Assembly: GCA_050329585.1 (NCBI GenBank)
Contig: JBHJOR010000001.1
Coordinates: 5,967-69,966 of the forward strand
From: Candidatus Methylacidiphilales bacterium
GTDB lineage: Bacteria > Verrucomicrobiota > Verrucomicrobiia > Methylacidiphilales > JBCBYL01
DNA length: 64,000 bases
Reading direction: 5' to 3'
The notes beneath the pieces are model-generated. The model searched no databases. It saw only the letters and a program-made list of their open reading frames with translations, and was not told the DNA's origin. A program made the position numbers and the translations under genes. Numbering within the stretch: the stretch's first letter is position 1; each line of letters opens with the position of its first letter. This document shows, one piece after another, positions 1-64,000 of this stretch.

Positions 1-608
1 CCATCCTGGAGTCCGCCTTGACGATGCTGCGTGGTGCCGGACTCCAGGATGTGTCCGGCGAGCAACAACATGGGTCGTTGGTGGAACATGTGGAAGAAAA
101 CAGCCAGACCCCCTCGATGATTGTGATTGGCAAACGCGGACAGTCGCACGGCCAGGCGCGCTCACACTTGGGCAGCAACATGGAGCGCGTGATACGCGCC
201 GCATCCTGCCCGGTTTTGGTCTGCTCGCGTGAAACCCGCCCTGTGGCGTCATTTCTGCTGGCTTATGATGGCGGTGAAAGCTCGAAGAAGGCGCTCGAAT
301 ACGTGTTGAGCCGTCCGTTGTTCAAGGGATTGAATGCTGTGATGGTGCGGGTGGGCCATGCCACACCGGAGGTGGAGGCCGAGATGAAGTCGGCCGGGGA
401 GCGCTTAAAGACTGAGGGTTTTAAGGTGGATACGCGCATTGTGTCCGGTGATCCCGCCCATGTTTTCTCGGTTCTGGTGGAGACACTTCAGATAGATCTA
501 CTGGTGATGGGTGCTTATGGACATTCGAGGATACGGCAGTTTTTGGTGGGAAGCACCACCACGGAAATGATCCGCAGTTGCCGCATTCCCGTATTGATGT
601 TTCGTTGA
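1..608 (+). CDS. Universal stress protein (tandem USP domains), 5'-truncated by window edge
   Basis: IVIGKRG...LGSNMERVIRAASCPVLV and DLLVMGAYGHSRIRQFLVGSTT..IPVL motifs; frame open to window start. Confidence 0.85.
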   Translation, partial: ILESALTMLRGAGLQDVSGEQQHGSLVEHVEENSQTPSMIVIGKRGQSHGQARSHLGSNMERVIRAASCPVLVCSRETRPVASFLLAYDGGESSKKALEYVLSRPLFKGLNAVMVRVGHATPEVEAEMKSAGERLKTEGFKVDTRIVSGDPAHVFSVLVETLQIDLLVMGAYGHSRIRQFLVGSTTTEMIRSCRIPVLMFR

Positions 609-699
609 GCACTTTCCTGCGCCCGATGCACGTATCGGCACGATCAAAGCGGTCATAAACATCCTAAAATAGGGCTTGGACACTTCGAATAACCAAGCT

Positions 700-1314
700 A
701 TGCCAATCAAGGTGAATGTGCTCAATTCGCTACAGAAGCTCCTGTTTGCAGGATTGCTGGGGATGGCCATGACTGGCTTGGCGCAGGCGCACAGCGGTGC
801 GGGGGCAAATCATGGCATGGGGGACGGGTTTTTCCATCCGCTACACGGGCTTGATCACCTTTTAGCGATGGTAGCGGTAGGTTTATGGTCGGTGCAACGC
901 ACTGGAGGGGAGGGTTGGTGGAAATTACCGGCCATTTTTTTGGTGATGATGGTGGCGGGCTGGATCGGGGGGGTGGCGTGGGGCCCGATGCCTGCCAACG
1001 AGGCAGGTATATTTATATCCGTTGTGGTGCTGGGAACATTCTTAGTTCTAGCCTTTCGACCCGCCTGGGGGGTTTCCATGGCGTGCGTCGGGCTTTTTGG
1101 GCTTATCCATGGATGGGCGCATGGGGTCGAGATGCCCGGAGGCTCTTCGGGTTGGCATTATGCAGGAGGATTCATGATATCGACGATGCTGCTTCATGGC
1201 AGCGGCGTAGGGTTGGCACTGTATCTTGGGAAACTCGGGCACGGAATCGTTTTGCGGGGGTGTGGAGCATTGATCCTGCTGACGTTACTCATCGGAATCT
1301 TCCAGTCGTCCTAG
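700..1314 (+). CDS. HupE/UreJ family Ni/Co transporter
   Basis: Signal peptide ending AQAH; GFFHPLHGLDHLLAMVAVG, FGLIHGWAHGVEMP, LLHGSG motifs; multiple TM segments. Confidence 0.9.
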   Translation: MPIKVNVLNSLQKLLFAGLLGMAMTGLAQAHSGAGANHGMGDGFFHPLHGLDHLLAMVAVGLWSVQRTGGEGWWKLPAIFLVMMVAGWIGGVAWGPMPANEAGIFISVVVLGTFLVLAFRPAWGVSMACVGLFGLIHGWAHGVEMPGGSSGWHYAGGFMISTMLLHGSGVGLALYLGKLGHGIVLRGCGALILLTLLIGIFQSS

Positions 1315-1372
1315 GTGAATGGCCTGATCGCTTGATTCCAGGCTTTCTCGCATCGAACACCCGCAAAGGGGA

Positions 1373-1549
1373 TCAACCGAAGTTCTTAAAGAACTTTTTC
1401 ATGCGTCGATCGTATTTGCGCCGCCAGCGTTCTTCCGGGGTCAGACCGTAGTATTCCCATAATCGAATGCCTAAAGGAACTAAAATACCTACCACCGAAA
1501 TCAAAACGATGAGATAGATCCAAAAAAGAGGCCCCGGGGTTTCTTGCAT
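1373..1549 (-). CDS. Small single-TM membrane protein with basic C-terminus (58 aa)
   Basis: Hydrophobic LFWIYLIVLISVVGILVPLGI followed by an R/K-rich tail; own TTGATT-17-TAAGGT promoter upstream. Confidence 0.5.
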   Translation of the reverse strand: MQETPGPLFWIYLIVLISVVGILVPLGIRLWEYYGLTPEERWRRKYDRRMKKFFKNFG

Positions 1550-1569
1550 ATAAATATCTGTTGGAAACA

Positions 1570-1627
1570 ACCTTACAGATTACTGATGGAATAATCAATT
1601 GACATTTTACCCTATCGTCACTAGTTA
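1570..1627. promoter_or_regulatory. Back-to-back divergent sigma70-type promoters
   Basis: Minus strand TTGATT(1598-1593)-17-TAAGGT(1575-1570); plus strand TTGACA(1599-1604)-17-TAGTTA(1622-1627). Confidence 0.5.
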
Positions 1628-1765
1628 TTAACACGTTATTCACATTATTTGAATCCGAGTTCTTATTTGACTTCCACGCCGACACCTCTAGCTTTTTAAA
1701 TGCTGAAACTCTAAATTTCAGCTCAAGCAAATAGTCGCCTAACGAACCCAAAACCCCACCACATT

Positions 1766-2626
1766 ATGAAATACGCAAAAGCTATTGATCTAGGACCTGC
1801 CCTAGCGATGAAACGCTTCCACCGGAATCGTCCCCGCCGACTGACCCTCTGGGGCTTTGTGATCGCCTCTAATCTGGCTTGGATCGCCACAGCGGTGGTT
1901 TTGGCCTCGGGCTGGTGGAGCACCAGCAAGGTAGGCATCGCCTTAACCGACTTTTATTTGGAGGAGCGCTCCAAGTGGATGCGCGTTTCTGAAGAGCAAC
2001 AGAATTTGTTACGGGATCGTAACATGGAGATCGCCCGCATGGTGGCGTTCCAAACTTCATCACCCAATGATGTGGTGGAGTTGGCGAAGAAAGTAAACCT
2101 AGTCTTAGCGAACTCCCAAGGTTCCAAACGCAGCTTTTTGGAAGAAGCGGTTCCCGAAGCTATCCGTATGCAGGTTCAATATGACATTCCCGCCTCGGCC
2201 ATCATTGCAATGGCCATCTACGAAAGCGGTTACGGTCGCAGTGATCTGGCCAGCCAGTATCACAATTACTTCGGCATGAAAGCGTACCATTGGAATGGCA
2301 AGAAGGTGAACATGCCGACTACCGACAGCGGAGTGCGCACTCGGGCGGATTTCCGTGTTTATCCGAGCATGGGGGATGGTTTCCAAGGTTTCGCCGAGTT
2401 CCTGAAATCAAAGAGCCGATACAGCAAAGCGTTCCGCCACACCACCGGCACCGAATTTGTGCGCGAGGTGTTGGCTGCCGGTTACTGTCCGGACAGCGAT
2501 TACCTGGCCAATATCCGAACCATCATGGAGCGTCATAACCTCCACGCCTTGGACAACATCATTGCCCAAGGCAAGGAGGCACCCTATCAGGTGGCGTGGA
2601 ACAAGATGAAGGAACCGATCAAGTAA
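1766..2626 (+). CDS. Membrane-anchored GH73 glucosaminidase (FlgJ-like peptidoglycan hydrolase)
   Basis: IPASAIIAMAIYESGYG, HNYFGMK, FRVY, AGYCPDSDY motifs; N-terminal TM and coiled segment. Confidence 0.85.
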   Translation: MKYAKAIDLGPALAMKRFHRNRPRRLTLWGFVIASNLAWIATAVVLASGWWSTSKVGIALTDFYLEERSKWMRVSEEQQNLLRDRNMEIARMVAFQTSSPNDVVELAKKVNLVLANSQGSKRSFLEEAVPEAIRMQVQYDIPASAIIAMAIYESGYGRSDLASQYHNYFGMKAYHWNGKKVNMPTTDSGVRTRADFRVYPSMGDGFQGFAEFLKSKSRYSKAFRHTTGTEFVREVLAAGYCPDSDYLANIRTIMERHNLHALDNIIAQGKEAPYQVAWNKMKEPIK

Positions 2627-2640
2627 CCCCCTTCTTGACG

Positions 2641-2667
2641 AAGCCCGGCTGCGCGCCGGGCTTTTTT
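2641..2667 (+). terminator. Rho-independent terminator
   Basis: AAGCCCGGC-TGCGC-GCCGGGCTT followed by a T run. Confidence 0.8.
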
Positions 2668-2923
2668 GGCTCTCATGACTTCTCCATCAGCTTCGCCGTT
2701 ACCCGTTTCTTTGGAAACGAATGAGTTGATGGCTTGTCTGGAAGCTTACTTTAAGGCGGTTGATTCCCAAAAAAGTGCTGCGCCTCTTGATTTGACTGAA
2801 CCTATCCGGAGGATGGACGAATGGTCCACCGACAAACTCAGCAACGCTCCTGCTCCTGTGCGGCACTATCTGCAATCGCGCAGTTACCGGAAAGCCTATC
2901 TGGCTCTCGGCGGGAAACGGTAA
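2666..2923 (+). CDS. Small helical hypothetical protein
   Basis: Protein-like ORF filling the gap; C-terminal HYLQSRSYRKAYLAL; start may be the ATG at 2677-2680 region. Confidence 0.6.
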   Translation: MALMTSPSASPLPVSLETNELMACLEAYFKAVDSQKSAAPLDLTEPIRRMDEWSTDKLSNAPAPVRHYLQSRSYRKAYLALGGKR

Positions 2924-2974
2924 ATGGCCTCCTGGTATAATTCATTCAGCAGACCGAATTCTAGGACTTGAAGA

Positions 2975-3505
2975 TTACGATTGGGTCAGGACGGTAAGAA
3001 CGTCTTGGGCTTGTTGTTCGGTCGAGGCGGACTCATCTTTCCAAATCAGTTTCCCCTTTTGAAAGAGAAAGGCCTGTCGTTTGGCAAAGTTACCCATGGA
3101 AGGAACACCGAATGATTTGACCACCACACCATCGACGTCCGCCAACAACGTAAAGGGCAGGTTGAATTTATCGGCGAAGGCTTTTTGTCCGGCCACAGAA
3201 TCCCGGCTGACGCCGATAACCTTCACTCCTTTATCCTGAAGATCCGAGTAGGCGTCACGAAGGCTGCAAGCCTGTTTGGTGCATCCGGGGGTGTCGGCTT
3301 TGGGGTAAAAATACACGAGCAGGAACGGCTCTTGCCGAAGCGACTTGAGCTTTATCTGAGCCCCGGATTGATCGTTGGCCACAACGTCGGGAAGTTCAAA
3401 CCCCAAATCCAGCGATGCATTCACGGTTCCACCAAAAAGCGCTAAAAGTCCTGCGGAAAGCCATTTTGTCATGCAATATACTCGCACAGCATCATAAATC
3501 CGCAA
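2975..3505 (-). CDS. bcp: Peroxiredoxin, BCP/PrxQ family (probably exported; likely start MTKW at 3472)
   Basis: [16 protein letters not shown] peroxidatic motif. Confidence 0.9.
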
Positions 3506-3558
3506 GCCCCTCCGTTTTTCTGATTTTCAGCCATGGAAGCACGTTCTATATTCCGCGC

Positions 3559-5136
3559 ATGAATCCATCTTGGCAGGCCTATCAAAATCAAATCATCTCC
3601 ATTGAACCCCTTGGTATCACTCTCGATGTCAGCCGGATGCAGCACGATCCTTCATGGATCGAAGACCTGAAGCCGCGGATCGATCTGGCCTTCGACCAGA
3701 TGAATGAGCTGGAGAAAGGCTCTATTGCCAACCCGGATGAAAACCGGATGGTGGGCCATTACTGGTTGAGAAATCCAGCATTAGCCCCCGATTCCGGGCT
3801 TCGCAAGGCCATTGAATCTACCCTGGAAGACGTTAATGATTTTGTCCGGAAAATCCACGCTGGCTCCCTTTGCCCGCCGGGAGGGGGAAAATTCACCGAA
3901 CTTCTGGTGGTCGGCATCGGCGGTTCTGCGCTCGGCCCTCAATTTATCGCCGACGCACTTGGTGACAGTGATGATTTTCTCAATATCCATTTTATCGACA
4001 ATACCGATCCGGATGGAATAGCGCGAGTGCTGACACGTTTAGGATCCCTGCTGGCCTCCACCCTGACCGTGGTCATTTCTAAATCAGGCGGCACTAAAGA
4101 AACCCGCAACGGCATGCTGATGGTCGCCAACGCTTATCACCAACAGGGACTGGAACACGCGCCGCATTTTGTGGCGATTACGGGCGAAGGTTCACTGCTC
4201 GATCAAACCGCGGTTTCGGAAAAATGGCTGAAACGCTTCCCGATGTGGGATTGGGTGGGCGGACGAACGTCGGTGATGAGCACGGTGGGGCTGGTTCCGA
4301 TGGCCTTACAGGGTTGTGATATCGAGTCCTTTTTAGACGGAGCAGCACAAATGGATGCTGCCACCCGAGTGCCCGAGGCACTGACCAACCCGGCCATGAT
4401 GCTGGCCTTGATGTGGCACCATGCCGGGGAAGGCCGCGGTAAAAAAGACATGGTGGTGCTTCCTTACAAGGATCGTCTGATGCTCTTTTCCAAATACCTC
4501 CAGCAGTTGGTGATGGAATCACTCGGAAAAGAAAAGGATCTTGATGGCCGGGTGGTTCACCAAGGGATCGCCGTCTATGGCAACAAAGGATCAACCGACC
4601 AACACGCCTACGTGCAACAGCTCAGAGATGGCGTGAATAATTTTTTCGTCACATTCATCGAAGTGCGTTGCGATGGCAAGGAGCCTCAATTGGAAGTGGA
4701 GCCCGGCGTTACAGCGGGGGATTATCTTCAAGGTTTCCTACGGGGCACCCGCGCCGCGCTGACTGAAGGTGGACGGCAGAACATGACCCTCAGCGTTCCA
4801 GAGGTTTCAGCCCGGCAGGTGGGAGCGTTGATCGCCCTCTACGAACGTGCGGTGGGCTTTTATGCTTCATTGGTCAACGTCAATGCCTACCACCAGCCGG
4901 GTGTGGAAGCGGGGAAAAAAGCCGCCACCCGGCTACTGGATCTGCAACAGCGCATCGTAGCCACACTAAATGAAAAAGCGGGCCACGGTTGGACCGCCGA
5001 AGAATTGGCCCAGCCTTTGGAAGCCGATCCAGAAGACGTTTACCACATTCTGACCCACCTGGCAGCTAATCGCCCGGACGTGACGATACAACGCGGCTCG
5101 ACCCCTGCTGAGTGCCGCTTTGTTAAAGCTGGCTGA
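3559..5136 (+). CDS. pgi: Glucose-6-phosphate isomerase (cyanobacterial/plastid-like type)
   Basis: [44 protein letters not shown]; start placed at the ATG following TATATT. Confidence 0.95.
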
Positions 5137-5150
5137 GCCGAAGCTTCGGA

Positions 5151-6698
5151 TCAGTGGCGGAAGTGACGGGCGCCGGTGAAGACCATGGCCATGCCGGCCC
5201 GGTTTGCTGCGGCGATGACTTCTTGATCCCTGACGCTTCCCCCGGGCTGGATGACGGCGGTAGCACCTGCGGCGGCGGCGGCCTCCACTCCATCGGGAAA
5301 GGGGAAAAACGCATCCGAGCAGATGGCGCTGCCCGCCAAGGATAAACCGGCCTCCCCGGCTTTCCAAACTGCGATGCGGGATGAATCCACCCGACTCATT
5401 TGCCCGGCCCCTATTCCCAGAGTGCGGTCGTGCGCACTGTAAACGATGGCATTGGATTTGACGTGTTTGACCACACGCCACCCGAAGTCGAGAGCGCGGG
5501 TTTCCTCCTCGGTGGGGGCACGATCTGTGACGATTTTCCAATCTGACTGCGCCTCCATCGAAATGTCGGATTGTTGCACTAAAAAGCCCCCCGGAACGGA
5601 CTTGATATCGAGGGCACAGCCGGGAGCCGCGGTGAGGCGGTTTTCGATCAACCGCAAGTTTTTCTTTTTCTCCAACAGGGCGCGGGCGTCCGGGTGGAAA
5701 GAGGGGGCGATGATGACTTCGGAGAAGATTTCGGCGATTCCCTCGGCCACGGACAGATCAAGGGGTTGGTTGACGACGATGATGCCGCCGAAGGGTGCCT
5801 GACGATCCGTGGCATACGCGTTTTCCCATGCCTCGCGAAGGGTGGCTCCACGACCCAATCCGCACGGGTTGGTGTGTTTGAGGATGGCCAACGTGGGTTC
5901 GGGAGAGGAGGAAAATTCAGCAATCAGGGCCGTAGCCGCAGCAATGTCGATGATGTTGTTGTACGAAAGTTCCTTGCCGTGCAACTGGGTGAAATGCTGG
6001 TGAAAGTTTCCGAAAAGGGCGGCTTTTTGATGGGGATTTTCTCCATAGCGAAGGGGCTGCGCCATCCGGTGACCGATGGTGAAGGTCTCGGGAAAGGCCG
6101 GGCTATCAGGCGTGCTGGCGTGGCAGGTAAGATAGCCGGCGATGAGGCTATCGTAATGTGCGGTGTGGCGGAAGGCCTTGGCTGCCAGGTCTTCACGGGT
6201 GTGTAACGTGGTTTCGCCCCGGCCTGTCAGCTCTGTTTGCACTCGTAGGTAATCCGCCGGATCCACGATGACCGTAACACTGCGGTAGTTTTTGGAAGCA
6301 CTACGCAGCATGGAAGGCCCTCCGATATCGATATTCTCAATCAGCTCTTCATGACGGACTCCGGGTTTTTTTAAAGTAGCCTCGAAAGGGTAGAGATTCA
6401 CCACCACCAGATCGATGGGTTCGATGCCGTGATCCGCAGCTTGGGCCTTGTGCTCGGGATGGTCACGCAGATGAAGTAATCCTCCGTGAATTTTTGGATG
6501 CAGGGTTTTGACTCGTCCGTCCATCATTTCGGGAAACCCGGTATAATCGGAAACGTCGGTCACCGCTAAGCCCGATTCGCGCAGCAGACGGGCGGTGCCT
6601 CCGGTTGAAAGCAAGCGAACTCCTTGTTGGTGGAGGAAGGAGGCGAATTCAATCAGGCCGGATTTATCGGAGACAGAGAGTAGTGCGTTTTGGATCAT
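5151..6698 (-). CDS. purH: Bifunctional AICAR transformylase / IMP cyclohydrolase
   Basis: [49 protein letters not shown]. Confidence 0.97.
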
Positions 6699-6740
6699 AG
6701 AAATGGGTGCGGGCGGGGCGCTGAGTTGATTGTAAAAAAA

Positions 6741-7793
6741 TTAAAAGCGGAGACGGGTGACTTGGGTTCCTTTGGTAACGGAACCAATCACCCACGCGGT
6801 GGTGCGGTGGAGTATTTTGACCGCGTCTTTGGGGGTAACCACGGCGATCATTCCAATACCCATGTTGAAGACGTGGTAGATCTCCTCTTTATCTACCCCG
6901 CCGCGCTCTGCAAGGAATTCAAAGATGGGGGGCATTTTCCAGGTGCCGGTTTGGATTTCCACATCGACACCGGGAGGTAGAACGCGGGGGATATTGTCCA
7001 CAAAGCCACCGCCGGTGATGTGAGCAAGCCCTTTGAAGGTAACGTGTTTGGCCAGTTTTTTGAGCAGTGGTTGGTAGTTGATATGGGGGGCCATCAGAGC
7101 CTCTCCCACGGTGAGTTCGGTGTTCGGTAGATGTGAGCTCACGTTCAGTTTCAGGTCGGAAAAAAGAATCGAGCGGGCCAGAGAGTAGCCATTAGTGTGG
7201 AGGCCAGAGGAAGGTAACCCCACCACTACATCGCCCGGTCGGATCTTGGAGCCGTCGATCATTTTCTTTTTTTCGACCACCCCGATAATGGTGCCCACTA
7301 GATCGTAATCTTCCCCATGATAGAGGCCGGGCATTTGAGCGGTTTCTCCGCCGATGAGGGCGCACCGCGAGGCGGTGCAGGCGCGGGCCAAACCGGTGAG
7401 AATTTGGCGGAAGACATCGGGATCCAAGCTGGAGGTTCCGATGTAATCGAGGAAAAAAAGCGGCTCCGCTCCCAGAACGGCTATGTCATTGATACAATGG
7501 TTGACGAGATCTTCTCCGATGGTGTCGTGTCGTTTCATCAAGGATGCGACTTTGAGTTTGGTGCCGACTCCATCGATACTGCTGACCAGCACGGGATGTT
7601 TGTATTTCGAGAAGCGGGCATCGAAGAGACCACCGAAGCCTCCCACAGCACCCAGAACTTCAGGTCGGCGGGTGGGGGCTACCAGTGCGCCGATACCCGA
7701 CTTGACACGGTTGCCAAGGTCGAGGTTAACACCGGCCCGGGTGTAAGCGGTTTGTGATGCGGAGCGGGAGGTCTTTTTCTTGGAGCTGCTCAT
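6741..7793 (-). CDS. purM: Phosphoribosylformylglycinamidine cyclo-ligase
   Basis: DGVGTK, GAEPLFFLDY, GGETAQMP, SSGLHTNGYS, HITGGG, FNMGIG. Confidence 0.97.
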   Translation of the reverse strand: MSSSKKKTSRSASQTAYTRAGVNLDLGNRVKSGIGALVAPTRRPEVLGAVGGFGGLFDARFSKYKHPVLVSSIDGVGTKLKVASLMKRHDTIGEDLVNHCINDIAVLGAEPLFFLDYIGTSSLDPDVFRQILTGLARACTASRCALIGGETAQMPGLYHGEDYDLVGTIIGVVEKKKMIDGSKIRPGDVVVGLPSSGLHTNGYSLARSILFSDLKLNVSSHLPNTELTVGEALMAPHINYQPLLKKLAKHVTFKGLAHITGGGFVDNIPRVLPPGVDVEIQTGTWKMPPIFEFLAERGGVDKEEIYHVFNMGIGMIAVVTPKDAVKILHRTTAWVIGSVTKGTQVTRLRF

Positions 7794-7848
7794 GGGTTAA
7801 GGAGACTAGAGTAGTTGAATGTTGAAATCAAGCAGCGGTAGCTAGAGT

Positions 7849-9018
7849 TCAAGATTCAGAAAGGGTGGCTTGAACGGAATCGCCGGTGCTGTCTTCGAGT
7901 CCGAAACGGGTTTCCCCATCCTTGATTTCGCCCATGGTTTTATCAAAGCGGTCGAGATCGCGGTTGGCCTTGGTGAAGTCATCCTGGGCTTGACGGAGGC
8001 GCTGGCCCACTTTTTCGAAGTCGCTGCGGAAATTACGGAAATGCCGTTCCATCTGCTGGATGGAGCGCAGCATGGCCAGAGCATTTTCCTGCATTTCGTA
8101 TCCGCGGAAAGCGAGAGCGACGGCGTAAAGTGTGGCACCGAGAGTATTAGGAGACACCAGGCTGACTTTGAGCTGGCGGCAGTATTCGACCACTTCGGGT
8201 TGTTGAAGCAACTCGTAATACATCCGTTCACTGGGAACAAAAAGAAACGCCTGGTCGGCGGTGCCCAGCTCGGGACGGATATATTTTTTAGCGATGTCTG
8301 CGGCCATGTGTTTGATGACCGAAGCGAGTTCTTTGCGGGCGATGAGGACGGCGGCTTCGTCGCGGGCTTCATTGATGAGTAGGGCCATGCGGTCTTTGGG
8401 AAATTTGGCGTCAATGCAGAGTCGCAGACCTTTGATGGTGATCGTCGCGTCGGGCTGGCAACCTTCCGTTAGGCGCGGCTGCCACTCATAACCACCGGGT
8501 AAGATATCGTCGAGGAGTTGCTGCAATGCTGTTTCTCCAAAGTTGCCCTGAAGTTTCGGGGATGCCAGCAGGTGGTTAAGCTCGCCCACTTGCTCGCTGA
8601 CTTTCAACATCTGATCGGCGCTGGATTTGAGATGAATCAGGCTTTTGTTCATTTCTCTGAAGGCGCCGAAGTTTTGTTCGAAGTTTTCCTGCAGTTTTTT
8701 TTCCACGCCACCGCGGATTTCCTGTAAGCGGGCGTTGGTTTGCTCTTGGAGGGTTTCAAAACGTTTTTCGAGGACAAGGGATTGGTTGCGCAGGGAGTCT
8801 TGGACTTCCTGACGTAGCTGGGCTCCGCTGTGGGAAGTGAAATCACGAAAATCTGAGCGTTGATCACCCAATGATTTAAGAAGCATTTCGCGCAAGCCAT
8901 TGAGATCGTGATTTTGGCTCTGGGTAAGTCGGGAGGGAAGCTGGAGCAGGAGGAAGAAACACGCGGCCGCAATGAGGAAGGTCAACGAGGCAATAGAGAT
9001 GGCGATGACGATGGTCAT
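7849..9018 (-). CDS. rmuC: RmuC-family protein
   Basis: N-terminal TM, coiled coil, GNFGE..L, PD..I, IDAKFP, FLFVPSE, VSPNTL. Confidence 0.85.
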   Translation of the reverse strand: MTIVIAISIASLTFLIAAACFFLLLQLPSRLTQSQNHDLNGLREMLLKSLGDQRSDFRDFTSHSGAQLRQEVQDSLRNQSLVLEKRFETLQEQTNARLQEIRGGVEKKLQENFEQNFGAFREMNKSLIHLKSSADQMLKVSEQVGELNHLLASPKLQGNFGETALQQLLDDILPGGYEWQPRLTEGCQPDATITIKGLRLCIDAKFPKDRMALLINEARDEAAVLIARKELASVIKHMAADIAKKYIRPELGTADQAFLFVPSERMYYELLQQPEVVEYCRQLKVSLVSPNTLGATLYAVALAFRGYEMQENALAMLRSIQQMERHFRNFRSDFEKVGQRLRQAQDDFTKANRDLDRFDKTMGEIKDGETRFGLEDSTGDSVQATLSES

Positions 9019-9025
9019 GTAAAGC

Positions 9026-9667
9026 TCAGGCGGGCAGGAGCGCCGTTAGCTCGTTGAAGTGGAGGATAAAGTGATGGGCTTCTTCGCGAACCCGTTGGCG
9101 CTCGGCGAACCCGCCAAAACCAATAAATAGATCGACCTCCGGCTTCGTTTCCAAATCACTGACCCCGTCACCGACCATGACCGTGAAATCGGGCTGGTAA
9201 CGGGCCTTGAGCTGTTGCAGGCAGAGCGGCTTGCCTCCCGACACAGCGGTCGGATAGGAGGTGTCACAATGCAAATAGGATCCATCCGGGTTGAAAAAGA
9301 CAGGGACGGCCATGACTTCACGGATGCCGAGGTGATCGGAGAGCGCGCGAACGGGCGGCAGCAGTCCGCCACTCACCACAGTAGTGATCCAGCCGGAGGC
9401 TTGGAGCGAGTGGATCACTTCGAGTGCGCCGGGGGCTAGTGTTTCGATGTAGAGGCGGGAGAGTGTTTCAAGATCCGCGCTGGTGGGACGGATTAGTTCC
9501 ATACGAAAGCGGAACACGGATTCCAGGGAAATAGCACCTTCCATGGCGCGTTGGGTGGCTTCTTCGACTTGCTGGTAGATCTCCGCCCCTTTCATACGAG
9601 CGAGTTCATCCACACCTTCGATGGAGCTCAGGGTGCTGTCGCAATCCAATACGATGAGGCGTGACAT
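9026..9667 (-). CDS. serB: HAD-IB phosphoserine phosphatase-like
   Basis: DCDST motif I, VSGG, K, MVGDGVSD. Confidence 0.8.
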   Translation of the reverse strand: MSRLIVLDCDSTLSSIEGVDELARMKGAEIYQQVEEATQRAMEGAISLESVFRFRMELIRPTSADLETLSRLYIETLAPGALEVIHSLQASGWITTVVSGGLLPPVRALSDHLGIREVMAVPVFFNPDGSYLHCDTSYPTAVSGGKPLCLQQLKARYQPDFTVMVGDGVSDLETKPEVDLFIGFGGFAERQRVREEAHHFILHFNELTALLPA

Positions 9668-9674
9668 AAGGTTT

Positions 9675-10742
9675 TCAGGGATGGGAGCCGGAATGAAGAT
9701 GTTCATACACCGTGGTTTTCAGACCAGCGGTTTCACGAACCAGATGGGCAAAGTGTTCCGGATTCCAAACAGAAGGCGGAGGAGCCAGGCGAGCTTTGAA
9801 GTTTTGGATGCGCTGCAGAACAGGTTCGACGATGTTACCGGGCAACGCAGAGAGTGCTTCGGAGGCAAGGAAGGCGCAGGCGGGATTATGACAGATGAGG
9901 AGCATGTCATTGCCGGCCTCCACCGCCATGCGGGCAGACTCCGCCGCTCCAAATCGCCGTGTAATGGCTCCCATTTCGAGATCGTCGGTCATCACTAAAC
10001 CTTGGTAGCCCATGTCATGACGCAGCAGACCGCCTACGATGGAAGGAGAGAGGGAAGCGGGAAAGGGCTCGGAGTGCCAATGGGTGAAGTGGCCGTGGCC
10101 AATCATGACCGAAGACGCCCGTTTAAGAAAGGTGCGGAACACACGCAGTTCATCCCGATTCATTTCTTCAAGGGAACGCTGAATGATCGGCAATGCCCCG
10201 TGAGGATCGTTTTCACAGTAGGTGTAACCGGGGAAGTGTTTGACGGTGCCGAGGACTCCACCGGATTCCATCGCGTCTAGAAAGGCGCTGGCCAGCTCGA
10301 TGACTTGGTCGGGCGATGTCCCCAAACAGCGTCCGCGCAGGGAGTTGTCGCGTTCTTCAGAGAGAGAGTAATCAATGACGGGAGCGAGGTTGAGGTTAAA
10401 ACCGAAGAGGCGCAGCAGGGCAGCGGTGAGACGTCCGTGCTCGGACGCCCACTCGGCGGAACCGGCGCGGGCCAGCTCATAGCCCGAGACGGGCACTCCG
10501 GCGAAGGCTTTGAGACGCGCAACGCGGCCGCCTTCTTGGTCGAGAGTTATGACAGGGGGGATGTTGCAGAGGGAGTAAAGTTCTGAGACTAGGCGGTAGG
10601 TTTGTTCGGGGCTGGCGAGGTTACGGGCGAACAGAATGAATCCGCCCGGCTGGATTTCCTTGATGAGACCAACGAGGCCTTCGGTGAGTTCCGGGCCCGG
10701 AACTCCCATAATAATGCATTGACCGGCATGTTGCGACACCAC
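9675..10742 (-). CDS. nagZ: GH3 beta-N-acetylhexosaminidase
   Basis: GGFILFARN, DQEGGRV, KHFPG, DPH, MTDDLEMGA. Confidence 0.8.
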   Translation of the reverse strand: MVSQHAGQCIIMGVPGPELTEGLVGLIKEIQPGGFILFARNLASPEQTYRLVSELYSLCNIPPVITLDQEGGRVARLKAFAGVPVSGYELARAGSAEWASEHGRLTAALLRLFGFNLNLAPVIDYSLSEERDNSLRGRCLGTSPDQVIELASAFLDAMESGGVLGTVKHFPGYTYCENDPHGALPIIQRSLEEMNRDELRVFRTFLKRASSVMIGHGHFTHWHSEPFPASLSPSIVGGLLRHDMGYQGLVMTDDLEMGAITRRFGAAESARMAVEAGNDMLLICHNPACAFLASEALSALPGNIVEPVLQRIQNFKARLAPPPSVWNPEHFAHLVRETAGLKTTVYEHLHSGSHP

Positions 10743-10826
10743 GATAGCTTGAACGTGGAAGGCGACGGGTCAAGCCGACGAAAAGACAATCTTGCGCTTT
10801 GTTTAGAACCGTCGAATAGTGGGGGG

Positions 10827-11198
10827 ATGTTTCAGATCAGTTTTACGGATGTGAGCTCTGCGGAAATGGCAGAGTTACCCAAGTTATTACAAATTGAAAT
10901 CCTGAGCGAGTTTCAAGTTCTGACTCCGGATTTTGTCAACGCGCATCCGGATCGCTTTGGCAAGCTGGTCAAGGGCGAGCGGCAGATTTACCGCTACCGG
11001 GCCAAGGACTATCGGATTTATTTTGAAAAAGCCGACGATGGGCTGCGGGTGCACCGGGTGTTGCATCGTAATACGATGAAGGATTTTTTGTTCCGGTCCA
11101 ATTTAGAGAGTGGTGAAGATGAGCTGCTGCAGGATCACCCCGGGTTTTGGAGCTTAATTGATGATCCGCAGCGGCAGCGCTCCAATGAGGGTCAGTAA
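10827..11198 (+). CDS. RelE/ParE-fold protein with no adjacent antitoxin
   Basis: MFQISF..., IYRYRAKDYRIYFE..LRVHRVLHR pattern typical of RelE; preceded by TTGCGC-17-AATAGT. Confidence 0.65.
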   Translation: MFQISFTDVSSAEMAELPKLLQIEILSEFQVLTPDFVNAHPDRFGKLVKGERQIYRYRAKDYRIYFEKADDGLRVHRVLHRNTMKDFLFRSNLESGEDELLQDHPGFWSLIDDPQRQRSNEGQ

Positions 11199-11225
11199 CA
11201 GCTTAGAAAGCTAGAACTACCTAGA

Positions 11226-12107
11226 TTATTTCTTCTTGAAGAGACTGCCGAAGAGGCTGGATTTCGGTTCTAGCTTGGGATCCGAGCTGGAGAGATTTCT
11301 CCAGGTGATAGGTCCTTGGACTTTATCGGTGGTGCGGCGCAACTTTTTAGGATCCAGCTTAGTGGTGGCTTGAGGCGCGAAGCCTTTGGTGGCGGACGCC
11401 TGATTTTCAAGCTGTTTGAGTGCTTCAGTATTGAGGTTTCGCTTTAGTTTGACGTGCATGGTGACGAGCACGGCTCCAACTTGAAGTTCATCGCCTACCT
11501 GTAGAATGGCATCATTGATCAACTTTCCATTGATGCGGGTTCCGTTGGTTGAGCCGAGATCAGCAATTCGGATGTGATGGCTCTCCTGAATGATTTTGCA
11601 GTGGTGGCTCGATATGGAGGCGTCGGGGAGGATGATATCACAGTCTTCCATTCTTCCGATCAGGCTTTCATTTTTTTCCAGAAAAAAAAGAAAGCCTTTA
11701 AAGGGGGAGTTGAGCACCTCGAATGAAACCGCGTAGAGATTCAGATCCAGGAGTTTGACCTGCTTGCTGGCTTGGGTGTCTCCGAACATTTCACGAATTG
11801 ATTCCAGATCGGTCTGTCCTGCATCTTCGATTTGGGCGAATTGGAATAAAAGACTATCAAATGGTTCGCGCATGATGAGCCGCGGGGGTTGCTTAGCGGG
11901 TTCCCATGAAGTGTGTGCTTCATCCCACGTCATAGCGATGAACAAAGCCGTTACACCATAATCTTCGCTGGTCTCAGCGTAAACAACTTCTCCATCAAGG
12001 AGATAGACGCCAGCATAACGCCCATCAGCGGTGCGGATATTTAGACAACCCGACTCGCCGGCTTGGCCGTGATACTGTAAATGCTCTGGAATCTCTTGGT
12101 TCGCCAT
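11226..12107 (-). CDS. DUF4388/PATAN-like plus FHA domain protein
   Basis: N-terminal SGCLNI..GVYLLDGEVVYA; FHA motifs IGR, ISSHH, DLGSTNGT. Confidence 0.8.
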   Translation of the reverse strand: MANQEIPEHLQYHGQAGESGCLNIRTADGRYAGVYLLDGEVVYAETSEDYGVTALFIAMTWDEAHTSWEPAKQPPRLIMREPFDSLLFQFAQIEDAGQTDLESIREMFGDTQASKQVKLLDLNLYAVSFEVLNSPFKGFLFFLEKNESLIGRMEDCDIILPDASISSHHCKIIQESHHIRIADLGSTNGTRINGKLINDAILQVGDELQVGAVLVTMHVKLKRNLNTEALKQLENQASATKGFAPQATTKLDPKKLRRTTDKVQGPITWRNLSSSDPKLEPKSSLFGSLFKKK

Positions 12108-12229
12108 GCGTTTAAGGTTTGTTAAGATTAGATATTCCACCAAAACAAGGAACTGCCAATCGCAAAGTGAATTAAGTGACTGGGAGAAGCTCGTTTCGAT
12201 CTAGACAGTAGAGTCGTTTTGCTGTGAGG

Positions 12230-13237
12230 CTACAGGTGTGAGGAGGTTTTGGGAACCAACTGGATTTTGGTGCGGGTTCCTAATAACCATGTATCAGGAT
12301 CCCTTGGATCGGGGCGTAAATGGGCCAATGAAAGCTGTAATTCGCCCACTCGGATTCCCTGCTCATCGATTTGAAAGTCATGATTATGGCCATTAAGCCG
12401 TATCCAATAGGTGGCAGGATCGAGGCGACTGAAAAAGGACTGCACGTTTCGTTGCCGTTGGCGTTGTTTAGCTAAGGTGGGGAGCACCACCGCCAGAAAT
12501 GTTGCCATGATCACAATCATAACCCAAGCTCCATGAGATTGGAAGAAACCCAGGAGTGCCTCATTGAGTGTTTCTGGGCGGTTAAAAACCGTCTTTTCAG
12601 GGGGAAGCTGGCCGTGTGAGATCAACTGATTCCAACCATAGGGTAGAGCGCGCGAAAGGAATGGAACCGGAAGTAAGTTCGCACAAGCCGCAGACGCGCC
12701 CATCAAGGGTCGCTGGATGAATAAAGCCATCGAGGCGGCGAGCCAACATGTGCGCAACATCAACCACATTGCATCCATGTCAGTCAAGGCATCCATCATG
12801 ATAGAGCTCCATCGCAGCCGAATGGGGCGCGCACCCGCTCCCCCTTGATGTGCACCCTCGTAGGGATTTTGCAACACTCCGGCAGCACTCCGAGCCCTTG
12901 GTTCAGATAGGAGCTGACCTCCCAAGGCCCGTGTCACTGAGGCAAAGGCATCCGGCGTCCGTTGAACTAATTGCCATGGGTTTTCGGCCGTCTGGGGGCT
13001 ATTTTCATTTCGGGCGGAGCGTGTGCCGGGAGCTTCTGGATACGCTTCCTGCCAGAAAAATCGGGCGTTTTGTCCAGATCCCGGTGTCGTAGGAACCCAG
13101 ATCACATATTGCAGCAGATTGATGCCGACCAATATGAAATACAATCGCGGAGACCGGGGCAATACCACGATCGATAGAATTCCTATCAAGAGCAGGTCGA
13201 TCAGGATATTAACCTCCATGTAAGACGAAAAAATCAT
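12230..13237 (-). CDS. Hypothetical multi-pass membrane protein
   Basis: 335-aa ORF with several hydrophobic segments; no motif recognised. Confidence 0.55.
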   Translation of the reverse strand: MIFSSYMEVNILIDLLLIGILSIVVLPRSPRLYFILVGINLLQYVIWVPTTPGSGQNARFFWQEAYPEAPGTRSARNENSPQTAENPWQLVQRTPDAFASVTRALGGQLLSEPRARSAAGVLQNPYEGAHQGGAGARPIRLRWSSIMMDALTDMDAMWLMLRTCWLAASMALFIQRPLMGASAACANLLPVPFLSRALPYGWNQLISHGQLPPEKTVFNRPETLNEALLGFFQSHGAWVMIVIMATFLAVVLPTLAKQRQRQRNVQSFFSRLDPATYWIRLNGHNHDFQIDEQGIRVGELQLSLAHLRPDPRDPDTWLLGTRTKIQLVPKTSSHL

Positions 13238-13394
13238 AGAAGGTGTTAATTCAAATAGCTGAGCCAGGCGGTTTCAGATTTTATACTAGACCAAGTCAAT
13301 CATCGCAAGGCGATTAGCCGGTTGCTTCATGCCCGGTTTTATTCTGATATGTATTTTTCTTGTCACCACACTCAAAACTGGATTGTCTTACCCG

Positions 13395-14171
13395 ATGCTC
13401 TCATTATCACCTTTGCGAGTCACGGTTTGGAATGAATTTCGACACGAAAAAAAGAACCCGCTGGTTGCTGCCCACTATCCAACTGGCATGCATGAAACGA
13501 TCGCCTCCGCATTAAGTCGCGACCCGGAGTTAAAGGTTAGGACGGCCACCCTGGATGAACCCGATCATGGTTTGACAGATGAGGTGCTGGCATCGACCGA
13601 TGTCTTATTTTGGTGGGGCCACATGGCGCATGGAGAGGTCTCCGACGCCGTGGCGCAAAAGGTTCAAAGGCGCGTGTTGGAAGGAATGGGACTGGTCGCC
13701 CTTCACTCAGCCCACTATTCAAAGGTTTTCAAGAGGTTGATGGGCACCACCTGTTCACTTAAGTGGCGTGAGGCTAACGACAAAGAGCGGCTATGGAACG
13801 TGTTGCCATCACATCCCATTCTCAAAGGTATAGGAGATTATTTTGAAATCCAGGAGGAGGAAATGTATGGGGAGCCGTTCGGGATTCCCACACCTGACGA
13901 ACTTCTTTTGGTATCGTGGTTTACGGGAGGAGAGGTCTTTCGGAGCGCGGCGACCTGGCAGAGAGGACATGGCAAGGTGTTTTATTTCCGTCCGGGACAT
14001 GAAACCTATCCGACTTACCATCACGCTGACGTGCAAACCATCCTGACCAATGCCGCCCACTGGGCACGCCCGACGGTTCAAATACCGGATCGCTGCCCCA
14101 ACTCCCCCGCCCTGGAGCCACTTCCGCCCGATCCTAAAGCCGCTCAACGGCATACCGACGGTCACCGTTGA
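13395..14171 (+). CDS. thuA: ThuA-like (class I GATase fold) sugar utilisation protein
   Basis: [45 protein letters not shown]. Confidence 0.9.
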
Positions 14172-14188
14172 TATCATCGGATCCACTC

Positions 14189-15283
14189 ATGAAAAAATCA
14201 TCTTCAGCACGGGTCAGGCTGGCCATTATTGGGACGGGCGGAATGGGCGGAAACCACGCCCGTCAGTTTGCCAAAATCAAATCCTGCAACGTGGTCGCCG
14301 CCATGGACATCGACTCCGAGCGGGTTGCAACGTTCTGCAAAGAAAACCAGATACCCGGTGCCTACACACGTCTGGACGAAATGCTCGACCGGGAATCCAT
14401 CGACGCGGTTACGATTGTCACTCCGGATCCGCTTCACAAACCACTATCCCTTCAGTGCCTGAAAGCAGGCAAACATGTGCTTTGTGAAAAGCCGCTGGCA
14501 TTGAACCACACGGATGCCGTGGAGATGGCCCACATGGCACGCAAAACGGGGGTCGTCAACATGGTCAATTTTTCCTACCGCGATTGGCCTGCGCTGCAGG
14601 GCCTAGCCCGCACGGTGTCGGAAGGCAAACTGGGCGACATCCGTCACTTCGAAGCCAGTTATCTGCAAGCTTGGCTGGCTAGTGATTGCTGGGGAGACTG
14701 GCGCACGCAGCCAACTTGGCTCTGGCGCCTCTCCACTTCACACGGCAGCAAAGGAGTGCTCGGTGATGTGGGCGTCCACATCCTCGACGCTACTACCTTT
14801 GCCGCCGGGTCGATAGCGCGCATCCAGTGCACCCTCAAAACCTTTCCCAAGGCCAAGGGCAACCGCATTGGAAAATACAAACTCGACGCCAATGATTCGG
14901 CCGTCATGACCGCTGAGTTGACCAATGGTGCTCTAGGTGTCGTGCATACCACCCGCTGGTGCGGCGGACACGCCAACCGACTCTTCATCAAAATCTCCGG
15001 CACCCGTGGCACCGTCTGCATGGACTCGGATCTCTCCACCACCGGCTTTCGGATATGCGCAGGTAAAGATCTGAGCTCGAACACGTGGAAAGAAGTATCC
15101 TGTAAACCCCATCCGAATAACTACGCCAAATTCATTCAATCGATCCGCACTGGAGTGCATCATGATCCTGATTTCCAGCGCGGTGCCGAGGTGCAAGGCT
15201 ATCTGGATGCCTGTTTTGAGTCCGACTCCCAACAACGCCCCGTGGTCATTCCACCTGCCCGTGGCGGAAAAAAATCTCTCTGA
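14189..15283 (+). CDS. Gfo/Idh/MocA oxidoreductase (ThuB-like)
   Basis: IIGTGGMG, CEKP, GDVGVH; adjacent to thuA. Confidence 0.9.
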   Translation: MKKSSSARVRLAIIGTGGMGGNHARQFAKIKSCNVVAAMDIDSERVATFCKENQIPGAYTRLDEMLDRESIDAVTIVTPDPLHKPLSLQCLKAGKHVLCEKPLALNHTDAVEMAHMARKTGVVNMVNFSYRDWPALQGLARTVSEGKLGDIRHFEASYLQAWLASDCWGDWRTQPTWLWRLSTSHGSKGVLGDVGVHILDATTFAAGSIARIQCTLKTFPKAKGNRIGKYKLDANDSAVMTAELTNGALGVVHTTRWCGGHANRLFIKISGTRGTVCMDSDLSTTGFRICAGKDLSSNTWKEVSCKPHPNNYAKFIQSIRTGVHHDPDFQRGAEVQGYLDACFESDSQQRPVVIPPARGGKKSL

Positions 15284-15316
15284 GCTTACTAAATACTTAC
15301 CCCGAGTGAGTCGCCC

Positions 15317-16972
15317 ATGAAGAAATTTCTTCACACGGTGCTTCTTCTCCTCTTTATTGCGGCACTGACTGGTGTTTCCTTAATGGGTTATCGGCACTTT
15401 CAGTTTCATCGCGCTTTAGATGCATATGAAGCTGCCATGCGATCAGCCCAATCCGAGCAGGCACGCCAAAGTTTAGTCCTGCTTAAAAAATTTGGACCCG
15501 ACAAAAAAGAAACCCTGCAAGCGGAGGCCCGTTGGTCGGCAACTCTTTATCCATGGCATGCCCTCTCGATATGGAGCACCTACCTTTTAAGTTTCCCGGA
15601 GGATCAGGAAGCGCGTGTGGCCAGAACTTTGGTTTTACTTCGTTTAAGATTAGTCAAACAGGCGAGGCAAGAAGTGGATGCGTGGCCTTCAGCCTCAAGA
15701 GATCAAAGTGCCTTTTTGCGCTCTTCACTGGCAGTAAATTTTGCTGAAAATCGCTTAGATCACGCTCGGGAATTTGCACAACGACTCTCCACCTTGGAAC
15801 CATTGAATGACCTTCACACCCTCAATCTGGCCAAAATTAATTTATTGGACGGAACCGCTATTCGTGAGGTGCAAATCGATGGGCAAAAAAAATTGGAGTC
15901 TTTTTTGAGTCACCCCACACATCGTGCTCATGCACTCCAAGCACTATTACAGTGGCATCTAGCTACAAAACAATATTCATCTATTGAAGCGCTAGCCAAT
16001 CAAATGGATCGACTCGGGGATTTGACCCTGGATGAGTCATTGATAATGTTGGACGCTCGCGTGCAAGCTGGCGGTCAACCCTCGCTGGATCGCGTTCGTT
16101 TCTTATGGAAACAGAGTGCAGCACATCCTTCAGATCGCGCCCTTTTGGCCGGATGGATGGTGCGGCATCAGTATGCGTCCCATTTGGTAGACTGGGCGCG
16201 CGCTGAACTGAAACCGGAGGATTGGGTTTATCCTCTGGGGCTACCGCTGGCCGAGGCACATCTCGAAGTGAGTGACCCACTGCCAGCGTTGTCTTTCTTG
16301 AGAAAAAGTAATTGGCATCAGATGGATTACTTACGCCTTTTCATCTTGGCACGACTGATGACTGGCTCCTCGCAAGAAGAACCGTTTCTTAGGGAATCGA
16401 TCCAAGTGGCCGCTCGTCAACCTGGAGGATGGGAACATCTGGAGTATGTGGCTTCTTCTTGGCGCTGGCGATTCGGCCAAATGTATATTCTCCGTTACGG
16501 CGCGGGCACGCTGCCGCTAGATTCTGTTTCGATGTCCCGCGTCATGACAGGATTACAACAACTCGGTGATGCGGAAGGACTTTGGATCGGTTCTGTCCGT
16601 TACTCCGATGCTCACCCGGATGATCCCATTGCTCTGAATAATCGAGCCTACCTTTCAATGATCTTGGACAAGGATTCGAGAGTGAGCCTCGATATGGCTC
16701 GCAGAGCACACCAAAAACTTCCTACTTCTCGTTCGATTCAGACCACCCGCCTCATGGCCGAGGCACTTCATGGAGATCTTTTGATAGCACAATCTTTACT
16801 AGCAGAGCTGCAATCTTCTCAAGATCCTGTCTTGATGCTGGCGCGAGTTATAGTGGCACACCGGCTTACAGATCCTTTGGATCCCCAACTCTTGCGCGAC
16901 TTACAGAGCGCCCATTTCGACTTAGATCAGGAAAATACGCTCAAATCGAAATGGCTAAACAAGGTTGATTAA
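15317..16972 (+). CDS. Membrane-anchored TPR-like helical repeat protein
   Basis: N-terminal TM; TPR-like HPDDPIALNNRAYL and FPEDQEARV; Leu/Ala-rich helices. Confidence 0.6.
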   Translation: MKKFLHTVLLLLFIAALTGVSLMGYRHFQFHRALDAYEAAMRSAQSEQARQSLVLLKKFGPDKKETLQAEARWSATLYPWHALSIWSTYLLSFPEDQEARVARTLVLLRLRLVKQARQEVDAWPSASRDQSAFLRSSLAVNFAENRLDHAREFAQRLSTLEPLNDLHTLNLAKINLLDGTAIREVQIDGQKKLESFLSHPTHRAHALQALLQWHLATKQYSSIEALANQMDRLGDLTLDESLIMLDARVQAGGQPSLDRVRFLWKQSAAHPSDRALLAGWMVRHQYASHLVDWARAELKPEDWVYPLGLPLAEAHLEVSDPLPALSFLRKSNWHQMDYLRLFILARLMTGSSQEEPFLRESIQVAARQPGGWEHLEYVASSWRWRFGQMYILRYGAGTLPLDSVSMSRVMTGLQQLGDAEGLWIGSVRYSDAHPDDPIALNNRAYLSMILDKDSRVSLDMARRAHQKLPTSRSIQTTRLMAEALHGDLLIAQSLLAELQSSQDPVLMLARVIVAHRLTDPLDPQLLRDLQSAHFDLDQENTLKSKWLNKVD

Positions 16973-17009
16973 TATTGCTTTTTTTTGTAATTAGCTTTAA
17001 CGTAGTGAG

Positions 17010-17906
17010 TTGAAAAAAAGGCTTCTAACTGTAGTATTAAGCTTGGTCATGTTGATCATGCCCAAGGTGGAAGCTAATGTCGTCTCATGGTGGCGCTTTG
17101 AGGCAGGGCAGGACACCGACCCCAGTGCTACTGGATTAGTCAATCCGAACGAAGTCGGCAGCGAGCCATCCATGGTGTCGATGAACGCTACGATTGGAAC
17201 CAATTCCCCAGATTTATTTGATACCACCGTTCCCGGTGCGAATGTTTCAAACACGGGCAGTGTTCGCTCAGTAATTAACGGACGAGGTGATGATGGCATT
17301 TTCGGCACGGCTGCTTACTCTTCGACACTGGATGTCAACAGCATCACAGTTGAATTCTGGATGCGCACCACGGAAAGCGATGCTGGCTTTGTTGCTCGCA
17401 CCACCAATTTCGCTGAAGCGGGGGAGACAGGAAACCTCAGTAACGGCTTTCGCATAGTCGATCCAGATAATGTGCGAGTGGATTTCTGGACGTCTCAGAA
17501 TAACGGTAGCGGCACCCAACTTCGAACCCTGACCAGCAACGTTTCTGTCAATAATGGGGCTTGGTACTACATTGCTTTTACTTACGATCAGGCAACAGGT
17601 ATCGCCAATCTCTATGTTGGTAATCCGCTGACTCCTGCCGCCTCGGGTGACTTCACTAATAACCGCCGTCTCTGGTGGGGCTCTAGTAGCGCGGAGCCTG
17701 AGGTCATTATCGGCTACCGAATGGACGGAAATCCAAATAACAATACAGGAACCTTAGATGAAATTCGTTTTACTGACTTTGCCCTGCCTCCTGACCAGTT
17801 TTTAGCTGTGCCCGAAACTTCACAAATCGCCGCTTTAATTGTCTTAGGATTGCTAGTTTGCTTTAGCCAGCGTCGTCGCTTGACTAAGATAGTCGCTCCG
17901 AGCTGA
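17010..17906 (+). CDS. LamG/concanavalin-A-like domain protein with PEP-CTERM sorting signal
   Basis: Signal peptide; [29 protein letters not shown]; C-terminal VPETS + hydrophobic segment + RRR. Confidence 0.85.
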
Positions 17907-20490
17907 ATTCCAATCGACCAGCTTGGTAGTCCACGGTCACCGTATCGCCGTCTTGAATAGTGCCCGACAAAAGTTGACGTGATAGCCCAGTTTCAACCTC
18001 ACGTTGCAACAGACGTTTGAGCGGGCGGGCCCCGTAGGCCGGTTCATATCCCGTCTCCGCCAGATGATCCAATGCCGCGTCAGACAACTTCAAGGTAATG
18101 CGACGATCATCCAGCCTCTGTTGGAGCAGAGCGAGTTGCAAGGTGACAATACGCCGCAGTTCTTCGCGCTTCAACGGACTGAACAGCACCGTTTCATCCA
18201 CACGGTTGAGAAACTCCGGACGGAAGTGTCGTTTGAGTTCATCCATCACACGGATGCGGGTGGACTCATCGATTTCACCTTCACCTGCGTTATCGAGCAG
18301 ATGAGAGGAACCGATGTTGGAAGTCATGATGATGAGGGTGTTTTTGAAATCCACCGTCCTCCCCTGACTGTCGGTAAGTCGACCGTCATCCAGAATCTGC
18401 AACAACAAGTTGAAGACATCGTGATGCGCTTTTTCAATCTCATCAAAAAGTATCACGCAATAGGGTTTGCGCCGCACTGCCTCGGTCAGTTGTCCACCTT
18501 CTTCGTAGCCCACATAGCCGGGAGGAGCGCCGATCAGCCGGGCCACAGCGTGTTTCTCCACGTATTCACTCATATCGATCCGGACGATATTGTTTTCCGA
18601 ATCGAAAAGTGCCTGGGCCAATGCACGTGCCAGTTCGGTTTTTCCCACCCCGGTGGGCCCCAGAAAAATGAAGGAGCCCATGGGCCGTTTGGGATCTTTC
18701 AACCCCGAACGGGCACGGATCACGGCGTCGGCCACCGCCTGCACCGCCTCATGCTGACCGATCACCCGCTCATGCAGCAGTTGATCCAATCGCAGCAGTT
18801 TTTCTTTTTCTCCTTCTACCAGTCTGGAAATAGGAATACCCGTCCAACGCGATACCACTTCGGCGATTTCTTCCTCGGTGACTTCTTCTTTGAGTAGTTG
18901 GTGAGGGCCTTTACGTGCCTTCAATTCGGCTTCTTTGATCAACTGTTCAAGCTGCGGTAAGCGACCGTATTTCAGTTCAGCCACCTTGTTGAGTTCACTA
19001 TTGCGCTCGGCCACTTCCATTTGGTGGCGCACCAATTCCAATTCTTCCCGCAGAGTGCGCACTTTTTCCAAACTGTCTTTTTCCGATGTCCACTGGGCTT
19101 TCAGCGCATCGCGTTGTGATTTCAGCTCGGCCAATTCTTTTTCCAGATCCGCCAGTCGTTCACGTGAGGCGTTGTCCTTTTCTTTTTTTAGCGCCTCGCG
19201 TTCGATCTCCAACTGCGTCACCCTGCGTTCCAAGGTCTCAAGTTCCTCCGGCATACTTTCCATTTCCGTGCGTAGCTTGGCCGAGGCCTCATCGATCAGG
19301 TCGATGGCTTTGTCAGGTAAAAAGCGGTCGGATATATAACGATGCGAAAGCGTGGCGGCCGATACCAGTGCCGCATCCTGGATGCGTGCCCCGTGGTGCA
19401 ACTCATAACGTTCCCGCAGTCCGCGCAATATGGATATCGTGTCCTCAACCGTTGGCTCATTGACCAGAACCGGCTGAAAACGGCGTTCCAGTGCGGCGTC
19501 TTTTTCAATATGTCGGCGGTATTCATCCAGGGTGGTGGCTCCAATGCAGTGGAGTTCACCGCGCGCCAGCATGGGTTTGAGCATATTGCCCGCGTCCATC
19601 GAACCTTCGGCCTTTCCCGCTCCCACCACGGTATGAATCTCATCGATAAATAGAATAATCTCGCCGGCCGAGCGGGTGACTTCCTGCAAAACCGCCTTGA
19701 GTCGTTCCTCAAATTCGCCGCGGAATTTTGCTCCCGCGATCAGTGAACCCAGATCCAGGGAAACAATGCGCTTGGATTTCAAACTTTCCGGCACATCACC
19801 TGCCACAATGCGGCGGGCCAAACCCTCTACGATGGCCGTCTTGCCCACTCCGGGTTCTCCGATTAGCACCGGGTTATTTTTGGTGCGCCGGGAGAGCACC
19901 TGCACCGCACGGCGTATTTCGTTATCGCGTCCAATGACCGGATCCAGCCGGTTTTGCTGTGCCATTCGAGTAAGATCACGTCCGTATTTTTCCAGAGCCT
20001 CATAGGTGGATTCGGGGTTGGATGTGGTCACTTTTTGGTTGCCGCGCACTTCCTGTAACACTTTAGTGAAATCGCCCTTTTTCAACCCGGCGGCGACCAA
20101 GGCGCGATGCACTCCGGTGCTCGCGGGCTCATCAAACATCGGCAGGACCAAGTGCTCCACGCTGACGTATTCGTCTTTGAGTCGCTTGGCTTCCTCTTGA
20201 GCTTTAGCCAGGAGGGTATTGAGACGCTGAGAAACATAGAGACTACCGGGTTGCGCCCCCTGTCCGGTTACCTTCGGCAGTTTGGACAGCTCTTCCTCTA
20301 TTTTGGCCAGCAGAAGATCGATAGAGGTCTGGCATTTCTCAACCAATCGCGGAATCAGTCCGCCTTCCTGCTGCAGCAATGCCAGCAAAAGATGTTCGAC
20401 ATCGATGCTTTGATGCCCCAAGCGGGCTGATAACGTCTGAGCTTCACTCAGTGCGTTCTGCGCTTTTTCAGTGAATTGATTCAAGTTCAT
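17884..20490 (-). CDS. clpB: ATP-dependent chaperone ClpB
   Basis: Two AAA modules ([16 protein letters not shown]), middle coiled coil, GYVGYEEGG. Confidence 0.98.
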
Positions 20491-20500
20491 GCGTTCCTAC

Positions 20501-20516
20501 TGCATCTTTTATACCA
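20501..20516 (-). promoter_or_regulatory. Sigma54 -24/-12 promoter for clpB
   Basis: Minus strand TGGTATAAAAGATGCA = GG-N10-GC; predicted +1 coincides with the clpB ATG. Confidence 0.65.
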
Positions 20517-20623
20517 GCCATCCTTTGGCTTTGGAATGTTTGCAGCTTAGCCGTAACACCTTAAGCACCGGATACTTGAGGCGCGGTAGAAGAGCTAGAT
20601 CCTAAAATCAATTTCTAGCTTTA

Positions 20624-20680
20624 TGACAAAATGTCTCATTTCATTCTTTACGCTAAATGAATTAGTGTCAATATGTCTCT
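20624..20680. promoter_or_regulatory. Tandem candidate enhancer (bEBP-binding) boxes
   Basis: TGACAAAATGTCTCA (20624-20638) and TGTCAATATGTCTCT (20666-20680), 42 bp apart, between two sigma54-type promoters. Confidence 0.5.
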
Positions 20681-20765
20681 TTTGATTCTGGGCGATGCGC
20701 AGGCTCTACTTAATAAATGGCTATCCATCAATTAGTTAGCATCATCTTGCGTCCGGAGATTTAAC

Positions 20766-20781
20766 CGGAACGTTTTATGCA
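20766..20781 (+). promoter_or_regulatory. Sigma54 -24/-12 promoter for hsp20
   Basis: CGGAACGTTTTATGCA = GG-N10-GC; IHF-like CATCAATTAGTTA at 20726-20738. Confidence 0.65.
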
Positions 20782-20832
20782 GTTGGTGATGGTGTAGTGA
20801 GGATAACCATAACCAATAACCAAGGAGGAACC

Positions 20833-21294
20833 ATGAACATGATAGCCAAATGGGATCCGTTCAAAGAATTGGACGTGTTCCAAAACCGCCTCGGTGATCT
20901 TTTTCATCACCGGGCCAATGCAGCCCAATCCCAAGACAGCAGCGATATGACGCGGGCCGACTGGGCTCCCGCAGTGGACATTGCGGAAACCGACCATGAA
21001 TACCGCATCGAAGCGGAACTTCCCCGCATCGATAGGGAACGTGTTAAAATCCGCGTGGCCGATGGTCTGTTGACCTTGACCGGAGACCGCGAGTTCAAAC
21101 GGGAAGAAAAGGACGAATCAACCAAATACCATCGGGTGGAACGCAGCTACGGTAGCTTTGTGCGCAGCTTCCGCCTGCCCGATGACGTCGAGGGTGATAA
21201 AGTCCGCGCCGAATTCAAAGACGGCGTGCTCGCCGTCCACCTGCCCAAATCCGAAGCCCGCAAGCCCAAGGAAATCGATATCAAAATCAGTTGA
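20833..21294 (+). CDS. Small heat shock protein Hsp20/alpha-crystallin
   Basis: WDPF, WAPAVDIAE, ERSYGSFVRSFRLP, AEFKDGVL..LPK, IDI; AGGAGG SD at 20823. Confidence 0.95.
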   Translation: MNMIAKWDPFKELDVFQNRLGDLFHHRANAAQSQDSSDMTRADWAPAVDIAETDHEYRIEAELPRIDRERVKIRVADGLLTLTGDREFKREEKDESTKYHRVERSYGSFVRSFRLPDDVEGDKVRAEFKDGVLAVHLPKSEARKPKEIDIKIS

Positions 21295-21303
21295 TATCTT
21301 CCC

Positions 21304-21337
21304 GCCCCCGACGGTTTTCAGCCGCCGGGGGCACTTT
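21304..21337 (+). terminator. GC-rich hairpin after hsp20 (terminator or stabiliser)
   Basis: GCCCCCG..CGGTT / AGCCG..CGGGGGC stem followed by ACTTT. Confidence 0.5.
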
Positions 21338-21399
21338 CGGGATACGAAAGAATTTGCCCCTCAACCCAAACTGTGAAATAAACCAATCCACTACTTGAT

Positions 21400-21708
21400 A
21401 TGAGCGAAACCACCACCAAATCGTGCGCCACCGGATCATGTGGATGCGCAGCCACCCCATCGTCCACGCCGACCATTGCTTCCACCAAGGCCGAAACAAA
21501 AGTTGCTTCCAAACCGGAATCCACCGCTCCCGCCAGCACGGAGACCAAGTCCGCCTCCCCTGCCAAAGTGGTCACCCAGAACGGCAAAGGTTCCGCGCCG
21601 CGGAATATGGGCCCCCGTTATCTTCAGAACTTCGGCACGATCAACTGGAGCGTCGCCAACAAGAAAAAACGGCAGGAAGGCCGCCGGGAAGTCAAGGTTT
21701 ACGGCTGA
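21400..21708 (+). CDS. Small hypothetical protein: Cys motif, S/T/K/A low-complexity linker, basic C-terminal domain
   Basis: SCATGSCGC; ATG preceded by an A/C-rich leader; codon usage like neighbouring highly expressed genes. Confidence 0.6.
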   Translation: MSETTTKSCATGSCGCAATPSSTPTIASTKAETKVASKPESTAPASTETKSASPAKVVTQNGKGSAPRNMGPRYLQNFGTINWSVANKKKRQEGRREVKVYG

Positions 21709-21787
21709 TTCACCGCCCCTGTATTCAGCCACTGATTACACTATAGACACGATATCGCATTGACCCTGCGAGGGATTCTTCACAACA

Positions 21788-23056
21788 TTGCTCATGTTCC
21801 GAACTTTCCGGGGTCCATGGTCTGGCATCGCACTTTTTTTCAGCGTTTTTATTGTCATTTCCTGCGGCCCGAAACAATCATCTCAATGGCAATCGCGCTC
21901 CTTGGAGGGGGGATCCACCTCCGGGAATCCGGTTCTATTCTCCGCAGATCTTAACGCAGACGGCGTTCCTGAAATCCTGCAAGGCAGTCCCGAGGACTCG
22001 CATCTGACCTGTTGGTTTTATTCGAAAGAGAACCAAACATGGCAGCCGTTCCGCATCCCCTGTCCACTAGGATTACTTGCCATCGAATACTTACCCCATA
22101 CCCCCCTAACCCAAACACAAGAAGAAGTCCCAAACCGCCGCAGCCTGGTTCTGATCATCGGCCAACCTTCTCCCGCCGTTTTACTGCTCTCTATTCCCGA
22201 CCCTGATACCGAGAGCTTTTCCGACCCCGCCGCTTGGCTTGCTACTCCACTGCCTATACCAGCAGGGAACTGGAGCCAGATCGCAACCGGAGACTTCAAC
22301 AATGATGGTCTGCTGGATCTGGTGCTGGCAGGTGAGTCCATCCATACCGATCTCCCGGGCCACCCCGTGGTAATCTGGTTGACCGCGCCGGAAGGTGGAG
22401 GAACCGCCGTCTCCATCGGTTTGACCGGATCCGCACTTGCGCTTTACACCGATGATATGGAAGGAGACGGTGACCTCGACCTTTTAGTCGTCGATCAAAC
22501 CGCCGCCGCCGGTAGCCGGGGAGCCTACTGGTTTGAAAACCCCTGGCCCGACGATGGCTCGGTTGATTGGAAACGAAACTTCATCACTCTCTCCGCCCAT
22601 GAACCCCAACATCCCGACTTCATCGATCTGGATGGCGATGGTAAATCTGATCTCATCCTCCCGCTGCTTCCCGCTTCGGGTGGAACTGGTAAACTCATTG
22701 CTTTCAAAAAGCTTTCCGCCGCCGCGGAAGTAGCATGGTTGCCCCTACCTATTACCTTCCAAGGAGGCTCGGAGCAAGTCCGCGTGGCGCGTCTGGCCCC
22801 ATTAGATGGAGACTCCCGGTTGGACATGGTGCTGCAGGTGGACGGATCTCGGCCGGACACCTCTTCGCTGATCTGGATACAACAGCCTGATAAAGAATCA
22901 CTGGCATTACCGTGGAAACGCCATCTTATCAGCCCGCAGTTTCAAGGCACCCTTCCCTTGCCGATCCTTGTCATCGATATGGATGGCGACGGTAAACCGG
23001 ATGTCCTCACTCAACTTCCGGGCAGCGGTCCCACGTGGTTCCAAAATCCACATTAA
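21788..23056 (+). CDS. FG-GAP/VCBS-repeat lipoprotein (beta-propeller)
   Basis: Lipobox VISC; repeated DxxxDGxxD motifs (DLNADGVPE, DFNNDGLLD, DMEGDGDLD, DLDGDGKSD, DMDGDGKPD). Confidence 0.8.
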   Translation: MLMFRTFRGPWSGIALFFSVFIVISCGPKQSSQWQSRSLEGGSTSGNPVLFSADLNADGVPEILQGSPEDSHLTCWFYSKENQTWQPFRIPCPLGLLAIEYLPHTPLTQTQEEVPNRRSLVLIIGQPSPAVLLLSIPDPDTESFSDPAAWLATPLPIPAGNWSQIATGDFNNDGLLDLVLAGESIHTDLPGHPVVIWLTAPEGGGTAVSIGLTGSALALYTDDMEGDGDLDLLVVDQTAAAGSRGAYWFENPWPDDGSVDWKRNFITLSAHEPQHPDFIDLDGDGKSDLILPLLPASGGTGKLIAFKKLSAAAEVAWLPLPITFQGGSEQVRVARLAPLDGDSRLDMVLQVDGSRPDTSSLIWIQQPDKESLALPWKRHLISPQFQGTLPLPILVIDMDGDGKPDVLTQLPGSGPTWFQNPH

Positions 23057-23148
23057 GCTGTGACCGCATCTCCATCTCTGAAGGGTAACCGCTGCACTCG
23101 TTTCACTTTTTTCGTGCGCGGGTCGGGAAACCCGTTACGTTAGCCTCC

Positions 23149-23862
23149 ATGTCGGACGTGATAGAGTCGCTCCTGATCCTGCAAAACCGCGACCAACGAA
23201 AAATGCAGATCGAAGCCGATCTGGCTCGTATTCCCAAAGAAGAAGCCGTCATCCGCCAGAATTTGGCCACCCAATCCAAGGACTACGAAGAACATAAAAA
23301 GCAGGCGCTGCAAATTGAAGTCCGCAGGAAAGAACTCGATACCGACGTCAAATCCAGAGAAGCCCAAATTTCAAAATATCTCAACCAGCAGCTCCAGACC
23401 AAAAAGAACGAAGAGTATCAGGCGCTCGGCCATGAAATCGAACGCACCCGGCAGGAGATCTCAGCCCTCGAAGACCGGGAACTCGAACTGATGGAACAGT
23501 ATGAAAAAGCCCAACAAGAAGTGGCACGTGAAGCAGTAAAGGTTAAAGAATACCAGAATGCCGCCGCTACTCGACAAACCAGCCTCACCGAGAAAAAAGT
23601 AAATTTAGAAAAAGAGCTCACTCAGGTCGTCCAAGAAATTGCGGCACAGGAAGCAAACTGTGAACCATCCGCACTCTCCCTCTACCGGCGTATTCTAACC
23701 AGCAAGGGCGACAGCGCGGTAGCCCGCATTGATGACGGAAAGTTTTGCGGAGGATGCCACATGGCGCTCACCCACCAAGACATTCTCTCCGCCAAAGCCG
23801 GCCGACTTTCCCATTGCGGCAATTGCGGTCGCATCCTCTACTGGCAAAACGAATTCGCCTAG
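23149..23862 (+). CDS. Coiled-coil plus C4 zinc-ribbon protein (DUF164; FlgZ/HP0958 and CdsZ/CT398 family)
   Basis: Long coiled coil with KKNEEYQAL; CGGCH...CGNCGRILY. Confidence 0.9.
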   Translation: MSDVIESLLILQNRDQRKMQIEADLARIPKEEAVIRQNLATQSKDYEEHKKQALQIEVRRKELDTDVKSREAQISKYLNQQLQTKKNEEYQALGHEIERTRQEISALEDRELELMEQYEKAQQEVAREAVKVKEYQNAAATRQTSLTEKKVNLEKELTQVVQEIAAQEANCEPSALSLYRRILTSKGDSAVARIDDGKFCGGCHMALTHQDILSAKAGRLSHCGNCGRILYWQNEFA

Positions 23863-23911
23863 CCCTCATCTGAACACCAACGCCGCTTGACCACGCGGCA
23901 TACTTTCAATC

Positions 23912-24967
23912 ATGGAAAACACCCGTATCGATATCGAACGCCAGATCGAACTGGACTTTGTGCGCGCCACCGAAATGGCGGCTCTCAACACACTTCAATG
24001 GCTGGGCAAAGGCCAGAAAGAAAAAGCCGATGAAGCCGCCTGCGACGCTATCCGCGGCATGTTCGACCTCATGGAAATAAGCGGCACTATTGTCATCGGA
24101 GAAGGCATCAAAGACCAAGCACCCGGCCTGTTTTTAGGAGAAAAAGTGGGAACGTGGCGCCCGGGCACGCCCGCCTTCGACATTGCCCTCGATCCGGTGG
24201 ACGGAACCACCAATGCCAGTAAGGGCATGCCCAATTCATTGAGCTGCATCGCCGCTGCCATGTGTGACGACAGCAACTCACCACGCCTTCAGGACATTCC
24301 CGCCTTCTACCTTAAAAAACTCGCCTACCCTCTCAAAGTGCGTGAAGCGTGGATGAAGGATCCCTCGCTTCCCATCCATGTAGACGCCCCCATCTCTGAA
24401 GTCATCGACATCACCGCAACGCTTCTGGGCAAGGAAGTGCGTGACGTGGTCGTCTGCGTGCTCGACCGTCCCAGAAATTACGCGTTGATTGAAGAAGTGC
24501 GCCGTAAAGGCGCCACCTTGCGCATGATCGTGGACGGAGACATCGCCGCTGCTCTGGCTCCCGCCATGCGCACCTCCGGTATCGACCTTTACGCAGGAAT
24601 CGGAGGAACCCCCGAAGGCGTCCTTTCTGCCGCAGGACTCCGTTGTCTGGGCGGTGGAATGAGGGCCAAAATCTGGCCGCGCGATGAAGAGGAACGCAAA
24701 TCTCTTATTGCCCAAGGCTGGGGAGATCGCCTCGAGATGGAATATATGTCCAAGGATCTCGCGCAGGGCAAGGACATCGTTTTCGCCGCTACAGGCATCA
24801 GCAACAGCCCGCTGCTCGATGGTGTGCACGTGGAGGGTTGTATCGCCCGCACCCACTCGGTTTTAATGCGCGCGCGCAGCGGCACCATCCGATTTATTGA
24901 AAGTTTCCATAATTTAGAACGAAAAACCATTCATCTGCGCTCCACTGGACGCGAGGCGAAAGTCTGA
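23912..24967 (+). CDS. glpX: Class II fructose-1,6-bisphosphatase
   Basis: VRATEMAA, IVIGEG, DPVDGT, DGDI, GGTPEGV, FAATG. Confidence 0.93.
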   Translation: MENTRIDIERQIELDFVRATEMAALNTLQWLGKGQKEKADEAACDAIRGMFDLMEISGTIVIGEGIKDQAPGLFLGEKVGTWRPGTPAFDIALDPVDGTTNASKGMPNSLSCIAAAMCDDSNSPRLQDIPAFYLKKLAYPLKVREAWMKDPSLPIHVDAPISEVIDITATLLGKEVRDVVVCVLDRPRNYALIEEVRRKGATLRMIVDGDIAAALAPAMRTSGIDLYAGIGGTPEGVLSAAGLRCLGGGMRAKIWPRDEEERKSLIAQGWGDRLEMEYMSKDLAQGKDIVFAATGISNSPLLDGVHVEGCIARTHSVLMRARSGTIRFIESFHNLERKTIHLRSTGREAKV

Positions 24968-24986
24968 GGACGTTCCCGCTCCTGCC

Positions 24987-25502
24987 ATGAGTTCTATTCC
25001 ATTGGCCTCCCTAACTCCACGGGCAGGCCTGATCCTTCGAGTCGGGATTGCATCCCAAACGGTGGTAGTCTTGCAGGATGGTTCGCCCTTGGCGGCTTTC
25101 CCCGTCTCGACTTCACGCTACGGATGTGGCGAAACAGAGGGCAGCCACCAAACACCGCGCGGCTGGCACGTGGTGGCGGAAAAAATTGGAGAGGCACAAC
25201 CCCTCGGCACCGTCTTTAAAGGCCGGGTGCCCACCGGAGAAATGTGGGATCCTTCGATGCCGATGGACTTGGAAAACGAGGACGCCGATCTCATTCTTTC
25301 CCGCATTCTTTGGCTCGATGGCACCGAACCCCACAACACCAATACGAAAGACCGCTACATATATTTCCACGGCACCAATCGGGAGGATCTGATTGGCACC
25401 GCCGCCAGTATCGGCTGCATCCGTCTGCGCAATCATGACATGCTGAGTCTATACGATCTTGCCGACGTGGGCACTCCGGTATGCATTGATGAATACGTCT
25501 GA
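24987..25502 (+). CDS. L,D-transpeptidase (YkuD)
   Basis: FPVSTS, TPRG, YFHGTN..GTAASIGCIRL. Confidence 0.9.
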   Translation: MSSIPLASLTPRAGLILRVGIASQTVVVLQDGSPLAAFPVSTSRYGCGETEGSHQTPRGWHVVAEKIGEAQPLGTVFKGRVPTGEMWDPSMPMDLENEDADLILSRILWLDGTEPHNTNTKDRYIYFHGTNREDLIGTAASIGCIRLRNHDMLSLYDLADVGTPVCIDEYV

Positions 25503-25571
25503 GGTGCGCGGTCAGGAAGTAGGAGGTTTGCTCCTTGATTGTTTTTTGACGAGGGACAGTATCCAAAATCC

Positions 25572-26324
25572 ATGAAAATCTCCGCCTGCCTGATAACGCT
25601 TAACGAAGAGGCCAACCTGCCGCGTTGTCTGGAAAGTATCCGTCCTGTGGTCGATGAAATTGTCATCATCGATTCGGGTAGCACCGACCGAACCAACTAC
25701 ATCGCCACCGAATTCAATGCCCGCTTCCTGCGTCACGAGTGGGAGGGATACGTAGGACAAAAGAATTTTGCGCTCACGAAAGCCACCCATCCCTGGATAC
25801 TCAGCATCGATGCGGACGAAGCCCTCTCACCTCAATTAAGTGAAGAGATTGCCCGCCTGCGCGAAGCTGCTGCTCCCTCGGTTTCAGGATTCTCTATGCC
25901 GCGGGTGGTGAACTATCAAAACCGATGGATCCGCTTTGGTGATTGGTATCCGGATGTGTTGGTTCGCTTATTCCAAAAAGAAAAAGCGCGTTTTGACGGA
26001 GCGCAAGTGCACGAGCGGCTGGAGATCGACGGAGAAATCCTTCCTCTGCGTGGTGAACTTTACCATTTTAGCTTTCGTGACGAGGCGGATTACCTTAAGC
26101 GCTCCGAACACTACTCTACACTTTGGGCTCAAGACAAGGCTACCGCCGGGATGCGGGCAAACGGCCTCAGCCCATGGACTCATGGAACATGGAGATTTTT
26201 ACGCAGCCTGCTGATTAAAGGTGGCTTCCGTGGCGGCACCCTCGGCGTACGCTTGGCCTTTCTGCAAGCCCGTGAGGTGTTTCAGAAATACCACAAACTG
26301 GCCCGCCTTGCCTCCTCACGGTGA
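25572..26324 (+). CDS. Glycosyltransferase family 2 (WaaE/KdtX-like)
   Basis: LITLNEE, DSGSTD, SIDADE, VHE. Confidence 0.9.
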   Translation: MKISACLITLNEEANLPRCLESIRPVVDEIVIIDSGSTDRTNYIATEFNARFLRHEWEGYVGQKNFALTKATHPWILSIDADEALSPQLSEEIARLREAAAPSVSGFSMPRVVNYQNRWIRFGDWYPDVLVRLFQKEKARFDGAQVHERLEIDGEILPLRGELYHFSFRDEADYLKRSEHYSTLWAQDKATAGMRANGLSPWTHGTWRFLRSLLIKGGFRGGTLGVRLAFLQAREVFQKYHKLARLASSR

Positions 26325-26389
26325 ATAAGTAATAAAAAATTTCCTTCGCATTCCCCGCACGACCTGATACCTTCCGCGCCCAATAGATT

Positions 26390-26653
26390 ATGGCAGGAGA
26401 AACAATAGAAGTAGAGGGAACCGTTAGATCGGTCATGAAAGGAACCTCTTTCCGGGTCGGACTCGACAACGGTCATGAGGTGCTCGCCCACATTTCAGGA
26501 AAAATGCGCAAACATTTTATCCGTCTCGGCATAGGGGATCGCGTTAAAATGGAAATGAGCCCTTACGATTTGAGCAAGGCCCGCATCACCTTCCGCTGTC
26601 GCACCGAAACCCAACAGACCCAGCAGGCCGGGCCACAAAAACGACGGAAGTAA
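26390..26653 (+). CDS. infA: Translation initiation factor IF-1
   Basis: [36 protein letters not shown]. Confidence 0.97.
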
Positions 26654-26684
26654 TTTCTTCCGCTCGTCAGCCTCCACTTCCGCC

Positions 26685-28823
26685 TCAAGCTTCCGTTCGA
26701 TCTTCCAACAAACGGCGCAGCGCGTCAGCTTCCAACACGGCTTCCAAACATCTCATATTGCGGCATAACAAAGCGGCTGGCTTCTCCCCAGCCACCGACT
26801 GCGGAGCGGGAATCCGATCCCGATTAAACGGCCAGTTCTTCTCATGGGTATAACCTGTTACCCGGAACGGCCCGTAAACGGTATGAGCCACCTGTTGCAG
26901 GGCTTCCGCCTGTTCTCCAGCGTGATCACCGGAAAGCAAAAGATGCTCCGGAGGGCGCAGCCACCACATCAGCGCCGCCATCATACGTGGCACACCGTGT
27001 GGGGCTTGACGTAATTCTCCTCCAAAAGCCAGCAGTCCCTCGTGGGCACGTGCGCGGAACGTTTCCACCTGCAACAAATCACCCAATCGAATCAAATTCT
27101 CAAAAGACACTGAATTGGCCGAGGGTTCTGCGCCATCGTGATCCTCCTTCATCCGCACCAGAGGGCATTCTTGTCCGTTCTCGACAGAAAAATAACCACC
27201 CTGTTTTTCATCCCAAAAACCTTTATCCAATGTTTCCTGTAACTCCATCGCCCAGGCCAGATGAACCGGCTCACCGGTCACCTCATACAGACTTAACAGT
27301 GCCGAGATCAAAAAGGCATAATCATCGGCAAACCCTGCTACCGTTCCGCGCTGGGTGCGATAACTACGGAAAAGTACTTTGGTATCTGATGCGTAAAGCT
27401 CGCGGGCAATAAAATCTAAGGCTTTCAAAGCCCGATCCAAAAAGTTCTTATCTCCCGTGACCGCATAGGCTTTGGCCAACGCCGAGATCATCAGACCATT
27501 CCATGCCGTGATGACTTTGTCATCCCGATGCGGACGAGGCCTTTGCTCTCTGGCAAGGAATAGCTTCTGTCGCGCAGACTCCAGACGCTCTACCACCGAG
27601 TCAATGGTTATGCCCGAGGCTGAGGCGATGTCATGCAGCGCCGTGGTCACCGCAGGCACATTCACACCATCCAATTCGCCATGCGGATCACTCTCGGGTC
27701 TCACATTCCCCTCCGGGCGGATGCCAAAACGCTTCTGCCAAATCTCGAGTTCATCGACAGTAAGCCATCTGGCCGCGTCAACCAGCGTCCACACATAAAA
27801 GGCTCCTTCACGTTTTTCTGGTGCTGCCTCATCCGGCAGACTGTCAGCGTCCTCGGCCGAATAAAAACCCCCTTCTGGAGCCGATAAATCCCTCATTACG
27901 TAGCCAAGAGTTTCCAGCGCCTTGTCCTTAAAGAAGGGATCGCCACCTGCCTGATACGCCTCCAACAGCACCGAAACCAGCTGTGCTTGATCATAGAGCA
28001 TTTTTTCAAAGTGGGGAACGTGCCAGAAAGCGTCGACGGAGTAGCGATGGAATCCGCCGCCGACGTGGTCATACATTCCACCATCAGCCATGCAGCGAAG
28101 CGAGTGAAAGACCATCTGCCGGGCATCTACCGCCACTTTCGGCGACACTTCGGCATGACGCAGTAAAAAGTGAAAAACAGCCGGTCGCGGGAATTTTGGG
28201 GCACCGCCGAATCCCCCGAGATCGTGATCATACATTTCCCTAAACTGATCATACGCCGCATCCAACCACTCGGGACGCAGCTCGGCTTCATACGAACCCC
28301 CGGACGCCATCTCTTCCAGTGCATTGGTTACGCTCTGGGCATGCTCACGAATTTTTTTTGCATCCTCTTTCCATGCAAGCGCAATGCGGCGCAGGACGGA
28401 AAGGAATCCCGGACGGCCATATCGATCCTCCGGGGGAAAATACGTTCCTCCGGCAAAGGGTTGGCGATCCGGAGTCAGCCATACGCTGAGCGGCCACCCC
28501 CCGTGACCGGTCGTGGCTTGCACAAAACTCATATAAACACGATCCACATCCGGTCGTTCCTCCCGATCCACTTTGATACTGATAAATTCGCGGTTGAGCA
28601 CCTCAGCCACCGCAGCATGTTCAAACGACTCACGTTCCATGACATGGCACCAGTGACATGTGGAGTAACCGATGCTCAAAAAAATCGGCTTGTCTGCGGC
28701 CCTTGCTTTTTCAAACGCCTCGTCTCCCCACGGAAACCAGTCTACGGGGTTGTACGCGTGCTGAAGCAAATAGGGGGATTGTTCACCGATCAGGCGGTTA
28801 GCAGATGCAGCAGGTGAGGACAT
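26685..28823 (-). CDS. Thioredoxin-domain / alpha-alpha toroid protein (YyaL, DUF255)
   Basis: [55 protein letters not shown]. Confidence 0.92.
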
Positions 28824-28841
28824 CTCATCAACTTAGCTGGC

Positions 28842-30047
28842 TTAGCTACGATGTAAACCCGGACCCTTCCACTCAGGAATCAGCATCAGGCAAGACACCA
28901 GAATCAAACCAGTGCTCAGGGCTACCACTCCGCCAAGGGGCCACAACGCAGCCATCGGGATGGAAACCATCGGAGCCAATAAACCGCGCAGCCCGGTCAT
29001 CAGAATGTGCACCGACATATAATCGGCCACTTCATGATCGGGTGCCACGCGTGTCACCCACAGGCTCCAAACCACATTGCCTCCCGCAAATCCCAGTCCG
29101 GAGAGGAACGACCCCGCCACAAAACCCGCCCAATGGCCGCTCAGGAAAAAAATAAGAATCGATAAAACAAACAGAATATTCAGTAACAACCGCAGCAGTG
29201 CAAAATTCATCCGGTCAAATAAACCGCCCCACATTCGAGTGAATGCAAAAATAGTTAATGAAGGAATCACTCCAGTAATCACCGCCACCATCAGGGGTGA
29301 ATATTCAAAACCGTAAACCGGCTCCACCAGCACTTTAACCTTGAGTGGCACCATCATTAAATTGCCGAAGCCTAACAACATCCACATGAGAATCAACCAG
29401 CGGAAATATCCGTCGCGCCGCAGTAACCGCAGAGAACGATAAGGATAATGTCCCGGTTCCTCGGCTAGGGGTCGGCCCGGCATCCGCCCGACACACCAGG
29501 CTGAGTAGGCAAAGGCCGCCGCCAGCACCCCAAGATAAACATCCGCCCGTTGCAAATCTAGCTTCAGCATCCACCCCGCCAACGCAGAAAAAAACGCCAA
29601 CACCAAAACCTTGATTCGATTCACCTCACCAAAGACTCCACCCCTTCCACTTTCGGGAAAATTCTGTTGATACATTTGCGTAATCAACGGAATGCTACCC
29701 ATCGCGCAAACCATCGCCACCGTTCCTCCCACCACATAAACCCACGCACTGAAAAGGAACTGCGACGGCACCAAGGCCACCGCCGACGCCGCCATCAGGA
29801 TCGCCGACGCCCGGTTGACCGCCATCCCGGAGCGCCGCACCACATACAAAACCACTGGACTCAAGAGCATCCCCAGGGATCCTCCGGCAGCCACCCATGC
29901 CTGCATCGTGGTTCCCGCCCGATGAAGTTCAATGGCAATCAGAAGAAAAAAAGTGGCCCCGAAAGATTCGATGATGCCCGCGCCGGGTGCGCGCCGCACC
30001 TCCCACCGGCGCGCTTCAATCTGCAGTTCTTGGAGCTTCACACTCAT
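28842..30047 (-). CDS. MFS transporter
   Basis: About 12 hydrophobic segments; WGGLFDR motif; ATGA overlap with the upstream gene. Confidence 0.75.
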   Translation of the reverse strand: MSVKLQELQIEARRWEVRRAPGAGIIESFGATFFLLIAIELHRAGTTMQAWVAAGGSLGMLLSPVVLYVVRRSGMAVNRASAILMAASAVALVPSQFLFSAWVYVVGGTVAMVCAMGSIPLITQMYQQNFPESGRGGVFGEVNRIKVLVLAFFSALAGWMLKLDLQRADVYLGVLAAAFAYSAWCVGRMPGRPLAEEPGHYPYRSLRLLRRDGYFRWLILMWMLLGFGNLMMVPLKVKVLVEPVYGFEYSPLMVAVITGVIPSLTIFAFTRMWGGLFDRMNFALLRLLLNILFVLSILIFFLSGHWAGFVAGSFLSGLGFAGGNVVWSLWVTRVAPDHEVADYMSVHILMTGLRGLLAPMVSIPMAALWPLGGVVALSTGLILVSCLMLIPEWKGPGLHRS

Positions 30048-31000
30048 TTTGCCGCCAGCCCAAGGTAGTTCATTCCCCATGGGATCCAGAGAAGCATGGT
30101 GAAGAATCCCGCCACCGTCGTCCATACCACGACGCGGACCGCAGTAGGCACATCCGCGCCGTACCGCCCCGCTAAGATCACCGGAAACATGGCCGATGGC
30201 ATGGCTGCCTGCACCAGCATCACCGCACGCAGCTCATGAGACACGGGCAACAGTGCTGCCGCCACGATGAAGCCTATCGGTAATAAACCCAACCGGATCA
30301 GACAAGCCGTCACGCCTACTCTCGGATGACGCAGCACGTCGGCCGCACCCAAGTGATCCCAGAAGGTGGCTCCTACCAATAACAACCCCAGTGGAATGGC
30401 GCTGGCTCCCAGCATCGAAACCCCGCTCCATACCGGCGCCGGAATCCACTGCTCTGCATCCAGTTTGTGCAGCATCAGGCCGGATAAGATGGCCAGCACC
30501 GGGCCATTAAATAATTTGCGCCAGGAATCGCGCAGCCTTCCTCCTGACAAAACCATAATACCCACTGTCCATAAACAAACTTCCACTCCCAGATTGTGCA
30601 CAAAAAGCACACCCACTGTTTCCTTATCGAACAAGGCCACGCATAACGGCAACGCCATGTAGGCCCAATTATACAATCCGGTAGAAAGCGCGAAGCTGCG
30701 CACCTCGGCAGGGAGCTTTAAACCCGCTGCCCTTGCCGCCACGAGCGCCAACAACACACCTACCGCCACCGTCGTAAAACCCACTAGTGGAGGCCACCAT
30801 GCGTTGCCCGGTTGGTCTAGTGCAGGATTTCCTACGATCGAGTCCCAAATCAGGCAGGGAATGAGCACATTTAACGTGAGGCGCAGCAGGGTTTCATCCG
30901 CCGCGCGTGTAAGAAGTCTGATCCGACGCAGACCCAAGCCCAGTAGGAGCACGCCGAAGATCGGTACCATCGAGCCCAGTAGTGAATCCCATCCTCCCAT
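30044..31000 (-). CDS. AEC (auxin efflux carrier) family transporter
   Basis: N..YMALP, LFNGP, AIPLGLLLVG, QAAMPSA motifs. Confidence 0.88.
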   Translation of the reverse strand: MGGWDSLLGSMVPIFGVLLLGLGLRRIRLLTRAADETLLRLTLNVLIPCLIWDSIVGNPALDQPGNAWWPPLVGFTTVAVGVLLALVAARAAGLKLPAEVRSFALSTGLYNWAYMALPLCVALFDKETVGVLFVHNLGVEVCLWTVGIMVLSGGRLRDSWRKLFNGPVLAILSGLMLHKLDAEQWIPAPVWSGVSMLGASAIPLGLLLVGATFWDHLGAADVLRHPRVGVTACLIRLGLLPIGFIVAAALLPVSHELRAVMLVQAAMPSAMFPVILAGRYGADVPTAVRVVVWTTVAGFFTMLLWIPWGMNYLGLAAK

Positions 31001-31143
31001 TAGCGATTGTTCGGTTTGGCGCCCCCATGTGGTTTCACCATTGAGCTATGGCACCGCGACGCAGAATTTCCAGTTCAATTCTTTTCGACCACATTTTCAG
31101 AGTCGATTTTTTGCGCGTTCACCGGGTTGTGATAGCCTAACCC

Positions 31144-31827
31144 ATGAATTTAGATCATCCCGTGACGGTCATTAGCGGTGGAGGTTCCGGATTAGGCCGG
31201 GCGCTGGCACTGGCACTGGCCGAGACCGGCTATCGTGTTATTCTCACCGGGCGCCGAGCCGAGAAGCTGCGCGAAACGGTTTCACTGATGGATCAAAAGA
31301 GTGATGCTCTGATTTTACCTTGTGATATCTCCTGTTCAACGGCGGTGGAAGATCTGGCGCACGAAGTGATGCTCCAACGCGGGCCTGCCGATATCCTGAT
31401 CAACAATGCCGGGGTGTTTCCTTCTCTCCAACCGATGCATGAAATGAGCGTTTCGCTCTGGGACGAAACCATGGCCACCAACTTGCGGGGCACTTTTTTG
31501 ATGATGCGCGCATTTCTTCCCCAGATGATTCAGAAGAATTACGGTCGCATTCTCAACATCAGCGCCCCGCTTAAGCACTATCCTGGTGCCGCTGCGTATT
31601 GCGCCTCAAAATGCGGCATAGATGCCCTCACTAAAGCCACCGCTCTTGAAAATAAAGACCGGAACATTCTGATCAATGCAGTGGAGCCCCCCTTGATGGA
31701 TACCGAAATGCATCGAGGTGGCAGCCGGCCCGAAGACATTGTTCCACTTCTTATTCCCTATTTGGATTCTAACGACACCACTACCCGAGGACGCGTGGTT
31801 AAACTCCATTCCCCCTTGCAAAAATAA
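31144..31827 (+). CDS. Short-chain dehydrogenase/reductase
   Basis: GGGSGLG, NNAG, YCASK. Confidence 0.92.
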   Translation: MNLDHPVTVISGGGSGLGRALALALAETGYRVILTGRRAEKLRETVSLMDQKSDALILPCDISCSTAVEDLAHEVMLQRGPADILINNAGVFPSLQPMHEMSVSLWDETMATNLRGTFLMMRAFLPQMIQKNYGRILNISAPLKHYPGAAAYCASKCGIDALTKATALENKDRNILINAVEPPLMDTEMHRGGSRPEDIVPLLIPYLDSNDTTTRGRVVKLHSPLQK

Positions 31828-31862
31828 ATGGGCAGCACCATCCATAACGCTAAGATGTCCCC

Positions 31863-33230
31863 ATGCAGGATCTGTTCGGAGACCATAGTGCAGACGACAT
31901 GCAAGCTACACTCAGCGGAGATGGTTCCATGGGGAACCTTGCTTACCGCATGCGCCCTCGCGCTTTGGACGAGTTTATCGGCCAACGGCACCTGCTTGAA
32001 CCGGGCCGCATTCTTTACCGACTGATTGAAAGCGACACCATTACCGGACTGCTACTGCACGGCCCTCCGGGAACTGGAAAAACATCACTGGCTCACTGCA
32101 TTGCGCGATTGACCCGTTGTCACTTCTCCATTCTCAATGCGGTGGAGGCTTCCGTGGCGGATCTCAGGGCTTGTGTTGCCGCGGCGCGCGAACGCCTGCG
32201 GATCTCGAGCCTTCCCACTCTGGTGTTGATAGATGAGATCCACCGTTTTAACAAATCCCAACAGGATGCCATTTTGCCCCATTTGGAAGCGGGCACCATC
32301 CGGCTGGTGGGTGCTACCACGGAGAATCCCTATTTTTCGGTGAACGCTGCACTGCTATCCCGCATGCAGGTTTTTGAATTGAAGGAGCTGACCGCAGGTG
32401 AAATGGTGGAAATACTGAATCGCGCCTTGTCCGATAAGGAACGCGGATTAGGCAGCCTGACGATAGAAGCGGAAGCGGGCAGTCTCGAACTGCTGGCTGA
32501 GTTCTCTTCCGGAGACAGCCGTCGTGCTCTCAACGGTCTGGAAGCCGCGGTGCGCACCGCTCCATTGCGCGGCACTTCCCGCCTGCTGACACGCCAAGCC
32601 GTGGAAGAGACGCTCCAGCGACGGCACGTGCGTTATGACCGCCATGGTGACGCCCACTTTGATGCCATCTCAGCCTTTATTAAAACCATCCGCGGCAGCG
32701 AACCTGATGCGGCACTTTATCTTCTGGCTCTGATGTTGGACGCAGGAGAGGATCCCCGCTATATTTGCCGCCGTCTGGTGATCAGTGCAGCGGAGGATGT
32801 GGGACTGGCCGATCCGCGGGCATTGAGCTTGGCCGTGGCCTGCCATCAAGCCGTGGAGCTTTTGGGAATGCCGGAGGGTCGCATTCCTCTGGCAGAAACG
32901 ACGGTTTATCTGGCCGCAGCTCCCAAAAGCAACCGCGCCTACCGCGCTTTAGATGCCGCCTTAGAAGATGTGAGATCGGGCCGGCGTTTACGTATTCCCG
33001 ACGCACTGCGCGATACATCGTATGCCGCGGCCAAAACCACGGGTGCTGGCAATACGTATGCTTACGCGCATGACTTCCCGGGCGCTATCGCTCCGCGCCA
33101 ATTTCCTGTTCCATCCTATTACCAGCCGGGCACCGAAGGCTTTGAAATCCGCATCGCCGACCGGCTCGAACGGATCGAATCGCGTCGTGGCGCCTTAGAT
33201 CCGATGGCACAAAACCAACATGTGACATGA
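31863..33230 (+). CDS. rarA: Replication-associated recombination protein A
   Basis: [47 protein letters not shown]. Confidence 0.95.
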   Translation: MQDLFGDHSADDMQATLSGDGSMGNLAYRMRPRALDEFIGQRHLLEPGRILYRLIESDTITGLLLHGPPGTGKTSLAHCIARLTRCHFSILNAVEASVADLRACVAAARERLRISSLPTLVLIDEIHRFNKSQQDAILPHLEAGTIRLVGATTENPYFSVNAALLSRMQVFELKELTAGEMVEILNRALSDKERGLGSLTIEAEAGSLELLAEFSSGDSRRALNGLEAAVRTAPLRGTSRLLTRQAVEETLQRRHVRYDRHGDAHFDAISAFIKTIRGSEPDAALYLLALMLDAGEDPRYICRRLVISAAEDVGLADPRALSLAVACHQAVELLGMPEGRIPLAETTVYLAAAPKSNRAYRALDAALEDVRSGRRLRIPDALRDTSYAAAKTTGAGNTYAYAHDFPGAIAPRQFPVPSYYQPGTEGFEIRIADRLERIESRRGALDPMAQNQHVT

Positions 33231-35635
33231 GCCGTTCATCTCGTAGTCGCTCTTTCCGTTTCCAGTTTATTAATCCCGTTATTTATCTGGACGCATTGCT
33301 TTTCTGGTCGATCTACGTGTCGTCAAGCATGTTAATTTTGTGGTTGTTAACTTCCACTGCTAAAAACGAGACTCGGGATCTTTATGCCCGTCATTTTCTT
33401 CATCTCAAAACGCAAACACTGGCTCTTATTGAGAAGGAATACACGTCAGCCTCGCAAGATCGAGGTGGCGCGAAAATCGATGAGCTGCTGGCTATTCTGG
33501 TTCGATCCGAGCCTCGGATTATGGGTATGGCAGTGGTTCGTGTAGGACGGGACGGAGCGATCCAACCAATCCATTCCCAGGTCGTGCACACGTATTTGAA
33601 AAAAGATTTCGTCTCTTCGTACCATCTGCCCTTTTTAGAAAAAGCTCTCAATGAAAATGAGTTTACAATCAGTGATTGGAAAATTTTTGTTTCCCGCTTT
33701 GCCACCTTTCTGACTCCCGCGCCGGAACCGGTCGAGTACTTATATACTCGATTGCCTCCAAGATCCTCTATCAGCCATACGGATCCGGAATTTCTGATTA
33801 TCGGATTTGATGCAGAGGCCGTGCAGTTGGCGTTCTACCGGTTAGAAGAAATGGGAATCACTTCTATTTCTTTTTCCATCCTTTTAGGAACATTGGTGGC
33901 CATTTTCATTCGTTTCCGCAGCGAGCAGCGTTTCAAGGCCAACCAAGAGCGTATCGAGGCACTGCAGTCTCTGGGTAAGCGCGATGCGGTGCTGAGCATT
34001 ATTGTGGATGCCGCCGACCGGCTTTTGGGAGAAGGTGATGTGAACCGCATCTTTGCGGATTTATTGCGCGAGCTGGAATCGGTGCTGCCTGTAGTGGGAA
34101 TTTGCGCACTTCGGGAAACCTTATCAGGAACCGAGAGCTCCGGCAGAAAAAAACGCTTTGAGGTCATTGGGCGACGTTCCCTATGGTCGATTCCCTTCCA
34201 ACTCGATGATGATTTAGCGGGCCTACCTAAGGAGTGGAAAGTCCGTTTAGCCGCAGGTCGTTCGGTGCGGGTAGCTCGCAGGGAAGCTCCAGCCCGGCTG
34301 CGACTCTGGATGACTCAAGAGAAGTTCCAGGAGATGCTGCTGGTGGGCATGAGCACTGAAGGACGTCTGCGTGGGGTCTTGGTGGCACTGACCCTCAGTG
34401 GAAATGAAACGATGGAAAAAGGGCTGATGGGCGCTCTCAAGCTGGTGGCTGATATTTTCGGAACCGCCTACCAACAACGTCAACAGGAGGCGCGTCTGCT
34501 GGAATCTAGTAAAATGGAAGCCCTTGGACGGATGGCCGGAGGAGTGGCCCATGAGTTCAATAACCTTCTTCACATTGTATCGGGTAATCTGCGCCTGGCG
34601 CGGCGGGAGTCCGGCTCCGAACAGTGGCACAATCGACTCGATAAGGTTATAGAGGCCTCGAATCGCGGCAGCCAAATTGTGGAGCAGTTACTGCGGGCCA
34701 CTCGCATGAATTTACCCGATTTGAAAATCATGGATTTGAACCATCTGGTGGAAAAAACACTGCACTTGGCGGGCCCGGGGATGGGGCCTAATATGCAATT
34801 CGGCATCAATCTGGCTCCGCGCCTTCCCTCCGTAGCTATGGATGAGGGACAAATACAACAAGTCATTCTCAACCTGCTGCTGAACGCACGAGACGCCATG
34901 TCGGGCAACGGCGAGGTAGTGATCCGCACCGGAATCGTTGCCGATCAATCGCTTGTTTACTGTGAAGTGGAAGACCAAGGGAGCGGCATTCCCGATCCTG
35001 TGCGTGACCGGCTGTTCGAGCCCTTTTTTACCACCAAACCGCCCGGCCAGGGAACGGGACTGGGACTGTCCACTTCCCGGGGCATCCTGCAGCAACACCA
35101 AGGTAAAATTGAAGCTTTTAATGCGCCCAGTGGTGGAGCGGTGTTCCGCTTTTATCTTCCGATGGCCGATCCGGATGAGGATCCCACCGATCTTATTCCT
35201 GGAACAGAACCCGCCTGTGCGGTTCCTCTTGGAACCGTGTGGATCGCAGACGATGAACCCCTATGCCGCGAAGTACTGATGGATTGTCTGCGCGAAGGGG
35301 GAGTAGAGGCTACCGCGTTTGAGGACGGGGATCACCTGCTAGAAGCTCTGAGCGCTTCCATCCATGCGGGACATCCGGATGTGGCTATGGTGATTACGGA
35401 CTGGACCATGCCCGGCACCCATGGTGTCGAGCTTATCCGCACCTTACGCAAACTTAAACCCAACCTACAGATTTATATCACCAGCGGATTTATCCTCAGA
35501 GAGGAGGATATGCCGGATGTCGATGGTATTATCAGTAAACCGTTTGATCCTGAAGTGCTTTGGCAGGCTCTTCGTTTCCGGAATCCTCCGAGACCGAATT
35601 TCTCGCAGGATCCTTCGGCTCTTGAACAGGGCTAG
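33227..35635 (+). CDS. Hybrid sensor histidine kinase / receiver
   Basis: Two TMs flanking a periplasmic region, GAF-like segment, AHEFNNLL, NLLLNA, FFTTK..GTGLGL, receiver ADDE / TDWTMPG / KPF. Confidence 0.92.
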   Translation: MSRSSRSRSFRFQFINPVIYLDALLFWSIYVSSSMLILWLLTSTAKNETRDLYARHFLHLKTQTLALIEKEYTSASQDRGGAKIDELLAILVRSEPRIMGMAVVRVGRDGAIQPIHSQVVHTYLKKDFVSSYHLPFLEKALNENEFTISDWKIFVSRFATFLTPAPEPVEYLYTRLPPRSSISHTDPEFLIIGFDAEAVQLAFYRLEEMGITSISFSILLGTLVAIFIRFRSEQRFKANQERIEALQSLGKRDAVLSIIVDAADRLLGEGDVNRIFADLLRELESVLPVVGICALRETLSGTESSGRKKRFEVIGRRSLWSIPFQLDDDLAGLPKEWKVRLAAGRSVRVARREAPARLRLWMTQEKFQEMLLVGMSTEGRLRGVLVALTLSGNETMEKGLMGALKLVADIFGTAYQQRQQEARLLESSKMEALGRMAGGVAHEFNNLLHIVSGNLRLARRESGSEQWHNRLDKVIEASNRGSQIVEQLLRATRMNLPDLKIMDLNHLVEKTLHLAGPGMGPNMQFGINLAPRLPSVAMDEGQIQQVILNLLLNARDAMSGNGEVVIRTGIVADQSLVYCEVEDQGSGIPDPVRDRLFEPFFTTKPPGQGTGLGLSTSRGILQQHQGKIEAFNAPSGGAVFRFYLPMADPDEDPTDLIPGTEPACAVPLGTVWIADDEPLCREVLMDCLREGGVEATAFEDGDHLLEALSASIHAGHPDVAMVITDWTMPGTHGVELIRTLRKLKPNLQIYITSGFILREEDMPDVDGIISKPFDPEVLWQALRFRNPPRPNFSQDPSALEQG

Positions 35636-36656
35636 CCTCCTCCGACTGCTCCGAAATTTTCTTTTCGACAACCCAAGCCGGAAGATCCAAAAAAATGCTG
35701 CGCGAAAGCCATGCATGGTTAGGAAGTGGGATAGGACTGTCCTGCAACTCCCGTCCCCAATAACTGATGACAGGAAAGTAGCCCGTTTGACGGGGTAGCT
35801 CTTTTTGGCTTGAAGGAGTGATAAGATGGTTAATCAATGAGAGAGCCCGCGTGCGTTGATCTGTTTGGGCCGATAGTGCCAAGTGATCTAGCAAAATCAC
35901 CGTTTGGTTATTAGGAATGTTCCACTTCCAGGGCGGGACAGCTGGATTCTCCAAGTTTCGTATAGGACATGCCGCAGGAATCCAAAGGCTGGGTAAACCG
36001 CCACTCACATACTGATCCCACACTTTTTTGTACGCAATGGGATCCGGACAATATATTTCCGGGTCATATTTCCGATACCTGAAATCGCCTTCCGGATGTT
36101 CTAAGCCAGCGAGCAATACGATGTCCTCAGGAAAAACGGGCAGACTGCCATGACCTGCGACATCGGCACGTTGTAATACCACCATCGGTGTCCAGCGCCA
36201 AGGGACTCCCGCCGTTTGCATGGGATCAAATCGATGATGGGTAAAGGTCGGATTGATGGCCCGTAGATCCTGATCTTCTGGCAACGTCGCCAGTAATCCT
36301 GTAGTGATAAAATGGGTAATAAGTCGCGGACTGAGAATGTAGAGATCCGCTGGTTTTTCAGGCTTTCCTTGGATATCAAGCCGTATCTGGTATTGATGAA
36401 TCACCACTTCTTTACCATCGACCCACTCTGGAAAAAGTGTTTCGGGAATGCCTTCAAATTCGTAGGCCACCCGAAGCACGATCGGCTCCTTGGCTCGTTC
36501 TTTTTTTTCTGCTTGCGGCTGGGTTTCGGGCTTCTTTTCCGCAAATGGCGCGGGCTGACGCGAGCACCCCGGAAGGAATAGCATGCTCACCATCATGATA
36601 CACATCGGAAGGCGGATGCATGCAGCTAACCAGTAGGCGTTGCGGTGGTCTGAGGG
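35532..36656 (-). CDS. Divergent PotD/PotF-like extracellular solute-binding lipoprotein (start uncertain)
   Basis: Lipobox-like LPGC; FDP....VPW.W and LDHLAL...ALSLINHL..P segments resemble polyamine-binding proteins. Confidence 0.55.
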   Translation of the reverse strand, partial: PSDHRNAYWLAACIRLPMCIMMVSMLFLPGCSRQPAPFAEKKPETQPQAEKKERAKEPIVLRVAYEFEGIPETLFPEWVDGKEVVIHQYQIRLDIQGKPEKPADLYILSPRLITHFITTGLLATLPEDQDLRAINPTFTHHRFDPMQTAGVPWRWTPMVVLQRADVAGHGSLPVFPEDIVLLAGLEHPEGDFRYRKYDPEIYCPDPIAYKKVWDQYVSGGLPSLWIPAACPIRNLENPAVPPWKWNIPNNQTVILLDHLALSAQTDQRTRALSLINHLITPSSQKELPRQTGYFPVISYWGRELQDSPIPLPNHAWLSRSIFLDLPAWVVEKKISEQSEEASPVQEPKDPARNSVSEDSGNEEPAKALQDQTVY

Positions 36657-36738
36657 CATAGAGTTGGTTATGCTCAAGTGGAGGTGTTTGGCAAGCTCGC
36701 CTTGTTGCACTTCAATAAAGCTCCGTTATGGTCTTGGG

Positions 36739-37365
36739 ATGAATACCACCCCTGCTGACTCTGTGCCGTTGTTGGCTTCACAGTTGGAGCGTATGCGTGG
36801 GATGCAGTATCACTACCATCATAAGTTCTTTATGTGTCTGGGCGTTTCTTCGCTTATCTTTCTCCTTTTGTGGCTGGGTGGCGGTAAGGCCGGTTCGCTG
36901 TGGATTCCTTTCCTCGTGATCACTGCGGGCGTGCAGGCATCGTTTTATCTTCATTTTTGTGATTTTGCGCGCACCCATGCTGTGCATCTCGAACGGCTAT
37001 TGAACCGGCATTACAGTCAGCGCTTACTGATGGGTGGTGAGATTGAGGATTTGTATTTTTATCCATTGGGTGAGCCGAAGCTCAGCGGACTACTGCCGTT
37101 GAGGCCTTTACGTTTTTTTTCCATGTTCACTCTTCACTGGTGTGTGTTGTGGATGGCGGTTAGTGTGGCCGCGTGGCTCCATGGTTCAACGATACTAAAC
37201 GGAACCGAGCGCGTGCTTTATGTGACGGGTTGGCTAATCTGGGGTGGCGGCAATGCTTTGTTTCTGATCTGGTATTTTGCGGCGAAGCCCGATCTGCGAG
37301 CCATAGATGAGCATTTGATGGAACGGTTAGGCAGGACGGAGGGTGCGGATGAAGTCCCGGTTTAG
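36739..37365 (+). CDS. Hypothetical membrane protein (about 4 TM)
   Basis: Hydrophobic segments; preceded by TTGCAC-16-TATGGT; first gene of the photolyase run. Confidence 0.65.
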   Translation: MNTTPADSVPLLASQLERMRGMQYHYHHKFFMCLGVSSLIFLLLWLGGGKAGSLWIPFLVITAGVQASFYLHFCDFARTHAVHLERLLNRHYSQRLLMGGEIEDLYFYPLGEPKLSGLLPLRPLRFFSMFTLHWCVLWMAVSVAAWLHGSTILNGTERVLYVTGWLIWGGGNALFLIWYFAAKPDLRAIDEHLMERLGRTEGADEVPV

Positions 37366-37852
37366 AAAATCGACCTGGTTGGCTGCGCGGCCCGATGCGG
37401 TGCTGGATTTCCACTTGGATCCGAATAATCTCAAGGTGGTGCAGCCGCCGGGTTCACGTTTATTACAGGGGTCTTTCCCTGACAGGCTTACCGTGGGCAG
37501 TTGTTGTCAGTTCGTGGTGGGCATGCCTTGGGGAGTCGACCATTGGGAAATCGTGGTGGATGAGATCAAGCTCCCATCCAAACAGGAAGAGGGATGGATG
37601 GTGGATCGTGCTGAAAAGAGCCCCTTCAAATTCTGGATACACCGCCACCGTGTGACGCCAGAGGCTTCAGGCTGCCGACTGACCGATGAGATCGAGTTCG
37701 CTCCACCCGGCCCGTCAGCCCTTGATGTTCTTTCTATCGCGCCAACCTGGATAGCACTGTGGTTTTTGTTCTGGTTTCGCCACCTTAAAACGCGACTGCA
37801 TTTTCTAGCGTTGTCTCCTAACCTTGAAAGATCAGGGGATGTGAAGCGATGA
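37343..37852 (+). CDS. SRPBCC/cyclase-like ligand-binding protein
   Basis: FH.DPNNL..VQPP, D.AEKSPF.FW.H.H, LTDEIEF, F.FRH. Confidence 0.8.
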   Translation: MRMKSRFRKSTWLAARPDAVLDFHLDPNNLKVVQPPGSRLLQGSFPDRLTVGSCCQFVVGMPWGVDHWEIVVDEIKLPSKQEEGWMVDRAEKSPFKFWIHRHRVTPEASGCRLTDEIEFAPPGPSALDVLSIAPTWIALWFLFWFRHLKTRLHFLALSPNLERSGDVKR

Positions 37853-39186
37853 AACGGGTGTTGGTCTGGTTCCGCCGCGATTTGCGGGTGGCGGATCACA
37901 CCGCATTATATGAAGCCTGCCGACAGGCAGGAGAAGTGCTGCCGGTTTTTGTACTGGATCCCCGCATTCTCAAGTCTGCCGATACGGGATCCCGCAGGGT
38001 GGCCTACCTGCTTGGATGCCTGCTGTCGTTAGATCAAAATTTACGCCATCTCGGATCACGGCTGATCCTTCGACATGACGACCCTTTGGAAGCGGTGCCC
38101 GCGCTGGCCAGCGAAAGCGGTGCGGAAGCCGTATTCTGGAACCGGGATTACGAATCCTATGCCATCCAGAGAGATGCCCGCGTGTCGGATCGGCTGCGTG
38201 CCGCCGGGGTGGATGTCCAGATCTTCGAAGATCAATGTCTGTGTCCACCCGGTAGTGTCACCAAGGACGATGGGCTGCCATATACGGTTTTTACCCCGTT
38301 TTCCAGAAAATGGCGTCTGGTGATGGCCGATACGCCCCGCCCCTTGCCGCGCAGGATACCTACTCCGGCAGGGTTGGACTCCGATCCGATTCCCGATGCC
38401 GAATCGCTCGACCACTGCGTCGACATCGTTCTACCTGAAACAGGGGAACGTGCGGCCCGCCGCCGACTTGATGCGTTTTTATCCAACGGAATGGACACCT
38501 ATGATAGGGATCGTGATTTCCCTCATTTGAACCGCACCTCCCGTCTCTCGGCAGACCTGCGCTTTGGCAGTATCGGCCCGCGAACCGTTTACCATGCCGC
38601 ACTACGACATGGCGGTGCGGGCGGAGCCTTATCGCGCGGCGCGCAGGTTTTTATTTCCGAACTGATCTGGCGGGACTTCTACAAACACATCCTGCATTTT
38701 TTCCCGCATGTGGAGACGGGCGCGTTCCGGCGGGAATACGATGCGGTGGAATGGGAAAACCGCCACGATTTTTTTGAGGCATGGTGTGTGGGAGAAACCG
38801 GGTTTCCGATTGTCGATGCGGCCATGCGTCAGCTCAACCAGACGGGCTGGATGCACAACCGGCTACGCATGATAACCGCCAGTTTTCTCACCAAGGATCT
38901 GTTGGTGGATTGGCGGTGGGGCGAACGGTATTTCATGAAACAATTGCTGGACGGGGACACGGCGGCCAATAATGGAGGCTGGCAATGGGCTGCTGGAACC
39001 GGCACTGATGCCCAACCCTATTTCCGCATTTTTAATCCGTTCAGTCAGGCAAAAAAATTTGATCCGGAGGGTCGCTTCATAGCGCAGTGGGTTCCGGACA
39101 CGCCGCCTGCCGGATTCCGTCCGGTGGTCGATCACGCGGTTCAACGACAAAAAGCCTTGGCACTCTATAAATCAGTGAAAAGCTAA
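37849..39186 (+). CDS. phrB: Class I CPD DNA photolyase
   Basis: WFRRDLR, TSRLS, ELIWRDF, TGFPIVDAAMRQL..TGWMHNRLRM, GWQW, RIFNP. Confidence 0.95.
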   Translation: MKRVLVWFRRDLRVADHTALYEACRQAGEVLPVFVLDPRILKSADTGSRRVAYLLGCLLSLDQNLRHLGSRLILRHDDPLEAVPALASESGAEAVFWNRDYESYAIQRDARVSDRLRAAGVDVQIFEDQCLCPPGSVTKDDGLPYTVFTPFSRKWRLVMADTPRPLPRRIPTPAGLDSDPIPDAESLDHCVDIVLPETGERAARRRLDAFLSNGMDTYDRDRDFPHLNRTSRLSADLRFGSIGPRTVYHAALRHGGAGGALSRGAQVFISELIWRDFYKHILHFFPHVETGAFRREYDAVEWENRHDFFEAWCVGETGFPIVDAAMRQLNQTGWMHNRLRMITASFLTKDLLVDWRWGERYFMKQLLDGDTAANNGGWQWAAGTGTDAQPYFRIFNPFSQAKKFDPEGRFIAQWVPDTPPAGFRPVVDHAVQRQKALALYKSVKS

Positions 39187-39190
39187 AGGA

Positions 39191-40819
39191 ATGAACCGAC
39201 GACCTTCTTTGCGCCAGACGATCCTTGGCATTCTGCTCCTGAGTTTGGTCTTGGTTGGCCTCTCCATTTGGAGCATGTATGCCCACCGTGAAAAGCACGT
39301 CATCCGATTAATCGAAGAAGCGGGTCAGTCTGCGGGGGTGGTAATCCGTGTTGAGAGTGCCACCATCGAGCCGGGCGGACGGGTGGAGCTGAGAAATGTC
39401 CATCTGGGGGATTTGGGCCACATCGGTTATCTGGAGTTGGCGTGGACGTGGAAGGATCTGGCTCGAAGGCGGGTATCCTCACTGCGTGTCCACGGAGTAG
39501 AGCTGCGTCTGAGTGAGTTGCTTAAACTACAAGAGAGCGGAGGCTCAAAGCACTCACCGACCACCATACAACCTTTTGTTCTTGAAAAGCTGGTGGTGGG
39601 GCAGGGCGTATTGATGTTGGATGACCTGGGCCCGGGTCTTCCCCCTGTTCCACTGCGCATTGGACAAGCCACGCCGCTTTTCTTTGAGAATCTGTATTTG
39701 GGTGGAGAATCCAGTGACCCTGCCGCTCTGGCTATCCAGACCGTGGAGCTTATCCAGCTTGCCCTCTATTCACCCTACGACTCGCTTTCACCCGTGCTCT
39801 CTTTTGAAAAAATCACCCTGCAGTTCAGTTGGGCCGGGATTCAAGCCAAGCATATCGACCGCCTGGCCATCGAGAATCCGATGATTTATGTCGGCGATGA
39901 TTTGTTCTGGTTTGTGGAGCAGATCCAGCAGAAGAAACAGGAGGAAGTTTCCCCTGCCGACGCCGATACTCCATGGGTGATCGGAAACCTTGGAGTGATC
40001 GGAGGACGTTTGATCGTCACCACATTCGGCCGTCCCGGCTTTACCCTGCCGGTTATCTTTAACTCCGAACAATCCGGAGTGGTGCTCTCTAATTTTGCGG
40101 AAACCCCGCTTAAAACCGAACTTGAAATCCCCAACACCCACCTCAATTACCCGGAATACGGCGTCCGTGTTTCCAACTTGCGCGGCAAGCTTCAATTCAG
40201 CCTTCCCCCGGGAGAAGCCAAAACCGAAAACATCGTCAACACCATCCTGATGGACTCCATATCATGGAAAGGGGTTACGGCCACCGAAGCGTGGTTAAGT
40301 GTCACCTTCGATAAAAATGGAATTTATGGCGAGCTGGGAGGCTCCGCTTATGGAGGTTACGCATCCGGCAACCTGAACATTCTGGTCAATGAAAACTTGC
40401 GGTGGGTGGCCGATGTCTCGCTGACCGATACGTCTATTCGTCCTGTCGCCGAAATGCTCGCTCCTGAATATATCATTATCGACGGCGGTGTTTCCGGAAC
40501 CGTGGTGGTGCATGGACAACAAAAAAACATTGAAGAGGTAGACGGCTCGCTGCGCTGGGAGCAACCCGGAAGCTTAACAGTAGTAGCCATTGATGATGTC
40601 TTGGAAAAACTACCTGAGGAATGGTCGGAACTCAAACGTCAACTGGCAGAAGTATCCCTTACCGCCTTCCGTCACTACAACTATGATTCGGGAATCTGTC
40701 TTTTCCGATATGGCCCACCCGCCAGCTTTCTGGATTTGAAATTTGCGAGCCCGCAAGGAGGACGCCATTTTTCCATTCGCTGGCATGATTTGCGGGACAA
40801 ACCGGGATTCGGCTGGTAA
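39191..40819 (+). CDS. AsmA-like / YdbH-like intermembrane lipid transport protein
   Basis: N-terminal TM, beta-rich repeats, C-terminal L.AF.HYNY; immediately upstream of a YnbE/YdbL-like gene. Confidence 0.6.
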   Translation: MNRRPSLRQTILGILLLSLVLVGLSIWSMYAHREKHVIRLIEEAGQSAGVVIRVESATIEPGGRVELRNVHLGDLGHIGYLELAWTWKDLARRRVSSLRVHGVELRLSELLKLQESGGSKHSPTTIQPFVLEKLVVGQGVLMLDDLGPGLPPVPLRIGQATPLFFENLYLGGESSDPAALAIQTVELIQLALYSPYDSLSPVLSFEKITLQFSWAGIQAKHIDRLAIENPMIYVGDDLFWFVEQIQQKKQEEVSPADADTPWVIGNLGVIGGRLIVTTFGRPGFTLPVIFNSEQSGVVLSNFAETPLKTELEIPNTHLNYPEYGVRVSNLRGKLQFSLPPGEAKTENIVNTILMDSISWKGVTATEAWLSVTFDKNGIYGELGGSAYGGYASGNLNILVNENLRWVADVSLTDTSIRPVAEMLAPEYIIIDGGVSGTVVVHGQQKNIEEVDGSLRWEQPGSLTVVAIDDVLEKLPEEWSELKRQLAEVSLTAFRHYNYDSGICLFRYGPPASFLDLKFASPQGGRHFSIRWHDLRDKPGFGW

Positions 40820-40828
40820 ACACTTCCC

Positions 40829-41311
40829 ATGAAAACGTATTATGCCGCGTTTCCCATCACCCTGCTGGCTCTGGGTTCCTGCGCTCCCACCGTCAAATTA
40901 AGCACCCCGGAACCGGTCAAAATCGACGTGGCCATGAAAGTGGATGTTTACACCCATCAACAGACCTCCTCGGGCTCCACCGCAGAAACCAGCGCACCCA
41001 AAACCCCCCGTGAAACCCGCCGCATTCGGATGATGGAGGTTCAAAGCATCAAAAACGACCGCCTGATTGGCGAGGGCAATGAAGGTTATCTGGTGATGAG
41101 ACAAGCACCCACCGATCCTGTTTATGCGGATTACGCGCAGCGTATTTTAAGTGAGGAAAACTCCGACCGCAGCCGCATTTTTGAATCCGATGCGAAAGAA
41201 CAAAATAAACCGATTGAGGCGGTAGCCCGGGAATTTGCCAAACGCGCCAGAGAAGCCTCCTTTCCCGGTGAATGGATTCAAGACGCAGACGGTGAATGGA
41301 AAAATAAATGA
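40829..41311 (+). CDS. YnbE-like lipoprotein fused to a YdbL (DUF1318) domain
   Basis: LGSC lipobox, [20 protein letters not shown] (YnbE-like); [22 protein letters not shown] (YdbL). Confidence 0.8.
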
Positions 41312-41760
41312 TGCCTGCTCGATCCTTGAAACCCAACGTCCTCATTCTTTGCACCGGCAACTCCTGCCGCAGCCATATGGCTGAAGGCGCGCTGCGCCAT
41401 GCCTCCGGAGACCTGTTTGATATCTACAGTGCCGGATCCAAACCCGCAGGCTACGTCCACCCGCTGGCGGTAGAAGTGATGGCTGAAATCGGCATTGATC
41501 TTTCTTCCCACCACTCCAAACACCTCGAAACCTATCTCCAAATGGAAATCCAGACGGTCATCACGGTGTGCGACCACGCTGGAGAAGCGTGTCCCGTTTT
41601 CCCCGGACAGATGCGGCGTTACCATTGGAGTTTTGAGGATCCACCCAAGGCTGTGCGACCTGGCGAATCTGAAATCGATACGTTCCGTCGCATCCGCGAT
41701 CAAATCCGCATGGTCATGGAAGCCTACGTCCATGGATGGCGTGACGCTTTAGGAACGTGA
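41308..41760 (+). CDS. arsC: Arsenate reductase, LMW-PTP/thioredoxin type
   Basis: [14 protein letters not shown]-loop, [22 protein letters not shown]. Confidence 0.88.
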
Positions 41761-41960
41761 TTCCGCTTAGAAAACTGCTCATTATGAATACTCCCCACTC
41801 ACCCCAGACTCCGCCCCCCTCCGACCGCACCGCACCTGCCCGCACTGGGTTCTTCAAACGCTTGGTGGATAAGCTCGACCAAACCATGAAAGAAAAAGCG
41901 GCTAAGACCAGCTCGTGCTGTGGTTCGGGTGATGATCAGAATTCGGGCAAATGTTGCTGA
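41757..41960 (+). CDS. Small protein with two Cys-Cys pairs (start may be the ATG at about 41784)
   Basis: [26 protein letters not shown]-stop; overlaps both neighbours. Confidence 0.65.
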
Positions 41961-42907
41961 GAATCTGCGACCTGCTGGTTTACGAGTTAGCGGGTTTCGA
42001 TCCGGAGTCCCGGCTGGGGCTGATCGTGCATTTTTTTATTTATGACACGGTTAAGATTTTCACGCTTCTGGCGTTGATGATTTTTGCTATCGGGGTCTTG
42101 CGCACCTGGCTGCCGGAAGAAAGATTGAAAGCGTGGATGGGGCGCGGGGGTATTGGGGGTAACATCGTGGCGGCTTTGTTTGGTGCTATCACTCCTTTTT
42201 GTTCATGCTCCTCGGTTCCTTTGTTTATCAGTTTGCTCAAGGCGGGGGTTCCGCTGGGAGTCACGTTTTCATTTCTGATCACCTCTCCGCTCATCAATGA
42301 ATATCTGGTGGTCTTGATGGCGGCGGAATTTGGTCTGCCCATCACGGTTGCTTACGTGATCAGCGGCCTGTTGACAGGCATCCTTTCCGGAGTGGTTTTA
42401 GGCAGGATGAAACTAGAGCGTTTTCTGGAATCGGATTTACTGACCTCCGCATCCACATCCTCCGAGGGACCACCCCGAGGATGGGGTCGCCTTCGTGCCG
42501 GGTGGGATGAGGCGGTGAGCGTCATCCGTCAGATTTGGCTCTGGGTTCTGGCCGGAGTCGCTCTGGGTTCCTTAATTCATAATCTGGTTCCCCAGGAGTT
42601 TATCCAGAATCTGATGAGTGCCACCGGCGTTTTTTCAGTTCCTCTGGCCACCCTATTGGGCGTTCCGATGTATGGGAGCTGTGCGGCGATCGTGCCGGTG
42701 GCAGTGGTTCTGTTTGAAAAGGGGATCCCACTGGGAACGGCCTTGGCATTTATGATGGCGATGGCGGCACTGAGTTTACCGGAGGCCATCATGCTGCGGC
42801 GCACCATGCGGCTACCCTTAATCGGTTTGTTTTTCCTCATTACGTCCGTGGCGATTATGCTGACCGGTTACGGTTTAAACGCCTTGGTGCCCTTTTTGGT
42901 TGAATGA
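41951..42907 (+). CDS. arsP: ArsP (DUF318) permease
   Basis: [45 protein letters not shown]. Confidence 0.85.
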
Positions 42908-42910
42908 AAA

Positions 42911-42926
42911 GAGGGAAATCTCCCTC
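42911..42926. terminator. Short hairpin between convergent genes
   Basis: GAGGGA-AATC-TCCCTC, preceded by AAAA. Confidence 0.4.
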
Positions 42927-42937
42927 TCCCTTCGCGT

Positions 42938-44011
42938 TCAAGGATGGATCACCACTTCGGTTCCCACGTTGACCCGGCCAAAGAGAGCTTTCGCATTTTC
43001 ATAAGGTAGGCGGATACACCCGTGTGAGGCGGGGTAGCCGGGTAAATTACCGGCATGAAAGCCGATAGCCCCGCAGCTCAGACGGAGAAAAAACGGCATC
43101 GGGGCATCGTCGTAAAGCGTAGAAAACCATTCGCGATGCTTGTTGGTGACCACATATTTACCGGGGGGTGTTTCATAGCCTTTGGCGCCGCTGGAAATGG
43201 GGGATTGAAAAATCACTTCTTCGTTTTTTAGCAGGGCCAGTGATTGTTTTTTCAATGAGACCTCAATGCGGGCGGACGGGGCCTTGTCTTCTTTGAGCCC
43301 CAAAAGGATCTGCATGGAACGGACATGGTGTCCCCTGCCGGCCAACCAGATGGCGGTGGTTTGGTGCTTGTGGGTTTTCGCCCGCCGGTCCGCCCCCGCT
43401 TCCAATAACGTCAGGAGAGCTTCATCCTGCCCGGTAGCCGCCGCCAACATCAACGGCGTCACTCCCTTTTCCTTGCGCAGGTAATACGCGAACGCGGGTG
43501 CATTGACCTTAGAAATGAAGGACTCATCCGCCGGAGTGAGCAATGCTTGATCGGGCAGTGCGCCCGCCGTAAGCAACCTACCTGTTAGACCCTGCCAATG
43601 ATGCGCCAAGGCCCATGCCAGTGCGGATTGATTTTCAAGAGGCGCCTCCTGATCCAATCGCGCTCCCTGATCAAGCAGGAAGATCACGGCTTCTTTCCAA
43701 CCCGCCCCAGCCGCCAGCGTGAGAGGCGTGTTCCCGTTTGCATCGACTAGCGATGGATCGGCACCCGATTTCAGCCATTTCTCCAAACGCGCCAGATCTT
43801 GTTTCTCGACGGCTTGTTGAAACTGAAGTTGTGATTGTTCCGCTTGCTCAGCTTGTATGTCGGCCTGACGAGCTTCGACTTGGGCCTCGCTATGAACGTC
43901 GGGGCTTGGTTGAGTAATCTTATCCTCAGGTGTCGAGCGTTGGCAGGAGAGCAATCCCAAGCAGCCGCACCAGATAGCGGTTGCCAGTAGGGGGGAGCCC
44001 AAGCATCTCAT
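42938..44011 (-). CDS. Ankyrin-repeat L,D-transpeptidase lipoprotein
   Basis: LLSC lipobox; GNTPLTLAA and GVTPLMLAA ankyrin motifs; YkuD ISSG..TP.G, FHAG.LPGYPASHGCIRL. Confidence 0.88.
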   Translation of the reverse strand: MRCLGSPLLATAIWCGCLGLLSCQRSTPEDKITQPSPDVHSEAQVEARQADIQAEQAEQSQLQFQQAVEKQDLARLEKWLKSGADPSLVDANGNTPLTLAAGAGWKEAVIFLLDQGARLDQEAPLENQSALAWALAHHWQGLTGRLLTAGALPDQALLTPADESFISKVNAPAFAYYLRKEKGVTPLMLAAATGQDEALLTLLEAGADRRAKTHKHQTTAIWLAGRGHHVRSMQILLGLKEDKAPSARIEVSLKKQSLALLKNEEVIFQSPISSGAKGYETPPGKYVVTNKHREWFSTLYDDAPMPFFLRLSCGAIGFHAGNLPGYPASHGCIRLPYENAKALFGRVNVGTEVVIHP

Positions 44012-44118
44012 GGGCTTATTCTACCTCAAGCAGGGTTCACAGACTAGTGACCGTTCCGTGACTTTTTTATTTCATTGCGACCACGCAACCATGAGAAATT
44101 CACGACGAGACAAAAAAT

Positions 44119-44508
44119 TCAAGGAATTAGAAAATACTTCTGCACATTCGGATCCAGAATGGCTTCACCCGGAACCCGACCGCCCAAATTAACTTGGTAG
44201 TCGCTGTAGGGGCTCTGAACTTGCCCTCCCTTTTTTATGCCATAGGGCAGGCGCTGACCTTTTAAATCACCCTCGGTGGCGCGTCCCCACGTATATCCGG
44301 CCGCACCACCCACCGCCGCGCCGGTGGCTGCTCCGATCCACCAGCCGTCCGATCCGCCCACCGCCTGACCTATGGCCGCACCGGCGGCCGCTCCCGCTAC
44401 GGTTCCCACCCCGGTTTTGGTTGGGGTTCCGCTTCCGGAACTTCCACAGGAAGCTAAAATAAACCCCAATAATGTGGCTCCCAACCCCCGCAAAAGATAG
44501 TTCGGCAT
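44119..44508 (-). CDS. Glycine-zipper lipoprotein
   Basis: ILASC lipobox; GAAAGAAIG..IGAATGAAVGG. Confidence 0.75.
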   Translation of the reverse strand: MPNYLLRGLGATLLGFILASCGSSGSGTPTKTGVGTVAGAAAGAAIGQAVGGSDGWWIGAATGAAVGGAAGYTWGRATEGDLKGQRLPYGIKKGGQVQSPYSDYQVNLGGRVPGEAILDPNVQKYFLIP

Positions 44509-44672
44509 AGGTTTAAGCTAAGTGCCTGCTTCAAGCCGCCAATGAAAAAAAAAGGAAAAGGTTTGACCTTCGGCCCGTAATTCGGCTTTATACCAGCCCT
44601 ATTTTCCAGAATTGGATCTAAGGAAGATAGGGGCAAGCAACAAGAATAAAGAATAGATCAAGGATAGAAACC

Positions 44673-45323
44673 ATGTCACAACGCATTCAACTCACTGCCA
44701 CTCGCCGCCAACGCACGGGGCGCGGAGGCTCAATTAAAGTCCGGTCGGAGGGCCACGTTCCCGCTGTGCTTTACGGAGCTGGTGAACCACAATCCCTGCA
44801 AGTCTCGGCCGTCTCGTTCATCGAAGCCTTACAATCGGTTGAATCCGAAAACGTGCTGGTCAACCTTCACATTGAAGGCGAAGGTGCGTCCGCAAAAACC
44901 CACCTGGCCCTGATTCAGGAAGTTCAGCACCATCCGATCAAGGACACTGTGTTACACATCGATTTTCATGAAGTCCGCCAGGATCAAAAAATCCAGGCAC
45001 ACGTGCCCATCCATGAAGAAGGCGTGGCCGATGGGGTCAAAAATAGCGGCGGCATTCTGGATCACCTGATCCGGAGTTTACATATCGAATGCCTTCCCAA
45101 TGACTTGCCTTCCCACGTCACCGTGGACGTCTCCGGCCTCAAACTGGGTGAATCCATCTTGGTCAAGGATCTGCAGTTGCCCTCCGGTGTTTCGGCGGTT
45201 CAAGACGCTGATCTTCCGGTTTTCATGGTTCACGCACCACGGGTGCAAGCCGATGACGCTGCGGCGGCAGATGCGGTTAAGGAACCGGAAGTCATTACCA
45301 AGAAGAAGACGGAAGAGGAATAA
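44673..45323 (+). CDS. rplY: 50S ribosomal protein bL25 (Ctc-type)
   Basis: VPAVLYG, EVQHHP, HIDF, GV..GGIL. Confidence 0.95.
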   Translation: MSQRIQLTATRRQRTGRGGSIKVRSEGHVPAVLYGAGEPQSLQVSAVSFIEALQSVESENVLVNLHIEGEGASAKTHLALIQEVQHHPIKDTVLHIDFHEVRQDQKIQAHVPIHEEGVADGVKNSGGILDHLIRSLHIECLPNDLPSHVTVDVSGLKLGESILVKDLQLPSGVSAVQDADLPVFMVHAPRVQADDAAAADAVKEPEVITKKKTEEE

Positions 45324-45350
45324 ACGGCCTGCGTCGGCCCGGCGAATACG

Positions 45351-45956
45351 GTGGAAACTCTCACACCGCATTTCCCGATGGTGGTCGGATTGGGCAATCC
45401 CGGCCCGAACTACATTGGCACCCGACACAACTTTGGTTTCGCGGTGCTGGATAGCATGGCCGATGCGGAGGGTTTGAGTTGGAAACGTGCTCAGTGGGCT
45501 GACGCGTTGACTTGTAGAAGAAGAGATGGCAGCTGGTTGGTGAAGCCGACCACCTACATGAACCTTTCAGGCCGGGCGGTGAGGCAGGGATTAGCGTGGT
45601 TCCGTTGGGAACCGGCACAGATTTTGGTGGTGGTCGATGACCTCCATCTGGCATTGGGCACGTTGAGATTGCGTCCGGCGGGTTCGTCGGGCGGTCACAA
45701 CGGACTGAAGTCGATTGAAGCGGAGCTGGGCACCACCCGCTATGCAAGGCTGCGCGGCGGGGTGGGCGCCACGGAGGGAGCAGACACGGGCTCCTCTCCT
45801 CATGCTGGAGAATGGAAAGGTCACGTGCTGGGAAAATTTGAAAGAAACGAACTAAACATTATGGAAGATGCAGTGGAACGCGCGGCACGTATAGTGCTGC
45901 TTGCGCAACAGTCCGGTCTGCAGATCGCCATGAACCAAGCCAACCAAACAATATGA
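45351..45956 (+). CDS. pth: Peptidyl-tRNA hydrolase
   Basis: VGLGNPG..Y..TRHN.GF, KP.TYMNLSG, GGHNGLKS. Confidence 0.95.
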   Translation: METLTPHFPMVVGLGNPGPNYIGTRHNFGFAVLDSMADAEGLSWKRAQWADALTCRRRDGSWLVKPTTYMNLSGRAVRQGLAWFRWEPAQILVVVDDLHLALGTLRLRPAGSSGGHNGLKSIEAELGTTRYARLRGGVGATEGADTGSSPHAGEWKGHVLGKFERNELNIMEDAVERAARIVLLAQQSGLQIAMNQANQTI

Positions 45957-46261
45957 AACATTACTACGAAGCCACCTACATTCTGAACATCGAAGGTAAA
46001 GAAGAAGGAATCGACACCATGGCCGATGTCCTGAAAAAAACCATCGAATCACTGGAAGGAAAAGTCGTTTCCACCCGCAAAATGGATCAACGCCGCTTTG
46101 AGCGTGTAGCCGGCAAACTGTCGGCAGGGTATTACCTTTGCCTGGGATTTGAACTCGACAGCCAAAAACTCTCCAGTCTCGAAGAGAAGTTTATTCATGA
46201 CGATCGTGTTTACCGCCAGTTTTACCTCAAAGCAGAACGCAAAACACCTGTCGTAGCTTAA
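45953..46261 (+). CDS. rpsF: 30S ribosomal protein bS6
   Basis: YEATYIL, GYY..F; position between pth and ssb. Confidence 0.88.
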   Translation: MKHYYEATYILNIEGKEEGIDTMADVLKKTIESLEGKVVSTRKMDQRRFERVAGKLSAGYYLCLGFELDSQKLSSLEEKFIHDDRVYRQFYLKAERKTPVVA

Positions 46262-46315
46262 TCAGGTTGTCATTGACGCTAGTTACTACTTTCCCCGAAT
46301 TCTTAACCTCAAAAC

Positions 46316-46783
46316 ATGTCATCGCTGAACAAAGTCATGCTGATCGGGAACCTGACGCGGGATCCCGAAGTGCGCCATACCCCCAAAGGCACGGCGGTGG
46401 GAGACTTTGGTTTAGCCATGAATTCATCCTATCGCGCTCAGGACGGCACCGAGAAAGAGGAAGTCTGTTACGTCGATGTCGAGGTATGGGGCCGTCAGGC
46501 AGAGACCTGTAAGGATTACCTTTCCAAAGGCAGGCAAGTCTTTATTGAGGGACGCCTTCAGCTCGACCAATGGACTACCCCACAAGGTGAGAAACGCAGC
46601 CGCCTTCGAGTGCGTGCTGAGCGGGTTCAGTTCCTCGGCTCGGCCTCGGGTGCGGGCGGTTCAGCTCCCCGTAAAAGCAGCGGTTATTCCCGCTCCTCCG
46701 ATCCGGGTGATTCACAAGAGACTCCTCCACCCCGTGAAGATTTTACTTCCGATCACAATGATGATGACGAAATTCCGTTTTAA
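46316..46783 (+). CDS. ssb: Single-stranded DNA-binding protein
   Basis: NKVMLIGNLTRDPE; C-terminal DDEIPF. Confidence 0.97.
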   Translation: MSSLNKVMLIGNLTRDPEVRHTPKGTAVGDFGLAMNSSYRAQDGTEKEEVCYVDVEVWGRQAETCKDYLSKGRQVFIEGRLQLDQWTTPQGEKRSRLRVRAERVQFLGSASGAGGSAPRKSSGYSRSSDPGDSQETPPPREDFTSDHNDDDEIPF

Positions 46784-46844
46784 CCCACATCCGTAAACCA
46801 ACACGACACCCCATAAGGTAAGAAAAAAGAAGAAAGAGAACTAT

Positions 46845-47363
46845 ATGCCCGTAGAAATCATTTTAAAAGAACGCGTCCAAGGGCTGGGCGCTGAAGCCGA
46901 TATCGTTCGAGTCAAAGCCGGTTACGCCCGGAACTTTCTCATTCCGAGAAAGCTGGCCGCACCTGCCACCGCCGCTGGAAAAAAAGAGATCGAATCTCTG
47001 CGCAAACGCCGCGCCGATCGTGAAGCGTCCGAGCTACAATCCAATCAAGCACTGGCTGCAGCTCTTAACAAGGTAACCATCACCTTCCAAATGGAGGCGG
47101 CTGAAGGCTCCAGCAAGCTCTTCGGATCGGTCACCGCCCAAGATATCGTGGAGCGTCTGGCCACCCTAGGTCACACCGTTGAACGCAAAAAAATCAACTT
47201 GCCCCAGCCTCTCAAGGAGCTGGGCGAATCGAAAATTGAGGTGAATTTCGGCATGGACATCAAAGCTAGCTTCAAAGTCGTGCTGGAACGCGCCCAGAGC
47301 GAAGAACCGGCTGCCCGGGAAGAAGAGGAAGAAGCCCCCAAGCGCAAGCCCAGAAAACGCTGA
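46845..47363 (+). CDS. rplI: 50S ribosomal protein bL9
   Basis: VKAGYARNFLIP, KLFGSVT..DI. Confidence 0.96.
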   Translation: MPVEIILKERVQGLGAEADIVRVKAGYARNFLIPRKLAAPATAAGKKEIESLRKRRADREASELQSNQALAAALNKVTITFQMEAAEGSSKLFGSVTAQDIVERLATLGHTVERKKINLPQPLKELGESKIEVNFGMDIKASFKVVLERAQSEEPAAREEEEEAPKRKPRKR

Positions 47364-47369
47364 GCTCAC

Positions 47370-47392
47370 GTTCAGAGTCATTCTCTCTGAAC
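47370..47392. terminator. Hairpin between convergent rplI and dtd
   Basis: Perfect 8-bp stem GTTCAGAG / CTCTGAAC. Confidence 0.45.
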
Positions 47393-47429
47393 TCCATTAC
47401 TCTCTGGCTCTGAGCAACATGCTGCTGGC

Positions 47430-47882
47430 TTAATCGCGGGCGTGTGAGTCCAGCATCAGAGTGATCGGTCCGTCGTTATCAAGGATCACATTCATGTGGG
47501 CACCAAACGTCCCACATGACAAGCGGGCTCCATATTCCCGGAGAACATTTAACAACTCCTGATAGAGGGGTTCGGCGATGCCAGGCGGCGCGGCGCGGTG
47601 ATAGGAAGGTTTCGTCCCCTTTTTGAAACTCGCGTGCAGGGTGAATTGGCTGACCACCATTACTTCTCCTCCGATTTCCTGAACTGAGGCTGGTGAAGGG
47701 GGGTTTTGTTCAGATTCAAACACTTTCAGTTTGAGTATTTTCTCTGCCAGCCATGTGGCATCCGCGTTTTGATCACTGTGGGTGATTCCTAGAAAAACGA
47801 CCCACCCCCTGCGGATGCTCGCTACGTGCTCCCCGTTAACCTGTAGATCGGCTTTTCGAACCCGTTGTAATAGAGCGCGCAT
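47430..47882 (-). CDS. dtd: D-aminoacyl-tRNA deacylase
   Basis: MRALLQRV, VSQFTL, FGA.M.V...NDGPIT. Confidence 0.95.
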   Translation of the reverse strand: MRALLQRVRKADLQVNGEHVASIRRGWVVFLGITHSDQNADATWLAEKILKLKVFESEQNPPSPASVQEIGGEVMVVSQFTLHASFKKGTKPSYHRAAPPGIAEPLYQELLNVLREYGARLSCGTFGAHMNVILDNDGPITLMLDSHARD

Positions 47883-47951
47883 ACTTTATCTTCTACCCTC
47901 TGAGGCAAGCTGAATGAAACGGTAACCGTGTAGTCCGTTGATTCTACCCGC

Positions 47952-48005
47952 AGTCAGCTCAAACGAATCGTGGCGGAACTGGTCGTGCAGAACAACAGCT
48001 TGAAG
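47952..48005 (+). mobile_element. Possible IS3-family OrfA leucine-zipper remnant
   Basis: Translates SQLKRIVAELVVQNNSLK in an otherwise non-coding gap. Confidence 0.25.
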
Positions 48006-48008
48006 TTT

Positions 48009-49091
48009 TCAAGCTATCGCACCGGATAAGGAGCGAATGAGCTGGGTTTCTTCCTGATCGTAAGGCATTCCGTTTGCATGAAGGACATCATGGAACCACG
48101 GTTCCGGTTCGTCCGCTCCTTCCGGACTGCCCCAAGGAAAAATCGTATTGCTTTTGCCCGAAACAAATCCCCAGTTGTAGGCGGCCACTTTTTTCTTATG
48201 CAGTAGGGGCAGGCAGGTTTGGAAAAGACTGCCGCGGGTGCGGGCCATATATTCGGTGCACCAAAGCGGTCGCCCCAGCTCAAGTAGTTGATCCACCTTA
48301 GCACTCAAGGTTTCAGCCGTTCCGTAATGGTGGAAGGATAGAATATCCGAGTTTTTTAATGCGATGCGCTGAGCATTCAAGAGCGCAAGGTCGGCTGAAG
48401 CTAAGGCCTGCTCGTCGTGCTCCAGAAGCGGATCTGTTTCATATTGCCAGATGCCCACAGTGACCGGCTGCTGAGGAGATGCAGAGCGGGCCCACTCAAA
48501 TACCAACCCGGTCAACTCGGCTGAACAGGCGGCTTTAGAGGGCGGATCACCCGTATCGAAACTGCAGTTACAAGGCTCATTATACAAATCCCAAGCCAGC
48601 ACGCGCTCGTCCTGCCCATAGCGGCCCAATACATCTAAAACATACCTTTCAAGCTCTTTCCAGCACCCCCGATCACACAGCACATCTGCTGCGGGGCTTT
48701 GCGCCCAGCCGGAGTTGTGGATACCAGGCCGCGGCGCCGGTTGCTGTCCTGGCACTGGGTAGGGACGATGGCAGGCGTCGAAAAAAACTAAGAGTGGACG
48801 GATAGTGCGCGACTCACACAAATCTAGAAAATCATCTAGGCGACTTAGAAAGCCTTTCTGATCCGTTTTCCACGCTATATCGTGCAAGAAAATCCGATGG
48901 GTATTCATGCCGACTTCGGCCGACCACTCCAGCTCTCGCTCCAGTATCGGGCGGTGGCGGTCGTAGTCGTCCGGCTGGAACATCTCCAGCTGGTTGATCG
49001 CGCTACTGGGGATGAAATTGGAACCTAATAACCACGGCTGTTTGTCTGCCCATGCGTGGGCTGTTTCAGGACTCCAAAGGGTAGATGACAT
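48009..49091 (-). CDS. Clan GH-A glycoside hydrolase (GH5-like)
   Basis: WDLYNEP acid/base motif, SFHHY, CTEYMAR nucleophile motif; no signal peptide. Confidence 0.85.
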   Translation of the reverse strand: MSSTLWSPETAHAWADKQPWLLGSNFIPSSAINQLEMFQPDDYDRHRPILERELEWSAEVGMNTHRIFLHDIAWKTDQKGFLSRLDDFLDLCESRTIRPLLVFFDACHRPYPVPGQQPAPRPGIHNSGWAQSPAADVLCDRGCWKELERYVLDVLGRYGQDERVLAWDLYNEPCNCSFDTGDPPSKAACSAELTGLVFEWARSASPQQPVTVGIWQYETDPLLEHDEQALASADLALLNAQRIALKNSDILSFHHYGTAETLSAKVDQLLELGRPLWCTEYMARTRGSLFQTCLPLLHKKKVAAYNWGFVSGKSNTIFPWGSPEGADEPEPWFHDVLHANGMPYDQEETQLIRSLSGAIA

Positions 49092-49164
49092 AATCTAGTA
49101 ATAAGAGCCTAAAGAAGCGTTGCCAACACCAGAATCCGGTGTAAGGCTAACAGCGCACACAGTT

Positions 49165-49260
49165 GCGTCGATGAACCACAACCACTGTTCAGGAGATCTT
49201 CTCATCGATATCCACAGAATTTCTCTGAAACTCACATTCACAATCCTGACGGATTGGACT
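49165..49260 (-). pseudogene. Possible degraded fragment of an LpxL/HtrB-family acyltransferase C-terminus
   Basis: MRRSPEQWLW followed, after a 1-nt shift, by HRR. Confidence 0.3.
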
Positions 49261-49466
49261 CGCAGTCTGCCCGCCAGCTTTCAAGTGCCTCAAGTGCCCA
49301 TATCTATTTCAATAAAGGCGGTAAACCCGTCAAGGTTCGCCCTACCGAGAATTTTTGAACTCAAGGCCTAGACGTTGGAAACTCTCGGCCTTGAGCTTAA
49401 TTAGCCATGACTCAAGAAACATTTGGGGGATGTAAAGAGGTGTTCAGAACGCCTCCACACTCGGGG

Positions 49467-50423
49467 TCAACCCTTGAGCTGCCAACTCAGGAATCCGATG
49501 TAGCCCACATAAGCCGCCAGCAGCAGCCCCCCTTCAAGACGTGTGATGCGGTAGCCGCTTTTCATAATCGGCAGCAAACAAAGGCTGAACAACGCGAAAA
49601 GTATTAGATCGATTGAGGTCACACCGTCATTGATGAGCGGCTTAAGCATGGATGAGGTTCCAAGAATTCCGGCTATATTGAAAATGTTAGAGCCGATTAG
49701 GTTTCCTACCAGTAAATCGACTTCTTTTTTCCATGCGGCCACCACACTGGTGGCCAGTTCAGGCAGACTGGTTCCCAATGCTACGATGGTCAGTCCTATA
49801 AAGACTTGAGGAGCACCCAGCTTGGTCGCAATAGAAATCGCGGCGGTCACCATCAGCTCCGCTCCCAAAACGAGGATACCCAATCCTCCCACCAGCAGTG
49901 CGGCATCAATTCCCCAGTGGCGCCCCAGTTGAACGGATACCGATTCGATTTCTTCGGCGGTCGCTGTGTCGCCCGATTTTTTCGCTACCCTTACGGTATA
50001 GACGACATAAGCCACCAGAAATACTAATAAAAGCACTCCCTCCCAACGGGCAATGCTTCCATCATACAGAAAATAGATGGTGACAAAGGTCAGCCCCAAC
50101 ATGACCGGTATTTCGCGTCGAATAATGGAACGTTGAACCGCGAGAGGAAAGATGATGGCTGAAAGGCCGAGAATGAGCCCACTGTTGGCAATATTCGAAC
50201 CAATGACGTTGCCAATGGCAATGGCTCCGTTTCCTTGCCATGCGGCTTTGACACTCACCACCAGTTCCGGACTGCTGGTGCTGAAGGCCAGCACGGTGAG
50301 CCCCACCACCAGTGGCGAGATTCCTGCTCGCAACGATAAGGCGGTGGCACCGCGCACCAAACCCTCCGCGCCGAAGAAGAGCAGCAATAAGCCAGCCAGA
50401 AGAAGTGAGAAATCACTGATCAT
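49467..50423 (-). CDS. Calcium/sodium antiporter (YrbG-like, CaCA family)
   Basis: Two alpha repeats: TSSPE..GNVIGSNIAN and GTSLPE..GNLIGSNIFN. Confidence 0.93.
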   Translation of the reverse strand: MISDFSLLLAGLLLLFFGAEGLVRGATALSLRAGISPLVVGLTVLAFSTSSPELVVSVKAAWQGNGAIAIGNVIGSNIANSGLILGLSAIIFPLAVQRSIIRREIPVMLGLTFVTIYFLYDGSIARWEGVLLLVFLVAYVVYTVRVAKKSGDTATAEEIESVSVQLGRHWGIDAALLVGGLGILVLGAELMVTAAISIATKLGAPQVFIGLTIVALGTSLPELATSVVAAWKKEVDLLVGNLIGSNIFNIAGILGTSSMLKPLINDGVTSIDLILFALFSLCLLPIMKSGYRITRLEGGLLLAAYVGYIGFLSWQLKG

Positions 50424-50541
50424 GCAATGGATGAAATGTTTGTGAAATCTAAGCGGGTGATCGAAGGTATTCGATTACCTGCTTTGTCCTATGAGGAAAC
50501 AACGTGCGCTTCAACCGGAGCGTGTCAAGCCGACGCTTGTT

Positions 50542-52789
50542 TTAAAGGTCGATTCGGAAACCGCCGGTGGCGCTGTTGGACAGGTAGCCTTCTTGGCCAA
50601 ACTGGACTTGCCATCCAAGGCTAAAATGAATGTTTTCCGCTTCGGTGAGGGAAGCATTAAAGCCTGCTCCGATGACCCCGATGTTTCGATCCGGGTTTTC
50701 GGTTGAAACCGTAAAGCTGGCCAGTGCGGGATCATTAAAGCGGGTGGTCACATCGCGGGAATGATCCAGCACTTCGTAATACCAGGCTCCTGAAAAATAT
50801 GGAGCCACCCAACCCCACGTGCCTTCCAGCACTTTGGAAATCTCAAATCCCACGTTGGGGCGCAGTGAGTGAGCGGTTTGTTCATTGTAGCTCAAATCTC
50901 CGCCGTTGAGCCCGGATTCGGAGAAATCTTCCACGTGGAGCAAAGCGTATTGAAGACCCGCTTTGGGAGTCAACCGCCAGGAGCGATCTTTTCCGAAATA
51001 GAGATTTCGGGAAAGTTCCAGCGCTCCGGTAAGTTGATGACTATCTGCGTCACTTTCCGCTGTGCCGGTGAAACCAGGGGATACGATTTTTCGTTCATTG
51101 TCATATCCCATGTAGCCGTAACCCACGATGCCGCTAGCGATCCAGTCTGACCATTGGTAACGGGCATAGGTGCCGACTTGAGCTCCTGAGCCTTCCATTT
51201 TGGAGCCGAAGCGATCCACTTCCGCATCCACTCCCTGATAGCCTACATATACACCAGCCGAGAGATTGGCATTGATGTTTTTACCCATGCCGATGGTAGC
51301 GGAGGTGCTGATGGTTTCGCTCTCCGCCAGAGCGGAGGTGGCATCTTGTGAGGCATAGGATCCTGATCCCATGACAAAAGTTTGCCATTCATAGTCGGGA
51401 ATGGGAGCCGAGTTGGAAGCGGCGGCGGCAGCCAGTGCGGAGGAGTCACCTTGAGTAGCGTTGCTCATGGCGAGGAGACGACTGTCGGTAGAGACCAGAA
51501 GCGGTGCCAAGTCCCTCCGATGCCAGTCAAAGTAGGACAGATCGGTTCCGGTTTGCGCGTTTTTACCGATATGTGCTAGTTGGCTGAAAAGACCGGACGT
51601 GAATCGGGTGGTGTTGTTAAACGCGATGTTGGAGAGGGAGTGGTGGAAGATCTGGCCGCTGGCCGTTTTAGCCAGATCGTTCAACTCCGTTTCCGGAATG
51701 CTGTTAAGAGCTAGAAACACATCCGCGAAGCCGTCGCTAACCGCGCCGGTGGTGTTGAAATTGTCTAACACTCTGGAGAATCCGTTCAATCCGGGAACGG
51801 TGATGAGTGTCCCGAAGGTTTGAAAACCTGAGGCGGTGGCATTTTCAAAATTGGCTATGGTGAACGACCGGCCAAACACGGTGATCGTGCCATTGGGGCC
51901 TGCGGCCACCAACGAATCGGCGAACTCTTGTGAAAAGCCTCTCCAGTCCCGCAGGTTGATGGTGTCGGTGCCGTTTTCTCCATCGATGACTCCAGTAATG
52001 ATCGAAAAACCGATAAGATTCAGGGTGTCGTTGTTTCCTCCCAAAGCGATGGCTCGGCCACCTCCTATAGCCGTAATCGTGCTGCCGCGAATGGTGACGG
52101 TGTCAGCGTTTGCGCCCGTATCGATTGCCACGCCCCCTGCGCTGGCGGTGATTCGGCTGTTGGTGATTTCCAAGTTGTCGTTTCCTCCGCCCAGGTTGAT
52201 GCCCCGGCCGCCACCGGAGACGACGATGTTGGAATTGATTATACGAACGGTATCATCACCCCCACCGGCAGAGATTCCTTGGCCTGTTCCCAGAACCTTG
52301 ATGGTGGCTCCATTCAGGAAAAAAACGTCGTCATTGCCCGAACCGTTGAGGGCATCTCCCCCTCCGGAGTTGATAGTGACCGATCCGAAAACGGAGACGC
52401 TGGTGTTGTTTCCATTGATGGTGATCCCGTGATGATTATTACTAACACCGTTGACAATAAGTGTGCCCGAGTGCGTAAGCGTGGAATTGGCTCCTATACG
52501 GATGCCTTGGTTGTTATTACTGGTGAGCACGGATTCCCGGCTGATCGTGATGGTATGCCCCCCCACCCGTTCCTTCAATGGCGTGGGAACCCGTGGTGGT
52601 GATGTTTCCATTGATAGTAAGCGTGTCTCCCGCTGCCAGGTTGGCGGGTGCGCCCGTGAGATCACCTGCATTGGTGGTGGTACTTGAGGTGCCAGAGGCT
52701 TGGGTAAAATCTGCTGAACGTAGTGCGACAGCCGAGTGAAAATAGAAAACGGCTAATACCACAGCACCTCCAACGTAGTGGTGTTTCAT
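50542..52789 (-). pseudogene. Autotransporter adhesin split by a +1 frameshift in a G7 run (phase-variable or sequencing error)
   Basis: Signal-peptide ORF (MKHHYVGG...) and passenger/beta-barrel ORF join in frame if one C of the C7 at 52558-52564 is removed. Confidence 0.8.
51950..52350 (-). repeat. RTX-like G-G-x-D repeats in the autotransporter passenger
   Basis: GSGNDDV, GGGDDTV, GGGNDNL, GANADTV, GGNNDTL, GENGTDTI at roughly regular spacing. Confidence 0.7.
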
Positions 52790-52950
52790 AAAAACTGTTG
52801 ATTGAGTCTGACTCATCGTTACGCAACTTTATATGCCACTTGTATCTCATACGATTAACTATTTAAGTGCGTTATTCATTTTTTGCCTTATTTTTACGCA
52901 CACTTGCCGTAGACGCACTTGACAAAACTCATGCGGACTGTCCTGATGCG

Positions 52951-53637
52951 ATGATGCAACCGGAAAATCGTCCGACCACCCCGATGGAAACGTATCCTTG
53001 GCAGGTGTTGTGGAATCTTTTGATCGCTTTGGTGGATCATGCGAAACAACACCGCAGACTGCTGCTGGTCGGCTGGTTGGGCGTCTTGCTGGCGTGCCTG
53101 ATCCTTCTGCTGTTTGACCGGGATCTGGCAACATGGCTGAGCCCGGCGGAACGAGGAGGGTGGATCAATGAGTGGGCACGGGGTTTAAGCTATTGGGGCG
53201 ATTTCTTAACCTTCTGCGTGCCGGTTGGCTTGATACTCGCTGCGCTAGGCTGGATAGTCCGGCGAGGCGACCTGAAACGGGCCGGACTGGCCTGCATTCT
53301 AGGTGCCGCAATGGCCGGACTGTGCGCCGACGCGGTGCAAATCGCGGTGGGTCGTCCTCGCCCCCGCTCCCAATCGCAGGAAGCGATGACCGGCTTCAAT
53401 CTGAAATCCGAATTCCACGCTTTCCCCTCGGGACATTCGGCCACCCAATTTGGATCGGCTACGGCGTTGGCAGTCTGTTACCCACCGGCCGCCCCGGTTT
53501 TGATGGTGGCTTCCGCAGGCGTGGCGTGGTCGCGCCTTTACCTGGGAGCGCACTATGTCTCGGATGTGGTGGCGGGCTCCGCGCTGGGAATCTGTTTTGG
53601 CTGGCTGGTGGGCCGCGCTGCGCGCCGACCCCGCTGA
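52951..53637 (+). CDS. PAP2-family phosphatase (undecaprenyl-PP or lipid A phosphatase-like)
   Basis: GRPRP, FPSGH, SRLYLGAHYVSDV; TM segments. Confidence 0.9.
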   Translation: MMQPENRPTTPMETYPWQVLWNLLIALVDHAKQHRRLLLVGWLGVLLACLILLLFDRDLATWLSPAERGGWINEWARGLSYWGDFLTFCVPVGLILAALGWIVRRGDLKRAGLACILGAAMAGLCADAVQIAVGRPRPRSQSQEAMTGFNLKSEFHAFPSGHSATQFGSATALAVCYPPAAPVLMVASAGVAWSRLYLGAHYVSDVVAGSALGICFGWLVGRAARRPR

Positions 53638-53697
53638 TCCTGATCTTCATGGATGCGGGCTTTCCCTCATCAAACGAGTGCGCTAAGCTAAAGGTTC

Positions 53698-55596
53698 ATG
53701 TTCATCTATCCGAAGACCTATGATGTGGTGGTGGTGGGAGCGGGCCATGCGGGCTGTGAAGCCGCGCTGGCTGCTGCGCGGCTGGGAGCGCACACGTTGA
53801 TGCTGACCATGAATCTGGACACCGTGGCCCAGATGAGCTGCAACCCTGCGATCGGAGGACTGGCCAAAGGACACTTGGTGCGGGAAATCGATGCCCTGGG
53901 CGGAGCGATGGGAATCAATACCGATGCCACCGGCATTCAATTCAGGATGCTCAATACCAAAAAGGGGGCCAGCGTCCGCGCCCCCCGGGCTCAGTGCGAT
54001 AAAAAAGCCTACCAGTTCCGGATGAAGTATATTCTCGAGTCCCAACCCAACTTGGATCTCAAACAGGGAAGCATCGCCGACCTCTTGGTGGAGGGCGATC
54101 ATGTAACGGGCATCACCACCACGCTGGGAGTCCTTTATCCGGCGCGCACCGTCATCATCACCACCGGCACCTTTCTCAAAGCACTGATGCATGTGGGGCT
54201 ACAAAATACCCAAGGCGGGCGGATGGGCGATGGCGTGAGCGGGTTTTCGGAAACCTTGAAGCGATTGGGTTTCGAAGTGGAGCGGCTCAAAACGGGAACC
54301 CCTCCTCGACTCAATGGGCGCACCATCGACTTCAACAAAATGACCCGTCAGGATGGTGATACACCACCACCGCATTTCAGCAGCATGGTGGATCGATTAC
54401 AGCCGGGGCCGGAAGAACTCTTTACCTTGAACCGCTGGGAACATGGATTGTTCCACGTGGAACAATCACCCTGTTGGCTCTCCCACACCAACCTTCAGAC
54501 CGCGGACATCATCCGTGCCAACCTCGACCGCTCTCCCCTCTATTGCGGCATCATTGAGGGAATCGGTCCCCGCTACTGCCCCTCTCTGGAGGATAAGATC
54601 GTCCGGTTCGCGGATAAGGAAAGTCATCAAGTTTTTCTCGAACCTGAGGGACGCCACACCCATGAATATTATATCAACGGCTGCTCCACCAGCCTTCCTG
54701 TTGAGATCCAATACGATTTCATCCGCACCATCCCCGGCTTGGAGCACGTAGAACTCCTGCGCCCCGGCTACGCGGTGGAATACGACTTCTGCCCACCTAC
54801 CCAGCTCCTGCCCCATTTGGAAACCAAACGTGTCTGTGGTCTCTTTTTTGCCGGTCAACTCAATGGCACTTCCGGCTATGAGGAAGCCGCTGCTCAAGGC
54901 CTGATGGCCGGCATCAACGCCGCCCTCAAGGTTCAATCCAGGCCTCCTTTTATCCTCGGTCGACATGAAGCCTACATCGGGGTGTTGATTGACGACTTGG
55001 TCACCAAGGGCACCAAGGAACCTTACCGCATGTTCACCTCCCGGGCCGAATACCGATTGCTTTTGAGGCAAGATAATGCCGACCTGCGGCTCACCGAACG
55101 AGGACATGAAATCGGACTGGTGGATTCCGACCGGCTGGCGCGGGTCAAAGAAAAACGTTCTGAGGCGGAACGCCTCACCCTCGAGTTAGAGACCATCTGG
55201 CATGAAGGAAAAACGTGGGCTAAGTGGCTGCGGATGCCCGAGCACGATTGGAGTTTCCTCCCTGAGGTTTACCACAACACACCGGAAGACATCGCCACCG
55301 AGGTGCTCACCTCCATCAAATACGCCGGATATATTGAGCGCGAGCTCCACCAGATCGCCCGGCAACGTGAGTTGGAGGAAAAAACGATTCCTGCTTGGGT
55401 CGATTACGATGTCATCAAGGGACTCAAAAACGAGGCCCGCATCAAACTTAAAACCATTACTCCCCGATCCTTTGGACAAGCCTCCCGCATCTCCGGCATC
55501 ACGCCCTCGGATCTTTCCCTGCTGGCCGTTTATGTGAAACGCGGCCGCGGGTCACAGAATCGTGATGAAGAACGTCCGCTCACGAGCGAAAAATAA
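53698..55596 (+). CDS. mnmG: tRNA uridine-5-carboxymethylaminomethyl modification enzyme
   Basis: GAGHAGCEAA, MSCNPAIGG, RLKTGTPPR, GPRYCPS, AGQLNGTSGYEEAAAQG. Confidence 0.98.
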   Translation: MFIYPKTYDVVVVGAGHAGCEAALAAARLGAHTLMLTMNLDTVAQMSCNPAIGGLAKGHLVREIDALGGAMGINTDATGIQFRMLNTKKGASVRAPRAQCDKKAYQFRMKYILESQPNLDLKQGSIADLLVEGDHVTGITTTLGVLYPARTVIITTGTFLKALMHVGLQNTQGGRMGDGVSGFSETLKRLGFEVERLKTGTPPRLNGRTIDFNKMTRQDGDTPPPHFSSMVDRLQPGPEELFTLNRWEHGLFHVEQSPCWLSHTNLQTADIIRANLDRSPLYCGIIEGIGPRYCPSLEDKIVRFADKESHQVFLEPEGRHTHEYYINGCSTSLPVEIQYDFIRTIPGLEHVELLRPGYAVEYDFCPPTQLLPHLETKRVCGLFFAGQLNGTSGYEEAAAQGLMAGINAALKVQSRPPFILGRHEAYIGVLIDDLVTKGTKEPYRMFTSRAEYRLLLRQDNADLRLTERGHEIGLVDSDRLARVKEKRSEAERLTLELETIWHEGKTWAKWLRMPEHDWSFLPEVYHNTPEDIATEVLTSIKYAGYIERELHQIARQRELEEKTIPAWVDYDVIKGLKNEARIKLKTITPRSFGQASRISGITPSDLSLLAVYVKRGRGSQNRDEERPLTSEK

Positions 55597-55918
55597 AATA
55601 CACCGCCCCACAAAGGCACAGCCCTGCCCAAAGATAGTTCCACGTCATCGGCTCTTTCATGTAATACAGCGCAAACGGGACAAACACGCTCAATGTAATG
55701 ACCTCCTGCAGAATTTTGAGCTGTGGAAGCGACAGAGCGGTGAAACCAATGCGATTGGCCGGAACCTGAAACATGTATTCAAAAAAAGCGATTCCCCAAC
55801 TCACCAGAATGGCCACATAGAGTGGTTTGGCCGAAAGATCCTTCAAATGTGCATACCATGCGAAGGTCATAAAACAGTTGGATATTAAAAGCAGCACAAC
55901 GGTCTGGGCAGTAATCAT
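55580..55918 (-). CDS. DMT-family small membrane protein (DUF486)
   Basis: SN.FMTFAWYAHLK, EY.FQVPANRIG, QLKILQEVITL. Confidence 0.9.
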   Translation of the reverse strand: MITAQTVVLLLISNCFMTFAWYAHLKDLSAKPLYVAILVSWGIAFFEYMFQVPANRIGFTALSLPQLKILQEVITLSVFVPFALYYMKEPMTWNYLWAGLCLCGAVYFIFRS

Positions 55919-56022
55919 CGTGCCTCGCAAACTAAAAACTCCGTTTCACCCGTCAAGCTACCAACTAGCATAATCCTCCGATTGCCAATACCTCCTGCGT
56001 GTGGTAGATTAGGCGACTTCAC

Positions 56023-58110
56023 ATGAGCACGTCCCCGAACGCCACACCCAAGCCCCCTAAACTACCTAAAGCCCCCAAGCGCAAGCCCACAGATTCAGGA
56101 TCTCCCGCCCCGCAAAATTGGAAAGGGCTCTCCCTTTTCATGATAGCCGCTTCCTTGCTGATGCTCGCCTTCTGGTCGCATCAAGTCAGCAATAAAGCCG
56201 CCACCCGCGATATCACCACCACCCAGCTCTACCAGGAACTGGATGCTAAAAACGTCAAAGACATCGCCCTCTTTTCCGAACCTACCACCGGGATAACCTT
56301 CCTTAAGGGAGAATTCATCAACCCACTTCCCGCTGACGAAACCAAACGCCTTCCTACCGCTGCCGGATTCAAAGCCACGGTTATTCTCGAGTTTGAAAAA
56401 AACCTTCATCAACGGCTCGCCGATAACGGGTTTCCAGACATCCGCCAAGAAACCATCGACAATAAATTCTGGCAGCTCTTCGCCGGAATGATCCCCTTCA
56501 TTCTGTTCATCCTCATCATGTATTTCTTTTTCCGCCAGCAGATTAAGTCCGCCGGAAAAGGCGCCTTCAGTTTCGGCAAAAGCAAAGCCCGCATCCTCAA
56601 TAAGGATAAAAATAAAATCACCTTCAAAGACGTCGCCGGAGTCGATGAAGCCAAAGATGAGGTTCAGGAAATCGTCGAATTTCTCAAAGACCCCAAGCGC
56701 TTTCAACGTCTGGGCGGTAAAATCCCCAAAGGGGTGTTGATGGTAGGGCCTCCGGGCACCGGTAAGACACTGCTGGCCAAAGCCATCGCCGGCGAAGCCG
56801 ATGTTCCCTTCTACGGTATCAGCGGCTCCGACTTTGTGGAAATGTTTGTCGGGGTAGGTGCCTCACGGGTGCGCGACATGTTTGAGCAGGGTCGCAAAAA
56901 TGCCCCCTGCCTGATTTTTATTGATGAAATTGACGCTGTGGGACGGAGCCGTGGACACGGCCTCGGTGGCGGTCATGACGAACGCGAGCAAACGCTAAAT
57001 GCCCTGCTGGTCGAAATGGACGGCATCGACACCCAGGAGGGCGTCATCATGATCGCCGCCACCAACCGTAAAGATGTGCTCGATCCCGCCCTGTTACGCC
57101 CGGGACGTTTTGACCGGGAAGTCACCGTCTCCCTGCCCGATGTCAAAGGACGCCAACAAATCCTAGAAGTCCATGCCAACAAAGTTAAATTGGCCGATGA
57201 TGTGGATTGGAGTATTGTCGCCCGCGGAACCCCCGGCTTTTCCGGCGCCGAGCTCGCCAACCTGATCAACGAGGCCGCCCTGCGCGCCGCCCGCGTCAAC
57301 GCTCCGCACATCACCACCAAAGACCTCATGGAAGCCCGCGATAAAGTGGCCTTCGGTCGCGAGCGCCGGAGCATGGCCATGACCGAAAAACAGAAAAAAT
57401 TAACGGCTTACCATGAAGCGGGTCACGCCATCCTGAGCGTCGTCTTGAATCACACAGATCCCTTGGAAAAGGTAACCATCATTCCCCGAGGCGGCGCACT
57501 CGGTGCCACCATCAGTCTTCCCAAAGATGACGACTTCCTGTATGGCTACGGCAAGAAAAAGCTGGTCGATGATCTGTGTATGACCATGGGCGGTCGGGTA
57601 GCCGAAGAGTTCTTTCTTGGTGACATCTCCACCGGTGCCTCAGGCGATATCCGCATGGCCACCGGCAAAGCCAAAAGTATGATCTGCCGCTGGGGTATGA
57701 GCGATCGCCTCGGTATGGTAGAATACGGGGATCATGATGATTACGTTTTCCTCGGGCGGGAAATGGGAAAGAGCCGTGGATACAGCGAGGAAACCGCACG
57801 CCTGATTGATAACGAGGTGCTCCAGCTCATCAATACCGCCTACTCCCGAGCCAAGGAAATTATCGAAGAATACCGCGATAAGGTCGAAGCAATCGCCCAA
57901 GCCTTACTGGAATACGAAACCCTTGATGGCAAACACATCGAAGACATCGTCCGCACCGGGCGCATGAGTAATCCCCCTGAGAAAACTCCTCCTCCCGCTG
58001 CGCAACCTGCTCCACAAGAAGCGCTTAAGACCATTCCTGCGGATCGGGAATCTTCCCGGGCTGACGACGGCCCCTTGCCCGGGCTAGAGGGGGCTCCTGC
58101 CGGAGCTTAA
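56023..58110 (+). CDS. ftsH: ATP-dependent zinc metalloprotease FtsH
   Basis: Two TMs, [27 protein letters not shown]. Confidence 0.98.
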
Positions 58111-58149
58111 GGTGGGGTTTCTTCCCCTGCCACGCCTGCCTAACCGCGC

Positions 58150-59013
58150 ATGACATCTTGGCATCACTCCCGCGGTGAGTTGCTACTCGGTAACCGTCCC
58201 GCCTTGATGGGCATTCTCAATGTCACACCGGATTCCTTTTCCGACGGAGGCCGCTACGACCAGCCCGATGCCGCCCTCGCACATGCGATCGAAATGCTGG
58301 GTGCGGGCGCGGATATCATCGACATCGGGGGAGAATCGACCCGCCCCGGTTCTCTTCCCGTTTCAGCCCAAACCGAATGCACCCGCATTTTACCGGTTAT
58401 CCAGGGACTGGTTCAGGAGCGTCCGGACGCCCTGATCAGTATTGACACCACCAAAGCCGAGGTGGCACGAGCCGCCCTGCGTGCCGGGGCTTGTATCGTC
58501 AATGATATCTCAGGGGGCCTTTGGGATCCGGAAATGGTTCCCGTGGTGCGGGAACACCTTGCTGGATATGTATGCACCCACAGCCTGGACCGGCCGGCCA
58601 TCATGCAACATGATCCGCACTATCCGAATGTGGTCTTTGATGTGCGGCGTTTTCTCGAACAGCGCAAGTGCGACCTGTTGGATCACGGACTGGAGGAAAA
58701 ACGGTTGTGTTTCGATGTGGGTATTGGTTTCGGTAAAACCGCCGCGCACAACCTCGCGTTGATCCGGGCGGGAGCCGCAGGCGGGTTCCAAGGTCTCGAC
58801 CGTCCCATGCTTTGGGGACTCTCGCGCAAATCTTTCATCGAAAAAACACTGAACCGCCCGACTCCGGATCGCCTGGCGGGTGGCCTGGCTGCCCACGCGG
58901 TATTATTAACGTCCTTGCAACCCCAGATCTGGCGCGTGCATGATGTCCGCGCATCCATGGATTTTATTGAAATCTACAGAGCTCTCGCCTCCCCTACAGA
59001 CCGCACTTCTTGA
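58150..59013 (+). CDS. folP: Dihydropteroate synthase
   Basis: MGILNVTPDSFSDGG, GGESTRPG, SRKSF, RVHDV. Confidence 0.96.
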   Translation: MTSWHHSRGELLLGNRPALMGILNVTPDSFSDGGRYDQPDAALAHAIEMLGAGADIIDIGGESTRPGSLPVSAQTECTRILPVIQGLVQERPDALISIDTTKAEVARAALRAGACIVNDISGGLWDPEMVPVVREHLAGYVCTHSLDRPAIMQHDPHYPNVVFDVRRFLEQRKCDLLDHGLEEKRLCFDVGIGFGKTAAHNLALIRAGAAGGFQGLDRPMLWGLSRKSFIEKTLNRPTPDRLAGGLAAHAVLLTSLQPQIWRVHDVRASMDFIEIYRALASPTDRTS

Positions 59014-60288
59014 AGGTGCTGTCGAGATGACGGAAATGGCGGTCGATGGAGCAGACGGCTTTCAGGTCGGCAGGCGAAATGTATTGTTTGAGTTCTTCAT
59101 CGCGCAGGAGGTGGGTCAGGAAATCCTCTTCCCCTCCGTTCCAACAGGCCATGGCGTTGCGCTGCACCATTTCATAAGCTTGACGGCGCGGTAGTCCGCG
59201 ATCGGTCAGTTCCAAGAGCACGCTTTGGGAATGGTAAAGTCCTTTGGTTAACGCGAGATTGCGCTTCATATTTTCCGGGTAAACCAACTGGCGTTCGACC
59301 AGCTCCTTGAGCTTGACCAGCATGTAGTCCAGCAGTCCGGTGGAATCGGGAAGCACCACGCGCTCGACGGAGGAATGGGAGATGTCCCGTTCATGCCACA
59401 GTGCCACATTCTCCATCCCGGCCAAGGCATTGCCGCGCAGCACCCGCGCCAGTCCGCTGAGACGTTCTCCGATGATCGGGTTGCGCTTGTGGGGCATCGC
59501 ACTGGAACCTTTCTGTCCCTTGGCGAAAAATTCTTCGACTTCCAGCACCTCGGTGCGTTGCAAATGGCGGAACTCGGTGGCCCATCGATCCACACTGCTG
59601 GCAATCAATGCCAGGGTATTAAGAAACTCGGCATGGCGGTCGCGCTGGATAATCTGGGTGGAAACGTGGGCTGGCTCGAGCTTAAGTTTACGGCAAACGT
59701 ATTCCTCCACCCGTGGATCGAGGTGAGCGTGGGTGCCAACCGCTCCGGAAAGTTTGCCCACGGCGATACGGCGGCGCGCCTCACGCAAGCGTTCTTCAGC
59801 CCTTCCGAATTCCTCGAACATCAACGCCATTTTCAGTCCGTAGCTGACCGGTTCGGCGTGGATGCCGTGGGAGCGACCGATCATGGGAGTGCGTTTGTAT
59901 TTGCGCGCTTTAGAAGCCACCACGCGGCGGAGTTGCTTGAGATCGTCCAACAGGATGTCGGCGGCCCGGCAGCACTGGACAGCAATGGTGGTGTCCAGCA
60001 GATCCGATGAGGTCAATCCCTGGTGAATCCACCTGCCCGCCGGCCCGACATGGGTGGCCACTTCTTCCAAAAAGGCCAACACATCATGATGGGTGCGTTC
60101 TTCATTCTTGCGGACTTGCTTGATGTCAAAACGTGCGGTGCGTCGAATAGCTTCCGCATCCGCTTTAGGAATACGTCCGATGCGCGCCATGCCTTCACAG
60201 GCCAACACTTCGATTTCAAGCCAGATTCCCAGTTTGGTATCTTCGGTCCAAAGGGATGCCATCTGCGGGCGTGAGTAACGTTCGATCA
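58994..60288 (-). CDS. purB: Adenylosuccinate lyase
   Basis: MIERYS, GRSHGIHAEP, GSSAMPHKRNP, ERDISHSS. Confidence 0.97.
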
Positions 60289-60330
60289 TAGAGGCGGAAC
60301 TTAACCATGTCCTTGCTCCGGCTACCAAAC

Positions 60331-60366
60331 AAAAAAAAGCGGCGTCCCTGAGTAGGGACGCCGCTT
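60331..60366 (-). terminator. Rho-independent terminator of glnII
   Basis: GCGGCGTCCCT-GAGT-AGGGACGCCGC 11-bp stem with A8 on the plus strand (U-tract on minus). Confidence 0.9.
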
Positions 60367-60412
60367 GGGGTTCGCTAAATGTTTTCTGAGAGTTAAGAAG
60401 TTCTTACTGAAC

Positions 60413-61426
60413 TTATTTGGTCGGAACTTCGGAGATGGTCTTGAGGATCCGGCTGGCGATCGCATAGGGGTCGCCTTGGGAGTTGGGACGACGATCTTCG
60501 AGGTAACCTTTATATCCATTGTTGACGAAGCTGTGGGGGATACGAATGGATGCGCCGCGGTCGGCCAGTCCATAGGTGAACTTGTCGATGGATTGGGTTT
60601 CATGGAGGCCGGTCAAACGCAGGTGGTTGTCCGGTCCATAGACCGCGATGTGCTCGTCCATGTTTTTCTCGAACTGCTTCATCAGTGCTTCGAAGTATTC
60701 TTTGCCACCGACTTCTCGCAGATGTTTGGTGGAGAAGTTGGAGTGCATGCCGGAACCGTTCCAGTCTCCGCGGAAAGGCTTACAGTGGTATTCGACATCC
60801 ACGCAGTATTTTTCGCAGAGGCGGTTCAGGAGGTAACGTGCCACCCAGACTTGATCGGCGGCGGTGCGGGATCCTTTTCCGAAGATTTGGAATTCCCACT
60901 GACCTTTGGCCACTTCGGCGTTGATACCCTCATGGTTGATACCGGCTTCCAAACACGCATCCAGATGTTCTTCCACGATTTCGCGGGCGATGTTACCAAC
61001 ATTTTGATAACCCACACCCGTGTAATATTCACCTTGTGGAGTGGGGTAACCATCCGAGGGCCAGCCGAGGGGCTTGCCGTCTTGGAACAGGAAATATTCC
61101 TGCTCGAAGCCAAACCAAGCATCAGGATCGTCCAGGATGGTGGCACGGGTGTTGGAGACGTGAGGGGTGCCGTCGGCATTCATGACTTCGCACATGACGA
61201 GAGCACCGTTTTTGCGATCCGAGTCGGGGTAAACGGCCACGGGCTTGAGCATACAGTCGGAACTGCCTCCGGGTGCCTGACGGGTGGAGCTGCCATCGAA
61301 TCCCCACATGGGCAGCTGATCCAGCTTGGGAAAGCTGGAATATTCTTCAATTTTGGTTTTGCTGCGCAGGTTGGCCACCGGGGTGTAGCCGTCCAGCCAG
61401 ATGTATTCGAGTCTGTATTTTGCCAT
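60413..61426 (-). CDS. glnII: Glutamine synthetase type II
   Basis: EYIWLDG, LRSKT, FDGSST, INAEVAKGQWEFQ, DWNGSGMH, RLTGLHET, GYLEDRRP; about 337 aa. Confidence 0.95.
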   Translation of the reverse strand: MAKYRLEYIWLDGYTPVANLRSKTKIEEYSSFPKLDQLPMWGFDGSSTRQAPGGSSDCMLKPVAVYPDSDRKNGALVMCEVMNADGTPHVSNTRATILDDPDAWFGFEQEYFLFQDGKPLGWPSDGYPTPQGEYYTGVGYQNVGNIAREIVEEHLDACLEAGINHEGINAEVAKGQWEFQIFGKGSRTAADQVWVARYLLNRLCEKYCVDVEYHCKPFRGDWNGSGMHSNFSTKHLREVGGKEYFEALMKQFEKNMDEHIAVYGPDNHLRLTGLHETQSIDKFTYGLADRGASIRIPHSFVNNGYKGYLEDRRPNSQGDPYAIASRILKTISEVPTK

Positions 61427-61522
61427 AAATAAGTAGTGTTGTTGTTGGTTGTTTTTCCTCACGTCACCTCATGCCACAGAATGCCCTGAAGGACTCCCGT
61501 GAGTTAGGTATGGATCGTATTA

Positions 61523-61539
61523 AGCACAAACGATGCCAA
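61523..61539 (-). promoter_or_regulatory. Sigma54 -24/-12 promoter for glnII
   Basis: Minus strand TTGGCATCGTTTGTGCT (TGGCA-N7-TGC); AT-rich tract at 61546-61561 immediately upstream. Confidence 0.8.
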
Positions 61540-61626
61540 TTGCCCATTTATATTTAAATTACGGGACTCCATCGATTTCCGCTGGTTCCTTGCCTCCATC
61601 CCGCGTTTCGCCCTAGGATGATCGTT

Positions 61627-62064
61627 ATGGAAGAAATGAAGGACACCCGCCGCGCTCTGGTGCGGATCAGCTATGACGGGCGGGTTTACAAGACGTTTCG
61701 TGGTCACCAGGCCCGGGAGCGTTTTGAAAATGAGGTAGCGGTCTTGCGCCACTTAGAAAAAAAAGAATGCCCGTTTGTTCCGCGGATTCTGGAAGTCGAT
61801 CCGGAAAAGCTCCTCCTGGTGACCACCACCTGCGGAAAACGGGTGGAGCATCTGAGCGATAAAAAAAAGGCTTCTCTGTTTGCCGAGTTAGAAACCTACG
61901 GGGTTCGACATGAGGATGCCGAAACGCGCAATGTGACCTATCTTGCCTCTCAAGGAAGATTCTGTCTGATCGATTTCGAGTTTGCCACCCTATTGGACGA
62001 TCCCCAACACCGTTCCCCCGTATCCTGGCCGCATGAACGCAAGGAGGAAGGTTCACATGAGTGA
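61627..62064 (+). CDS. Minimal protein-kinase-like protein (145 aa)
   Basis: VYK lysine, ENE alphaC glutamate, FVP, HEDAETRNV catalytic loop, LIDFEF. Confidence 0.75.
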   Translation: MEEMKDTRRALVRISYDGRVYKTFRGHQARERFENEVAVLRHLEKKECPFVPRILEVDPEKLLLVTTTCGKRVEHLSDKKKASLFAELETYGVRHEDAETRNVTYLASQGRFCLIDFEFATLLDDPQHRSPVSWPHERKEEGSHE

Positions 62065-62905
62065 GGCGTTAAGGCCTGATGAGGTTGCGGCTCCGATGCG
62101 CGTGAGATGGTCGGGCATGACCCATCCGGGTAAAGTTCGCAAGAATAACGAAGACTCGTTTCTGGCGCTGACCTTCAACCGGGAAACCTTCCACTATTTG
62201 GGCAAAACCGGGGAAACGTCCTTGGAAGAACACGATTTGGTTTTCGCGGTGAGTGACGGGATGGGAGGAGCCAATGCGGGAGAATTCGCCAGCAAAATCG
62301 CGGTGGAAAAAATTACACGCCTGCTTCCGAAGGCCTTTTTGAGCCGTGCGGCGGGAATCCAGCCGGGATTTACAGATCTCTTTGAACTCGTATACATGGA
62401 GATTCACCGGGCACTGACCTATTTGGGCGAGAGCTACCCCGAGTGTCAGGGCATGGGCTCGACACTGACCCTGACTTGGCTCACTCCAGGTTGGCTCTAT
62501 TTCGCGCACCTGGGTGACAGCAGGCTGTATTATTTGGCGGCGAACGGCGATTTCAAGCAGCTCAGCGAAGATCACAGCCACGTGGGTTGGCTGCGTCGGC
62601 ATGGCAAAATCAATGAGCGGGAAGCGCGCGATCACCCCGGACGCAGCTCTCTGCAAAAGGCGCTGGGCGCCGGGCACCAATTTGTGGATCCCCAAGTGGG
62701 CGCGGTGGGCCTGGAACCCGGCGACCAATTTTTATTGTGCACCGACGGCTTGGTGGATGGTCTGTGGGATCGCAATATCAAAGGTTTGCTGCGCGATCCG
62801 GATGAACGAGAAGCCTCACAAGATCCAGCACTTCGTTTGGTGCGCAAAGCGGTGGATGTTTCCGGACGGGATAACACCACCGCGTTGGTGATGGAAATTC
62901 TTTAG
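62057..62905 (+). CDS. PP2C (PPM) Ser/Thr protein phosphatase
   Basis: RKNNED, VSDGMGG, AHLGDSR, LCTDGL, GRDNTT; 8-nt overlap with the kinase gene. Confidence 0.93.
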   Translation: MSEALRPDEVAAPMRVRWSGMTHPGKVRKNNEDSFLALTFNRETFHYLGKTGETSLEEHDLVFAVSDGMGGANAGEFASKIAVEKITRLLPKAFLSRAAGIQPGFTDLFELVYMEIHRALTYLGESYPECQGMGSTLTLTWLTPGWLYFAHLGDSRLYYLAANGDFKQLSEDHSHVGWLRRHGKINEREARDHPGRSSLQKALGAGHQFVDPQVGAVGLEPGDQFLLCTDGLVDGLWDRNIKGLLRDPDEREASQDPALRLVRKAVDVSGRDNTTALVMEIL

Positions 62906-62941
62906 CAGCCTAAGCTACCACAAGGTTTCTCCGAACCTGCT

Positions 62942-64000
62942 TTACAGCCCGCGTTTCTCCATTCTGGCGCGTAGGGTGGATCGAGTGATGCCTAGAAGTT
63001 TGGCGGTGCGCACCTGATTGCTTCCGGTGCGCACCAGGGCGGCTCGAATAAATTCATCCTGTAGCCACTCCAGAAGTGGACGAGACGGATCCTTTTCAGC
63101 TGCTTCAAATAAAAGGCGAATCGCTTCCTCTTCACTTGCCAGTCCAGGGCTAATTCGGGCTGCTGAGACCACGCCCGATGAAGCGCCATCGACAGGCTGA
63201 GTCGTCATCTCAACCGAGGATGAAAGGACTTCGGATGAGCGCACTTCTAAAGGCAAGTCGGACGGAGTGATGGTATCTCCGGTAGCTAAGACCAAGGCGC
63301 GCTGAATGGTGTTCTCTAATTCCCGGACATTTCCCGGCCAGGAATACTCAGAGAGTATACGAACCGTCTCCGCCCCCAGTTTATCAGGTGCGCCGGGATG
63401 GCGTTTTTTCCATTTCTGCATAAAAAAAGCCGCCATCCTTGCGATGTCACTACGGCGTTCTCTCAGGGGAGGAAGACGGATACTGAAGACGTTCAGTCGG
63501 TAATAAAGATCCTCGCGGAATTGTTTAGCCCGGCATGCGTCCAATAGATTGCGATTGGTGGCGGCGATGAGACGCACATCGGAGTAGAGTGCTTTGTTGC
63601 CTCCCACCCGGGTGAATTCTCCCTCCTGAATCATACGTAGCAGCTTGGATTGAATGGGCAGGGGCATCTCACCGATTTCATCTAGAAAAAGAGTTCCTCC
63701 GTCGCATTGTTCAAATTTTCCGATACGCTGGGTCATCGCTCCGGTAAACGCACCTTTCTCGTGACCGAATAGTTCGCTTTCCAACAGGTTTTCTGGGATG
63801 GCGGCGCAGTTTAGAGTGATGAATGTTTTTTTTGCCCGTTTGCTGTGGGCCACCACGGCACGGGCGACCAGCTCCTTGCCGGTGCCGCTTTCTCCGGTGA
63901 TCAACACCGTGGCATCGGTGGGAGCCACTTGGCCCACCAATTTATAAACCGCCTGCATCGGGGCACTTTGACCAATCATGCCACTGTTTCCTTCATCCCC
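62942..64000 (-). CDS. Sigma54-dependent NtrC-family enhancer-binding protein (5' end outside window)
   Basis: [38 protein letters not shown]-terminal Fis-type HTH. Confidence 0.93.

Follow-up and report, generated by a model that had tools for sequence, protein, structure and literature searches.

The 64,000-nucleotide stretch of DNA that we analysed (the window) holds glnII, encoding a type II glutamine synthetase (GSII), divergent from a two-gene operon for a small protein-kinase-like protein (K) and a PP2C phosphatase (P). A gene for an NtrC-type sigma-54 activator (bEBP) is convergent on this operon (Table 1). The P reading frame, whose ATG at 62057 is preceded by an AAGGAGG stretch, overlaps the end of K (stop codon at 62062-62064) by 8 nt, indicating a translationally coupled operon. 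Upstream of glnII, TGGCATCGTTTGTGCT fits the sigma-54 consensus (TGGCAC-N5-TTGCW, with GG and GC elements 12 bp apart) and is a predicted promoter. Of 70 related loci, 64 have a TGGCAY..TGCT element upstream of glnII, far above chance expectation; it lies 80-140 nt from the gene in these loci and 112 nt from it in the window. All four genes sit where the preliminary description had placed them, and the -24/-12 element, the divergence, the overlap and the convergent bEBP with its GAFTGA motif were likewise confirmed. Across 83 loci examined by tblastn, the same arrangement is seen in 69-79.

Table 1 Features of the glnII-K-P locus in the window
Feature	Position	Strand	Basis
glnII, type II glutamine synthetase	60413-61426	-	Pfam, PDB matches
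Putative sigma-54 -24/-12 promoter of glnII, TGGCATCGTTTGTGCT	61523-61538	-	Motif
K, 145-aa minimal protein-kinase-like protein	61627-62064 (alternative start 61618)	+	Motifs, homologues, model
P, PP2C (PPM) phosphatase, 282 aa	62057-62905	+	Pfam, NCBIfam
NtrC-type sigma-54 activator (bEBP)	62942 to window end 64000, onward to ~64417	-	Domains

GlnII has ~340 amino acids and both the Gln-synt_N and Gln-synt_C domains (Pfam), and its best PDB relatives are type II enzymes (3fky, 3e-95; 4bax, 1e-94), which places it among the type II synthetases; its score against NCBIfam model NF041605 (388.6 bits) is under the 500-bit equivalog cut-off. A GTG at 61462 would extend the protein by 12 residues; homologues align from M13, so the ATG at 61426 is the likely start. 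The gene is the sole Gln-synt_C match in the source genome, which is 92% complete. The bEBP, read at full length from the contig (491 aa), combines REC, AAA+ (GAFTGA) and HTH_8 domains and is thus of NtrC type; because it scores 370.5 bits against TIGR01818, below the cut-off of 558.6, its subfamily name is given by architecture alone. P belongs to the PP2C/PPM family (Pfam PP2C_2, 1e-16; PP2C, 3e-10), and the NED, DGMGG, GDSR, SDG and DN/DD motifs can be read in its translation. The Stp1/IreP model scores it best, at 173 bits, below the cut-off of 230. As the sole PP2C_2 match in the genome, which encodes six Hanks kinases, P could also serve these kinases. However, of 18 relatives that have no P-like PP2C, 14 possess 1-6 Hanks kinases nonetheless, which argues against P as a general partner of such kinases.

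Counted from the ATG common to its homologues, K has 145 residues. We found 2917 homologues, which share ~125 conserved residues and whose source names put the family in the Verrucomicrobiota. The motifs of K are VYK (K22), NEV (E36), RHEDAETRN (HxDxxxxN; H95, D97, R101 and N102) and DFE (D116-F-E). Among 50 diverse homologues, K22, D116 and F117 never vary, and E36, H95, D97, R101, N102 and E118 are each present in 90% or more. An AF2 model of K (pLDDT 93, pTM 0.86) comprises an N-lobe, a single helix, the catalytic loop and DFE, and little beyond it; conserved sequence and model both stop ~8 residues past DFE. Neither a Gly-rich loop, an activation segment, helices αF-αI nor any sensor or membrane part is found. 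The homologue alignment and the model thus bear out the earlier description of a 145-aa kinase-like protein with its K, E, HxDxxxxN and DFE intact and its activation segment missing.

K falls outside several named kinase families. Pfam searches returned no match to Pkinase (PF00069) or RIO1 (PF01163) at E values up to 0.1, placing K outside the Hanks-type and RIO families, and its 27.8 bits against the Bud32 model TIGR03724 (cut-off 125) place it outside that family as well. The sole Pfam match above cut-off is to APH (PF01636; 26.3 bits versus 23.2), and it covers the catalytic loop alone (K residues 74-125, profile positions 145-199 of 239). Similarly, a PDB sequence profile search gave catalytic-loop matches to Cdc7 and CK2 alone (E ~4e-5). 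By structure, the best Foldseek match is the RNA kinase Ark1 (E 5e-7, 25% identity), and the VIA-align Z scores are 12.4 for Rio2 (122 residues, 18% identity), 11.9 for Rio1, 10.4 for Bud32 and 9.7 for PknB. A comparison with RIO, Bud32 and APH kinases, proposed in the preliminary description, accordingly finds K nearest the RIO, ArkI and Bud32 folds and without the APH substrate subdomain. Its fold and its catalytic residues, present in 90-100% of 50 sequences, make K a member of the ePK-like superfamily. In the ESM Atlas, K's own clusters are followed by small viral kinase-like clusters at 0.95-0.97, which we note as leads.

In some lineages K and the phosphatase form one protein. In 5 loci, the K and PP2C matches share one open frame of 424-464 codons, and among the best 150 cluster representatives, 13 are proteins of ~400 aa with an N-terminal K part. 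Four of these, read individually, and all 13 in alignment prove to be K-PP2C fusions. These fusions keep the K catalytic residues, and their PP2C metal-binding motifs are nearly invariant; in one, P0202, the K part no longer has N102 or D116. AF2 modelling of a natural fusion (P0131 with 12 others) gave two confident domains (pTM 0.65) joined by a linker, residues 126-148, of pLDDT ~41, and no packing arrangement of the two domains could be read from the model.

We then examined how often the genes keep company. Searching genome contigs with K alone yielded 3 loci, and a search of genomes was used in its place. Since ORF clustering of the flanks merged K with P and took antisense ORFs over glnII, loci were counted by tblastn. 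K is immediately followed by P in 79 of the 83 loci, and glnII is divergent from and adjacent to K in 70. In the remaining 13, no K-P divergent from glnII was seen within 1.5 kb, although in one of them K lies too near a contig end for a verdict. K-P-glnII runs along one strand in one locus, and P adjoins glnII with K elsewhere in two. These results show the association with nitrogen genes whose absence would have counted against the original proposal. On metagenome contigs, starting from glnII, K was divergent upstream in 23 of 66 loci, and K and/or P were otherwise arranged in 4. About 39 of the 66 have other neighbours, with neither K nor P and no kinase, indicating that the K-P module is lineage-specific and that GSII of similar sequence works without it elsewhere. 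DUF2735 ORFs adjoin glnII in 5 metagenomic loci.

The co-inheritance of K and GlnII is close. Among 41 relatives, K is present in 20, GlnII in 20 and both in 19; the mismatches are G025, where no GS gene at all turned up, and G022, which is 74% complete. P orthologues occur in the same 20 relatives as K, with a fragment in G022. In a sample of 401 genomes from the phylum, GlnII is present in all 77 K carriers, and the K and GlnII tallies are identical for every family and every genus. Every carrier belongs to one class, and because genomes of one class are kin, these counts overstate independence. Within families, however, K and GlnII are present or absent jointly, being found in 2 of 5, 2 of 5, 27 of 35 and 3 of 31 genomes of families f2, f4, f16 and f17, respectively. 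GlnII is the sole GS in 16 of the 20 GlnII relatives, and no true GlnE was found in any GlnII relative among the 41; 17 relatives without GlnII have GSI, and 15 of these carry true GlnE. In another class of the phylum, a full Hanks kinase lies directly upstream of a K-less glnII, on the same strand, in 7 of 7 loci. A comparison by hhalign revealed no special kinship between K and this kinase (E 0.06, 36 columns).

At 31 alignment positions, 81 in-class GlnII sequences differ from 7 GlnII of the K-less class. T245 and Y256 were considered as K-linked phospho-sites and dropped because both are also present in yeast Gln1; between the in-class and K-less sequences, with the yeast enzyme consulted for these two residues, we found no Ser or Thr peculiar to K-linked GSII. 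Complex prediction of K with a GlnII monomer scored 0.00 in both runs, a value that says nothing for or against contact.

Collectively, the sequence comparisons strongly support the idea that K and P are a dedicated kinase/phosphatase pair tied to nitrogen assimilation. The preliminary description had proposed such a pair, with a very small kinase fold and a link to nitrogen, and had named GSII, PII and the bEBP as candidate targets. Adjacency, fusions and co-occurrence with GlnII uphold the first part; of the targets, GSII is the only one that tracks the pair, whereas the PII T-loop is the same with or without the module and the bEBP is present in 41 of 41 relatives. In our model, K and P, as one operon or one polypeptide, would be a single signalling unit of the type II GS system of this class. 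K would act as a minimal ePK-like phosphotransferase that phosphorylates GSII on Ser/Thr, and P as the PP2C that strips the phosphate, giving fast on/off control in cells with GSII as their main or only GS. GSII phosphorylation would then fill the role that adenylylation by GlnE has for GSI, and glnII would be transcribed from the sigma-54 promoter, presumably via the NtrC-type activator. We infer from the gene comparisons that K transfers phosphate to a protein, that this protein is GSII and in which direction the effect runs, and give the proposal of a phospho-switch dedicated to GSII about an even chance of being correct. Against it, the part of a protein kinase that binds the substrate is wholly missing from K.

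This gap bears on what K does. RIO and Bud32 work mainly as ATPases, and K could likewise bind or hydrolyse ATP as a regulatory subunit or domain of the PP2C, a role for which the RIO and Bud32 ATPase switches and the activation of RsbU by RsbT are models. P would then be the effector, removing from GSII or a GSII-linked protein a phosphate written by a Hanks kinase. K's end soon after DFE, before any activation segment or αF-αI, its closeness to the RIO and Bud32 folds and its fusion to PP2C in many lineages would all suit such a role, as would the six Hanks kinases of the genome, the Hanks kinase beside glnII in the other class, the two loci with P next to glnII and K at another site, and the loss of N102 and D116 in P0202. 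We nevertheless consider this reading unlikely. K retains the full catalytic set, with the Asp of the catalytic loop and the R-N pair, in at least 90% of homologues, which fits phosphotransfer, although an ATPase needs most of the same residues and their retention does not separate the two readings; in addition, no confident packing of K on PP2C was seen in the natural fusion. A small-molecule or RNA kinase of APH-, Kdo- or ArkI-like type, connected to glnII through metabolism or tRNA modification, would account for the APH match in the catalytic loop as the only one above cut-off, for Ark1 as the best Foldseek match and for the DFE shared with it. An excerpt of PMC9095486 describes ArkI as acting on RNA, with an HGQ catalytic loop, DFE, C-terminal helices bearing a YKR motif, and a basic surface that binds tRNA. 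K, by contrast, has HxD, ends before the ArkI helices and their YKR motif, and has a near-neutral core (median pI 6.4, net charge -1), features that put it outside the ArkI/AQ578 family. With the APH substrate subdomain also missing and K either coupled to a protein phosphatase or fused with it, this reading is very improbable.

Other doubts concern the target. K-P could act on PII at Ser49, on the NtrC-type activator or on sigma-54 factors, with GSII controlled indirectly. The two canonical PII proteins that the genome encodes have an RGSEY T-loop with Ser49, one PII gene lies 5.8 kb away on the same contig in an amtB-glnK unit, a PII gene directly flanks P in several relatives, and the bEBP gene adjoins the module in the window's own family. 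However, all 20 relatives compared that carry the module and all 20 compared that lack it have the same RGSEY T-loop, and PII genes flank just 8 of the 83 loci (ORF clustering). All 41 relatives have PII and the bEBP, the latter being the general NtrC orthologue of the order, whether or not they carry the module, whereas the presence of K and P goes with that of GlnII. Finally, GlnD, which was to be checked for, is present in the genome and available for uridylylation of Tyr51. We therefore regard an indirect target as distinctly unlikely. The last alternative, a functionally meaningless neighbourhood carried along by descent, draws on the confinement of all carriers to one class, and shared ancestry does explain part of the pattern. 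It is hard to reconcile with the joint presence and absence inside several families, with the matching K and GlnII tallies and with the survival of the link in three gene arrangements, and we consider it extremely unlikely.

Direct control of GSII by K-P can be set beside known systems. GlnE, the adenylyltransferase/adenylyl-removing enzyme, acts on GSI. The two systems are alike in that a dedicated reversible covalent modification would travel with one GS type (GSI with GlnE in 15 of 17 relatives; GlnII with K-P), and differ in that GlnE has a nucleotidyltransferase fold and places AMP on Tyr, and that the target of K-P is a putative one. AceK, the isocitrate dehydrogenase kinase/phosphatase, is also a kinase-fold enzyme that phosphorylates and dephosphorylates one metabolic enzyme in one polypeptide; it is large and carries out both reactions at a single active site, whereas K-P has a separate PP2C domain, and this likeness was drawn without sequence comparison. 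In cyanobacteria, the PP2C PphA dephosphorylates PII at Ser49. PP2C in nitrogen control and the Ser49 of PII are common to both cases, yet here the T-loop does not co-vary with K-P, which follows GlnII. Operons of a Hanks kinase and a PP2C (PknB/PstP, Stk1/Stp1, PrkC/PrpC) similarly co-transcribe a kinase-fold gene with its phosphatase, but K has no Pkinase match, sensor or C-lobe helices, and K-P follows one metabolic gene. To our knowledge, no post-translational control of GSII has been described in GSII-reliant bacteria, and in the full-text literature, which leaves subscription journals outside, we found no paper linking glnII or GSII with a kinase or PP2C in bacteria. The GOS paper, in the part considered here, treats PP2C and type II GS separately (PMC1821046). 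In rhizobia, according to an excerpt of PMC3596328, a small translation inhibitor specific to GSII, GstI, is encoded upstream of glnII. There the upstream neighbour is a GSII-specific regulator, as is proposed here for K-P, but K-P would be an enzyme pair.

If correct, a dedicated kinase/phosphatase pair would be a new control point for nitrogen assimilation. More tentatively, and with somewhat less than even confidence, K-P may be the missing counterpart of GlnE for GSII, built on the smallest catalytic core yet seen (~125 residues, without αF-αI), and the coupling of GSII to a kinase may have arisen more than once, through a mini-kinase or a Hanks kinase depending on the class. K shares its fold class with RIO, Bud32/PRPK and ArkI, and its DFE metal loop with ArkI, but is smaller still in its conserved part. 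Were it to act as the kinase of the pair, its reduction to an N-lobe, a catalytic loop and a metal loop would test the minimal needs of the kinase fold.

The gene arrangement put forward in the preliminary description was confirmed: glnII with a -24/-12 element, the genes for a kinase-like protein (K) and a PP2C phosphatase (P), and a convergent sigma-54-dependent activator are all present at the places described. Because homologues of the type II glutamine synthetase (GlnII or GSII) align from M13, the likely glnII start is 61426. P matched PP2C_2 at 1e-16 (Pfam) and Stp1/IreP with 173 bits, below the cut-off of 230 (NCBIfam). Reading the contig past the window revealed that the full-length NtrC-type activator (bEBP) is 491 aa long and has a receiver domain, and that it is followed, in order, by a porin gene (BBP2), amtB, a PII gene (glnK), dnaA and dnaN. 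Since dnaA and dnaN directly follow amtB-glnK, the nitrogen cluster adjoins a likely replication origin.

Features of the glnII region and canonical PII proteins of the same genome (G000)
Feature	Position	Strand	Remarks
glnII	60413-61462	-	Gln-synt_N + Gln-synt_C (Pfam); GlnII model 388.6 bits vs cut-off 500 (NCBIfam)
-24/-12 element TGGCATCGTTTGTGCT	61538-61523	- (glnII strand)	
K, kinase-like ORF	61618-62064	+	145 aa counted from ATG 61627, the start common to homologues
P, PP2C ORF	ATG 62057	+	8-nt overlap with K stop codon; AAGGAGG precedes ATG
Sigma-54 activator	begins 36 bp past P stop, extends out of window	convergent	Sigma54_activat 3.5e-73 + HTH_8
porin-amtB-glnK-dnaA-dnaN	~64.8-71 kb in window coordinates (locus L016:10779-17022)		dnaA directly after glnK
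Canonical PII proteins	contigs C57:54814-55131; C63:73839-74153		Ser49 + Tyr51

P lies directly downstream of K in 79 of the 83 loci that hold K, our own included; the other four comprise one contig end and three loci with P elsewhere. In five loci of one genus, a single open frame of 424-464 codons spans both the K and the PP2C matches. Among the best 150 cluster representatives, 13 are ~400-aa proteins with an N-terminal K, all confirmed as K-PP2C fusions by alignment (four also by reading) and with kinase and PP2C motifs both conserved. In P0202, a 401-aa fusion, the catalytic-loop R-N is gone and DFE has become NFE, without its Asp; this is possibly a pseudokinase form.

The neighbourhood analysis called for in the preliminary description tied K to glnII. 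The two genes are divergent and adjacent in 70 of the 83 K loci, and in one further locus the three genes run K-P-glnII along a single strand. One genus has two genomes in which P alone is divergent from glnII (L106, L108) and K is encoded among unrelated genes (L094, L095). A lone PP2C gene is likewise divergent from glnII at two metagenome loci, with K downstream of glnII at L157 and no K found at L161. Flanking genes other than K, P and glnII are not conserved across loci. Among 41 relatives, K occurs in 20, GlnII in 20 and both in 19; the exceptions are G025, in which no glutamine synthetase (GS) gene of any kind was found, and G022, a 74% complete genome with a fragment of P at a contig end. 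P orthologues are distributed like K and GlnII, and a P-like PP2C (32-34% identity) occurs in just two of the remaining relatives. Across 401 sampled genomes of the phylum, K was present in 77, all in one class, and GlnII in the same 77, with per-family and per-genus tallies that match exactly. We regard a functional tie between K-P and GSII as well supported.

Of the relatives lacking GlnII, 17 carry GSI and 3 only a GSIII-like gene; GlnII is the only Gln-synt_C match in 16 of the 20 GlnII relatives and in the window's own genome. Following the suggestion to look for glnE, we found true GlnE, the GSI adenylyltransferase (two strong domains, ORF of ~900 aa), in 15 of the 17 GSI relatives and, by the same criterion, in none of the GlnII relatives. 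GlnE thus follows GSI and K-P follows GlnII, each of these GS types being accompanied by a candidate modification system of its own. Within this one order, GSI with GlnE and GlnII with K-P act as alternative packages. Three relatives (G008, G015 and G033) have GlnII and a second GS of ~450-530 aa, without GlnE.

K has 2917 homologues of 81-259 aa, mostly ~139 aa, which by source names sit in Verrucomicrobiota; of 1.84 billion cluster representatives searched, 302 match at E<=0.001. Several sources label the ~139-aa homologues 'serine/threonine protein phosphatase', as NCBI often does. This looks like a misannotation, and the label may be inherited from the fused forms. Among 50 diverse members, K22, D116 and F117 are invariant, G18, E36, H95, D97, R101, N102 and E118 are kept in at least 90%, and conservation ends ~8 residues past DFE. 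The AF2 model (pLDDT 93) runs from five strands with helix C through one more helix, the catalytic loop and two strands to DFE, where it stops; the core is near neutral in charge. The sequence models that matched were Pfam APH (26.3 bits over residues 74-125 only) and NCBIfam Bud32 (27.8 bits against a cut-off of 125). The Foldseek comparison proposed earlier returned a minimal kinase fold, with the archaeal RNA kinase Ark1 as best match (E 5e-7, 25% identity), followed by Rio2, a lanthipeptide-synthetase kinase domain, PRPK and CK2. In an all-against-representatives alignment, Z scores were tied for Rio2 (12.4), Rio1 (11.9), ULK4 (11.9) and Ark1 (11.8). ArkI has HGQ in the catalytic loop where K has HxD, and has C-terminal helices and a YKR motif that K lacks (PMC9095486). 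From the conservation, the predicted fold, the structure matches and these differences, we conclude that K is a member of the kinase-like superfamily, probably outside every named family tested. Its catalytic loop reads HxDxxxRN, with R101 at position D+4. An Arg at D+4 recalls the tyrosine-kinase form HRDLAARN rather than the Ser/Thr-kinase form HRDLKxxN.

What does the pair act on? The preliminary description had named GSII, PII or the bEBP as targets. GSII tracks K-P, whereas the other two do not: the PII T-loop GFGRQKGHTEIYRGSEY does not differ between relatives that have the module (20 of 20) and those that lack it (20 of 20), and the activator has an orthologue in 41 of 41 relatives and adjoins the module in the window's own family only. 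GlnD, the PII uridylylation enzyme whose gene the preliminary description also suggested looking for, is present in the window's own genome. Canonical PII with Ser49 and Tyr51 (RGSEY) was seen in all 40 relatives checked, GlnD notwithstanding. P is the sole PP2C of its genome, which also encodes six Hanks kinases, and could have been their general partner; Hanks kinases persist in 14 of the 18 relatives without a P-like PP2C, so P is not simply that. The most economical reading is that GSII itself is the phospho-substrate, to which we give an even chance. Its chief competitor is a reading in which K serves as an ATPase-type subunit that regulates P. A search of full-text literature outside subscription journals found no publication connecting glnII or GSII with a kinase or PP2C in bacteria.

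A metagenome survey started from glnII (best 80 loci, 74-84% identity) delimited the association. Where 700 nt or more of upstream sequence was available (66 loci), K is divergent upstream in only 23. The other 43 include four with K and/or P differently arranged; a scan of up to three flanking ORFs at 41 of the 43 found no kinase. Neighbours at these 41 loci were small DUF2735 ORFs (5), GSI (3), glutaminase (2) and otherwise other or unassigned genes. The K-less contigs probably come from other phyla with a very conserved GSII. Most of the 66 loci lack K-P, so the module is an addition specific to some lineages, and GSII does not depend on it in general. The DUF2735 ORFs, divergent from glnII (L198, L207, L208, L228 and L231), may correspond to the GstI-type regulator of rhizobia. 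There, the gene upstream of glnII encodes GstI, a GSII translation inhibitor (PMC3596328), a precedent for a GSII-specific regulator in this position.

In a different class of the phylum, the seven genomes with GlnII, which is 58-63% identical to that of the window, have no K. In all seven, a full-length Hanks-type Ser/Thr kinase (316-423 aa) is encoded directly upstream of glnII, ~250-400 bp away and on the same strand (L096-L102). The flanking ORFs scanned at five of these loci included no PP2C, and no special kinship of the kinase to K was found; it is an independent parallel to K-P.
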